A DNA stretch of 50,737 nt, filler included, from Circinaria calcarea (lineage: Eukaryota), in NCBI GenBank assembly GCA_051942165.1. It is 3 parts of 3 records of this genome, joined end to end, with 100 filler letters (N's around TTAATTAATTAA, not from the genome) between each part and the next. Parts side by side here need not be neighbours in the genome. Positions count along the whole stretch, not along the records: positions 1 to 16,878 come from JAVECS010000297.1; 2 more parts are not named here. One strand, written 5' to 3'. The notes below the pieces were generated by a model, which made no database searches, had not been told where the DNA came from, and saw only the letters and a list, made by a program, of their open reading frames with translations. This document shows, piece after piece, positions 1 through 50,737 of this stretch. Made by a program: the position numbers and the translations under genes. Numbering within the stretch: position 1 is the first letter of the stretch; every line of letters starts with the position of its first letter.

Positions 1-881
1 CCTCCGCCGCTCAGACGGTTGCATCCAAGGCCTCTATTACGACCCCGTCAGTCTCCCCTACCAGCATCTGAGCCTCCGGCCCGAGAAGAAATATTTCCCC
101 AGCTATGCGTTTCGGTGAGGAGGGAGAGGGAGGGGGAAGGGGAGTCAAAGGCTTTCTTGCAATGAATGGGGCTTTGGGAACGGAGGATGGGTAACGAGGG
201 CGTTTTTCTGGCGCAAGAGAGCCCTTTCCGCGGAAGGCGGTTATGCGGGCCGTTTTAAGGGACGGGACGGGGAGTGATGTGTATGGCTCTGGGATATGTA
301 CACTCGTAGATAGATAGGAGCTAGCTGTTTATCTAAACTCCCTCTGTTCCCCTGAGGCATAGGAGAGAAGCCAGGGAGTGAAGCCAGGGGGGGTAGCAAA
401 TACTCGCTCTACATGAGCTCGATAAAAAATCCCCAAACTTATCCCCCACCTTTCTTTCTTTCTCTCTCCTCTTCACTTCACCCTTGGCTCACCTTCCCAT
501 CGCCGTTTCCCATCAGCTTCGACATTAGGAACAGGTAAAGGCCGCTCTACCCTAAACCTAAACCTAAGCTAGAATAGAACAAAACATCGTTTTCTTTTCC
601 TCAAGCCTCAACTCACGCGGCCCCCCTCCCATTTTTCCCTGGAAATTCTGGCCGTGTTTGGGGCCGGGAGTTTGAGGAAGTGAATAGAACATCACTCAAG
701 AACTCCTGCACCCACCCAGTTAGGAAAGTGGGCATTACTTTTTTTTAAAACTTTGAGAGAGTTAGGTCCGATTGCTTATTTTTCAAATTCATATCAAGTA
801 TACAAATATGTAATATGTGCACCGAGGGGTGGGTCCAGATTGATAAATTTATTATATACAGTTTGTTTTTCTTCTTTTTTT

Positions 882-2854
882 CTAATCCCGTACCTTGACG
901 CGCAGTCGATGGCTCCCTCTCGCCGCAAAAGGAATAATCATATCGCGGTTCACATCTGTATCCCTCTCGCGGGTCGTTTCGTATAACTCCAGCGTCGGTC
1001 CTTCCTGACCTCGGTAAAGATCGTACTTGCGAATTATGGTCGCTAGGATGATGAAAACTTCCTGGCGCGCAAAACTCATCCTGTCAGACCCGATTCATCA
1101 GTTTCAATCACGGTAGATTCAAAAGAGAATTGGCTTGTCTCAGATGGCTAATCTTACCAGATACAATTCCTCGTCCCCCTAGCAAAACCAACAAAAGCCT
1201 TATCGAGCCTCGGATTTTCATTCTATCTCTGTGGGCGGAATTCGTATGGATCCTCGAAGGCCTCGGGGTTCATGTGCGCAATCTGTATGGTCATGATCGT
1301 TGGTGTGCCGGGTGGAATAACGTACTCCTCGCCGTTGCGCTTGTTTTTATAATCGATGGGCAGCTCGGGCGAGACGCGGGGTAGGCGCGAGACGATACCC
1401 GGGTGGATGCGAAGGACCTCTTGGACCACGGCGCTGAAGTAGGGAAGGTTTTCGACTTGGGAGAAGGATGGGATTTGGCCTGGGTCAGGGATTGCTTCAG
1501 CGAGCTCGGCTTTTACCTTCCTGAACTCCGCCGGGTTGGCGAGGAGCTGGTATAGGGCGGCGCTGAGGGTGTATGTTGTGGTTTTAGAGGTTAGTTCCAA
1601 GGGCGTTGCCGTTTGGTGGTCGCTCAAATGATACCTGTTGTGCCTTGACCGGCAAAAACGACCAACTGTGCTTCATGTGCCAGTCTAGCGTTAGAGTTCT
1701 CTTCTTCGGGAAGCTTGCTGTTCAGGACGCCTTCGAAGATGGTACTCTTGACCTGTTCTGGATTTGACGAGTTTCTGATGTCTTCAACTTGTTCTATCCA
1801 CATCTAGAAAAGATCATCAGTGCTGAATCGGAAGGGGGAAGTATCCCAACAATTTAGTTGACCTGCCTTTTGCTTGTTCCACGTATCAGTTAGAGAGGGA
1901 ATAAATGTCTTGATGGCCCATATCGGCGCCGATGAAATCAAAGTACCAACCTAGGGGAAGTGGCAAAGCGTGGTTGAACAAATGATAGACATCAGTAGCT
2001 TTCATGTACGGGGTAGCGTAGTCTTCCTCGTCTAAAAAATGAAAGGAATCGCCAAAGGCGTACTTGGTGATGACCTCGCTTGTGCACGCTTTGAGGACGT
2101 AATGCATGGGTAGGATCTCGCCAGCCTTACCGGCGGCTTCCATACGGTGAAGTAGTTTGGCCATGCTTCCTTTCATAATAGGTTCAAGTCTGTGAATGCT
2201 GGCACTCGAGAACAAGGCATTGATTGTATTACGGCGCCGGCGGTGCAGGTCGTGGTCTACGGTTGCGACAATGGAGTTCTGGGCTAGGAGTGGAAAAGGG
2301 TTAGTTGATATCCGCTTTGTAGGCCTGTGATCCGGCATTCTTACTTCCTGCTCTTCTGCCTGTGAAAACGTACTGGTCAGTCTTTCTCGCTGGACATGGG
2401 AAGAGCGGATCAATAAAGTCCGGGTCATTGAAGTGGACCTCGTGAGGGTTGATCCGAACAATCGGGCCTTGAATCCACGATATCAGTCAAAACTAAAGTT
2501 AAAGGCACAGGCCTTGGGACCAATACCATATTGTCTGTGCATCTCAGCGATCTTGCAGAAATATTGACCGTCTAACCAGACGTCATAGTAAATTTCGTAC
2601 CAATATGTCATCGCTAGACGGAGGGAGGAGGCCTTTAATGGGTTTTATCAAATACAAGGCAGTCGCTGGGTCTTCCTACCAGCCGGTTTGGGTCCTGGAA
2701 TCTTTGCAAGAGGAGACGAGATCACTTTGGCCAAAGAGTTAACAACATCTCTCTAACGACATGATTCCGGGATGCTTACGCCGGTATGCAAAAGACAGAA
2801 AAAGTAGGCAAGCGATGCTGCAATCGCGACATAGAGAGTTGGCAGGCTAAGCAT
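882..2854 (-). pseudogene. Cytochrome P450 (secondary-metabolite type), disrupted
   Basis: Multi-exon model: N-terminal anchor MLSLPTLYVAIAASLAYFF, SPLAKIPGP, GPIVRINPHEVHFNDPDF, ExxR (EVLR), PYEFRPQR, heme motif FARGTRNC. Lesions: frameshifts near 2790 and 1965, TAG stops near 1950 and 1223, an intron acceptor reading AA instead of AG near 1576. Confidence 0.9.
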
Positions 2855-4082
2855 GCCCTGATGCCTCCAGTCATTGAGGCCATGCTCGAGACTAATCTGG
2901 GTGCTTCCTCGAGACGTTTGTAGGACCTGTATGAAACTGGACATTGTTCCAGATACCACTTGCCTCCAATAGCATGTGCCAGAGATTGAGCAAGTCTTAA
3001 GTGTGGAGAGAGTTGGACGGTGCTCTGATGCTTGGGGGGCATGTTCGTTGATTTGTTTCAATGTGTACTCGCACTTTGCCATAACGCTGCAGCGTTCCGC
3101 TGGTTAATATCGAGTGTGAAGGCTTCCAGAGCTAGCCCATGATGCAAGCGCCTATCGTACATAATAGACGTGCCAATAAGGGTTATATTGAATAAGCATA
3201 CTTTGTAAATATTATCCAGGATCAACAATTATGGTGTTTAGCTAAATTTTGTAAGAGGTTTGTTATGTACGGTACCGATACATATCAGTAAGCCTAATAG
3301 CGTAAAGGACAGGTGGCAGGCCTACCATGCTCACGCGGAATCAAGAGAAGGGTCGACTAACATAACTGTAGAATTACAGTGAAGCCATGTAAAGCTAGGC
3401 TGGGGCACCCTCGCTGTCATTCCGCGCTTACATAGCATCCTCCAATGACTAACAAGTTTAGCTTAAAAACTCCCGCTAAGGTACCGCGCGGTTCGGGGGT
3501 ATTACACTGCAGTAGCTGCCGGGTAAGCATGGTAATAAGCGCGGCATGCCCAGTAAGCTTACTGCATTATCATGATGATCCGATCTGCAAAACCGAGTGT
3601 CAGCGCATAAGCATCCGGCATTGGCGGTGGCCCAGGTAAAGTTAGTACACAGTAAGCTGCTCGGTACCTGCACTTCTAGCGTACTAAAGCTTGCCGAAGA
3701 AATAGGCTAAATTTTCAGATGAATTTCGGCTGCCTTGATTGTAAATCCTACCGTATATGCTAAGAAGCTGGTAGTGCTAACAGCTGGGTCCACCGTCCCC
3801 CAGCCAAGGCCTTCCTACGGCTGAGATGGTGAGCCTTGTTCACCTATGTCATCGGCCGCGTATGTAGGATTGGACTAGGAACTAAATCTGGCCTCGATAG
3901 AAGACGGCGAAGCTGTCAAGCGATATGGGACGTTGCCGTTAGAGCTTGATGAATTCGTAATAAACATGGCTGAAGCCTTGACTTTTACCATGACAGCCAA
4001 TCTCCTCGTTTTTTGAATTCTGTCATTTGCTACTGCGATTTCCCTTACCGCTTCGTTTTGAAAGGCTTTGAATTTTCCGACA

Positions 4083-5866
4083 ATGCACGCGTATGCACAG
4101 TGTTTTCTAGCTGCAGCTGTCATCTTATCTGGGTGCGTGGCAGCCCCAGCCAACAAATCGACAGAAACGACCTGTCACTACTTGCCAGGGGACCTTCGCT
4201 GGCCTAGTCGTACTGAATGGAAACGATTGAACGAATCCGTTAGCGGTAGGCTCATCGCTGGGAAACCTCTGGCTCAGGCTTGCCATGGGTCCGACTTCGA
4301 CCCCGGTGCATGTGCTGAGCTTCAGAGAGAATCGACTAAACCACCGATTTAGTTAGTCCTACCCCAAAGCCAATCTGTGACCTATCCTGCTTATATCGAA
4401 ATCTTAGCTTCGAAGATCCTATTAACGTCATGTCGCCCTACTAGTTGAATAATTCTTGCAGTGCTTTCACGTCTCCGGAGCAAGCCTGTACGCTGGGCAA
4501 CATTGCCTCTTACGCCGTCAACGTCAACAGCGCAGATGACGCTGCCGCCGGGCTCAAATTTGCCAAGGAAAAGAATATCCGATTCACGGTTAAGAACACT
4601 GGCCACGATTACCTCGGCAGATCCACCGGCGAGGGAGCCCTGGCACTATGGACACACAATTTGAAAAACATGTCCTTTTTTAACTACACTAGCCTCGACT
4701 ATACCGGCCCCGCCGTCAGGCTGGGCGCTGGTGTTCAGGCGTATGAAGTTAACAAGGCCGCTGCCGACCACGGCCTGCGAGTCACAGGCGGTTTCTGTCC
4801 TACCGTCGGCATAGTAGGAGGTTACGTCCAAGGCGCCGGTCACGGACCTCTCGAAGGCATATACGGTCTTGGCGCAGACAACACGTTGGAGTTTGAAGTC
4901 GTGACTGCCAACGGCAAGCATCTCGTGGCCACTCCTACGGAGAACTCGGATCTGTACTGGGCGCTGAACGGCGGAGGTGGGAGCACCTACGCCGTGGTCC
5001 TCTCACAAACAACCAAAGCCCATGCTGATGGCCCTGTCGCGGGCGGATCATTGACGTTCAACAACACGAATGATGACGCGTATTGGTCCGCACTAGAGGC
5101 CTGGCAAAAGCGCCTCCTCGTTTTCGACAACATCGTCGGCTTCAATAGCTTCTGGGGCTTCACGAACGAGACATTTGTGCTCTACTCCGCAACGCTACCC
5201 GGCGCAAACGCATCCACCATGTCCGCGGCCTTTGATCCGTTTATCCAAGAGCTCAAAAAGCTCAATGTGGTGCATACCTATCAAACGAGTGGTAATTCGA
5301 CTTATTACGAGCATTACGCGCAGTACACCCCTGAACTGCCGTTCGGAATCTACACAACAAACTCGATCCTTGGCGGGCGCCTGATCCCATGGTCGACTGT
5401 GCAAAACAATCTGACGGACCTGCTTGGTACCTTCCGCAACATCACAACGGCCGGAGCCTACCCATTCCGAATCAACGGCGTCGCGTCCAACGTGACCCAC
5501 GCACGCGTCGGGAACACCGCCGGCTCCAACGCCGTGCTTCCTGCATGGCGGGACTCGCTTTATTGGCTGAACATGGACGTCTACTTCGACCCGGCGGGGT
5601 CGGTGGAGACGATTCAAGAACTTCAGGCGCAAATGAACGAGAACCAGGACCAGCTCAAGGTGCTGACTCCCGGAGCCGGAGCGTACATGAACGAGGGCAC
5701 GTTTGACAATCCGGATTGGAAGCAGGATTACTACGGAGCAAACTATGACCGGTTGTTGGCCGTCAAGAGGAAGTATGATCCGAACTTCATCCTGTACGGA
5801 CCTGCATTTGTTGGGAGCGACTATTGGACCGTGGCCTCGGATGGAAGGTTATGCAAGGCTCGCTAG
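4083..5866 (+). pseudogene. Secreted BBE-like FAD-linked oxidoreductase with one premature stop
   Basis: Signal peptide MHAYAQCFLAAAVILSGCVA; intron ~4352-4407; KNTGHDYLGRS (covalent FAD His), CPTVG, C-terminal YMNEG..YGANYDRLLAVKRKYDP. In-frame TAG at 4442-4444 (SPY*LNNSC, Trp expected). Confidence 0.88.
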
Positions 5867-6532
5867 AAGATGGAGAAGGGTTTATAATCGAACTGAATGT
5901 TTTTCTCCTATGTCTAGAATACCGGTTTTTTTGGTTATATTATCAAATCCATTGTATACACTGTTCTGGATATATATACATGCTTTTGTTTCAATGCCAT
6001 TTTTCCCACCCTCTTTCCCTTTACTTTTATTTCAATGCCTTTTTTCCCACCCTCTTTCCCTTTACTTTTAGATTAGTGACATAGCCAGCCTAAAGAATTT
6101 AAAATAGGTAGCGAGGTTCACGTGGAATTTACAGAGAACGTTTGCATGATGTTTTTATTCAGCGCTGCCAGTAATCCGGACTGCGAACTGGCAGTCCACC
6201 GTAATCGTCCAAAACACGTATGGAAACTTGCAGGTAAGTGGGGGCGTGGACTGGGAAACGTATACGCACGCACGTGCCGATTTTGGTTCATGTGCACGCA
6301 GATCTTTGATTCATTTACCTATTTATTAAATGGAATAATATGTAGATCCTAGACGGTCTCCTTAACGCTCTGGACTACTGGCGACCTTTAAATTTTTATG
6401 TCAATATATCTCATTTACTCGACACTCTGAATTGCAGGCATCGCGATGAACATATTTCTAAATGCCGCGAACCGCTTATGTTCTAACACTTGGAATAAAA
6501 CTGGAAGATCAGGATACGGCGGAAAACAGCCA

Positions 6533-7445
6533 TTACCATGGCACCTGTTTACCGTCCCATACCCACAGCTTCCCCCCATGAGTCTCTCTTTTGGCAACGT
6601 CGATTACCTTGATCATTCCCGTAACGCTCTGTTCCACGGTGATAGCAGCCTTCTCATACCCAAAAGCTTCAGCGCCGCGGTTGCCAATGTCTGTCTGAAC
6701 CCAGCTATAGACAGTGAGTGAAAAGTTACATTACAACTTCACCGACTCCTTTCGGACTTACCCTGGATCGATAGGAAACGCGATAAGCTCAGGCTCCTCA
6801 AGGTGGATTGCCTTGGTAAGCCAGTGGAGAACAACTTTCGTTGGTGCATAGGTGGCGTTTTGCATAGGGATCATGTCCCTACGGGATGTTAATGCCCGTG
6901 GCATATGTACGGGTTGCAGAACGGATGTCACTCACTGGATCACGGAGGTTAGCAAGGCAACGCCCAACATCTTAGGCATGTTCCAGCACACTTACCGTGA
7001 GGAATGCGGAACAAGAACCTATGCTCACCCACATGGGATTTTTCGACTTCTTGAGCAAGGGCAGAGTAGCTTGGTAGAGCCAGATGATGCCGTAGGTATT
7101 GGGAACGGTATGCTTTTGCATATCCTCGACCTTGACCTCGGAAACCTTGGGCCAAATGTAGGCGACCCCAGCGTTGGCAATGATGATGTCAAGGTGATCG
7201 ATGCCATTGGATGCAAGCTGCTTCACAGCGTCGGCAGGGTCAGTGGGGACGGTGGCGTCGATCTTGACGAGGAGGAGAGAGGTGCCTTCAGCCTTGGGCA
7301 AATCCGCGAGAACTTTGGAAGTTGGATGATTGGGGTCGCGGTTGGCGGCAATGACGGTGTGGTTTGGTTTGGCGAGGTAAAGCTCAAGGAGGCCCTTGCC
7401 AATGCCTCTGTTGGTGCCGGTGATCAGCACAACGGTTGGTGCCAT
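6533..7445 (-). CDS. Short-chain dehydrogenase/reductase (Nor-1/CitE-like), apparently intact
   Basis: TGTNRGIG Rossmann motif, ANAG, catalytic YAPTK, DPGWVQTD. Exons 7445-6997, 6878-6762, 6704-6533; the frame is open only if the first intervening sequence is spliced as a stwintron. Confidence 0.9.
6879..6996 (-). other. Spliceosomal twin intron (stwintron), [D1,2] and/or [A2,3] type
   Basis: Minus strand reads AC G GTAAGT...GCTAAC...CCAG TGAGT...ATTAAC...CGTAG G GAC ATG. Removing 6995-6935 creates the donor GTGAGT; removing the resulting 57-nt intron gives in-frame ACG GAC ATG. Confidence 0.82.
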
Positions 7446-7945
7446 AATGTGGTGGAATCGCAGAAAAAGGGAGGTAGGGAATAGTAGGAATTTGTGACGG
7501 CAAGATATAGTAGCTGAAGTTGCACGTGCATGGTAAGCAAAGCGCAGTCATGCTGCCTGGTGAGCAAACACGTGCCGATTACACTGCTTACGGCTCTAAC
7601 CAGCATTGGGAGTTTGGGAGTCTGCCCATTCAGAGGGAAGAAGCCGATCCATGAGTATATATGTACAGTGCAAAAAGGCGTGGAAGGAAACGGCTGATCT
7701 GCAGGGTCTCTCGGAAACGCTGTTTACGAATTTGCAGGGTCATACGGTATGTCTCGCGCTTCCCTCTATATCTAATTATATTTGTACTAAGCCGGATACC
7801 ATAGCCTTGGCAAAGTCCCCCACTCACGGGATTCTATGGAATACGCTCAACATCTGAGGCAACTTCTGAGGCTGACCACGCCATGTTATAACCTTACACA
7901 ACATGAATCCGAACTACCATTTTTTTTAGCATCGATGGCAAGGAC

Positions 7946-9007
7946 TCAGTCCTTCATCTTCCCCTCTACCGCTGCCCTTATTAAATCTGCCTGGGCTTTC
8001 AAAATCTCCTCGGACCCATCTCAGCTGAGCACAGTCAAATGTCCTTTGCCTTCCGCCAGGTAGAATCTTTTGGGCTGCTTAAACCTGTCAAACGCTTCCT
8101 TCTGCTTTTCGGGAGGTGACATGGTATCCAACTCTGGGGTGATCATCATAACCGGCGTAGCGTCGACCATCTTGAGCAGCTCCTTGGGATGCCACATTAC
8201 CAGCTTGTGATATATCTGCAGCGTGATACAATTGCGAAAGTTTGGCGCGCCTCGGTCGATAACTGCGTTCATGAAACCATATACTTCAACTCCTCCTGGC
8301 CCTCCGGAGCCCGCCATCCCAATAGGGTTCTCTCCCTTACTGTTGAATGGTGGTAGCGTGAACGCTTCATTGCCTCGCAGTTGCGATTGTCGGTCTTTGA
8401 TGAGTTGAAGAAAGGCCTTCTCCCTCTTTTCTGGTTTGTAGAAGCTCAAAATTGGGCATACCATCACGAGTGCTTTTACCCGGCGGTCGACTGCTGCCGC
8501 GCACGCACTCACCGTCCCTCCAAAAGACACACCCCAAAGCGTGATGCGACTCACATCTACATTTGATAATGTGGTAACGTACGTCAGGATGTCTGTCAAC
8601 TATGAGTCGCTCAATAATCCTAAACGGCCACGGGGAAGTGACATATTGATGGCTGATTGCTACACTTACCTACCAAATCCTCGGCTTGCTATAGAGGATC
8701 AATTTGATTTCTGGGAAGTCCATCGCTGTCCCCAATGCTTCGTGGGTCATATATAAGTGTGCTGTAGCCCATAGACTGAAAGCTTGCAGCAACCTCCGGT
8801 AAAAGCATTTCTTTGACGCAATTGAACTGCGCTTCTGTAAATTATGTGGACAAAAAAAAAGACTGTATAAACAGCGGGTATAATACTTACACCAGGCGCC
8901 ATGATAATCGTGGGTGCTCGGCCCTCGGCTGGGTAAAACCATCCTCGGATGGTAATACTGTCAATGGTCTTGCACTCCACCTTCTGATAGCCAGAGAGAG
9001 GGGGCAT
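7946..9007 (-). pseudogene. Alpha/beta-hydrolase polyketide thioesterase/transferase (Af380/DcsB-like), disrupted
   Basis: Three exons; FNCVKEMLLPEVA, YDPRSIGDSDG, nucleophile elbow WGVSFGG, PELD, KGH triad. Premature TAG at 8689-8691 (Gln expected) and TGA at 8021-8023; reading continues to a likely true stop at 7946. Confidence 0.87.
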
Positions 9008-9855
9008 GTCGATGGAGTTGAGAACAGTTTATAAGGTAAATCACGGCTATAGCCCAGAGCTTGACAAAGATAAAGGGACGTTAAATTGTAGATTTGACTT
9101 TTGACTGTTGTTTTCGAGCGTTTCTCGCCCATTGGCCAGAGAACCGGCTTATCGAGCTTATGCAGCTTACTTTATCTCCCATCTTATCCTTAACCTTGCC
9201 AAGAGTTATGCAGCAAACCAAGATTCTTGAAAGGGGCTAGATATTAAGTCGGAGGATTAATTCGGAGAATGCTAAACCACTGTCAACTGGCTTAACTCCA
9301 TACCCTAGGTATTGAGCGAATGCAAGATAATCCGTGCTAAGAAAGCTGACCATTACCCGTTACTTACGGCGCTACTGCAGGGTCATGCAAGGGCTAACAG
9401 GGTCTAACGGGTAAGCTTTTTAGGGAAAAGCCTTGGTTATGTCTAACCTCAAGTCAGAATTCCAGATGAGACATAAGGCTTAAAATAATCGGCATCTAAA
9501 GTTGAAAAATCTTCCACCTCGGAATCCTACACGATGTCATACAGAGTAAACCTAAGTGATCTTCGATAATAATAGGAAAATTTCTATGCTTCAAGAACTT
9601 GATGTGGCATCATCAGGATAGCCGCGCTAATGAATCATTCTAAGAGTAAACTACTGTTTGTAAGATGACTACCCAATTACCTAACCTCTTTTATAACCCC
9701 CGAGCCTGGCGGAGGTTGCTTACCATGCGCTCAATCATGGGTGCGAGGTTGAGCGTTGACTATATTTACACCAAGCGATGTCCTTTGAATTAGATAGGGA
9801 ATCGGTCCGGTGTTGAATTATATTATCTAACCTGGACAGATATCAGTCCTGCAAT

Positions 9856-12800
9856 ATGGAGAAGGCCTACCAAGTACAGGAGCCGGCCGCCATTGTAGGC
9901 TTTGCATGCCGACTGCCAGGTGGCAATACCACTCCACACAAGCTTTGGGAGTTCCTTGAGAAAGGAGGCGTTGCATCGAACAAAGTTCCAAAGTCAAGAT
10001 TCAATGTCACGGGACACTGGGATGGATCCCATAAACCCCGTACTATGCGGCCACTTGGCGGCATGTTTCTAGAAGAGATTGACCCAGCGGACTTTGATGC
10101 TTCATTTTTCGAAATTTCTCGGGCCGAAGCCATTTCAATGGATCCAAACCAACGCCAGATGCTTGAAGTGGTCTTCGAAGGACTTGAAAATGCAGGTATT
10201 ACGCTAGAGAGTTTAGACGGGGCTCCTGTAGGGTGTTTTGTTGGATCTTATGCATCAGGTCAGTGACGTGAAAGTCATGAGGAAAAAATAAAGGACGTCG
10301 TGTTTAGACGCAATCTAGACTATGCCGATATGCTGCCTATACCGCCGGTTTTCTCAGCCGAGCTGACGCTATTACAGCGGCATTCTATAGAGGTCGTGCC
10401 ACTCTCAACTGTAAAGAAGGGTTTGACAGCGATGTTGGTATGTTGGCGGTGGGCTTAAGTACCGAAGCGCTCGCTCTATACTTGGAGAAATACGAGGCCA
10501 GCGCATGGATCGCGTGCTTTAACAGTCCCAGCAGTCTAACAGTTTCTGGGAAATGTCCTGCGCTCGAAGCATTAAAGAATGAGATCCAAACCGCCGGTCA
10601 CTTCGCTAGGCTTTTGCAGGTCGATCTTGCTTACCATTCGGAGCTTATGAACATCATTGGCCAAGAATATGAAAAGCTACTGGACAAGAAATTCAATCCA
10701 CTCTGTGGATCTTCAGATATTTCCATGTTCTCCTCGGTCACTGGGTCTAAGAAGACTGATGCCACCGATGCATTATATTGGAAAACGAACATGGTCTCAC
10801 CAGTCCGTTTCAATGAGGTAGCCAAGGAGATGCTCTCCGAGCATAATGGTTCAAACTTCTTAATCGAAATAGGTCCATCGGGTGCCCTGGCGGGTCCTGT
10901 CTCTCAGATTAAGAAATCTTTGCCAAGCCAGGGCACAGACATCTTATATTGCGCATCTTGGTCTCGAGGCGTCGACGCTGGAAAATCTATTTTTGATGTC
11001 GCAGGCCGCTTGTTCATCGTAGGCGGTTCCATCAATATAACACAAATCAACCAACAGGCACCGAGTAAGAGTGATAGAAAACCTTCCACGATCATAGACC
11101 TTCCCAATTACGTTTGGAATCATTCTATCAAGTATTGGCACGAAAATGAGGCGAGCAAAGACTGGCGGTTTAAGAAGTACGTCCATCATAACTTGCTCGG
11201 TAGCAAAGTTCTCGGAAGCTCCTGGAGAGCTCCAAGCTGACGAAAGCTCTTAAACCTTGCCGACGTTCCATGGCTGAAAGACCATAAAATAGGCCCAGAT
11301 GTGCTGATGCCCGGCTCCGGATATATTACCATGGCTTTAGAGGCATTGTGGCAGAAGAAACAAGCAATCAATCCCGATGATACAGTCACGTCACCCAACA
11401 ATTTATGCTACAGGTTCAGAAACATCCGCTTCAATAAGGCTCTGGTGCTTGACGAGGGCAAAGAGGCCGTCATCATGCTATCGCTGACCGAACAGCCCGG
11501 AACCAAGGACTGGCATGAGTTCCGTATCTTTTCATCGACCGACGACGTTTTTATGGAGTATTGCTCTGGTCTGATCCGTTTTCAAGATCCCATTAATAAG
11601 CCCTTGGCTGAAGCCAATTTTGCGCCCCTCAAATACTCAATATCTGACCAATTGTAGTACAAAGCTCAGAGCGAAATTGGGTACGGCTTCGGACCCGACT
11701 TTTAGAAGTTGTTTAAGATCGAGTTAATTAATAGTCAGCGATACTGCCGCAGTTTGGTATCATTAATAGAGCCAAAATCAAAATGGTCTCCCCAATCTTA
11801 TTACCCTATCCATCCAGTATCGCTCGATGCATGCTTCTAGATAATTATTCTATCGTTATAAACGGGAGAGCGCAGCTCACTGAATGCCGTCTTGGTACCT
11901 TCGATAATTAATAGCCTTATTGTTAACAAGGTCGCAGCTAGCCTCAAAGAGGGCCTTTCGATTGCGAATTCAGAATATTCTGGCCGCGGTCGTTCTGAAG
12001 AAGCCAAGAGTTATTTTTCAAACTGCTCCGTCTATGATTCCAAGAGCGGCGCATTCCTCATGCAAATGTCTGGACTTCATTTCGCCAAGCTAGATATGGG
12101 TACGAAGGCCAATCCCCACACGTTCGACCGGATTTCTTGGAAGCCTGATATTACTTTCCACTTATCTTCCGGCGGCAAATCCAGCAATAAAGACCAACAT
12201 GATCATTGATTTGATCGCACACAAGAAGCTTGCTTTAAGAGTTCTGGAGGTCAACCTCGACACGATAGATGCTTCATGCCTATGGTTTGAGGCTGGCGAT
12301 GCGTCATCGAGAGCCGCTTTTCTCGAGTATGATTTCACTTCTTCCGACGCCAAAAGCCTAATCAGTGCCCAAACAAAGCACGAAGCTAAGAGAAACTCTT
12401 CGTTTCTCATGATGAACCCCAATAAAGATGCATTCGGTCTGCAAAAGACAGCCTACGACCTTGTCATCTTAAAAGTTGCGGAGAACGCGACGGCGAGCAT
12501 GGATAGGTTGGTCAAAAACCTTAAGCCGCTTCTTTCCGACGAGGGTCATGCGCTCTTCGTACAACGAAGAGAAACAATACCGGGCGTCGAGTTTGATAGT
12601 GGTGATCACTCGCCCGAAACACCTGGAACACCCGAAATGCTGCTCGAGTCTTCTACCCTTCCACCGGGCACGCCTGCGAGTTCGATTAGCGAAAATTCAG
12701 GATCCGAAAATCTTCAGAAGCAAAAGTGCCCGTTCTCTCAAAAGTAGAGGCTGCAGAGACGCAGTTTCTGGAGTTTGATCCGATGATTGCCGTTGAAAAC

Positions 12801-15800
12801 CACCCTTGGAACCCCAGCAAGCTGGAGATCCTCACGGCAGCGTCTGGTTTCGGCCCAACTTTAAAGATTGCCGCTGATAACAACACTTCAGCATACTTGT
12901 GTACCCCTAAAGCCAAGACGCAGGACGTCGAGTACCCTCGAGATCTCTGCGTCGCTCGTCTTGCGAAAGACACCCCAGCATTGATACCCTCCCTCAGAGC
13001 GGTCTTGGAGGCATCTGGATGGAAAATCACAGAGCAGACGTACCCGTTCTCAAACCCGGCCGCAGGAAGCGTGGTCCTGATTCTCGATGAGCTGTCAGCC
13101 CCTGTGTTGACACAAGCCAGCTCCGATCAGTGGGAAGCACTGAAAATGCTCATAAGCTCGGGAAAGAACCTTCTCTGGGTGACTAAAGGTGCGCAGTATG
13201 AAGTTACCGAACCAGATAACGCTCTTGCTCATGGCCTATTCCGTGTGGTTCGCATGGAAGATGCTAACGCCAAGCTCACCACCCTGGATGTTCAGTCAAG
13301 TACTAGCCCTGCGACTGGTTTGGCGATCGATACGCTCCTCGAATCATTGAGAGGCGACAGGCCTAAGACTTTTGCAGAGACCGAGTTCGCAGAGCGGGAT
13401 GGTATCCTTTATGTTCACAGAATCGTTCCGGATACGCCAATCAACAACTTCAAGAACGACGAAAGGGAGGGTGCCGAGCCTGTTCTCAGGAATATGCATG
13501 AGGTGGAGGCGGCTGTGGCGTTAAGAGCCGAGCGCCTGGGTACCTTCCAGAGTCTCGCATGGAGCGAAACAAATGTTTCTGAAGTTCCAGTAGAGGCAAA
13601 CAAGGTAGAGGTTGAAGTCGTGGCGGTGGGTGTCAATTTCAAGGTGAGTCTAGGGCTCCAACCCTAGGTATCTTATAACGATTGCACCCGTGCTTATCCT
13701 CGACAGGACGTTGCCGTGTCAATGGGCATTGTACCTGAGAATGAGTACACGCTAGGATATGAAGCTGCCGGCGTCATCAAGCGACTCGGGCCAGGAGCGA
13801 CTAAGTTCAAAATAGGAGATCGTGTTTGCTTTCTGAACAACGGTAGTTACGCAAATCGCCTCCAGGTTCCTGTTGGGCGTGCTCACTTCATTCCAAATTC
13901 AATGACATTTGAGGTATGTTGACTATATCGGAGACTACCGCGAATTCCTTGTCCTAATATAAATAATAGGATGCGGCAACTATTCCCTCAGTATACCTGG
14001 CTTCGATGTATTCCTTGTTTGATATAGCCAATTTAAAACAAGGTCAGGTAAGACCTCTCCATATTAGTCTAGAACTATCCTGACAGGCCATCAGTCTGTT
14101 CTTATCCACTCTGCGTCCGGTGGAGTTGGACTTTCGTGTATCCAGCTGGCTCAATACATGAATGCAGAGGTGAGTGTGATACAGCAAGAGCGAGCGAATA
14201 GATAACTGAGAAAGCGTAGATCTACGTCACTATTGGCACAGAAGAGAAACGTAAATTCCTTGCCGATAATTACGGTATCCGGCAGAACCGCATGTTCTCT
14301 TCTCGGAATATAAACTTTGCGAAGGAAATTCTCCGTGCGACTAATAATCGCGGTATCGACGTGATTATCAACTCTCTAACTGGGGAAATGCTTGATAAAT
14401 CGTGGAGAGTCTGCGCCCACGGTGGCACCTTGGTCGAAATTGGCAAAAAGGATATTATTGATCGAAACATGTTGTCCATGGAGCCATTCGACCGGAACTG
14501 CTCGTTTAGGGCGATGGATTTTTCATACACGAAAGATATCTCAGACTCGTTGATCACAAGGTTCGTCCTTTCTAGAGGAGTTTCCGTTGCGTGATACTAG
14601 CTTGATATTGACCTCTTGATAGGCTTTTGGACCAGATTTTCGACTTGGTTGATGCCGGCCATATCAAGCCCATCCACCCAGTCACCATATTTGGTTTTGA
14701 TGATATTCCCTCGGCATTGGCATATATCCGTAGCGGACGCCACATTGGCAAAGTTGTCATCTCAAATAGAGATAAGACCGATGTGCAAATCCCTATTAGA
14801 CCAGCAATGCGCAAGCTTGCACTCCGGTCTGACGCTTCCTATCTTATCGTTGGCGGCCTGAAGGGTCTCTGCGGAAACCTGGCCATTCACATGGCACAGC
14901 ATGGGGCTCGGCGCATTATCGTCTGCTCCAGGAGCGGTATCAGCGACGAAGCGTCAAAGAAGACTGTGATGAACTGCTTAGCGTATGGATGTGAAATTGT
15001 CGAGGGTAGAGGCGACGTTGCCGACATTGAATTCATGCGAAGAGTATTCAAGGGAGCGTCGCCCAGAATCACTGGTGTCATCCAGGGAGCCATGATCCTC
15101 AGAGTGAGTTCTCGTGCCCTTGAGACCTTTCATCGCAGCTGCTGACCGTGGGTCTTTCAGGACAAACCTTACGAGACCATGACCCTGGAGGAATACCACA
15201 CTGCCATTTACGGCAAGATTAGTGGCGCCTGGAGCCTGCATCGGGTGTCCCAAGAGCAAAAATAGCCGCTGGACTTTTTCACAATGCTCTCCAGTATCTC
15301 CGGTATTGTTGGCAAAAAGGGGCAAGCCAACTACTCGGCAGCAAACACATTTCTCGATGCTTTTGCCACGTACCGCCAGTCGCTGGGTTGCCGAGCGAAT
15401 GCGGTCGACCTGGGGCTGATTGAAGATGTGGGATACGTCGCCGAACAAGGCGGCATGGACAGTCACTTCAACAAGAGACAGTGGACACCCGTGACGGAAG
15501 GGACGCTGCGGAAGATCTTGAGCTACTCCATCCTTCAGCAAACAGCGCCGATCCACGCGAGCAGCAGCGCGTAGCTGATCACCGGCATCGGGTTCCCCCT
15601 CCCAGACGATTCGGACCTGATCCGAGAAGCGAGATTCGGCTATCTCTTCGCCCAAAGCGCATCGAGCGGAGCCGGCAAGGAGGGCAGCCAGGGCGACCAG
15701 ACTATCCGCGCCTTCCTGATGATGCACAAGTCCGGGGCGGACAAAGCGGCGCTGGTCAAAGTGGGAGTCGAGCTGATGGCGGCCCAGTTCACCAAAATCC

Positions 15801-16003
15801 TGCGGCTCGAGACGGACATGGAACCGGGCAAGTCGCTGATGGCGTACGGGTTGGATTCGCTGGCGGCGGTGGAGCTGCGGAACTGGATCCGCATGGAGCT
15901 GGGAGCGGAATTGACGATGCTCGACATCACGAACGCGAGCTCGCTGATTACGCTGTGTGAGAAGTTGGTTTCGAAGCTGCCGCAGCCTGAGACGGTTAGC
16001 TGA
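9856..16003 (+). pseudogene. Highly reducing iterative type I PKS (KS-AT-DH-psiMT-ER-KR-ACP), disrupted
   Basis: KS start [23 protein letters not shown]-half AYHS, EIGP; DH WLKDHKIG..MPGSGY; ER IHSASGGVG; KR YLIVGGLKGLCG, GQANYSAAN; ACP GLDSL. Internal deletion near 10333, stops at 11238, 11655, 11703, 11838, 11859, 15263, 15572, frameshifts near 12160 and 12740. Confidence 0.95.
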
Positions 16004-16689
16004 TGGATTGACAAGGTCATTCCTAGGAACAGGGAAGGTCAGGGGATGAGCCAAATATCTACTTTGTTTCTGACTTGGACTAGAGTCTTGACTATAGATG
16101 TTTTCTATTTTTGCCACATCTTAGAAGAGACCACTGGTGGAACGAGGGTGGGGAGAATTAGCATATCCGCAACGTGGCTTACGAACGAGGCTTTGCTTGT
16201 GGATAAATTTGTTTATAACTCATCACTCTTTCCTCCCCCAATTTCAATCTCCAAACATAAAGAACCCCGTCACAGACCAAATTGATTAATCCCTTCCGCA
16301 TCCGCATCCCGCATCCGCATTCTAACAGGGGGGTATCAGAGCAACAAACTCATTTAATGCAAACAATGATGAAAAGGATTCGGTATTAAAAGCCATGCAT
16401 GCCGAGCGAACTCAAAAGCCTGCAAGATATAGACAATACGAAGACAGAAAATGGGAATATGGCCACGTCTCTTTTGTACATGAATAGTAGCACGTAGAGA
16501 ATTGGATTGGTAACCACCGAGCAAAAGGTATTCGCGGATTAATCAGACAAACAGGCGAAGATGCATACAAGCGAATAGAGAAGCATTGTCCCGGCCAAAA
16601 GTATGGATTAAGCTCCATCTGGTCCTCTAGCAAGTACCGTTTATGCCGGCCAGTTCCCAAAGACCAATCGCAACGAACTCTTGAAGACC

Positions 16690-16878
16690 TTATTCGAGCG
16701 GACTGAATACCCCCTCATCCTCCCCGCTTCTGTCCAGAACTCTTCTCCCGAAATCCAATTCTTCAAAGGGAGGCTTCCACTCCTTGAGGCCATGAGGGCT
16801 CGCACCTCCACTGAGAGTGAGTGTACTCACAATTGACGATGGCGGCACTATTGTCTCTTCCGACGTAGGCAACAACGC
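16690..16878 (-). CDS. 3' end of an unidentified gene truncated by the assembly gap
   Basis: Open frame running out of the gap to a TAA at 16690; no recognisable domain, and it does not look like the dehydrogenase C-terminus. Confidence 0.3.
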   Translation of the reverse strand, partial: ALLPTSEETIVPPSSIVSTLTLSGGASPHGLKEWKPPFEELDFGRRVLDRSGEDEGVFSPLE

Positions 16879-16978
16879 NNNNNNNNNNNNNNNNNNNNNN
16901 NNNNNNNNNNNNNNNNNNNNNNTTAATTAATTAANNNNNNNNNNNNNNNNNNNNNNNNNNNNNNNNNNNNNNNNNNNN
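16879..16978. other. Artificial contig spacer
   Basis: N44-TTAATTAATTAA-N44, 100 nt, stops in all six frames; real gap size unknown. Confidence 0.97.
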
Positions 16979-18153
16979 AGCCCGTCGAACTCGGCGTCAA
17001 TGTAGCTCGCGTTCCAGCAGCTCTCGGGCAACTTGGCGACGCGCCGGGCGTCGACGTCGCACTCGGGCACGAGCGGGTCGTAGTAGGCGAGCCGGGCGCA
17101 GCCCATTTCGGCCAGGGTGTCGGCGAAGGAGAGGGAGGGGGAGGAGTGCGTGTTGGATTGGCCGGCCTTGAAGCCGATACTGACGATGAGGAGGCGGGGA
17201 AGGTGCGGGGGTTCCGGTTGATTTAGTCTTTGGTTTGGGGCGTGGGCGGTAGCAGACCCTTTTGGTAATAAACGGGCGAGACAGCGGCGGTAGAATTGAA
17301 TGGCGAGTTTACGGGGCCGCCTTTGCATGAGCTTGGTGGCGCGCTGGAGAACAGGGAGGTGCTTGTTGTTGGTAAAGAGGTAAAAGGGGTTCACGGGGAT
17401 GCAGTGCCCGCCCACGCCCAGGCCCGGGTAAAAGGGCTGGAAGCCAAAGGGCTTGCTACTGGCGGCCGAGATCATCTCGTGCGGGTTGATGCCGTGCATG
17501 TGGCAGGCGTCACTCATCTCGTTGACGTAGGCGATATTGACCATGCGGTAGCAGTTCTCGAATAGCTTCGTCATCTCGGCGACCTCGGGTCGGGAAACGG
17601 ACACGACGGTCTCGAAGACGCGAGAGTAGATTGCGACAATCTGTGCGAGGGCTCTGGCAGTCAAGGCCGAGACGACCTTGGGGATCTGAGCAGCCGAGGG
17701 ATGGATTCTTCCGGGGTCGATGCGCTCCGGGGACATGCCGCAGTGGAAGAGGTCTTTGTAGGGGGAGAGGAGGTCGCGCGTGGTGCCGACGGGGACGGTG
17801 CTCTCGACGACGATGCAGGCACCCGGCTTGGCATGCTGGAGGACCGTCTTGATGGCAAGGCGGACGAAGTCAAGGTTCACGTTACCATCATCCTTGAGGT
17901 TGGTGGGCACGGAGATGAAGTAATGGGTGGCACGGGCGAGGGCGGCTGGTTTGCTGGTCAATTGGACCGAGGGGAAGGCGGCGAAGTGAGGCGTCAGTTC
18001 TTGGAGGCGCTTCTCGGAGATATCGAAGCCGATGCAGTTGAACAGGGGGCGGAATTGCTTGAGCAAGGACTCGCCGACGAAGCCGACGCCAACGACGCAT
18101 ATGCAGATGTCGGCGTCGAGGGGCCGCTCCGGCATGGCCTTGATATACTTCAT
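16979..18153 (-). CDS. UDP-N-acetylglucosamine/UDP-hexose 6-dehydrogenase (UDP-glucose/GDP-mannose dehydrogenase family, WbpA/WecC-like); 3' end in gap
   Basis: GVGFVG NAD motif, ISVPT, ESTVPVGTT, SPERIDPG, AEMTKLFEN, PGLGVGGHCIP catalytic Cys, GFK..YDP C-domain; no intron in the visible part. Start codon uncertain. Confidence 0.92.
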
Positions 18154-18823
18154 CGCGTGGGTAGGTACAGTAAAAGAGAGCTGGCTAAGCAACTGAACCT
18201 TGATCTAGTATTTGAACAGAGGATTAACACTGCTCCAATCTTTAGTCCCTCGCGCTGCTTGCAGTCACCTCCCCATACTGGCTTCATCAAGGCTGGATGT
18301 AGTTAATTAGCATTAGTGTAGGGTTCGGGTAACTGTAGACTGCTCTATTTCCCTCTGCATTGGGAAACCCACATTCCAAGGACTGCATGTCTGGAATGTA
18401 CTTCCCAATTCAACAGATACACCCTGACAGCCAATAACATTAAATTACATCATGCCGTTTTCGGCCACTTGCGGCACTTGCTGTAAACTGAAGCAAATTT
18501 CAGTGACGGATGAGCAACGAGGCATAGGGCTGCAATACACTGGGACTTTGTTGATATGCAGGTGATCAAGACGTATGGACTCTTTCAAGGTATTAGATTC
18601 TGAGGGAGCCAGTAAAAACCCTCTCGTCCATGCCCACAGTGAAAAGTAATGCCGAACTTTATTCTCAACGCGTCTAGAATCAAGAAAGGCTGTCGCATTA
18701 ATTCCGCATCAAGGAAATTGTCAGGCGCCTAACAGCCCTTGAATCTATCGCAACAAACATGTAATGTAGGCGTGCAAATGTATACCTTCCCATGAGTTCT
18801 GCTTTGCTGCCATGCTCTGAATG

Positions 18824-21760
18824 TCATATCAACCTGACCGAGTTCTTCTCTTCGCCCACATTACCCCTTTTAATTCTAGGTGGATGCACAGATGAGTCCT
18901 GGCTACTGAAATGTACAGGGTACGTTGTCGAACTCGGCACTGCGACCTTGGACTCGTTTGATCTCCTTCCTTCTCTTGAATTTGTGTTCGAATTGGTTGC
19001 TAAAGCTGACATTGCGGTGTATGTTTCCTGGGATCTGGTTTCGTTTGTTGGACCACTCTTCGGGCTGGACTTTTCCTTGAAATTTTTCTTTGGCGTTCGA
19101 TCCTCAACAGCCTTGCGAACAAGAGCGACAAGACCCTTTGCTGTCCAAGGATGTTCAGGGACAGGTGATATGAGCGGATGTTCAATCTGATGGGTGGTTA
19201 CTCCAGTGACACCCCATGCTGTTTTGCAGTTAGCTTCGATTGCCTGCGGAGCTTGAGCTTCCAAGGATACAATTCAGTGTACCCACCATGGTTGCCTAAA
19301 TTGAAAACGACGATTGTGAAGACGATCATAGATAGGAATGGCGAAATGATCTTGCTAATCAGAAATCCGAGAACAAGTTTGTGCGCCCGGGTTCGTAGAA
19401 GCGGCTCTCGGAAGATAATGAAGAAGAGGTACCAACAAGTCGGGATTTGGGTGACGATAAGTAGCGGTATGAGCTTGATAATGCGGAAATAGTGAACTAG
19501 TCCGCGAATGAAGAGGATTGTGTTGGCAACACGGTAGTAAACCAGGGTCAGTCGGACTAGCTCTACCAACGCCCAGAGTCGAGTGATAAAGATTTGCTTC
19601 GCACCAAAGCTGGGTCCTAAGTTAGAAATGTTATTTTTATTGAAGTGAGGTTTTATTTACCTGTAGAAGAAATCATTGAAATATGCATTTGAGCCCCACC
19701 GCCGGCGTTGACTAAGATAATGTCGTAAAGACTGCGGTGCATCTGTTTCACTGACTGCGGATGGGACGAATAGTGTTCGCAGCTTCTTATGCTGAGAGAG
19801 CATGCAGAATGTGAGCCGGCGGTCCGTACCAAGGTACTGGACTTGGTGATGGAGGACCATACGGTCTGTCACTGGTTTGGCATAATCCTGAATTGCCCCT
19901 GCCATTTCTGGTCGAACGGCAATCATGGTGACACAACCTGGAAGACACGTAACCTTGCCCCAAAGTCCTTCTGCCCGTCTTCTTACGTACTGTCCAAAAG
20001 TATACTTGGTATTTGTTAGCAATGACCTAAAGAATCGGAAGACGTTGAAAGAACTAGTGTTCTAGCAGCCAAGGTCGTAGATAACGCACCTGGAACTGCT
20101 GGTACAAGTGCCACATCGACCACTCAGCACTACGCTTCATCTTGACTAGTACTAGACCACATGCTGCGACAGCAGATTTGTCCCTAGAAATTGCGTCGGC
20201 GAGACGTGTAATTGTACCCTCGTGAATGATAGAATTGGCATCAGTGCAAAAAATCAGGTCGAAGCCCTTGAAGTCCGGGTCCTCAGTCAAATTCGGCAAT
20301 ACCGTAGTCCCGATCTCATCTCTCAGCAGCTTCGTGTATAACGGCACATTTTCCCGAACAATGTTGAAGAGATCATGACACAGGATGAGGCTGTCTTTCT
20401 TCCCAGCCCTTTGTGCCTTCTCAATCACAATAGCTGGGATGTTACCCGGCATGAATCCAGCGTTGATTATAAGTTCACCACGAACGAATTTTGATGTCAC
20501 GTACGGCCTCCGGATGGTTTTGACAATTCGTATCAAGTGTGACTCGGTATTTCGAGGTTTTCCATCATGAATAATGCACATAACCTGCTTATGCTGTGCC
20601 AAGTCCTGGTCCAGAAGGTTTTGGACAGTTGTCATAATCTCTTCTTCGGTCTCCGAATAAGCTGTTATCAGAGTCAATATCCACTTTGGAGAAATTTTCT
20701 CTGCAGGATGTCTGTGTTTGTAGACAGCTTGGATAGGAAGAGCGACGATTGCAATGACAGTTGACAAAACATCCTTACTCTTCATGAAAAGGATTATGGC
20801 TAAAACCCATCCATAACGATGACTCAGAAGTGCTGCTAAGAGAAAAGCCGCGTTGAAACAGAACACAATGAAACAAAACATGATACGTTGCCATCGTAAA
20901 CTCCAAGGACTCAATACATGAGCAGGGTTTACAGGATCAGCAATGATAGGGTAATGGTGTTCATTGCCGGATTGACGAGTTGTATATGGGTACGAGTCTG
21001 GCGTGGTAGGCGTTCGTTGATTGGAGGGAAGACGAGACGATACATTTTCTGGATGGTTTGTGTTCGAGCTGGCATGCTCATGCTTTTCGGAGAGGGGAGT
21101 AGGATCTTGCCGCCTTGAATCTGTTATGAAACCGGGTTCGTAGGCGGACTTAGCTGCATGACCAGAAGCCTGGGGAGTCGCTAGATTTGCAGAGCGTTCA
21201 TTCCCTTTGATATGATGGCGTTGCTGCCGCATGAGATCAACATTTGAATAGGTGTCTGGCTTTGCACTCTGTTTGCCCTCTCCCCCATATCGATTGCTTG
21301 ACTGGGGAGCGCGCTCGTCATCGGATTTAAGCTTTGGCGGTTTAGAACCTAGCCCGAGGAATTTCCTTGGGCTTCTCCGCGCAGTCTGAGCTCTCCCAGT
21401 TAATCCTTCTCCGGGTTTCCTCGAATTAGACAGAGGTGGCTGATATTCCATCGGGCTACCTGCAGGAAATCCCCTCGAGCCCGCTAGAGTTTTCTGGTCG
21501 TGATCATGGCTGGTAATCTGGTCGATCGAGGGAAACGCCTGTCCTGGTCGGGGTTGGTGGCCCCTGAAGTTAAAATTTGCTCCACCCTGAAGTCGACGTT
21601 GGAGTGGTGAGATGATGGTGGGCGAGGCGTCATCACGATATTGGAGATGTTCCTGAGTCGCTTCTTTGAACCTTGAACCCTTTTCTCGTTCTCCAGCTTC
21701 CACGGCCGCTGGTTTGGCCGTGCCCCATTCTCCTACCAGTTTCGCGGCTACTAATTTCAT
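18824..21760 (-). CDS. Divergent chitin-synthase-like GT2 processive glycosyltransferase
   Basis: Four exons (introns ~20089-20005, ~19660-19611, ~19286-19220). Disordered N-terminus, TM pair, AGKKDSL, TDANS, QQFQY, VTCLPGC, LGTDRRLT, ETDAP, SQRRRW, C-terminal TMs, NHAWG. Confidence 0.9.
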
Positions 21761-23452
21761 ACCTAATAAAGGACGAATAAGGAGGCTCTGGAGTCCTGCA
21801 GCTTGTCGAGTCCAATCTAGGCGGATGGCGCTAGTGATTTCGGTGAGGTAGCAAGGCTAAGGGACCGCTTTCAAGGTTGAACGAACAGCTGTCCAGGGAT
21901 AGGATACGTGGTTGAATTCTTTTTAAACGTCAGGAAAGGCCACTATATCCGCTTCCAAGACCTTCTCTCGGACACTGATAATTTAAAATCGCAAGGTCAG
22001 CCCTTGTTCATAATGATAGGGAATTACCAACCCACACACCTTCTATTAGCAGCTTCGCCTTCGACACCTTGACTTATTCAATACCCTTGCCTAGAAGCTC
22101 CATCGAATTCGAACATAACAACTTTGCTTTGTAGGTCTGGTAAGTTCTCCTTTACCCAAGATCGCAAACCAGGCACACGTATAAGGAATTGGGACCTGGG
22201 GGGGGAAGACCGAAGAATAAGGCTGCACGCAAATAGAGGGAACAAGCGAGGAATGTTCCCGCCACCGGACATCAAGATTATATCGACTCTGATTGGAATG
22301 CTTCATGTTGTTGATGAATCTTCTTCCCTTTGCCTATTTGCAGTCCCTATATGCCTTGATAGACTTTGAAGATTTCATAGATAGACATTTTCAATCAAAT
22401 CACCAGACGTCCTAACTGGCTTGCCACATCACACAAGTGGGAGTTGAAATTGGTGACTCGAGAAGAAGAAAAGCAACGCACATTCCTCAGGGCGGGGGCA
22501 ACCAGAACGCTTTCTGGAAGCCGGAAGCAGCACAAGACCCACCTTCGCTGATATCTACTGTGGTTGCAGGCACATCAGGTGTTGGTCTGATCTGCACATT
22601 TCCTGAATATGATTAGTCGCTACATACATAAATAGACCCTGTTTGCAGAACGTACTAATAACTGATATGCCTGCGACCACAGTAGAATGATTCGCTAATA
22701 ACAAGTGGTCATAAAGGCTAGATTACTGCCTTGAGGGGGACACCTTGCAGGCATCGTCTTCTGTGGTTGAATTTCCATCATGCCCGCCATCCATTAGGTA
22801 CCTACAGTCACAGGAGCAGAAGTCCTAAAACTCATAGGATAACCAGAAGATCCAGCTCAAACCGGGCTAAGGCCAAAGGCATAGCGGTAGCTCTGCTAAT
22901 CTTCATCCTTTTACTTTAGCCAGTCGAAATTGTGAATATGCTCAGGAATATATTCAGGTTGCCGAGGCGACAAGTTACCATGCCTACAAGTAGCTCATTC
23001 CATAGGGCCAACTGCAAAATTCCCTAGCGTCGGGCCGAATCAAGACCGAGTTTTACCGGTTCTGGCGATTTTGCGGATATTTGCCTACTTTCATAGAGGA
23101 ACCTAAAGCCCCCCCTGGAATGCTGAGCTGCCTTCCATCGGTTCTGAGCAAGGCTTTTCTCGGGAAAATGACAGGGGCAGAACTTCATGTGGGACGATTA
23201 CGACTTTTAGAGAATTGCCAATTATTACTAAATCGCGTAGACTAGACCGACAAGCTCTCTCCTGCCAGCGCACCCTCACAATCCTCCACCACCGCCGGTC
23301 CCACAAGCAACTTTTCCGCCAATAGTAGAAACCAGAGTTTAAAGCAGTGATAAAAGCACAAAAGCAGATTTTAGGCATGGCGACGGCACTGCCGATAGAG
23401 AAGAGCATCAGCTGCTGCCGGTATATCGGCCCAATAGAACAATTCAACGAAC

Positions 23453-25550
23453 TCAAACTGCGGTTGCGGTCGCGCTTGGGCTTGCTGTCGCGAGTACGGA
23501 GGCCACGGAGGCCCTGGAGGCGGAAGCAGCTGAGCGTGAGCTCAAGCTCGCGGATCGGGCCGAAGCAGAAGAGGCCTTCGACGCACTTACCACGGACCGT
23601 AGAGAAGACCGAGACGAACTCGCCGAAGACTTGGAGCTGTTTATGACCGCAGCGTACGAGGCTTTGGACGCGAGCGCTGAAGATCTCGAAGCACTCGCAG
23701 CAGAAGTGCGGGAAGCTGCGGCAGCGGCAGCTACGGATTTAGAGGAACTGACATAAACGCTGCGGGAGGAGCGAGAGGCAACGGGGTCTGTGTTTGGTAT
23801 CGAAGTAGTAGTAGAAGCTAACATGCTGCCGGGAGACGGCGTGAAACTAGGAGACAATGTACTACTAATTAGTGGCCGGCTGCTAGAAGATTGTGAGCCT
23901 GCAGCAGACGATGCACCGGTAGCAGATAATGCACCGGTAGTAGATGATGCGCCGGCGGCAGATGATGCGCGGGTGGCAGAGGATACACCGGCAGCAGAGG
24001 ATACGCCAGCGGCAGAGGATACGCCGGTGGCAGATAATCTGCTGCTAGAAGATGACACGATAACGGGGGTCGATGTGCTGACGGCCACAGATGAGGCAGC
24101 TGGAGCAGAGGAAATATATGCCGTGAGTTGGTATAGATCGAAAACTGAGGCCCCTCCGCAAATCTGCGATGCATTGCCGTTACACGGATAGGTACAGCCC
24201 GTTGCAGGAGCAGGTGGAGGGCTTAGAGTGTTGCCGCATTGACCTGTTAACACTTAGCATTGCCACGGGAATATTATAGAGTGTAGTGACGTACATTGAC
24301 CATAAAACTCGACGAAGAAATACTTGTAAGCCCCCAACAAGGGCTGGCAAAACCTCGCGCAGGCATCTACGCTCTGGGCACCTGTGCCGGTAGATATTCC
24401 TTGCAGCCCAGAAGGTTCAGCGTAGCAGCCAATGAAGGAGTATGGACCGGATACCATAGGGACGGTGGTTCCAACACCTGATACGGCACTACTTGTAGAA
24501 GACGTAGATGGCGTGGAAGAAGTAGGCGCGGCAGAGGAAGAGGGAGGCCCGGAAGGCGGAGATGACGTGGACGGGGTAGAGGTTGAGGAAGACGAGGAAG
24601 CAGTAGAACCTGAGCCTGGTGGGGGCATTGACGGAATGCTCGCCGTGAGTTCGTAGAGATCGAAAACTGATGCCCCTCCGCAAATCTGCGATGAATTGCC
24701 GTTACATGGATAGGTACAGCCGGTTGCGGAAGCAGGTGGAGGGTTTAGAGTATTACCGCATTGACCTATTAAACAATTAACAGTCTGGTGGTATGTGTGT
24801 GGAACATGATGGCATACATTGACCGTAGAATTCAACGAAGAAGTAGACATAATTAGCGTTATTGGCCTGACAGAATGCGGCACAGGCATCTACGCTCTGA
24901 GCACCTGTGCCGGTAGAAATTCCTTGCAACCCAGAAGGCTCAGCATAGCAGCCGATGAAGGAGTATGGACCGGATACCATAGGAACAGTAGTTCCATAGG
25001 GTGCCGCACCAGAAGTGCCTGATGGGGCGCTGCTTGTGGAAGGCCTGGACGACGTAGACGACGCAGGCAAGGTAGACGAAACTGTGACCGAGGAAGCAGT
25101 AGAACCTGAGCCTGGTGGAGGCATTGACGGAATACTCGCCGTAAGTTCGTAGAGATCGAAAACTGAGGCCCCTCCGCAAATCTGTGATGAATTGGCGTTA
25201 CATGGATAGGTACAGCCCGTTGTGGGAGCAGGTGGAGGGTTTAGAGTGTTACCGCATTGACCTATTAACAATTAACAGTCTGGCGGCATGTGTATGAAGT
25301 GTGACCGCGTACATTGACCGAAGTATTCGACGAAGAAGTAGACATAATTGGCGCCATTGGCCTGGCAGAATGCAGCACAGAGGTCGACGCTTTCAGCACC
25401 CGTGCCGGTAGAAATCCCCTGCAGCCCAGAAGGTTCAGCATAACAGCCGATGAAAGAGTATGGACCAGATGACATGGGAACGGTGGTTTTCCCATCGGCG
25501 CTGACAAGACCGATAGTGGTCAGAGCCAGGAGTACATTTATGATGTGCAT
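23453..25550 (-). CDS. Secreted protein with three WSC-type carbohydrate-binding domains and Ser/Thr/Ala-rich linkers and tail
   Basis: Signal peptide MHIINVLLALTTIGLVSA; three copies of YSFIGCYAE..C..FC..YFFVE..GQCQCGN..CTYPCN.N..QICGG; introns 25312-25262, 24817-24766, 24294-24244. Confidence 0.88.
23904..24029. repeat. Coding 18-bp tandem repeat (7 units, SS/A-A/T-G-A/V hexapeptide)
   Basis: Units such as gcagaggatacgccggtg and gcagatgatgcgccggcg within the WSC protein tail. Confidence 0.85.
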
Positions 25551-26756
25551 AGTGGGCGGATTCGCGGACTTGCAAGGAGGGTAAGGATTGCACAGTATTG
25601 GAGCAGTGTGATATAGCTGTGTAGCTGAAGGGACAAACTTGAAACGTAGGGTTCAAGTCATATAGACGAGTAAAGTCACGCAAAGAGGGATTAAGTATCA
25701 TCTGGCTTGAATTGTTGTTGATGTGGAATGTGCGGTAGGAATGCTCCTAACGAAAAGGAAGAGCATTGATTGTCGCGCAGGACTACCAAGAATGCCTGAT
25801 TGAAATGAAGGCAAACACGTTGACCAGTATAAATTAATGCTGGATGGAATTGAGCGAGATAGCTAAATGAGCTTTGCATCAATAGAAATGAATATGTAGA
25901 TTGCATACTTTATCTTCCCGCATGAAGTGAGTCTCTCATGTACCAAACGGAAAGTATTATATCCTTAAACCAATACCTAAATCAGCATAGAGAGCGCGGT
26001 ATTTAATGCATGAAAGCTTGAGGGGAACAAAACCAGCAAGCCAAACATCCAAATATGTCTAGAATAGCACGGACTCTACACGAAGATCAGAGCCACCAAA
26101 TCAGCCATACTTGCCAGTGATCACTCTGTAGCTATTAGCTACAAGCCATCGTGGGAGTGGTCCAGTTGATTTATGCCATGCTAGTACTGGCATTAAGGAA
26201 CTAAAGCCATGTAAGGAGGTAACTTCTATCCACTTGAAATAGAAAGGTAGATGGATGCTGAACGGGTCTACTTAGTCATGCACTGTGGTTGCAGTACTCG
26301 CATTGTCCGCTCTCATCCCGTTGGGGAACGACAAGAGTGAGGCCATCCTCCCCGCCTGACGAGCCAGGATTTCTTGGGACCGCCCCCTGTTATTGCACTG
26401 AAGGGGATTTGACCAGATGGAAGGCTCTTATCTGGATTGCTAGTAAATCGCATCTTTGGCAAATCCAGGCCCAAGGCTAGCCGTCGATTATGGTGCAAAA
26501 ACTAATGCCAATTAGGAAATCATATGATCAGTATCTCTCTAATGCATCGTGCAATATAACTAGCCGTGCAGTGGTATCCTTCCATTCGAGTTCGAACGAG
26601 TGACTGTTGAGATTGAATTTGTGCATGGCAGCCCAGCCCTATGTGATCCTAAAGAACGACGTCAGAAGCCGGGAGAGACCGTTGCCAAGGCCAGACATAG
26701 AACAGGCCAGACGAAGTGCCATCGTCCAACATCTTTCAGTACACACATCAAACCCA

Positions 26757-27421
26757 ATGGACGTCTTCTACGCATACACGTACAGCACGGCTGCATGGCT
26801 GAGCATCCAAGCCGCTCCTCTGATTATATCCCCCAAGCTCATCGTCACAATGCTCTCGGTCGAAACCCGGCGACCCACAGGTACTATCCAGTCGACCATG
26901 AAGCCCATTCTCAGCCCCGGACATTACTAACTCCCAAAGACAGATCTGGAAACCTACTTCTGTCGCTCTCTCGGCCTCGCCCTCATCACCCTGGCCGTGT
27001 TGACAGTCCTCCTCACCGGCTCAGTTCCTCTGACCTCCACGTTTGCTGATGGTATGCTTTCCGCGTGCCTCCACCAGTCTATATACTTATAGGCAATGCT
27101 GAATTCGTACCCTTAGCCGTGAGTACCGACTCCTCCGATCCAAAGTCACCCTACGCCGTCCCCACCCTCACCCTCACCACCACCTTCCATTCCGCAAGCG
27201 CCTTCTACGCCTACGCGCAGTACATACAAACCGGCCAGATTTCTTTCGCGCTGAGCCTGATTGGATACGGCACATTAAGTGCGATGGGATTGTGGTGTTT
27301 ATTGTTTGCGAGTTCGGGCGGGAGAATCAGCCGGAAAACGGGGGCAGATAAGAGGACGAGTGGGTTTCCCTTCTCGAACGCGGAGGCAGACAAGAAAAAG
27401 GTAGGGAAAAAGCGGCTGTAA
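26757..27421 (+). CDS. Conserved fungal multi-pass membrane protein of unknown function
   Basis: Three exons with canonical GT-AG introns (~26881-26943, ~27052-27116); MDVFYAYTY..LETYFCRSLG..PYAVPTL..ISRKTGADKRTSGFPF. Confidence 0.75.
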
Positions 27422-27582
27422 GGTTGACCACTAGAACAAGTTGGATCTCATGTGCAATTGGTTCAAAGTACGTCCCCGCATTTTAGACAAGACAAATAGA
27501 ATTGGGGGTATCTAGAAATCAGTTTGCCACCGACGCCATGCACGAAATCCTTTGTGCAGTAGAGACGTGTATCGCGGCACCA

Positions 27583-28683
27583 TCATCCAACCATCAGTCC
27601 GTCCAAACCCCTCCAAAACACCCCGAAATTTCCGTCCCCATCTTTTGTTCCTCCGTTTTCTAAAACCGCAAACACCACACTCTCCCACCAGCCCTTCCAC
27701 TCACCCTCGCCCAGCACCTCCTTCCAACATTTTACCACCTCCCCCCTCGGATTCCCAAAAGCCCCGCATCCCAATGCCCCCAGCACCAGTCTCCGATGCG
27801 CCTCCCTCGCCGCGATCCGCAAACAAACCCTCATTTTCTTCTTCATGAGCATTTTGTCCTTCCAGCGCTTGTAGACCTCTTCGCCGCCCTCTTTGAAAAC
27901 CGTCTGTGGATCCCTGATCGCAGCCACGCTGACCACACTCACCACCTCCAACCGATCCGGTTGACTGAGATTCAGCAAGCCGTGCCCATCCGCTATGCTC
28001 TCTCGAAATACCACCACGCTAGGACTGTAGATGCCCTCTTCCTCCTTTAAGGGGTAGAATCTCCTTTTCAGCGTGAAGCTTAAGCTGCTCCTGTAACAAA
28101 TCGCCTCCTCCTGCGCCAGCGCTCCCCTCAACCAGCCGCCGCCACCATGCTCCGCATTTGCCATGTTTAGAACAAGGACTGGTTTGAGATCGATGGTGCT
28201 GGCGGGGAGGCCCAGAGCGGTGTCGAGGGTGTCGGCATTGAGAACGCGAATGGGGGTTGGTGGGAGGTTGGGGCAGCGGTGGGGAAAATCGGTCAGAGGA
28301 AGGAGGGAAGAGGGCCCGTACAAGGTCCCATCTGGAGGCGCATGAGAGATCCCCTTGAGGAGGTTGGGAAGGAGAGATTTGGTTTCCGAGGCGATGAGGG
28401 AGAGGGGTTTGGAATGGGTGGTGGAGGATATCGATGATGATGAGGTCGGACTTGGGGACAAAACGAGGTTGGCGCGACGCTCGGGGTAGAGGTTTATGGC
28501 CGGAGATTTTCCGTCGAGGTCATCTGTAGAACTAACTGAGACATTGGATGGAGGTGGTTTTGCAAAGTATGGTGAGGTTGCGGTTGTCGCATCTCTCTTT
28601 CGGGGGGAGAAGGAAGCTGGTGTGAGCTTGCTCTGTACTAAATTTGACTTATCAGCTCGAGAGCCTTCCTCGATAGTCGCCAT
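27583..28683 (-). CDS. Microbial-type poly(ADP-ribose) glycohydrolase (TIGR02452/DUF2263 macrodomain)
   Basis: VLNMAN..GGGGWLRGALAQEEAICYRS (GGG-x-QEE PARG signature), LVLGALGCGAFGNP. Confidence 0.88.
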   Translation of the reverse strand: MATIEEGSRADKSNLVQSKLTPASFSPRKRDATTATSPYFAKPPPSNVSVSSTDDLDGKSPAINLYPERRANLVLSPSPTSSSSISSTTHSKPLSLIASETKSLLPNLLKGISHAPPDGTLYGPSSLLPLTDFPHRCPNLPPTPIRVLNADTLDTALGLPASTIDLKPVLVLNMANAEHGGGGWLRGALAQEEAICYRSSLSFTLKRRFYPLKEEEGIYSPSVVVFRESIADGHGLLNLSQPDRLEVVSVVSVAAIRDPQTVFKEGGEEVYKRWKDKMLMKKKMRVCLRIAAREAHRRLVLGALGCGAFGNPRGEVVKCWKEVLGEGEWKGWWESVVFAVLENGGTKDGDGNFGVFWRGLDGLMVG

Positions 28684-28918
28684 TGGAAACCAATCGTTGA
28701 ACGGCTGATGTGGTCGTGCTTTAATGAAGTAGGAAGATTCTAGATTTACATGTGAAGCGAGGGCGATGAAGATCTACAGATAAGGTGCGATGTTGGGATT
28801 GATATGCATTCGATTTATTGAAGCTGTAAAACATTCAAGCTCTTCAAGCAACCTTGTAGTCATGACCCCGACTCTACGTTTCAACACTCGGTTCTGGCCG
28901 TAGAAAACCCATGCTAGA

Positions 28919-30050
28919 CTATCTCGCTTCCCTAAACCATGGAGTTGGTCCAGTAAGTGGTAGCATGATGGGTGGCAGAATCTCATCCTTTAGCTTCCAG
29001 ATCATGTCCATGTTCTTTTGGTTGTCGACCGCAGTGCAAAGCTCCCCTTCCTCTACGTTAGTCAACACCAGTTCCTTTGCTTGCCATTCTTCCTTCCGCT
29101 TGATCTCGAGAGCCTCCACCTCGTTCTTCAGCTCTTTTTGATCCTCTTCGCTCCAGTGTAATTGACGCCGTAGTAATCTAAAGAGCTGATCGGGGGGCAA
29201 AGCAAGCTCGTCGTCGGTGAAATGGAGGTCAGGTGGATACTCAGAAGACTGCGTTGACCGAGATCTTTGAGCAGCTTCTATAGCCGTATCATGCTCTAGA
29301 ACATCTCCATTGCTTTCGGGTGGCTTCGCGTTAACAATAAGCTTCAGTCGCTGCGGCTTCATCTGTGCTGTAGAATGACTTCGAGGGACGGGATCAGAAG
29401 GGCGCAGAGCTTCTGTCTCGTGCACAGTACGCATATGCTTGGCCAAAGCATCAGAGCGGGTAAATGACCGATCACATTCTGTTTTATATTAGAATCTAAA
29501 GAGTCCCAACCGTATCATCAACACTACCTGGAAGTGCACAATAGAAAGGTTTCTCCCTTGTATGACTCCTCATATGAGCCCTTAGTGCGTAGCCGCTTGC
29601 ATGATTGGCATCTATTCGCGGACATCCTAACCACTCGCAAGCATATTTCTTCTGCCGTATGCCTATATGATCGTCGTGTATGTGTTTGACTAACTCATCC
29701 ATGTTGTGGAGATCTCCTGCGGTACAGTTTCGCCATTTGCATTCCGTGACTTGCTCAGACGGTTGATCATCATCCTGCTGGTAAGCTGGGCCAGTAGGGG
29801 GTGAATTTGGTATGTCACCGGAGGTGTCTGAAGAGATATCCAAGTCTTCAAGCTGCGCTTCTGACAGCGACGCAGGGGTAGAGCGGTATGAAAAGGTTCC
29901 AATCCTTTGCCTCTTTGCAGGAGGCATTAGGTGAGAGTCGGCAGTATCAGGGAAAGCATCCAAGCTTGGCTCACAGTCTTCAAGCTTGACGTCTTCTGTG
30001 AACTCGCTGGAAGCGTGTGACGAAAGCGGAGAGCCCGGTGAGTCTGCCAT
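28919..30050 (-). CDS. iec1: C2H2 zinc-finger protein, INO80 subunit Iec1-like
   Basis: SSDTSGDIPNSP, three C2H2 fingers (CKWRNC..HIHDDH; CEWLGC..ASGYALRAHMRSHTREKPFYC; CDRSFTRSDALAKHMRTVH), LFRLLRRQLHW coiled coil; one intron ~29527-29479. Confidence 0.82.
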
Positions 30051-30469
30051 TTTTTTTGCCGGATTTGTGAATAGACAATGATACAACGTAGGAGAATACG
30101 TTAAGGAAATGAATCGTCCTAGCGATTATCTTGTTCCGGTCCTCCTTTTAGTGTAAATCTGGCAATACTATCATGTCGATGAATACAACTAATCTGTGAC
30201 TTCCAGATTCCTAGTATATTGGCTTGAATCAACTAAGGAAATGAATTTAGTTGTATTGGGGGCGCTTGATACTCTGCACGGCTTAACCATGAATGCCGGT
30301 GGACGATGGAAGTGCTGTCGTGAAGCTTCCCGCACGGACCACCTGTAAGCGTTCACGGCGTTCATCCGGACATCAAGAGTCCTTACTCCGTACCCCCCCC
30401 CCACTCAATCAGATCGTCCTTTCAGCTCCTACTATTCCGAACGAAGAAGGCAGGAGCGGCTCTTTGACC

Positions 30470-30754
30470 ATGCCCTCGAGCTTTTGGACCGAGGTGGAAA
30501 GCTATTACGAATCCAAGAAGTCATATACTAAGCTACTCCAACAAGCCCTTCCCAAGGACAAGCCGAGGAATGAGTCTCGGCCAAAAAGAGATCCAACCAA
30601 GATGAAGCAGCATAGTCAAGAAATCCCAAAGAACCCATTCGATGAGCTTGATTTGGATGGATCTACACCAGACCACCAGGCTACGGTCAAAGCGATGGCC
30701 GATATGAAGTTAGAGATGGAGCAGGAGAAAGCAAAGCCCAAGGGGAAACGATAA
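30470..30754 (+). CDS. Small basic hypothetical protein
   Basis: ATG-initiated ~94-aa charged ORF divergent from iec1; no domain recognised. Confidence 0.4.
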   Translation: MPSSFWTEVESYYESKKSYTKLLQQALPKDKPRNESRPKRDPTKMKQHSQEIPKNPFDELDLDGSTPDHQATVKAMADMKLEMEQEKAKPKGKR

Positions 30755-31183
30755 TTTACTGGCGCCTGGTTATGGGTCTGGGCAATTTCAGACATCTATT
30801 TTCGTGACGCCATGAGCTGCTTTGTTATGAGAGTGGAAGGGTCGAATATAATTGAGTCTAGGAACCTAGAGAGGGTCGCAGAAATGGTTCGTTGCTCGAG
30901 TCTCATCTTTTCCTACTCCGAGCTGTCCAAACGATGAACAACATATGAGTTCTGCAATTCGGACGGTTCCACCTTTGTTGAAGCCGAAAGCCGACACCTC
31001 AATCTACACTTGATCTGATGCACTTTACCATATTGTCACCTCAGCAAGCTTTCGAGAAAGTCCGGAGCACTTGCTAACACATAATTCCAGCGGAACGTTA
31101 ACTTTGATCGAATCAGTTCTAGCACCGAGTCTGTATACCCATAGCTATAAGAAGCTCAGTCGTCGCCAAACATCGATGGCAAT

Positions 31184-32276
31184 CTATTGATCTAACAAGT
31201 GACTGTGTGCCTCCGGGTACCTCCCTCCCACAATTTCCACTTCCGCGAGAATCTTATCAATCTCTACCATATCCGTCTCCGTCAACGTCACACTCTTCAT
31301 GTTTTCATTGATCCTCTCTTCCGTCGTTGCTCCCGGAATGGGAATGAAAACCGGCATCCCGGGCCTATCGCTCAACTGCCTCACCCACGCCAGCGCCAAC
31401 TGACCCGGCGTGCACCCTTTCTTGCCCGCCAACTTCTCCACCCGATCCACCAACTCGAAATTCTTCGGTAAGACGTCCTGTTGGAAGCGCGGCGAATTCT
31501 TCAGGAAACTGTCGTCGGGAATATCCTCGTACTTCCGGATCTGTCCCGTCAGGAAGCCTCGCCCCAACGGCGAATAGGCCGCGATCGGGATACCCAACTC
31601 CGCACACGTCTCCGCCACCCCGTTGGTCAAGATATCACGGGACCACAGCGACACCTCCACCTCGACCGCGCAGATCGGGTGCACCTTGGCTGCTCTCCGG
31701 ATCGTCTCCGCCTTCACCTCCGACAAGCTGATACCGCCCAACTTGCCCTCCCTCACATATTCCGCCAACGCCTTGATGGTCGTCTCGATCGGCGTGTTCG
31801 GGTCCACCCGCGCACATTCATACATGTCGATCTTCTTCTTCCCGCCCAGCAGCTTCAAACAGTTATCCACGCTCCTACGGACGCCTTCTTCGCTGCCGTC
31901 CGGCTTCATAGCCGCTATGTCAACCCCGCCCTTGATGTTTAGCACCACCTTGTCCGCGTCGTCGGGGTACCGGGTGAAGTAGGCGTGCAGGAGGTGCAGG
32001 GAGTTGTAGGTGGGGGTGCCGTAGAACTCGCCGCCGTTCCAGAAGTTGGCGCCGTGCGCGAGGGCGGTGCGCATGGCGGCGAAGGCTTGGGATTCGGGAC
32101 AAGGCTGGGCACGCCAGGTGAGACCTGTGCAGTTGAAGGGGGGCATTGGCGTTAGCTCGGGTTGATTGGAAAGCAAAGGAAGGGGAACGGACGGAGGGAG
32201 GCAGAGGTAGAGGCGTTTGTTTACCCATGAGGCCGTACCCAATCGCCCCGACTTCCTTCCCGAGCACAGTCGGCAT
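31184..32276 (-). CDS. Aldo-keto reductase, pyridoxal reductase (Plr1/AKR8)-like
   Basis: IGYGLMG|LTW across a ~100-nt intron, FWNGGEFYG, IKGG, ECARVDP, LSEV, AYSPLGRGFLTG, PIPGAT. Confidence 0.9.
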
Positions 32277-32340
32277 CTCGAATAATAGGAAGATTTTGTT
32301 CGTTGACGATAAACAAGTAACAGATAAATCCGCTTTCTTG

Positions 32341-32383
32341 TATGTCTGTGTGTGTCTGTGTGTGTATATGTATGTATGTATGT
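32341..32383. repeat. (TG)n/(TATG)n microsatellite
   Basis: tatgtctgtgtgtgtctgtgtgtgtatatgtatgtatgtatgt upstream of the AKR start. Confidence 0.8.
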
Positions 32384-33009
32384 GGAAAACTCTCCTTCTT
32401 GCCTGTGCTGCTATCGATCGCTATCGCTATTGCCGCTATTATGATATGGTTACTACTTCCAAAACACAAAGCGATAAACAAAATCCGGTCCCCTTCGACT
32501 TATATACATATACCTCCCCCTAGGTAGTCCGGACACGTAAACCCTATTGTTCTCTTCCTCCTCCTCCTCTTCCTCCGGAGATATCGGTATTTAGCCCCCC
32601 TGCCTAAAAAAATGGGGATTCCGATGGCTGTCCCTCTCCCTCCCCCCCCCGCTCCCCTAGATCAAAATCTAAAAAATGAGGGAAAACCCCGGGGCGGCTT
32701 TTACAGCACACACACACACACGCAACTGGTATCTCCGTAACGGAGGACGGAACACGGAGCACGGCGGGGTTTTCCCTTATCTCCGTGCCCTTTAGTTTTG
32801 TTTCTCTTTTCGGGTTTTTGGCAAGCCTGCTCCGGACCGGGTGGGGTACGAGTTGCGCCTTACGGAGTACACTTATGTCCGAGGGGGGTGCTGTGTGGGG
32901 GGGGGAATATTCATGCGAGCCAAGGAGATGGGAGATGGGAGATGATGGTAGGGTAGGTATTATAATAAGTACGAAGTACGAAGGGGGAAAGGAAGCCAAA
33001 GCCAGTGGA

Positions 33010-33080
33010 GTGAAAGTGAAGTGAAGTGAAAGTGAAAGTGAAAAATTGATGGTCGAATCGATTGATCGATCGATCGATCG
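33010..33080. repeat. GTGAA(A) and GATC simple repeats
   Basis: gtgaaagtgaagtgaagtgaaagtgaaagtgaaa followed by gatcgatcgatcgatcg. Confidence 0.7.
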
Positions 33081-33525
33081 GAAGGAACGAAAATTGTGGT
33101 GTGGGCTTCTGGAGAAGTGGCATATCGTGTGCTGTTTCTACAGTCGTTCTACAACATACACATGTACGTCAGGCTACCATGGTTGTATCGTGTACAAGTT
33201 GCTATAATTGTCAAAGGCTACTTACCTACTCTGTCTCTGTAAACGTGTGATGATGAGTAAAAGCCATGAGCTCTTAGTAAAAAACATATGATTCGACAAA
33301 ATTCCCTACCGAATCTATCTACAACGCCTACTTGGTATGGTTGAAAGAACCAAGTAAAAACGCCAGAGCCCTTTCCCCCTTTAAAGCTCCTCCCCAGCTG
33401 TCATGTGGAGATGACCGCTGATGCTCAGTCATGCCGTTGAAGGACAAGTACTTTTTGTGAATCATCTCATCATAACTCGTGTTGAATGGGTATGCGCTGA
33501 TGAACAGAAAACAAGGACGTGTTGT

Positions 33526-33822
33526 CTAGTATCGGTAGCTAGTAATGCTGGTCAGTGATTGAACAGACGCACTAAATTCATCAAGTACGTACATATCATT
33601 CTTAAAGGGTCCCTCGACAGTCAGACCCAAGTACTCGGCTTGCGCTGGGGTCAATTTCGAGAGCTTAGCATTAACGTGGTCAAGATGTAAGAGAGCAACC
33701 TGCTCGTCGAGGATCTTGGGTAGAACGTAGACACCAATGTCTTTCTTGCCAGTCTTGCCAAACTCAATGTACTTTTTGCCAAAAGCCTCATCTTCAGCCT
33801 TGAAGAGCATGATTTGCGCAAG
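33526..33822 (-). CDS. SAH1: S-adenosylhomocysteine hydrolase, C-terminal part (rest in gap)
   Basis: [44 protein letters not shown] with a short final intron. Confidence 0.93.
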
Positions 33823-33922
33823 NNNNNNNNNNNNNNNNNNNNNNNNNNNNNNNNNNNNNNNNNNNNTTAATTAATTAANNNNNNNNNNNNNNNNNNNNNN
33901 NNNNNNNNNNNNNNNNNNNNNN
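33823..33922. other. Artificial contig spacer
   Basis: Same 100-nt spacer as at 16879; it must stand in for more than 1 kb because most of SAH1 is missing. Confidence 0.97.
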
Positions 33923-34497
33923 GGGTGCTATATGATCCTGGGTAGAATAGCTCTTGAAGGCGTGAGTTATATGGTGGAATGGGGGCAGTGGGGTGGCAAG
34001 GGCTTGTGAAAGAATTTCGAGTTGGCTTTTTGTCTGGATTAATGGGGTTATATTTGAGGGATCAAGATCGCTTGCCGTGGATGCTGGAGATGGGCATGGA
34101 GACCACTCAAAAAAATAACGGGCTGTTGAGGGAGGCGGTGATGGCTATGTAGGGATTCGAAGGTAGGGCACGGTTAGCGCTAATAGCTAGGTGGTATTAG
34201 GTGGGAAAAGACTTTATGATGATACACTGGTAGTGGAGATGCAAAGTCCGCGTGGAGAGTTGTCTTGATGAAGGTGCTGGTAGTAATGTTTGCTTTGCGA
34301 AATGAGATCGCAAGAGCGAGCTAGTTGGTATGAGACTGTTCATTAACAGTCCATATCCTTGACCGATCTCCATCTTTGTGCAGCTTGCGCCCTTTCTCCA
34401 TGCACAATCGAGTTTTGCGAGATACAGGTAACCTGTACCGGTAGCCGTCGATTCTTGACGTCTCTTTCCAATCATTTAGAGCACGGCACGGGATGTC

Positions 34498-35724
34498 TCA
34501 TAACGATGGATGAGCAACACAACTGAACCTTACACCCACATCCTTGAAAGCACAGACTAGATTCTCCATCTCGTCCAGAAGGCCGCCCTCTTTTCTAGTC
34601 ACCATGTACTCATCAGTGAAGCGGCGATCCCAACAGGCCACAAACTTTAGTGCAGGAAAGCAAGCATGCTTATCCTTTGCCAAAGCATTCATCCTTGTCC
34701 ACCAGGATGATAAATCGACGTTATTAGGCGTTGATAGAATGCTTATGTTATACTGCAGCTGTATCTCTTCTAACTGACAGGGTAGAGAGTTGCGGAATAT
34801 CAAGTCACCATGTTGCACTAGCAGACTCTCAGGGATCCCTAGTCGTTTGAGATTGGTGTACCTTCTAAAATCACCTATCAGAGATGGTGGGGGAAAGATA
34901 AGACCTCCGGTACTAGTGATGGAGATTTCTTCTAAAGTGCTTGCGTGAGGCTGTAGCGCGGCATCAATAACTGCCAGTGGCGTAGCAAAGCAACCTGCTG
35001 GTTCTTCCTCGCCCTGTATGTCCAAAACGATTCTTTTTAGATGTTTGGCTAAGAGTAGCATCTCTGGTAAGACACGCATATGCACTTCCTCCCAATAGAT
35101 AAGGTGAAGGTCAGTGACCAATGATGTTCGATGACATCTCCGAGGAAAGCAGTCTTTTGACAAACCCAGTTCGTCTAGGTCGAGGCTAATCAGGTCGATT
35201 TGTAGCTTTCGTAGAGTAGGAATCGAGAATACGTGAGCTAAGGCTCCTAGCTCGTGTGACTGTTCGTGTCTAGCAGTAGGGGAAGCAGCCCAAAAATCGA
35301 AGCTGATTCGCAAAGATACAAGACGGCCTAGACTTGGAAGGCGAAAATCGGATGCAGCATCGTCGAGAGCTAGTTCGTGCAATGAAGGGAAGAGCTTGAC
35401 GAACTCAGTCGCGTCGGTGCAACCAAGGGCAACAAGATTCCACATTTTGACATGCAGCACCGCAACGTGTGAGCAAAGTGACGGATTCCTAGATAACACC
35501 CTAAAGACCGATCGAAACTTTTTCTCGTGAATGTAATTTTGTGAGTACCAATCCGTGCTAATGGTGTGATAGAGGAGTGGTTCCGCTATGGCTCTAAAAC
35601 ACCGAGACACTCGAGTGACCCGAGCCACATAAGGTTGTAAGGGAAGATAAGAAAAGATCTCGGTCAGAAGCTCATTGGGGAGCTCTGTGATCGATACGGG
35701 CGTTCTATCTTCAGGCTCTGCCAT
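34498..35724 (-). CDS. F-box protein with leucine-rich-repeat-like C-terminus
   Basis: SITELPNELLTEIFSYL..VTRVSRCFRAIAEPLLY F-box; repeated LxxLxI segments; single exon. Confidence 0.82.
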   Translation of the reverse strand: MAEPEDRTPVSITELPNELLTEIFSYLPLQPYVARVTRVSRCFRAIAEPLLYHTISTDWYSQNYIHEKKFRSVFRVLSRNPSLCSHVAVLHVKMWNLVALGCTDATEFVKLFPSLHELALDDAASDFRLPSLGRLVSLRISFDFWAASPTARHEQSHELGALAHVFSIPTLRKLQIDLISLDLDELGLSKDCFPRRCHRTSLVTDLHLIYWEEVHMRVLPEMLLLAKHLKRIVLDIQGEEEPAGCFATPLAVIDAALQPHASTLEEISITSTGGLIFPPPSLIGDFRRYTNLKRLGIPESLLVQHGDLIFRNSLPCQLEEIQLQYNISILSTPNNVDLSSWWTRMNALAKDKHACFPALKFVACWDRRFTDEYMVTRKEGGLLDEMENLVCAFKDVGVRFSCVAHPSL

Positions 35725-36887
35725 GTTGGAAGAGAGTATCTTAACTGACTGTGAAGCCTGAAGTAGAGGAAAAGAGGACTGTAAAGGCGTTTGCAATGAG
35801 CTGGTCAAGACCAGGTGGGTAAACCTAAGCCTGGAAATCGCAGCAATAGTCCGTAGTCACTTAGCCGGTGTTCTCTTTACGGCTGGTTCACTCTATATAT
35901 CAGCTTAGTGAATTCTCGGTGTGATGATTTATCACCGAGTCACTTTGTGTTGATAACACGTCAAGGCAACTGATTGTCCGAGTCGCTACCTTAATTACCT
36001 TTGCCAGTCTTACCGCCACTGGCGCGTTGCGGCGCCAATGAACCCTAACTCGCCTAAAAGTTCGAAGCACAAAATTGGGGTTTTGGGTCGCAACGCCCTA
36101 ACGCATTACAATTCGATCATCTCAAGAGACAGTCAGTTTTATTCAACATTACTTAACATGCATAGGATGTCCATACTCAGCCACGTTCTGTTTTGTGTGG
36201 AGCTGAAACATGCAAAAGAAGATATGCTAATAGGGGGTGGTTCTCCTCCAAACCTCCAGGTGCAACAAAAGTCTTTATTATTTATCTTTTCTAGATGAGA
36301 TCGCTCGCTGTATGTAAGCTCGCGGGGTTCTATAGAACGCTCTTTGGCGTGATCTGAGTTACCCCTTCCCGAAACCACGGTCGGTGTGGCAGGAACTGAC
36401 TTTGACGTAGCTCAAATGACAGCATTTTACTTCGTCATCGAGTAAAGTTTCGCTGGCCAACTCCTTAGAAGTTGAGCTTCCACTCTATCCTATGACTGCC
36501 TAGTCTGTCTACTCTCTCACTCAAATTTCAAGCATTCAACTGGACTTGGGGGCAAATGAAAATTCTCGGAGGACGAATGTGTTTTGCCAGCATCTGGGAA
36601 AGCGCTATGAGTCAGGGTTATGATACTTATGTGCTCATATCGGTTGATCTTGATAAATTTGCGCACAGACCTTTCAAATAGCAGGAACTCCGGTTCTAGC
36701 CGCCAGTGTGGCCAGCATCCCATATTCCATTATTCTCGTTGTAGACTCCGATTCAAAGCGGAGTCAGACTAGAGTTTCCATTCCGACCTTGAGCTAGCAG
36801 GAGGCGCAGATCCAAGGCCGGTATGAACACTGATAGAAACCTATCTCATGTCCAATGCTGGAAAGCTCACCTTCTTCGGGCGATCCC

Positions 36888-38100
36888 TCATTTTTCAGGA
36901 GCATCTGGGAGTCTTTCGATGACGTATTTGCCCCTTGCCACACTCATGATTGGGACACCAGGTATTTTGCGGATACGGCGTTTTAAATCTCTGTCGTTGG
37001 TAGCCACGATGTAGATCTTGTGCTTCATAACCCTATCGACAAGACAGTCGTCGGCATATACCCCTATACAGCCAAAATTAGCAGACTGGATTCGATCACA
37101 ACACCGATTTTCATAGTGCTCCGAGGAGTAAACGACGAGAATGATTGTGGGCCGGCCGTGAGGGATGGGAAAGATCTACCGGACCGGACCCCTTCAGGTC
37201 CGGGAAAAGAAACAACCAAAGAGTACGCGTAAGGGTGAGAGATAGATAGAAAAAGTTTCCTATGCCAGCAAGACGATGTTGTTACGCATCCTAACACCCC
37301 GAAGCTTTCATGTTCACTGCTTCACGAATAGGAGTTCATATGACGTGATCTAAACATGCTGCTCCATAATATTGAATCGTTATATTTGGACATACCTTTG
37401 TGATCGCATTTCAATCTCTCCCATCTCTCATCTCTGGCTATCCTAAGGGCTAAAAAAGACTTCAAGTCAGTAGTGCGCTATCTCGGTCTTGAGCCTGGAC
37501 ATCGCTAATGTCGTACCTATCCGATATTTCTGACCAAGCTTTTCGAGTTCCGCCATTACGCAGTCGGTAATCATTGGGTTGCACTTCGCATAGAGACAGT
37601 CCATCATGGTTGAGAGAAGTTCGAGCTTATGCTGGACGGTGTGGGATAGGAAATTGGTATCCACTAGAACGGAGTATGGTGGCACAAGAGCAGTGTTGTA
37701 CTGGAAGAATAGAGAGGAAGAGACTTGTGGTCTACCCTCCCATTAGCTCGTGACGACCTAGTCCAAGACAATTTAAAAGCATACATCTCTCGTATGACCT
37801 CGTCGCCTTTGGCTTTCCGCTTGCCCTCGAGCTCGCCTTTCGGTTGATTCTTCTTTCTAGGGAGCAAGGACGGTAAGCCCCAGTCAAAGCAGCATCAAGG
37901 GCCCCCGGCCGGATGATTGGCTTACAATCGACTATCCCTCTGACCAATGATCCTTTTGACCTGGGTACTATGAGAAAGGCCCACTGACGAAATGAACTAT
38001 GGACCCCGAACCTGGGCAAATTTCCTCGTTTTCTTTTGTACACTGGTTGAAGTCAGTATAAGCAAAGTCTAGATATGTGTTAGAATCCCATTTACCCCAT
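36888..38100 (-). CDS. FCF1: rRNA-processing PIN endonuclease Fcf1/Utp24
   Basis: Seven exons spliced to MGVQKKTRKFAQVKRIIGQRD..PPYSVLVDTNFLS..ITDCVMAELEKLG..CDHKGVYADDCLV..IVATNDRDLKRRIRKIPGVPIM..ERLPDAPEK*. Confidence 0.95.
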
Positions 38101-38666
38101 CTTGCCCTAATCTTCAGATTCTCAAAACAAAGTCTTTTGATATCTTCACAGCTCGTGGGGAGGTTCATGAACCAGTCTGTCGGGCTTTCGTGGGATGATT
38201 TTCCAGACTGCTCGGCCCGATCCGGTATCCGGAAGAAGTATTTTTAGATTTCCGCATCTGCGAACTTACCTTACCTTAGCGTGCGGGAAGATATTGGTCA
38301 TTGCCCAGGGGTGGCTGCAGCGTAACGAAGATCCTCCTCCGATACTCATCGCTCCGGTGTTTTTGGCATACTCACTCCTCGCCCTGGGAATTTTTGCGGA
38401 GGGATCATTTGTCGTTTATTGGGGCTGTGAGCAATCTTGTATAACCCCCGCTTCTCCAACTCCTACGTACATCTGAGAAAAAAGGTAGCCAGGCGCTGAA
38501 CGCGTAAGCAGGTTCGGGCCACCGGAAGAAACCTTTTGACGAGACAACAGCTCCTTACGCTACTATCTTGATCTGTTCTTCACAGACCAGAGGTAGTGGC
38601 CACAAATCGAATGTCGAGCAAGACCAACTAAAAAAGTTGTACTGTGCGCTTTGCGGAGACTAGACG

Positions 38667-39710
38667 ATGCAGTTCCTACGTGGACCACCCCTTTTCCCAA
38701 CACGCCTTCTGCTGATTTGTCTCCTCTTTCTCCTGAATGTTACGGCGCAAGGCCTTCCTCGACTCTCCAGCTCAAGAACAGATGGTGATCTACCAAAATT
38801 AACATCTACCACACAAGGCCCAACTCAGTCACAAAGCACGGCCTCGAATACCGACTCATCCAGCATCACATCAGCAGCCTCACTAAGCTCATCTTTGCCC
38901 GGGTTGTCTACCACAAGATATGACGGTCTAGGAAGCATTGCTCCTAAATTGAGCGGAGCCTACAGCTACCCAGCGCCTTCGGTCCCTCCGACAGCAAACG
39001 CCCCTTATATGCGTAGGTCACATCTCCCCGAAGGGACCATTTTCATTTGCGTCGGTGCGATCCTGGGCTTCTTCGGTGCGATACTCCTAGTTTGGCGAAG
39101 TCTTGTAGCCTGGTCATTACATCGAAAAGTACGACGTTCTGCGAATCCGAGATCGAAGAAATATGGTCGTTTGCGTAAGGATGACAAGGACAGCATCTTG
39201 AGAAATGCGGGGTCGCCTTTCTACAGCCACGGCCCAGGGTCAAATATGAGTATGGATCAGCTGGGCACTAGTGGAAAGACCGGGACAAAAGGACAGATCC
39301 CTAACAGCAGCCTTTTCTTCTCGCCAACAGCAGGCGTTAGTAATCACAAGCAGATGAATCGCGGATCCGGCTACCTGCCGGCAGGGTACTATGCTGCGGG
39401 TAATGCTGCACCGGGTGGAAGACCGATGTCCATGGCAGACATGGCGCCACAAAGCAAGGGATATACCAGGGCTAGTTCTGTCCGGCTAAGTCCGGACGCT
39501 TCGCCGAGCATATCGCCAAATCGAGGATACGACGTCCCTTATGGCAAGCAGAGCAATTCAAGGATTTCCACACAGGGGAGTTTAAGCACTCTCAATGTGA
39601 ACACACCATCGAAGGGCCGTGCACCAAGTGTATATCTTGACGACCTCTTCGAGAGCCATCAACCGGGCCAGACGCCTGACAGAAGGTCTGCTGGGGACCG
39701 GAGATATTGA
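38667..39710 (+). CDS. Csi2/Prm5-like single-pass (vacuolar) membrane protein
   Basis: Signal peptide, Ser/Thr-rich ectodomain, PEGTIFICVGAILG TM, LFFSPT, C-terminal RAPSVYLDDLF. Confidence 0.8.
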   Translation: MQFLRGPPLFPTRLLLICLLFLLNVTAQGLPRLSSSRTDGDLPKLTSTTQGPTQSQSTASNTDSSSITSAASLSSSLPGLSTTRYDGLGSIAPKLSGAYSYPAPSVPPTANAPYMRRSHLPEGTIFICVGAILGFFGAILLVWRSLVAWSLHRKVRRSANPRSKKYGRLRKDDKDSILRNAGSPFYSHGPGSNMSMDQLGTSGKTGTKGQIPNSSLFFSPTAGVSNHKQMNRGSGYLPAGYYAAGNAAPGGRPMSMADMAPQSKGYTRASSVRLSPDASPSISPNRGYDVPYGKQSNSRISTQGSLSTLNVNTPSKGRAPSVYLDDLFESHQPGQTPDRRSAGDRRY

Positions 39711-40149
39711 AGAAAAAATCAAATGGCTATCGCACTACGGGAGGCTTGGTGGATTCGATTCCTGTGCTTATTTCTGCTGTTCTGCATTGCGAGGATAGCG
39801 TGGTCGGGATACTTGTATTCTACTTGGTTGCTGTGCATTTGGGTTGGCGTTTCGGGATTTTCCTGGTTGACCATGGATGGCCTGTGCAGTATTCATCTCT
39901 TAGCCTGCAGTCGTATGTACATATTCAGCTGCGCTATGCAACTCTACGACGGCAGCGTGTCCCGCCAAAGGCATTCTATTCTTTATGGGACAATTGTGTC
40001 ATCAAATTTCTGCCTCGATGATGAAACCAATGGCGGTGTGAGGAGGAGCCCGGCTTCTAGTTATATACATCTCCAGTCACGGACAATGACAAACCTTCTT
40101 AATTAAGCTAATCACATTCTGACCTTTGTGAAAGTCACATCACTGCACA

Positions 40150-43100
40150 TGAAACTTAGAGGTATTCTCATGCAAACAACCATCATAACCCTCCGTCGCA
40201 CACGCTAGCACAAGCGAGTAGATTCTAATTACAACCTCCTCCATCTCACTCCCTCCCACTGTGCACCACATCCACGCGTTTTCACCTCCAAAAAACTCAT
40301 GCATATGGGCTTCGGTGAACAGCTTCTTAATTTCAATATCAACATTCTCTCACGCCTTCGATGATCAGAAGCTTCACTATCCTCGTATCTGTTCGACAAG
40401 GCAACCGAGTATGGCCCTCCACACCCTCGTCTCCAAAGATCTCATGCTGGTAGCCTCGGTGAATGAGACTTCCATGTACCTTGATCCTACTCTTGAATAT
40501 TCACCAACGTTCAACCCCATTGTGTGTTTGGCTCTTGCCGAATCTATGTCTCCCTTTGACGACAGGTGTGGTCTTGGACGCCGGAGCGCTAATAGGATCC
40601 GCGAGGCTGGGATGAATAGAATCGAATACTTGTGGCATGAAGTCCATTAGATTCTTGGACTACAAACCAAGGTATGTTTCCACTGTTCACTGGCTTTGGT
40701 GTACTTCCCCGATTCACGTTCGATCTCCGTTTCGATGGGCTGAGTTGAGCATTTTCAATGGCATATTGGGATGCTCCAATCCTACAGGTAATTCATTGTC
40801 TGAAGAGCTGCCCGATGCAGAAAAGTTATCTTGCGGTAGGAGATGTCGATAAAGGTAGAGATCAGCTTGACTTGGCGCTGTTGTTGGTCTGTTGCTCCAG
40901 TATACGGCCATCGTTCCTATATTGATTAGGTCTGAACAACTGTGGAATTATACCAAGTCGATCTTCAACTTCGCTATCCAGCGGGCAGAAGCGCAGCAAT
41001 CTTGTCTTACTTCCAGCTTATGCATTGCTACCTCTCTCTATTCGGTTATTTCATGTAGCTTAGCTAGCAGTTTTCCACCTGCATCGGGCCTGCCTCATTT
41101 CCCTTTGCATTAAACCGTTTCTCTCTCTGGTTGCGACTGGGTTTTCGGGCTCTTTAGGCTCACTGATGTGTGTTTTGCATAGTAAAGGCCAAGCCATTAA
41201 TTGCTAATAGTTCATGAGCTTGCAAGCCTCGTGTCGAAGTTGGAAATCGTCAATCATATATACTGCGTCATATGTGGATTCGAATGCTTTCATCCAGGAG
41301 AAAGACACCTCCTCCAAACCGCTGGCAATCTGCGGAGCCAAGCCCGCTTGAGTAACATGTGTGGATGCGCTGAGAGAGGCCCTCGCTCCAGATATTTGCT
41401 GAGATCCTTTGAGATTAAGTCCCCAAGTGTGATGTTGTTGACTTTGGAACTGAGAGAGCGGAAAGTATTATTGGCTGTAAACGGTGACTGTGTAACAGCA
41501 GATATTGAGTTCTCAATCCTCTGCTCTTTCCCTCTATCTTTTCTCTAACTTCTCTGATTCCTGCTATTGATATTGTTTTGGCCAGCTGTTACTTTCTCGG
41601 GGCTTTTGTTTTTCAACCTTATTTGAATACCGGTGGGTTTTTTAACCCTTTCGAAGCTAGATTCTGGTAAGCCGGATCCTCGCTCATAGCTAGATCATCT
41701 TGATCTCCCTCCGCTTGGGTAATCTTCCTCTCGTCCTCCGATCCCATTACTTCTTCATCCACAGCTGGGGAATGTCGTGTGCACCTTCTTTCGGACCAGG
41801 CCTTCATAGCGAACGATGTTCAATTCTTTCGTCTTTTCTTCGATGGGTGGGGTTTTTCTCCACTTGGCTTGTAAGATCGTTTAGGACGCTTATCCTCGTA
41901 ATCAGGGTCCTCATCTATTTCTCGGTTTTCTCGTCGGGTCTCCGCTTGCTTTGTCGCCGTCTCATCCTCCGATCCTGTCTCTTTCTTCATCCTCTTGTGG
42001 GGAATATGATTTATACCTTGTTTCGGACAAAGCATCAATAGCCAAATGTAGACCATTTGTGTACAGGTCTGTTCTCGCTCGTCGAACAGCTTAAGCTAAG
42101 TCCGTTATAGTGATCATGATTTTTGGCATAGGCTTATCCCTAGGTCTGGGGCAATCTTCTCATGCCCAAAGTTGCTTAAAGGGATGTAAAGATCCAATTC
42201 GTCATGAAGCATGCTGATATTGTATCCAGGACATAGACACCAAATCTCCCCAGCTCCCAATCCATTCTGGTAGCCTTCGCGCCCAGAGCCACAAGATGAT
42301 CCCTGACATGGCAGTGAAAGTGTGAAAGTGTGAAGGTGTGAAAGTATGTAAGTTCTGATTTGCCTTAACAAGATCAGGCTTGCCAATGTTTCCATATGGC
42401 GTTAAGTAACCGCCACCATCTTCTCCGGTTTCGTGAACCTCCAATCCACCGAGCAGTCCTGCTCAACCGAACTCATATATACATTGTTACCCGGAACATC
42501 CTTCTTCATGTATTTGTTAGAGGGGATTTTTGTGTGGTGTATATGGTGTGTGTGGTGTGTATAAGCGCGCGTGCACATCTGCAAAGTCCAAAGCTTGCTT
42601 GAGCATCCTGTGTTGAAGCATTGTGAAATGCAGTACACACAAGTATGTGACGGGTGGGCATGTTTGCTGCCGGTTTTCAGGCACCCAAACCTGCTCGAGC
42701 TCCTTGTGTTGAAGCATTGTGGAATGCAGTCCATACATGTTGCAATGTATATGCTGCCAGTCTTCGGGAGCCAGAACCTGCTTGAGCACCTTGTGTTGAA
42801 GCATTGTGGAATGCAATGCAGACGGGTGCGTGAAGTGTGTGCCTAGCTTTTGCTGGATGCTTTTATCCCACAACACCTCGGCCAATTCCAGGAATGCATC
42901 CTGCTCCTCGTACACCCGCGCTTGATCCGGGGAATGATGTGACAGTCCTCGTCAACCAAGAAGATTCAATTCCAAGGCTCTCCTCTCTGGCTTTGAATCC
43001 GGATAGGCGAGCACAAAACTTGGTGGGATCTCATATATAAGTTACCGGAGTACACTTCCAGTCAACCAATGACCGTTAGAGAACAGTCTTTATTAAGCTC

Positions 43101-44600
43101 GCGCTTTGAGAACAACTGAGTGGATATCCAACTCTTTAGTTTGCGCTTCCAAGTCCTTCGCTTTGCATCCTAATCTTGTCGTCAGATTCTAGTGGAATGA
43201 GGCGAAGGCGGAACAGTGTTCGAAGTGACATTGGTACGTCTATAAGTGGATAGATGGTGTCCTATCTGGGACCACTTGAAGGTAGGCTGAAGGTGGGTTT
43301 CGATGACAGAGATCCTTGATTGGAGTGTACCTCCAATGCTTTCACCAGGGAAGCTGTATACTCGGGCTTCATCGCGAGGAATCCTATCGACATTGTCCAA
43401 GTCGTCTTTGGCGTCGACCAGCGTCAACCAGGTGGCTCCTCTTACATGTCGGTACAGGCTATGAAGAGCGCTGCGGCTTCGTGGAGAAATCACTATGTGA
43501 CTTGAAGTGGAAGGTGTCGGTTGGAAGACTGTGATCAGGCGTCTTTGAAGGCTCTTTACCAAATCTGCTGGTATCCGTGGTCTGCCTGCAATCAGGCTCA
43601 GCACGGTTGTTGGTGTTCTGGCTGCCCTCTCTCCAAGCTATGGTTTCTTCCTGGTAAGTCTTCGGAATTTCCTTTGAGTCGACCGGCGCTCCTCTTATTC
43701 TCGATATCTCTAACCACAGTCACCTGCGGCTATACCCATCGCATGGCCTATTCATCACCCGCATGGCCTATTCATCACCATCCACTTGAAGATGGCCCTG
43801 ATGTCCCGTAGGTGGTTGCGCAGTTGTCCCTGAAAACTATGTCCAGAGGCAAGGCGAATCTCGCCGCACCAACAGGCATCACACAGAGAGTTTGGTATTC
43901 GTCATCCCAGATGGCTCTGAAAACCTCTTCACGACGTATCTCTGCAGCCGATCTCCAAAGCCGGCAGATAGAGCGAGAGGTACAAACGAGAGAAGTCAGA
44001 GCCACGTTGTCGATCCTTGCTTGTCTTAGGGGGAGTGACATCCCTGTTCAACAATCCAAGCAATGCGTCAGCCTCCCTCGCATTTCTTGAAGCAAACTCT
44101 TGTGATAGCCCTCGCTCTTGGTATTCGGTTGTTTTGGACCACGCTGTTGAGCTCCATCGTGGGATTCGGTATCTCTCAAGGGGTGTATCGCCTGGGCTCC
44201 ATGGATACGAGCATGCCCCATGTACCCGAAGAGGAGGATCTGCTGTGGGTTGAGCAGTCAGAGGAATCCAGCTTTCTGTTGCGAATTGCTTTATCGTCTT
44301 CATCCCTCTGGAGGGCATCAGCATAACGCATGATGCGGCTGATGTTGCGGTTGTTGTTGCGATCCTGATTGCGGATGCGCGGAAAGATGTTGGGTAGTCA
44401 AGAGGTGACTGTATGACTGGCTCAGAGATCTCTCTGTGTTGTGCCAGACGTGGCGTTGGCTCATATATAACATATGTGGCAAGGAGACGGTGGTCGAGTA
44501 AGGGATTGCTGCATAGGATGTTTTGTGATTTCAACAAGGAATCTCGTCTACGTTGTAACGACATCATCAGCGTGACTGGCACAAAGGCATGTTGTTATTT
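40150..44600 (-). pseudogene. Decayed coding remnants of unknown gene(s)
   Basis: Consecutive minus-strand ORF pieces in one frame separated by single stops (42056-41820 then 41807-41619), plus fragments at 43182-44582; no family recognised. Confidence 0.35.
42595..42825 (-). repeat. Three imperfect ~40-bp repeats spaced 96 and 87 bp, encoding a Cys-rich motif
   Basis: Core tgtgttgaagcattgtg at 42609, 42705, 42792; minus strand reads CI(P/S)QCFNT(R/G)(C/S)SS three times. Confidence 0.75.
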
Positions 44601-45490
44601 ATCTTACCTAAAGCTAACTAATCCTAACCTCCCAGGGTCGGGCAGTTGGGTGGCAGCTGTGTGATTGTGGTATCTCTCGCGGTAAGATATCTGTGTTGGG
44701 TATTGATTGTTTGCTGCGCTTTGTGCGAGTTAAGTCCCACGAGTTCTCTTACAAATGACGGTTTGTTCATCTCCCTTGTTCTAACATCCTCCAAACATGA
44801 CGTTTACCGTCAACTACCTATACCGAACGGTAGCGACCTCGTCGTCCATCTACCGATTCTCATACATTGGTGCAGTGGGGAGCTGCAATCCACGAAGACA
44901 TTCATTGTCGTAAGGAAGCACACTAACCGCAGAATGCTAGGAAGTTCTGGTCTGCTCCAGAACTACCCGCCACCTTTCAGAGGAGGATGCTGCTGCTTTG
45001 CCCTTGTTGGGAGGCAAGGAAGCATGATGGAGGAGATCCTTTTGGCTGGAAACGATTGGGTCAAGGTGCGTGCATTCACGCTGTAGTGCTTTTGCTTGAT
45101 GATTTGAGTGGTTTTGGGTATGGAACTTGTCACAGTTAAGTATATAAAAAGAAGACTGGTGATGTCGTATGAGTAGATCTGACTACAATAAGGGAGAATT
45201 TATGTGCAAGCAAGAAAGTTCTTCCCGTACAGGCTACTTGTTACTAGAGCGAGGCTGTGGGAGCCTTTCATATCAGGTGCCTATGCAAAGATGGCGGCAT
45301 CCTAGTAAGAGAACAGAATGGAAGAGTCTCTGAAGGTAAGCTATGCCCTGAGACGAAGTGTTTGATCTATGATTTTGTGTACTTTTAAGATATAAGAGAG
45401 TAATACGCACAGCCATGAGGAAGTGGAAAGATAAGGGTAACACTGCCAACGGACTTTTGAGGTGACTGGGATCCTAAAGGAGGCGCCTTG

Positions 45491-46081
45491 CTACGGTCTC
45501 GGCATCTTCAGCGCTTCCAGCGCCACCACCAACTCCCGTTTCTGACGATTGTCGTCCGCAGCAGTCAATCCCCACATTATCGTAAGGTTATCTGCAAACT
45601 CCACAGTAACCTTCCTGAGTCCGCGCACCGCTCGAAGCCTATCTATGCCTCTGGACCTCCGTATGGAACGGACCGCTCTTCGCTGACCACTCAAAGTCCG
45701 AGCATCGATTGTCAGATGGAGGTCTCTGAGTCCTGTACAGCCGACTAACATCACAGACGCTCTGTGTTGCTCGGCGCCATGGTACTGCACTCTGATTGAG
45801 CAGAGATGTTGGCGACGTCCTGGACTGACACTTTGGAGGAATTCAACCAGTGGCCTGCAGCTGTCGAAGGAGAAGGTGTTGTGCCTATAGTAGAGCGGCA
45901 GCGCTTCGTGATAGATACTGCTGGAGGCTGCTAGGAGGGTGGTGACTGGAAACTCCATCGTGTTGGTCTCTCTTGGTATGACATGGACTTCATCTCGTGG
46001 AAGAATGAGGTGGTGTTTGAAGATCATCAGGCGTAGCTCTGGAGGCAAGCGCATGATAGGAAAGGGTTGGTTGGATCTCAT
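45491..46081 (-). CDS. Fungal protein with F-box-like N-terminal motif (2EXR/DUF7730-like); probable upstream exon
   Basis: FPIMRLPPELRLMIF..LLAASSSIYHEALPLYYRHNTFSF; an intron-like GTAAGC..GCTAAC..CAG lies just upstream. Confidence 0.65.
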   Translation of the reverse strand: MRSNQPFPIMRLPPELRLMIFKHHLILPRDEVHVIPRETNTMEFPVTTLLAASSSIYHEALPLYYRHNTFSFDSCRPLVEFLQSVSPGRRQHLCSIRVQYHGAEQHRASVMLVGCTGLRDLHLTIDARTLSGQRRAVRSIRRSRGIDRLRAVRGLRKVTVEFADNLTIMWGLTAADDNRQKRELVVALEALKMPRP

Positions 46082-48102
46082 TGCTGGTTGTAAGTTAGCT
46101 TGAGAGGCTCAAATGACGAACGTAGGGCAGCTTACTCTTTCCTAGCTTCTGAATTGGGGATGAGACCCTCCAGAATATGTAATGAATCAACACACTGAAA
46201 GACTCATCGTGTTAGCTATCAGTGCATCGAGGTTACTTTCTGATTGAGACTACACAGAGAAGACAAGGGCGAAGAAAAAAGGACCAGAACTTACAGGAAC
46301 ATCCGGGAACCTATAGCATGACACGGAGAATATTTGTACCCTTCATCAATTTGCAAACATTTCTGAGCTTGCTGACTTTTATCCTGTGTAGGCTTCGTGG
46401 AGAGTAGTTTGAAGTAGGAGAAGAGCAGAGCGATGATTGAAGTTTAAAAGTCAAAGACTGAAAGTGTTGGATTACAAGATGTGTCGATGAAGGTGAATGC
46501 AGTGCTAGACTAGCTGCGGTCGATGAGCGAAATAGTGTTGAAGCCGAATCTGTTACCTTCTGGCGTCTTCACGACAATGCTGATACCTAGGACCCCATGC
46601 TCATTCCCCAGAGGCCACGCTGTCGACAAGAAATCACAACAAAGACACCTGCATTTGCATAGCTCTTCGAGGCTATCATGATGGTGGGGCCCATTCATGC
46701 ACAAAGCTCATATGATATATACCATGCTGCAAATGGAAAAGGACATCATTCTCACAGAACGTGTCTTGGAAATGGCCCTGGCACGAAGTATCAAGAGAGG
46801 TAAGAAAGGCCAGCTTCCATAAAGAATAAGATAGAAGGGCATGGTACTAGTTATACATGAAGCATGCCTTGAAAAGAAAGCAAGATGCCTATGTGACTTA
46901 GAAGTTTGGAGGGCATTGTGGGTCTTGGAAAAGAGACGTTCTGGGATGTCGGGATCTGGACCTTTATAGTACATAAGCGACCGCCGGGTAAGTCCTAGAT
47001 ACCATCATTCTCACAGGAGTGAATGAAGTGTTCACCAAACAGGCTTCTTTGAGACTGGCGGGGACAGGAGTGCACGGCCATTTGTGATGGCGCCCCTTGT
47101 GGAGATGTGTTCTCGATTTTGTGCACTTGCTTTCTTCGAGTCACCGTTGGATGTCACTGCGTTGTGCGTTGTCCATTGTAGGGGCTGAGTGCAATGGTCT
47201 TTGAGGATGATAGCTAATCTGCATGACAGAGCCCTTGTGGGGGCTTGCTCCGCGTATAGCGCAGCAAGCAATATCGAGAAAGATGGATGATTCGGGTGCA
47301 GAACCACAAGGCATTGCCCCAACAATCTTCGATTACCCTGGCTAATCAGCGCTCTTACTTCCCTTTCACGCATACCTTTCAAACCACCAACAGCCGATGC
47401 CCCACAACGATGCCACCTAGGACCGGTCAGAGTACCTTGGCTGTCTCCGGTCTTTCATCGACTTGCACAGGGTTTGATCATGGAGGCGAAATCAGACACA
47501 GTGGCAGCATCGACTAATCATTCCAACAGTCACTGAAAGGGCTGAATATAGCATCGAGGCTTACTTTTGAATCCCAGTTTTGCATATGATTATCTCGGGT
47601 AGAAAGCCTCTTTTGAACAGTAACTAGTCAATAGCAACATCAGGCTCCGTCACGTTACACTCGAGGACGCGGCCAATGTAAAAAGGGATTGAGAGTAGCA
47701 GATCATAGAGATCGTCCCCCTGAGTTCGCTTTATGCGCGGTTAGCATGACGAAGCCTTCAAAATGTATATGCCGGCTGTGGTATCCACCAGGAGGGTTAG
47801 AAAGTCTTATTGGTAGTGGACTGATGGCTCCTTGGACAAAGGGATTAGCTATACCAAGAATATTAAATCGCTATCGATACCTATAAGCTATGATGGCAAC
47901 CACGGATTCTTAGAATAGTAAACCGTTTTCATAGTTTCGAGATTAATTTCATCTAGATTGCGCATTGTACCCATTTACATAGGACGACAGTACTGTAGAG
48001 CTAATTAGATACAATGCGCGAGAGCGTAAAACCTATGATACACTGTCAAATGTGGAGAATTATCGAGGACGGCTAGGAAAATTTAACTTAATCGGTAATA
48101 AG

Positions 48103-48111
48103 TATATATAA
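48103..48111 (+). promoter_or_regulatory. TATA box of U6 gene
   Basis: TATATATAA 30 nt upstream of the inferred U6 start. Confidence 0.75.
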
Positions 48112-48153
48112 TTTTTAAGGATATCTTTTCTTGCCTTCGGGCATTTGGGTATG

Positions 48154-48164
48154 TGGTGCAATGG
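48154..48164 (+). promoter_or_regulatory. Pol III box A inside U6 intron 1
   Basis: TGGTGCAATGG matches TRGYNNANNNG at +22. Confidence 0.65.
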
Positions 48165-48303
48165 TAGAAATCAATGTGAATGTTGTACTAACTTCTTTCA
48201 GTCAATTTGAAACGATACAGAGAAGATTAGCATGGCCCCTGCACTAAGGATGACACGCTCAATCAAAGAGAAGGTTAGTCATCCATATCTTTCGGTAGTC
48301 ATA

Positions 48304-48313
48304 GTTCGAATAC
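48304..48313 (+). promoter_or_regulatory. Pol III box B-like element inside U6 intron 2
   Basis: GTTCGAATAC, one mismatch to GTTCRANYC, overlapping the branch site. Confidence 0.6.
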
Positions 48314-48340
48314 TAATTCTTCCACCTCCATAGCTACAAG

Positions 48341-48348
48341 TTTTTTTT
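48341..48348 (+). terminator. Pol III oligo-T terminator
   Basis: T8 directly after U6 exon 3. Confidence 0.85.
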
Positions 48349-48656
48349 AAATTTTTTATTTTCAACTTTGTAAACGGATATAATATTTTTAGGTAAAGAT
48401 TTTACGCAGTAACATATATCCACCAGAGATTTCCCTGAATTATTTTGTTGCTTTTGGCAGCGACTTTTGCTCATTCCGCCTCGGATTGGTGGCATAAGGC
48501 CTTGGCGGATCTCGCCTATTGTGCATGCATGCCAGTTATGGAGTTGGCTCTCAGCCCCGTTGGAGCCAATTTACTAACTCCAGGCGGAAATGGGAACACA
48601 TTTACAATTCATGCTCAATCTTCCCTGCGACAGTGGAATGCTTGTGAGTTGTAGAA

Positions 48657-50737
48657 ATGTCTGCGTTCAAAAGAGCGCCGGTGACAGGCGGTCCTCAAGG
48701 GGACGTTCTTGGCCGCCTACGGGAGGTACAAATTGTGGCCTCCAAGCCGGTATTACCAGCTGGTACGGATCTCTAATCTTTACGTTGACGGGCTAGCTAA
48801 CAGATGCTAGAGATTCTCTCCATAATTCTCGAATACCTTGCAGTACCAGATTTACTACATTTTGCTCGAGTATCCAAACGCATGCGGGAGATGGTCTACG
48901 ATGACACAAGATGGGTACAGCGGTTACGGTTAATAGGCTGTTGGAATGAAGCTGCTGCAAGAGCGAGAGGTGAAGAGGCAAGGCGTAGAAAGCTTGAGGC
49001 TTTCAACGCAGAACGGGAGGAGGAGCTGAAAAGAGCAGGAATTGGGGTCTCTGGCATGAGTGCTGTTGGTGGCTCTGAGTCGGCTGGAAAAGCTAGCGTT
49101 GGTACATCTCAAGTTCGAGGAAGACAAGCCTCTGAAGGTTATATAAATGGTGCCCGAGAGAATTCCTATCTGAGCGCGCAAGATGATGGCTTTGACTTCA
49201 CTACTCTATCACCGACTACACCTGACTTTTCACTTACTCACGTGCCGCTCGATGCTGCTTCTGTCCTCGAAATCATCGCGAGAGCGCGCTCTATTCGTGG
49301 CGCTGCAAGGCAGGAATATGGTCGGATTTATGGAGCATTGGGACCTTTTTACCGGGATGCTGTGCGATCTAAACACCCCTCGCATGCCAGGATCTTTCGC
49401 GTATACCGTGATCCTAACCAACAAGCACAGATGCTCGCACAGTTATATCGATTTGCCAAAAGTGATCTTTCACAAGGCTGGCAACAACGTGAAGCCAAAC
49501 TTGAGCAGATGATCTCGGCGTTCGAAAATGCTGTATCTCGCGAATTCGAACAAGGCCTAAAGCTTGAAGATGTCGATGGTAGGATGCGGAAATATGCACA
49601 CGTCCTGGTGACTTTGAATGGTGGTCAGAGAGCCGCGGAGAGGTTCGTCTCGGAGAATCCTCTCATCAAGGACCGGCTGAACCTTGGGGACCCAATGGAC
49701 TGCGTCAGTCCTGCAAGTATTGAGTATCTATCCCTGGAGGAGTCGCATGCCTTCTTCGGTCATCTATCCGCTGCTTTCAATGCACAGATAGCCATCATTG
49801 ATCGGGTTTTCCCTGCTTCGGTCAATGTTGCGATCCCCTTCCTACGCAAGGTAGGTACCGACGTCATCGCCACATACCTCAATACGGTGTTGAATTATGT
49901 TCATGAAAGGAGCATTGAATGCTATGTGCGAGCTGTTTCTGGCATGTATGAGCAAAGCCTTCGTTTCGCGAAATCGCTGCAGCCGACCCGGCTTTCGGGG
50001 GATGAGTTCTACGAGACACTGGACCAGGTGTTGACAGACATCTTTGAGCCTCATGTCAATCTATATCTTGCAGAAGAAATGGCTTTTTTTAAGCGAAGGT
50101 CGGAGATCGAGGTTAACACTTGGGAAAGACAGCTTTCCCAACAGGACGCCTCGGTCGAGTCAATGTACATGTCGAATGTCAATCGGCAAGCAGACAAGCG
50201 TGACTTTCTAACATCCTTCAAGAAAGTCGTCATGATGCCAGTGAATGTTCTACCCACATTTCCCATGTCTTCTCGATTCGGCGGCAAGACTGCGACAGCG
50301 AAAGCTTTAGTCAACGAAGAGAAGCTAGATAATCCGCAGCTGGCGACTTTACAGGAGACTACCAGACCTGGTACACCCAGTTCACTCAGTGGCTCTATGC
50401 TAATGATGCCGCGATCGTCGACTCCTGTAGCGGAACCACCAACAACGGAATTGGCTGCCAAAGCTGCTATCATGAAATCTAGATTGGAAGGAATCAGGTC
50501 ATTATTTAGCCTTGAAGTAGCGCTCAACCTGGTCCACATGGCCAAGGCAAGTATAGAGCGAGCAGCAGTATTCGCAAAAGTCAAAACCCGTTTCGAAGCT
50601 GCTGCCCATAACCAATGCGAAGCAATTTTCATCCTGCTGTTGAAGACCTTGGGAGATCGCCACGTCAGAGCGGGCTTCGACCAGGCTGTTGAGCATCTTT
50701 CCAAGTACAACCCTCGAGCTTCCAGTGACCAGAGTCA
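48657..50737 (+). CDS. RCY1: Recyclin-1 (F-box plus Sec10-like domain), runs off the window
   Basis: Absent from the ORF track because there is no stop in the window. Exon 1 to ~48762, short intron, then LPAEILSIILEYL..FARVSKRMREMVYDDTRWVQRL..ARSIRGAARQEYGRIY..ADKRDFLTSFKKVVMMPV..ELAAKAAIMKSRLEGIRSLFSLEVAL. Confidence 0.9.

Follow-up and report, generated by a model that had tools for sequence, protein, structure and literature searches.

A predicted dual-route spliceosomal twin intron in a short-chain reductase gene of Circinaria calcarea

A minus-strand short-chain dehydrogenase (SDR) gene in the stretch of Circinaria calcarea DNA analyzed here (50,737 bases in all, referred to below as the window) is interrupted at 6996-6878 by what is very probably a genuine spliceosomal twin intron (stwintron), an intervening sequence that would have to be removed by two consecutive U2 splicing reactions. 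In the available text of PMC5587772, an alternatively spliced [D1,2]/[A2,3] stwintron consists of two terminally overlapping U2 introns with a G at both flanking exonic positions, and a first-pass annotation of this DNA had proposed such a dual-route element in the SDR gene. That reading holds up well, as the sequence-level features of the class are all present and two-step removal alone restores the conserved protein. Both the kind of element and its position are known already from the same protein family in Xylariales, and no new mechanism is involved. Stwintrons directly support intron definition and sequential splicing in filamentous fungi, and their dual-route form has been proposed as the intermediate through which introns shift by one nucleotide. 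The window adds a well-supported example, in what is probably a polyketide-cluster reductase gene.

The predicted SDR gene runs from an ATG at 7445-7443 to a TAA stop at 6535-6533 (Table 1). Exon 1 matches the Pfam family adh_short (PF00106) with an E value of 4.8e-16, and a protein search with exon 1 returned 563 homologues. The match to the Rossmann-fold N-terminal domain is accompanied by a YxxxK motif, as in members of the SDR family, and the best solved relatives of the product are carbonyl reductase/sniffer-like SDRs. As translated, the product is a Nor-1-like/sniffer-like short-chain reductase of 245 aa in which the Ser...YxxxK region is intact. The second intron of the gene is an ordinary one, and its position is common to L001, L005, and L007/L008 among the related loci described below and absent from L002. 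The gene lies among typical polyketide-cluster genes (window 1886-13667), and the reductase probably serves this cluster as a tailoring enzyme. A 41-nt tandem duplication, in two copies that are 95% identical, occupies 5983-6064 in the spacer that separates the SDR gene, at its 3′ end, from the BBE-oxidase gene.

Table 1. Positions in the window of the predicted SDR gene, its proposed stwintron, and neighboring genes
Feature	Position	Strand	Remarks
Exon 1	6997-7445	-	149 codons, then bases 1 and 2 of the Thr150 codon; translation start
Upstream flanking G	6996	-	[D1,2]: first base of external donor; [A2,3]: last exonic base (Thr third base)
5′ U2 unit, 61 nt	6935-6995	-	Internal intron of the [D1,2] route
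Shared G	6935	-	Last base of 5′ unit acceptor and first base of 3′ unit donor
3′ U2 unit, 57 nt	6879-6935	-	Internal intron of the [A2,3] route
Downstream flanking G	6878	-	[D1,2]: exonic, third base of Thr150; [A2,3]: last base of rebuilt CAG acceptor
Exon 2	6762-6877	-	DMIPMQNATYAPTK...FPIDPG; contains the YxxxK motif (YAPTK)
Ordinary second intron, 57 nt	6705-6761	-	GTAAGT...TATAG
Exon 3	6533-6704	-	Ends in the stop TAA
Weak donor GTGGGT	7027-7032	-	Used by the public 233-aa annotation P0005
P450 fragment ORF	1886-2482	-	
FAD/BBE oxidase	4445-5866	+	
Alpha/beta hydrolase	8021-8599	-	
PKS acyltransferase domain	10308-11240	+	
HRPKS sdrA-like NAD-binding domain	12690-13667	+	

The first-pass annotation described two intron units that share G6935, each with a branch site of its own (GCTAAC and ATTAAC), and a spare G at 6996 and at 6878, and we find each of these where it had been placed. 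The 5′ unit has the donor GTAAGT at 6995-6990, the branch-site-like GCTAAC at 6953-6948, and the acceptor CAG at 6937-6935, while the 3′ unit has the donor GTGAGT at 6935-6930, the branch-site-like ATTAAC at 6893-6888, and the acceptor TAG at 6881-6879. G6878 is followed by GAC ATG (Asp-Met) and then by the YAPTK motif. The interruption begins with GGT, and the internal intron of the [D1,2] reading is canonical and has the required length of at least 42 nt. G6996 together with TGAGT rebuilds a GTGAGT donor that has its own ATTAAC and TAG downstream. Because the units overlap at G6935 and the exonic flanks are both G (G6996 and G6878), the arrangement is that of the [D1,2]/[A2,3] class.

In the [D1,2] route, the 61-nt unit at 6995-6935 would be excised in the first step, which would join G6996 to TGAGT to form the donor GTGAGT, and the 57-nt external intron (G6996 + 6934-6879) would be excised in the second. 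In the [A2,3] route, the 57-nt unit at 6935-6879 would be excised first, joining ..CCA to G6878 to form the acceptor CAG, and the 61-nt external intron (6995-6936 + G6878) would follow. When we spliced the gene by script, both routes gave an identical mRNA and the same 245-aa product with the same Thr-Asp-Met junction, exactly as had been claimed for removal of 6995-6935 first or 6935-6879 first. Removing 6995-6879 (117 nt) in one step instead gave ...AFLT and, beyond it, an out-of-frame reading interrupted by stops, so the earlier statement that a single intron of this length frameshifts the gene is correct. The conserved coding sequence is kept intact only if removal takes two steps. As far as the sequence can tell, both routes are open, and we infer that splicing in this organism would proceed in two steps, possibly by both routes.

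To search the window we used the published [D1,2] pattern, GGTRWGY..DYTRAY..HAGTRWGY..DYTRAY..HAG (PMC5587772). On both strands of the 50,737 bases it matches at the SDR locus only, with two starts, 7029 and 6996, and a common end at 6879, and in 100 dinucleotide-preserving shuffles it matched 0.05 times on average and once at most. The start at 7029 falls on Trp-Val-Ser codons that mimic a donor. This mimic is GGTGAGC at 7023-7029 of the window and GGTAAGC at 1917-1923 of L001. If the site at 7029 were used, an in-frame product without 11 residues would result, and it is possible that the mimic is a decoy or an alternative 5′ site.

The first-pass annotation had named a different acceptor or a micro-exon as the outcomes that would tell against a stwintron, and we enumerated such alternatives between 7100 and 6800 in the window. 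None of the canonical models yields the 245-aa product. Single introns of the form GTNNGN..HAG numbered 27, of which 4 are in frame, all with deletions (212-233 aa); single introns with any GT/GC..AG ends numbered 150, of which 22 are in frame; and two introns with a micro-exon between them gave 12 combinations under strict and 1009 under permissive settings. The count of models yielding the 245-aa product was zero in each set. A separate candidate, a repeated hairpin-forming "sister" stwintron or introner-like element of the type found in Hypoxylaceae, was rejected: no 14-mer of the element recurs elsewhere in the 50.7-kb window, and its RNA fold (-32.3 kcal/mol, z = 0.05) is no more stable than that of shuffles.

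The two-step product was then compared with protein relatives. In global alignments with eight full-length relatives, it aligns in one ungapped block with seven (P0006, P0047, P0058, P0071, P0079, P0092, and P0111), and with the eighth, P0023, there is one indel only, of 1 residue, at residue 79 and well away from the junction. The product is identical to P0006 at 214 of 245 residues. P0006, P0023, P0092, and P0111 (245/246 aa) lie on contigs of 938-1161 nt, which we infer would fit intron-less transcripts. For a wider survey of the junction, the best 120 of the 563 exon-1 homologues were each aligned to the two-step product. Fifty of the 120 span the junction in these alignments, 44 of them with a length of at least 200 aa. 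The junction is ungapped in 20 of the 44; the other 24 have indels of 3-14 residues (-7 to +14) exactly there, so that roughly one in two full-length public models of relatives is distorted at the stwintron site. Among the 70 ORF calls that do not span the junction, 55 have Val (GTN) as the next residue once the Thr/Glu-equivalent codon has been read, which fits a GT donor at that phase. Three truncated ORF calls stop immediately after the Thr-equivalent codon. A protein search with the 57-aa frame that runs from the 3′ unit into exon 2 found five fragments, and only two of them reach upstream of exon 2, a number too small for sampling the base after the acceptor across species. The labels of the distorted or truncated models span Leotiomycetes, Sordariomycetes, Eurotiomycetes, Dothideomycetes, and Lecanoromycetes, with lineages checked for five species. 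As read from these alignments, the distorted models point to an intron that is beyond gene finders and are not proof of a stwintron in each case.

One of these public models bears on the window directly. P0005 (233 aa) is the window product minus the 12 residues WVSIGSCSAFLT and is otherwise identical, an annotation failure in the part of the active-site region that surrounds the conserved Gly-Ser. If this deposited model were right, a single 154-nt intron would run from 7032 (GTGGGT) to 6879 (TAG). Such an intron keeps the frame, translates exactly to P0005, and is one of only four in-frame GTNNGN..HAG single introns among the 27 tested. Among the residues it deletes, however, are G143 and S144, neither of which varies in any of 30 aligned sequences. 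All 20 ungapped full-length relatives have the whole stretch, and in a solved SDR its counterpart by alignment is the strand that bears the Ser. Its donor GTGGGT does not fit GTRWGY, whereas a perfect GTAAGT lies 37 nt downstream. We consider it very unlikely that the public annotation is right. P0005 carries the same source label as P0004. One of the two is identical to window exon 1 over the covered 93% of the query and the other is 94% identical, and their read-throughs into the intron start are nearly the same (VSVPEHA vs VSVLEHA). The pair points to a recent duplication or to the presence in the assembly of a second genome that is closely related, and the counterpart probably bears the same stwintron.

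A second alternative is that the 117 nt are removed as one ordinary intron, in which case the gene would be a frameshifted pseudogene or the extra base an assembly error. The outer signals, GTAAGT...TAG, are good, and an annotated relative, P0078 (labeled Daldinia eschscholtzii, 176 aa), is exactly this model, with LT followed by a frameshifted exon 2. Against this model, exons 2 and 3 are open and conserved, as the 214 of 245 residues identical to P0006 show, and the same extra base occurs in L001 and in L002/L003/L081, which come from separate assemblies. The one-intron model also leaves the conserved internal AG/GT hybrid unexplained, and we regard it as extremely unlikely.

The remaining alternatives are still less credible. 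P0008 (labeled Amorphotheca resinae, 251 aa) has VMTSVL inserted, and its insertion and length are reproduced exactly on the minus strand of the window by a micro-exon model with an intron at 6991-6931 (GTGTGC..GAG), a 13-nt micro-exon at 6930-6918, and a 39-nt GC-AG intron at 6917-6879. That second intron is shorter than the 42-nt minimum, and the GAG acceptor and GCAACC donor lie outside the motifs given in the available text of PMC5587772. None of the 20 ungapped relatives, among them P0006 (89% identity), has the VMTSVL insertion. Such a construct is biologically implausible and is the usual result when a gene finder has to recover the frame, and we give it next to no weight. Equally little weight falls on a single-step 118-nt intron with a non-canonical end, which would yield the correct product but would have to end in GG...AG or GT...GG, neither of which is to our knowledge an accepted U2 signal, and which offers no reason for a mid-intron acceptor and donor hybrid with a second branch-site-like motif to be kept in lineages whose intron sequences are otherwise unalignable.

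The first-pass annotation had suggested looking for the same architecture in orthologous SDRs. A metagenome scan with the exon-1 alignment left 80 loci, of which L001-L005 and L010 were read directly and L006-L009, L011, and L017 by tblastn; the remaining 69 have listed identities of 28-38%. The DNA compared comes from three independent orthologous lineages (L001; L002/L003/L081; L005), and the architecture recurs in the first two and, more weakly, in L005. The common layout is G/GT..branch site..AG, a shared G, and T(A/G)AG..AG/G (slashes outside parentheses mark boundaries). L001 (83% aa identity) has units of 72+56 nt with TAG/TGAGTG between them and CAG/G before Asp-Met, and L002 (63% aa; one lineage with L003 and L081/L082) has units of 62+59 nt with TAG/TAAGG and TAG/G; in both of these, one-step removal frameshifts the gene. 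L005 (50% aa) has units of 53+95 nt with TAG/TGAGTT and TAG/G. The two routes give identical products in L001, L002, L003, and L005 (acceptor at index 509). L005 is nonetheless ambiguous, as its 3′ unit has no DYTRAY and two canonical single introns keep the frame at +5 or +10 residues.

When the four intervening sequences were aligned with MAFFT, only the window and L001 gave a sensible alignment. The intron sequences are otherwise unalignable, and therefore the features they share would be signals and not sequence related by descent. The distant fungal paralogues L006-L009 (36-45%) have no intron at the site and read straight through, and therefore the residues at the site are coding and contiguous; the solved homologue 3wxb aligns across the site too. 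L010 is a pseudogene with in-frame stops. In L004 (57%), a GTATGC donor stands one base upstream, in phase 2 (1620-1676), and the contig ends inside the intron, before the acceptor. A donor at this position is what would be expected, under the one-nucleotide intron-shift model, once the [D1,2] internal intron had been lost. Scans of genome contigs gave only L081/L082 (= L002) and distant matches of 23-36% in records with bacterial titles. The L081/L082 record is titled as a Deltaproteobacteria MAG and bears a fungal-type, intron-containing SDR, and the stretch of L081 that was read (1880-2400) is identical to L002. It looks like a eukaryotic contig that was binned into a bacterial MAG.

This case suggests that the position, although published for Hypoxylaceae only, is conserved much more widely. 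We propose, tentatively and judging it nearly as likely to be right as wrong, that the position is ancient and predates several class splits in Pezizomycotina, with the dual-route form kept in some lineages and decayed elsewhere to canonical introns one base apart. If this is true, the one-nucleotide intron-shift model would have in the SDR family a second natural test that is independent, and the position would flag dozens of public gene models as mis-annotated.

The first-pass annotation knew of no report for this gene, and for the gene family that does not stand. PMC9024468, in its available text, lists the [D1,2] stwintrons no-007, no-061, and no-301 at "the very same position" in three SDR paralogues (pfam00106; 243, 250, and 246 aa) of Hypoxylon sp. 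CO27-5. In the available part of its Table S1, all three (there no-7, no-61, and no-301) are in phase two and have RNA-read or cDNA accessions, "[A2,3] YES" is entered for no-7 and no-61 and "NO" for no-301, and no-61 and no-301 are marked as present in most of the listed Hypoxylaceae species. The GenBank accessions that the table names for the no-61 cDNA and the no-301 intermediate are OL672707 and OL624535. The terms Leotiomycetes, Eurotiomycetes, and Lecanoromycetes are absent from PMC9024468. In the accessible text of the stwintron literature, which takes in few subscription journals, the position is not mentioned outside Hypoxylaceae and Xylaria; no SDR passage was found in the available portion of PMC12403724, and in that of PMC8469720 mention of SDRs is limited to a sister stwintron, HCOc021A, in a pseudogenised SDR gene.

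Among known systems, the closest in splicing behavior is the Trichoderma reesei DHA1 antiporter gene dhaoS, for which the intermediates of both routes have been sequenced (Fekete et al. 2017; available text of PMC5587772). As there, the U2 units in the window overlap by one G, both flanks are G, two routes would lead to an identical mRNA, and the [D1,2] reading splits a codon in phase 2. The automatic annotation is wrong at the site in both cases, and the same text states that auto-annotation of [D1,2] stwintrons always is. The window gene differs in encoding an SDR and not a membrane transporter and in having units of 61+57 nt as opposed to 66+88 nt; and whereas both intermediates were sequenced in T. 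reesei, the window stwintron is predicted from its sequence. The Helminthosporium solani alternative oxidase gene (Ag et al. 2015, as cited in the available text of PMC5587772) holds the first described [D1,2] stwintron overlapping an [A2,3] stwintron, which is of the same dual-route kind as here in a different gene.

The closest in gene and position are the Hypoxylon SDR stwintrons. Their published 15-nt exon flanks, as far as given, translate to AGCIQ/NLTP, AGKLE/EQPQV, and AAWLE/NMIP. By our reading these would fall in the same column as AFLT/DMIP in the window, a placement based on the translated 15-nt flanks rather than a full-gene alignment. P0109, a 250-aa Hypoxylon protein among our homologues, has GKIE/EQPP at that column. 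In the available text the Hypoxylon elements share with the window stwintron the protein family, the codon position between the Ser region and YxxxK, phase two, and a length within 114-211 nt, and the no-301 gene likewise has two intervening sequences with the stwintron first. Hypoxylon belongs to Xylariales (Sordariomycetes), whereas the nearest named relatives of the window protein are labeled Lecanoromycetes and Leotiomycetes. Unlike the dual-route element proposed here, no-301 has an A after its acceptor in the listed data and can use [D1,2] only. Because no-301 has a listed splicing intermediate in spite of that A, [D1,2] is probably the route that the Hypoxylon genes and the window gene have conserved.

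Follow-up and report, generated by a model that had tools for sequence, protein, structure and literature searches.

A Circinaria calcarea U6 snRNA gene whose two introns carry candidate A-box and B-box promoter elements

In this study, we analyzed a window of 50,737 nucleotides, i.e. the whole stretch of Circinaria calcarea DNA under consideration (assembly GCA_051942165.1), which consists of three parts joined end to end. Near the end of the part derived from JAVECS010000299.1 lies a U6 snRNA gene interrupted by two short inserts. The features of the locus and of its neighbourhood are given below, with the basis of each assignment in brackets.

48103-48348, + strand: U6 snRNA gene, from TATA box through terminator (Rfam, direct reading)
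48103-48111, + strand: TATA box TATATATAA, with a T-rich stretch after it (sequence)
48133-48148, + strand: U6 exon 1, made of the 5' hairpin GCC-UUCG-GGC and AUUUGG, ending ...CATTTGG (alignment to intronless U6 loci)
48149-48201, + strand: intron 1, 53 nt, with GTATGT donor, TACTAAC at 48186-48192 and CAG acceptor (sequence)
48154-48164, + strand: candidate A box TGGTGCAATGG, at +22 to +32 from the putative start (no mismatch to TRGYNNARTGG)
48202-48273, + strand: U6 exon 2, 72 nt, beginning TCAATTTG, with ACAGAGA box, AGC triad and internal stem-loop region (Rfam; alignment)
48274-48333, + strand: intron 2, 60 nt, with GTTAGT donor, TACTAAT at 48311-48317 and TAG acceptor (sequence)
48303-48313, + strand: candidate B box AGTTCGAATAC (10-mer GTTCGAATAC at 48304-48313), at about +171 (two mismatches to GGTTCGANNCC)
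48334-48348, + strand: U6 exon 3 CTACAAG and T8 Pol III terminator, the T8 at 48341-48348 (sequence; alignment)
48804-50735, + strand: F-box protein gene with a Sec10-like helical bundle, just downstream of U6 (domain matches)
34498-35808, - strand: second F-box protein gene (domain match)
20054-21760, - strand: intronless 568-aa chitin-synthase-like GT2 ORF (Pfam Chitin_synth_2)

U6 snRNA was the sole Rfam family found in the whole window (RF00026, 48178-48292, + strand), with a covariance match of 76.3 bits for a gathering score of 44 and E=1.1e-17. The model runs into the start of intron 2 and reads the end of intron 1 as though it were the 5' stem. Exon 2 is identical to intronless U6 loci across its whole 72 nt, and no ORF of 60 aa or more overlaps the U6 locus, which is intergenic. 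The locus is a genuine fungal U6 snRNA gene with two mRNA-type introns. Further U6 copies, devoid of introns, may be present elsewhere in the genome, a mean of 2.3 U6 genes per fungal genome being reported (PMC5855946).

Both inserts have the attributes of spliceosomal introns, namely GT and AG ends, a branch site lying 10-20 nt ahead of the acceptor, and junctions at which U6 is restored. When the exons were joined in silico by their coordinates, both junctions gave back contiguous U6 exactly: removal of intron 1 leads to ...CATTTGGTCAATTTGAAAC, as in intronless U6 genes, and removal of intron 2 to ...CAAAGAGAAGCTAC..., as in intronless U6 loci. The spliced product is then a contiguous U6, with 5' hairpin, ACAGAGA, AGC triad and 3' tail, followed by its T-run terminator. 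We compared it to 63 intronless U6 genes from metagenome contigs, among the matches listed. Its identity to them has a median of 94% and a minimum of 89%, and reaches 98.1% with the six best (L111, L109, L103, L067, L050 and L048). The longest T run is 3 in intron 1 as well as in intron 2, as a Pol III transcript requires if it is to reach the T8 terminator. If unspliced, intron 2 provides no terminator of four or more T before 48341, and its retention would give an RNA without a proper 3' end. From these features, we infer that both introns are removed by splicing.

Other origins for the two inserts were considered and rejected. A derivation from tRNA genes was discarded, as no tRNA or relevant Rfam match was found in 47600-48900 at E<=10, and by eye D-stem and T-stem pairing was not seen; in the window as a whole, ARAGORN predicted 0 tRNA genes. 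Intron 1 as a partial copy of the U6 5' region (TCAATGTGAA compared to TCAATTTGAA) was rejected on the shuffle P of the local alignment (P=0.18), and intron 2 as duplicated exon sequence on that of its local alignment to the exons (P=0.99).

Upstream of the gene, 30 nt separate the start of the TATA box TATATATAA from the first hairpin G. This residue, G48133, is the sole purine some 30 nt after the start of the TATA box, and we infer that transcription starts there, which would place the TATA box at about 30 bp upstream of the start. Such a spacing recurs among the listed fungal U6 genes. In a survey of 85 distinct listed U6 loci, in which a TATA-like motif was sought within 60 nt, the motif was present in 57 and absent from 28, and in 36 of the 57 TATA-bearing loci its start precedes the first hairpin G by 28-31 nt (among the matches listed). 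With G48133 taken as +1, the putative start, the two positions proposed in an earlier note on this DNA, a TATA box at -30 and an A box at +22, are both correct.

This A box, described in the same note as tRNA-like and overlapping the last base of the intron 1 donor, is indeed found at 48154-48164. Its sequence, TGGTGCAATGG, matches every specified position of the tRNA A-box consensus TRGYNNARTGG, and it opens on the T that ends the donor. The consensus occurs 3 times in the 50.7-kb window, both strands included, for 3.06 occurrences expected, and TGGTGCAATGG is the only perfect A box within 48100-48360. The chance of finding one in intron 1, on the right strand, was estimated post hoc at P ~1.3e-3. 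In S. cerevisiae SNR6, the TATA box is at -30, box A at +21, the terminator at +109 and box B at +233 (PMC2667510; PMC9136082), a layout that agrees with the statement that yeast U6 uses TATA, A and B boxes. TGGTGCAATGG lies 51 bp after the start of the TATA box, as in SNR6, and at +22 it occupies the SNR6-type location, about 20 bp after the start, but it is intronic and lies outside the RNA-coding sequence. A good match to the A box is no proof of use by itself, since SNR6 carries non-productive "pseudoA" boxes, and the recognition of its box A has been described as inefficient (PMC9136082). Among the intronless listed loci, no tRNA-grade A box was found in the 5' part of U6 at up to one mismatch, apart from variants of the TGGTCAA... 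segment.

It had also been proposed that intron 1 splits the native internal A box of U6. Part of this stands, as TGG is physically parted from TCAATTTG, but that a working A box was broken is doubtful. The split 11-mer TGG|TCAATTTG (unsplit, TGGTCAATTTG), which would sit at +14, has two mismatches to TRGYNNARTGG by manual count, and the exon-intron junction TGGGTATGTGG, also at +14, likewise has two, so that the insertion of the intron did not clearly destroy anything. SNR6 box A, for its part, presumably aligns with the 11 nt that close exon 1 in this gene, and this segment is intact, at +6 to +16, a position that reflects the shorter 5' hairpin of this U6. An additional, much better A box at an SNR6-like position describes the evidence better than a replacement does.

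The candidate B box of intron 2, AGTTCGAATAC, has an intact GTTCGA core and two deviations from the consensus GGTTCGANNCC. It ends in the 3 nt with which the branch site TACTAAT begins, and the B-box-like element overlapping the branch site that had been announced for intron 2 is thus present, at 48303-48313 and with a 3-nt overlap. The motif is not rare, as GGTTCGANNCC with up to 2 mismatches was observed 127 times in the window for 130 expected. When the TTCGA core is required, 34 sites remain on both strands, and the P value for intron 2 is ~1.7e-2 (post hoc). Between 48100 and 48800, no site other than AGTTCGAATAC is within 2 mismatches of GGTTCGANNCC. When the post hoc P values of the two boxes are combined, an A box followed by a B box on the right strand has a probability of ~2e-5 by chance. 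As for the two deviations, the downstream B boxes of listed fungal U6 loci have an A at position 1 in 11 cases out of 42 and an A at position 10 in 5 out of 42; position 10, where AGTTCGAATAC deviates, is a C in 28 of these 42 sites (among the matches listed). Similar deviants are found downstream of L089 (GGTTCGAGTAC) and of L067 and L118 (GATTCGAATAC). Both deviations being seen among downstream B boxes, AGTTCGAATAC falls within the natural range.

A downstream B box had also been named as what might do the job instead. With up to 2 mismatches to GGTTCGANNCC, no B box was found in the 450 nt that follow the terminator, to 48800, and the only near-matches to a short core pattern are GTTGGAGCC (48559) and GTTCAAAAG (48665). 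The locus therefore departs from the SNR6 arrangement, in which the B box is downstream of the terminator, its sole candidate being intragenic, and it conforms to the S. pombe arrangement, a B-box consensus inside a spliceosomal intron of U6, with 2 mismatches and the core intact. It could be argued that a conventional B box past the terminator acts here as in S. cerevisiae, the intronic one being irrelevant, all the more as this layout is the commonest one, found in 42 of 86 listed loci. The lack of any site with up to 2 mismatches to GGTTCGANNCC up to 48800, and the start at 48804 of a protein-coding gene (with F-box and Sec10-like domains), make this very improbable.

Related loci were collected by scanning metagenome contigs with 33 nt of exon 2 as query, which returned at least 118 loci, or 121 oriented copies including that of the window. 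Among the matches listed, U6 introns sit at no fewer than 8 different positions; none of these loci (at least 118) has both introns of the window together, nor do any of them have a canonical intron where intron 1 lies. A B site with the TTCGA core is present at most 200 nt past the terminator in 42 of 86 distinct listed loci, versus 5 of 64 upstream controls, and the RTTCGA core alone is found at 42 sites in 90 listed loci, versus ~6 expected by hand arithmetic. Upstream regions were used as a control because the minus strand (21/86 matches) is unusable for this purpose, TTCGAA being palindromic, and that control was discarded. A downstream B box is the usual arrangement in the listed fungal U6 loci. 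It follows from the 42/86 versus 5/64 comparison that a B box is the norm in these fungi; in the present gene, its sole candidate lies within an intron.

Intronic B sites are present in three lineages, i.e. intron 2 of the window, L039, and L097/L115, for 0.385 expected (P=0.007, post hoc, among the matches listed). When the window is left aside, 2 are observed for 0.35 expected (P=0.048, post hoc, among the matches listed). This count was made on 21 automatically delineated introns totalling 1149 nt, two of them from the window; the boundary and branch filters left out L030, L041, L080, L117 and L058, and near-duplicates were also left out. By eye, intronic B boxes are also seen in L080, which groups with L097, and in the 3' intron of L117 (GGTTCGTTCCC). 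The intron of L039, inserted after ...GGTCAAT, has a fused B box and branch site, AGTTCGAATACTAA (AGTTCGAATACTAAC), which repeats the fusion of the window at another site of insertion; a downstream B box, CGTTCGAACCC, is present in L039 too, 69 nt past the terminator. In L061 and L071, an intron near the intron-2 site is without B box, and AGTTCGAG(C/T)CC is found 18-19 nt after the terminator. L041 is without the intronic B box of its relatives L080 and L097, and has GGTTCGATCGA downstream, where L080 and L097 have nothing. Given the S. pombe precedent and this comparative support, the intron 2 B box is probably part of the promoter.

The intron shared by L061 and L071 resembles intron 2 in several respects: it is 60 nt long, has the rare GTTAGT donor and a TACTAAT branch site, and lies 2 nt from the intron-2 site. 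When intron 2 was compared to 22 introns, these two came out best (scores of 10 and 9, the next being 4). Of 63 alignment columns, 39 are identical, a similarity no greater than that of shuffled sequences with the splice signals preserved (P=0.30). The L061/L071 intron and intron 2 may be homologous.

Several listed loci, such as L022, L060, L076 and L100, have no recognisable B box anywhere, and the absence of a downstream one is therefore not diagnostic by itself. With the TATA-like motif also absent from 28 of 85 loci, fungal U6 promoters are evidently variable. This variability could suit a reading in which neither intronic motif works and both matches are due to chance, the gene being a silent or minor U6 paralogue or a pseudogene, or being driven by upstream elements alone, and according to a review, experiments have yet to validate that fungal U6 genes with introns are expressed and spliced (PMC5855946). 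We hold it to be improbable: the exons share 98% identity with intronless U6 genes and are free of damaging changes, TATA box, terminator and splice signals are all intact, T runs are avoided, and a joint probability of both boxes as low as that calculated above speaks against chance.

Concerning the A box, one parallel was found outside the window. L090 has a second perfect intronic A box, TGGCCCAATGG, at intron +8 and at a different insertion site, for 0.03 expected (P=0.03, post hoc, among the matches listed); its relatives L013 and L114 have versions of it with 3 mismatches. Support for an intronic A box thus amounts to a single independent parallel with degenerate relatives, among the matches listed, while the intronic B box has both a precedent in S. 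pombe (PMC5855946) and related loci on its side. One may then suppose that only the intron 2 B box works, that the A-box match in intron 1 is fortuitous or dispensable, and that the TATA box places TFIIIB and the start together with weak A-like sequences of exon 1 or of the junction. The junction TGGGTATGTGG fits the A-box consensus as closely as the unsplit 11-mer, and A-like boxes can be non-productive, as the SNR6 example illustrates (PMC9136082). We nevertheless find this rather unlikely. A perfect 11-nt A match at the SNR6-like distance from the TATA box has a P of ~1e-3 (post hoc), and the alternative A-like sites, at +6 and +14, are nearer to the start than the +21 of SNR6 (PMC2667510). 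Motif quality, position and the L090 parallel lead us to lean, by a small measure, towards TGGTGCAATGG being a working A box.

Alone among spliceosomal RNAs, U6 is a Pol III product, whose internal promoter must as a rule share space with a highly constrained RNA sequence. As judged from the motifs of the locus, chances are about equal that its U6 is transcribed by Pol III from the TATA box and TFIIIC sites, the B box of intron 2 and, most likely, the A box of intron 1. TFIIIC would bind the intron 2 B box, contact the intron 1 A box 138 bp upstream, which would position its second module, and thereby set TFIIIB on the TATA box. Pol III would then initiate near 48133, pass both introns, devoid of T runs, and end at T8, after which the spliceosome would excise both introns, and the internal promoter with them. 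Intron loss through a spliced RNA copy would delete a promoter element, and the introns would thereby be held in place. That the A-box and the B-box parts hold together is, at best, evenly balanced. More tentatively still, the entire TFIIIC internal promoter may have been moved into two introns and be spliced away, transcription then needing the introns and mature U6 being freed from promoter constraints; the route may even be a recurrent one and not an isolated case, as suggested by the perfect or near-perfect tRNA-type A boxes of the L090 family, which belongs to unrelated fungi.

If this arrangement is true, the promoter is transcribed, used as DNA, and then spliced away, and transcription and splicing signals physically overlap, the donor with the A box and the B box with the branch site. 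The persistence of such introns would be explained. The gene would also be a natural test case for the degree to which an A box can become independent of the RNA product. For the use of fungal U6 promoters in guide-RNA expression, upstream sequence alone may be insufficient.

The closest known system is S. pombe U6 (snu6), in which the B block lies in an mRNA-type intron (Tani & Ohshima 1989; Frendewey et al. 1990, cited in PMC5855946), so that the precedent invoked for an intronic B box is documented. The two genes have in common a Pol III U6 with a TATA box and a spliceosomal intron that holds the TFIIIC B box, and they share the same logic, loss of the intron meaning loss of the promoter. 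The S. pombe intron adjoins the catalytic AGC triad (PMC5855946), whereas intron 2 here follows ...CAAAGAGAAG (...GAGAAG) near the 3' end; the positions being different, the two introns are not homologous. In addition, a second intron with an A box is present here, and the B box is fused to the branch site. Fission yeast demonstrates that one promoter element, the B box, can reside in an intron; with both TFIIIC sites intronic, the present gene would be, if our reading is true, the complete version.

With SNR6, the locus shares the TATA, A and B architecture, the spacing of 51 bp from TATA to A box, and a long distance between A and B boxes, 138 bp here and 202 bp in SNR6 (PMC9136082). SNR6 has no introns, its A box is in the mature RNA and its B box is extragenic, whereas both boxes are transcribed and intronic here. 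The resemblance to tRNA genes, with their type 2 Pol III promoters, is limited to the motifs: that of intron 1 fits the A box perfectly and that of intron 2 keeps the GTTCGA core, but there is no tRNA-like structure here, the boxes are 138 bp apart, and they lie outside the final RNA.

Multi-intron fungal U6 genes have been described by Tani & Ohshima (1991) and in the survey of 145 genomes by Canzler, Stadler & Hertel (2016), who found up to four introns per U6 gene and also analyzed fungal U6 promoter elements (both as reported in PMC5855946). The present gene shares with them short canonical introns at lineage-specific sites, mostly in the 5' part or near the core, and flexible promoters. 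The review mentions no intronic A box from the 2016 survey (PMC5855946), and the survey itself may describe one. Full-text searches of the literature brought up neither an A box inside a U6 intron nor a U6 gene with both boxes intronic, a point that Canzler et al. (2016) or Frendewey et al. (1990) may cover. Introns in U6, U6 genes with several of them and a B box in an intron are all documented, and a description of an intronic A box did not turn up.

Several minor observations were made in the course of this analysis. The chitin-synthase-like ORF has metagenome proteins as nearest relatives, with 84% and 64% identity; named fungal homologues, some of them labelled "ESV-1-84", are at most 54% identical, over about half of the query. 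Judged from these relatives, the DNA belongs to Ascomycota, probably to Pezizomycotina.

Among the matches listed, L040 is the lone locus that shares the exact intron-1 position, TTTGG|TCAAT. Its insert has a GTAAGA donor, a CGCTAAC branch site and a TTG end instead of AG, and contains TTTCGAATTC. A second, canonical intron is found 7 nt after this odd insert.

Second matches in L015 and L042, as well as L110 and L035, consist of U6 3' halves, from about ACAGAGA on and with the T run, joined to unrelated GC-rich 5' sequence. In L015 and L042 these halves are inverted, at a distance of a few hundred bases from a U6 gene that is intact. All four resemble U6 copies that are truncated or chimeric. 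L008, L046, L051, L052 and L094, which are long contigs with near-identical flanks, have a U6 3' end ...GAGAAGCTAAAAAATTTAG, after which more than 150 nt pass without a run of at least 5 T.

L002, L006, L099 and similar loci are intronless U6 genes without canonical B box, in which GGCCTTKGGTCRWGACATGGAGAAG is conserved ~15-45 nt past the terminator. This element could be a B box that has diverged or a promoter element of another kind.

Finally, the intron of L013, L114 and L090, inserted after ...GGTCAAT, has its 5' two-thirds kept nearly like the exons, while its flanks have diverged. A block of ~35 nt inside this 5' U6 intron is strongly conserved (CAAYGGTCTWGCGTTGCRCT...CTAAC), and the other conserved islands outside of the exons are only the TATA box and GGGTTCGA downstream. 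In L090 the block opens with the perfect A box and is longer than it. On sequence grounds, this conservation footprint shows what would be a functional element in a 5' U6 intron, extending well past the A box.
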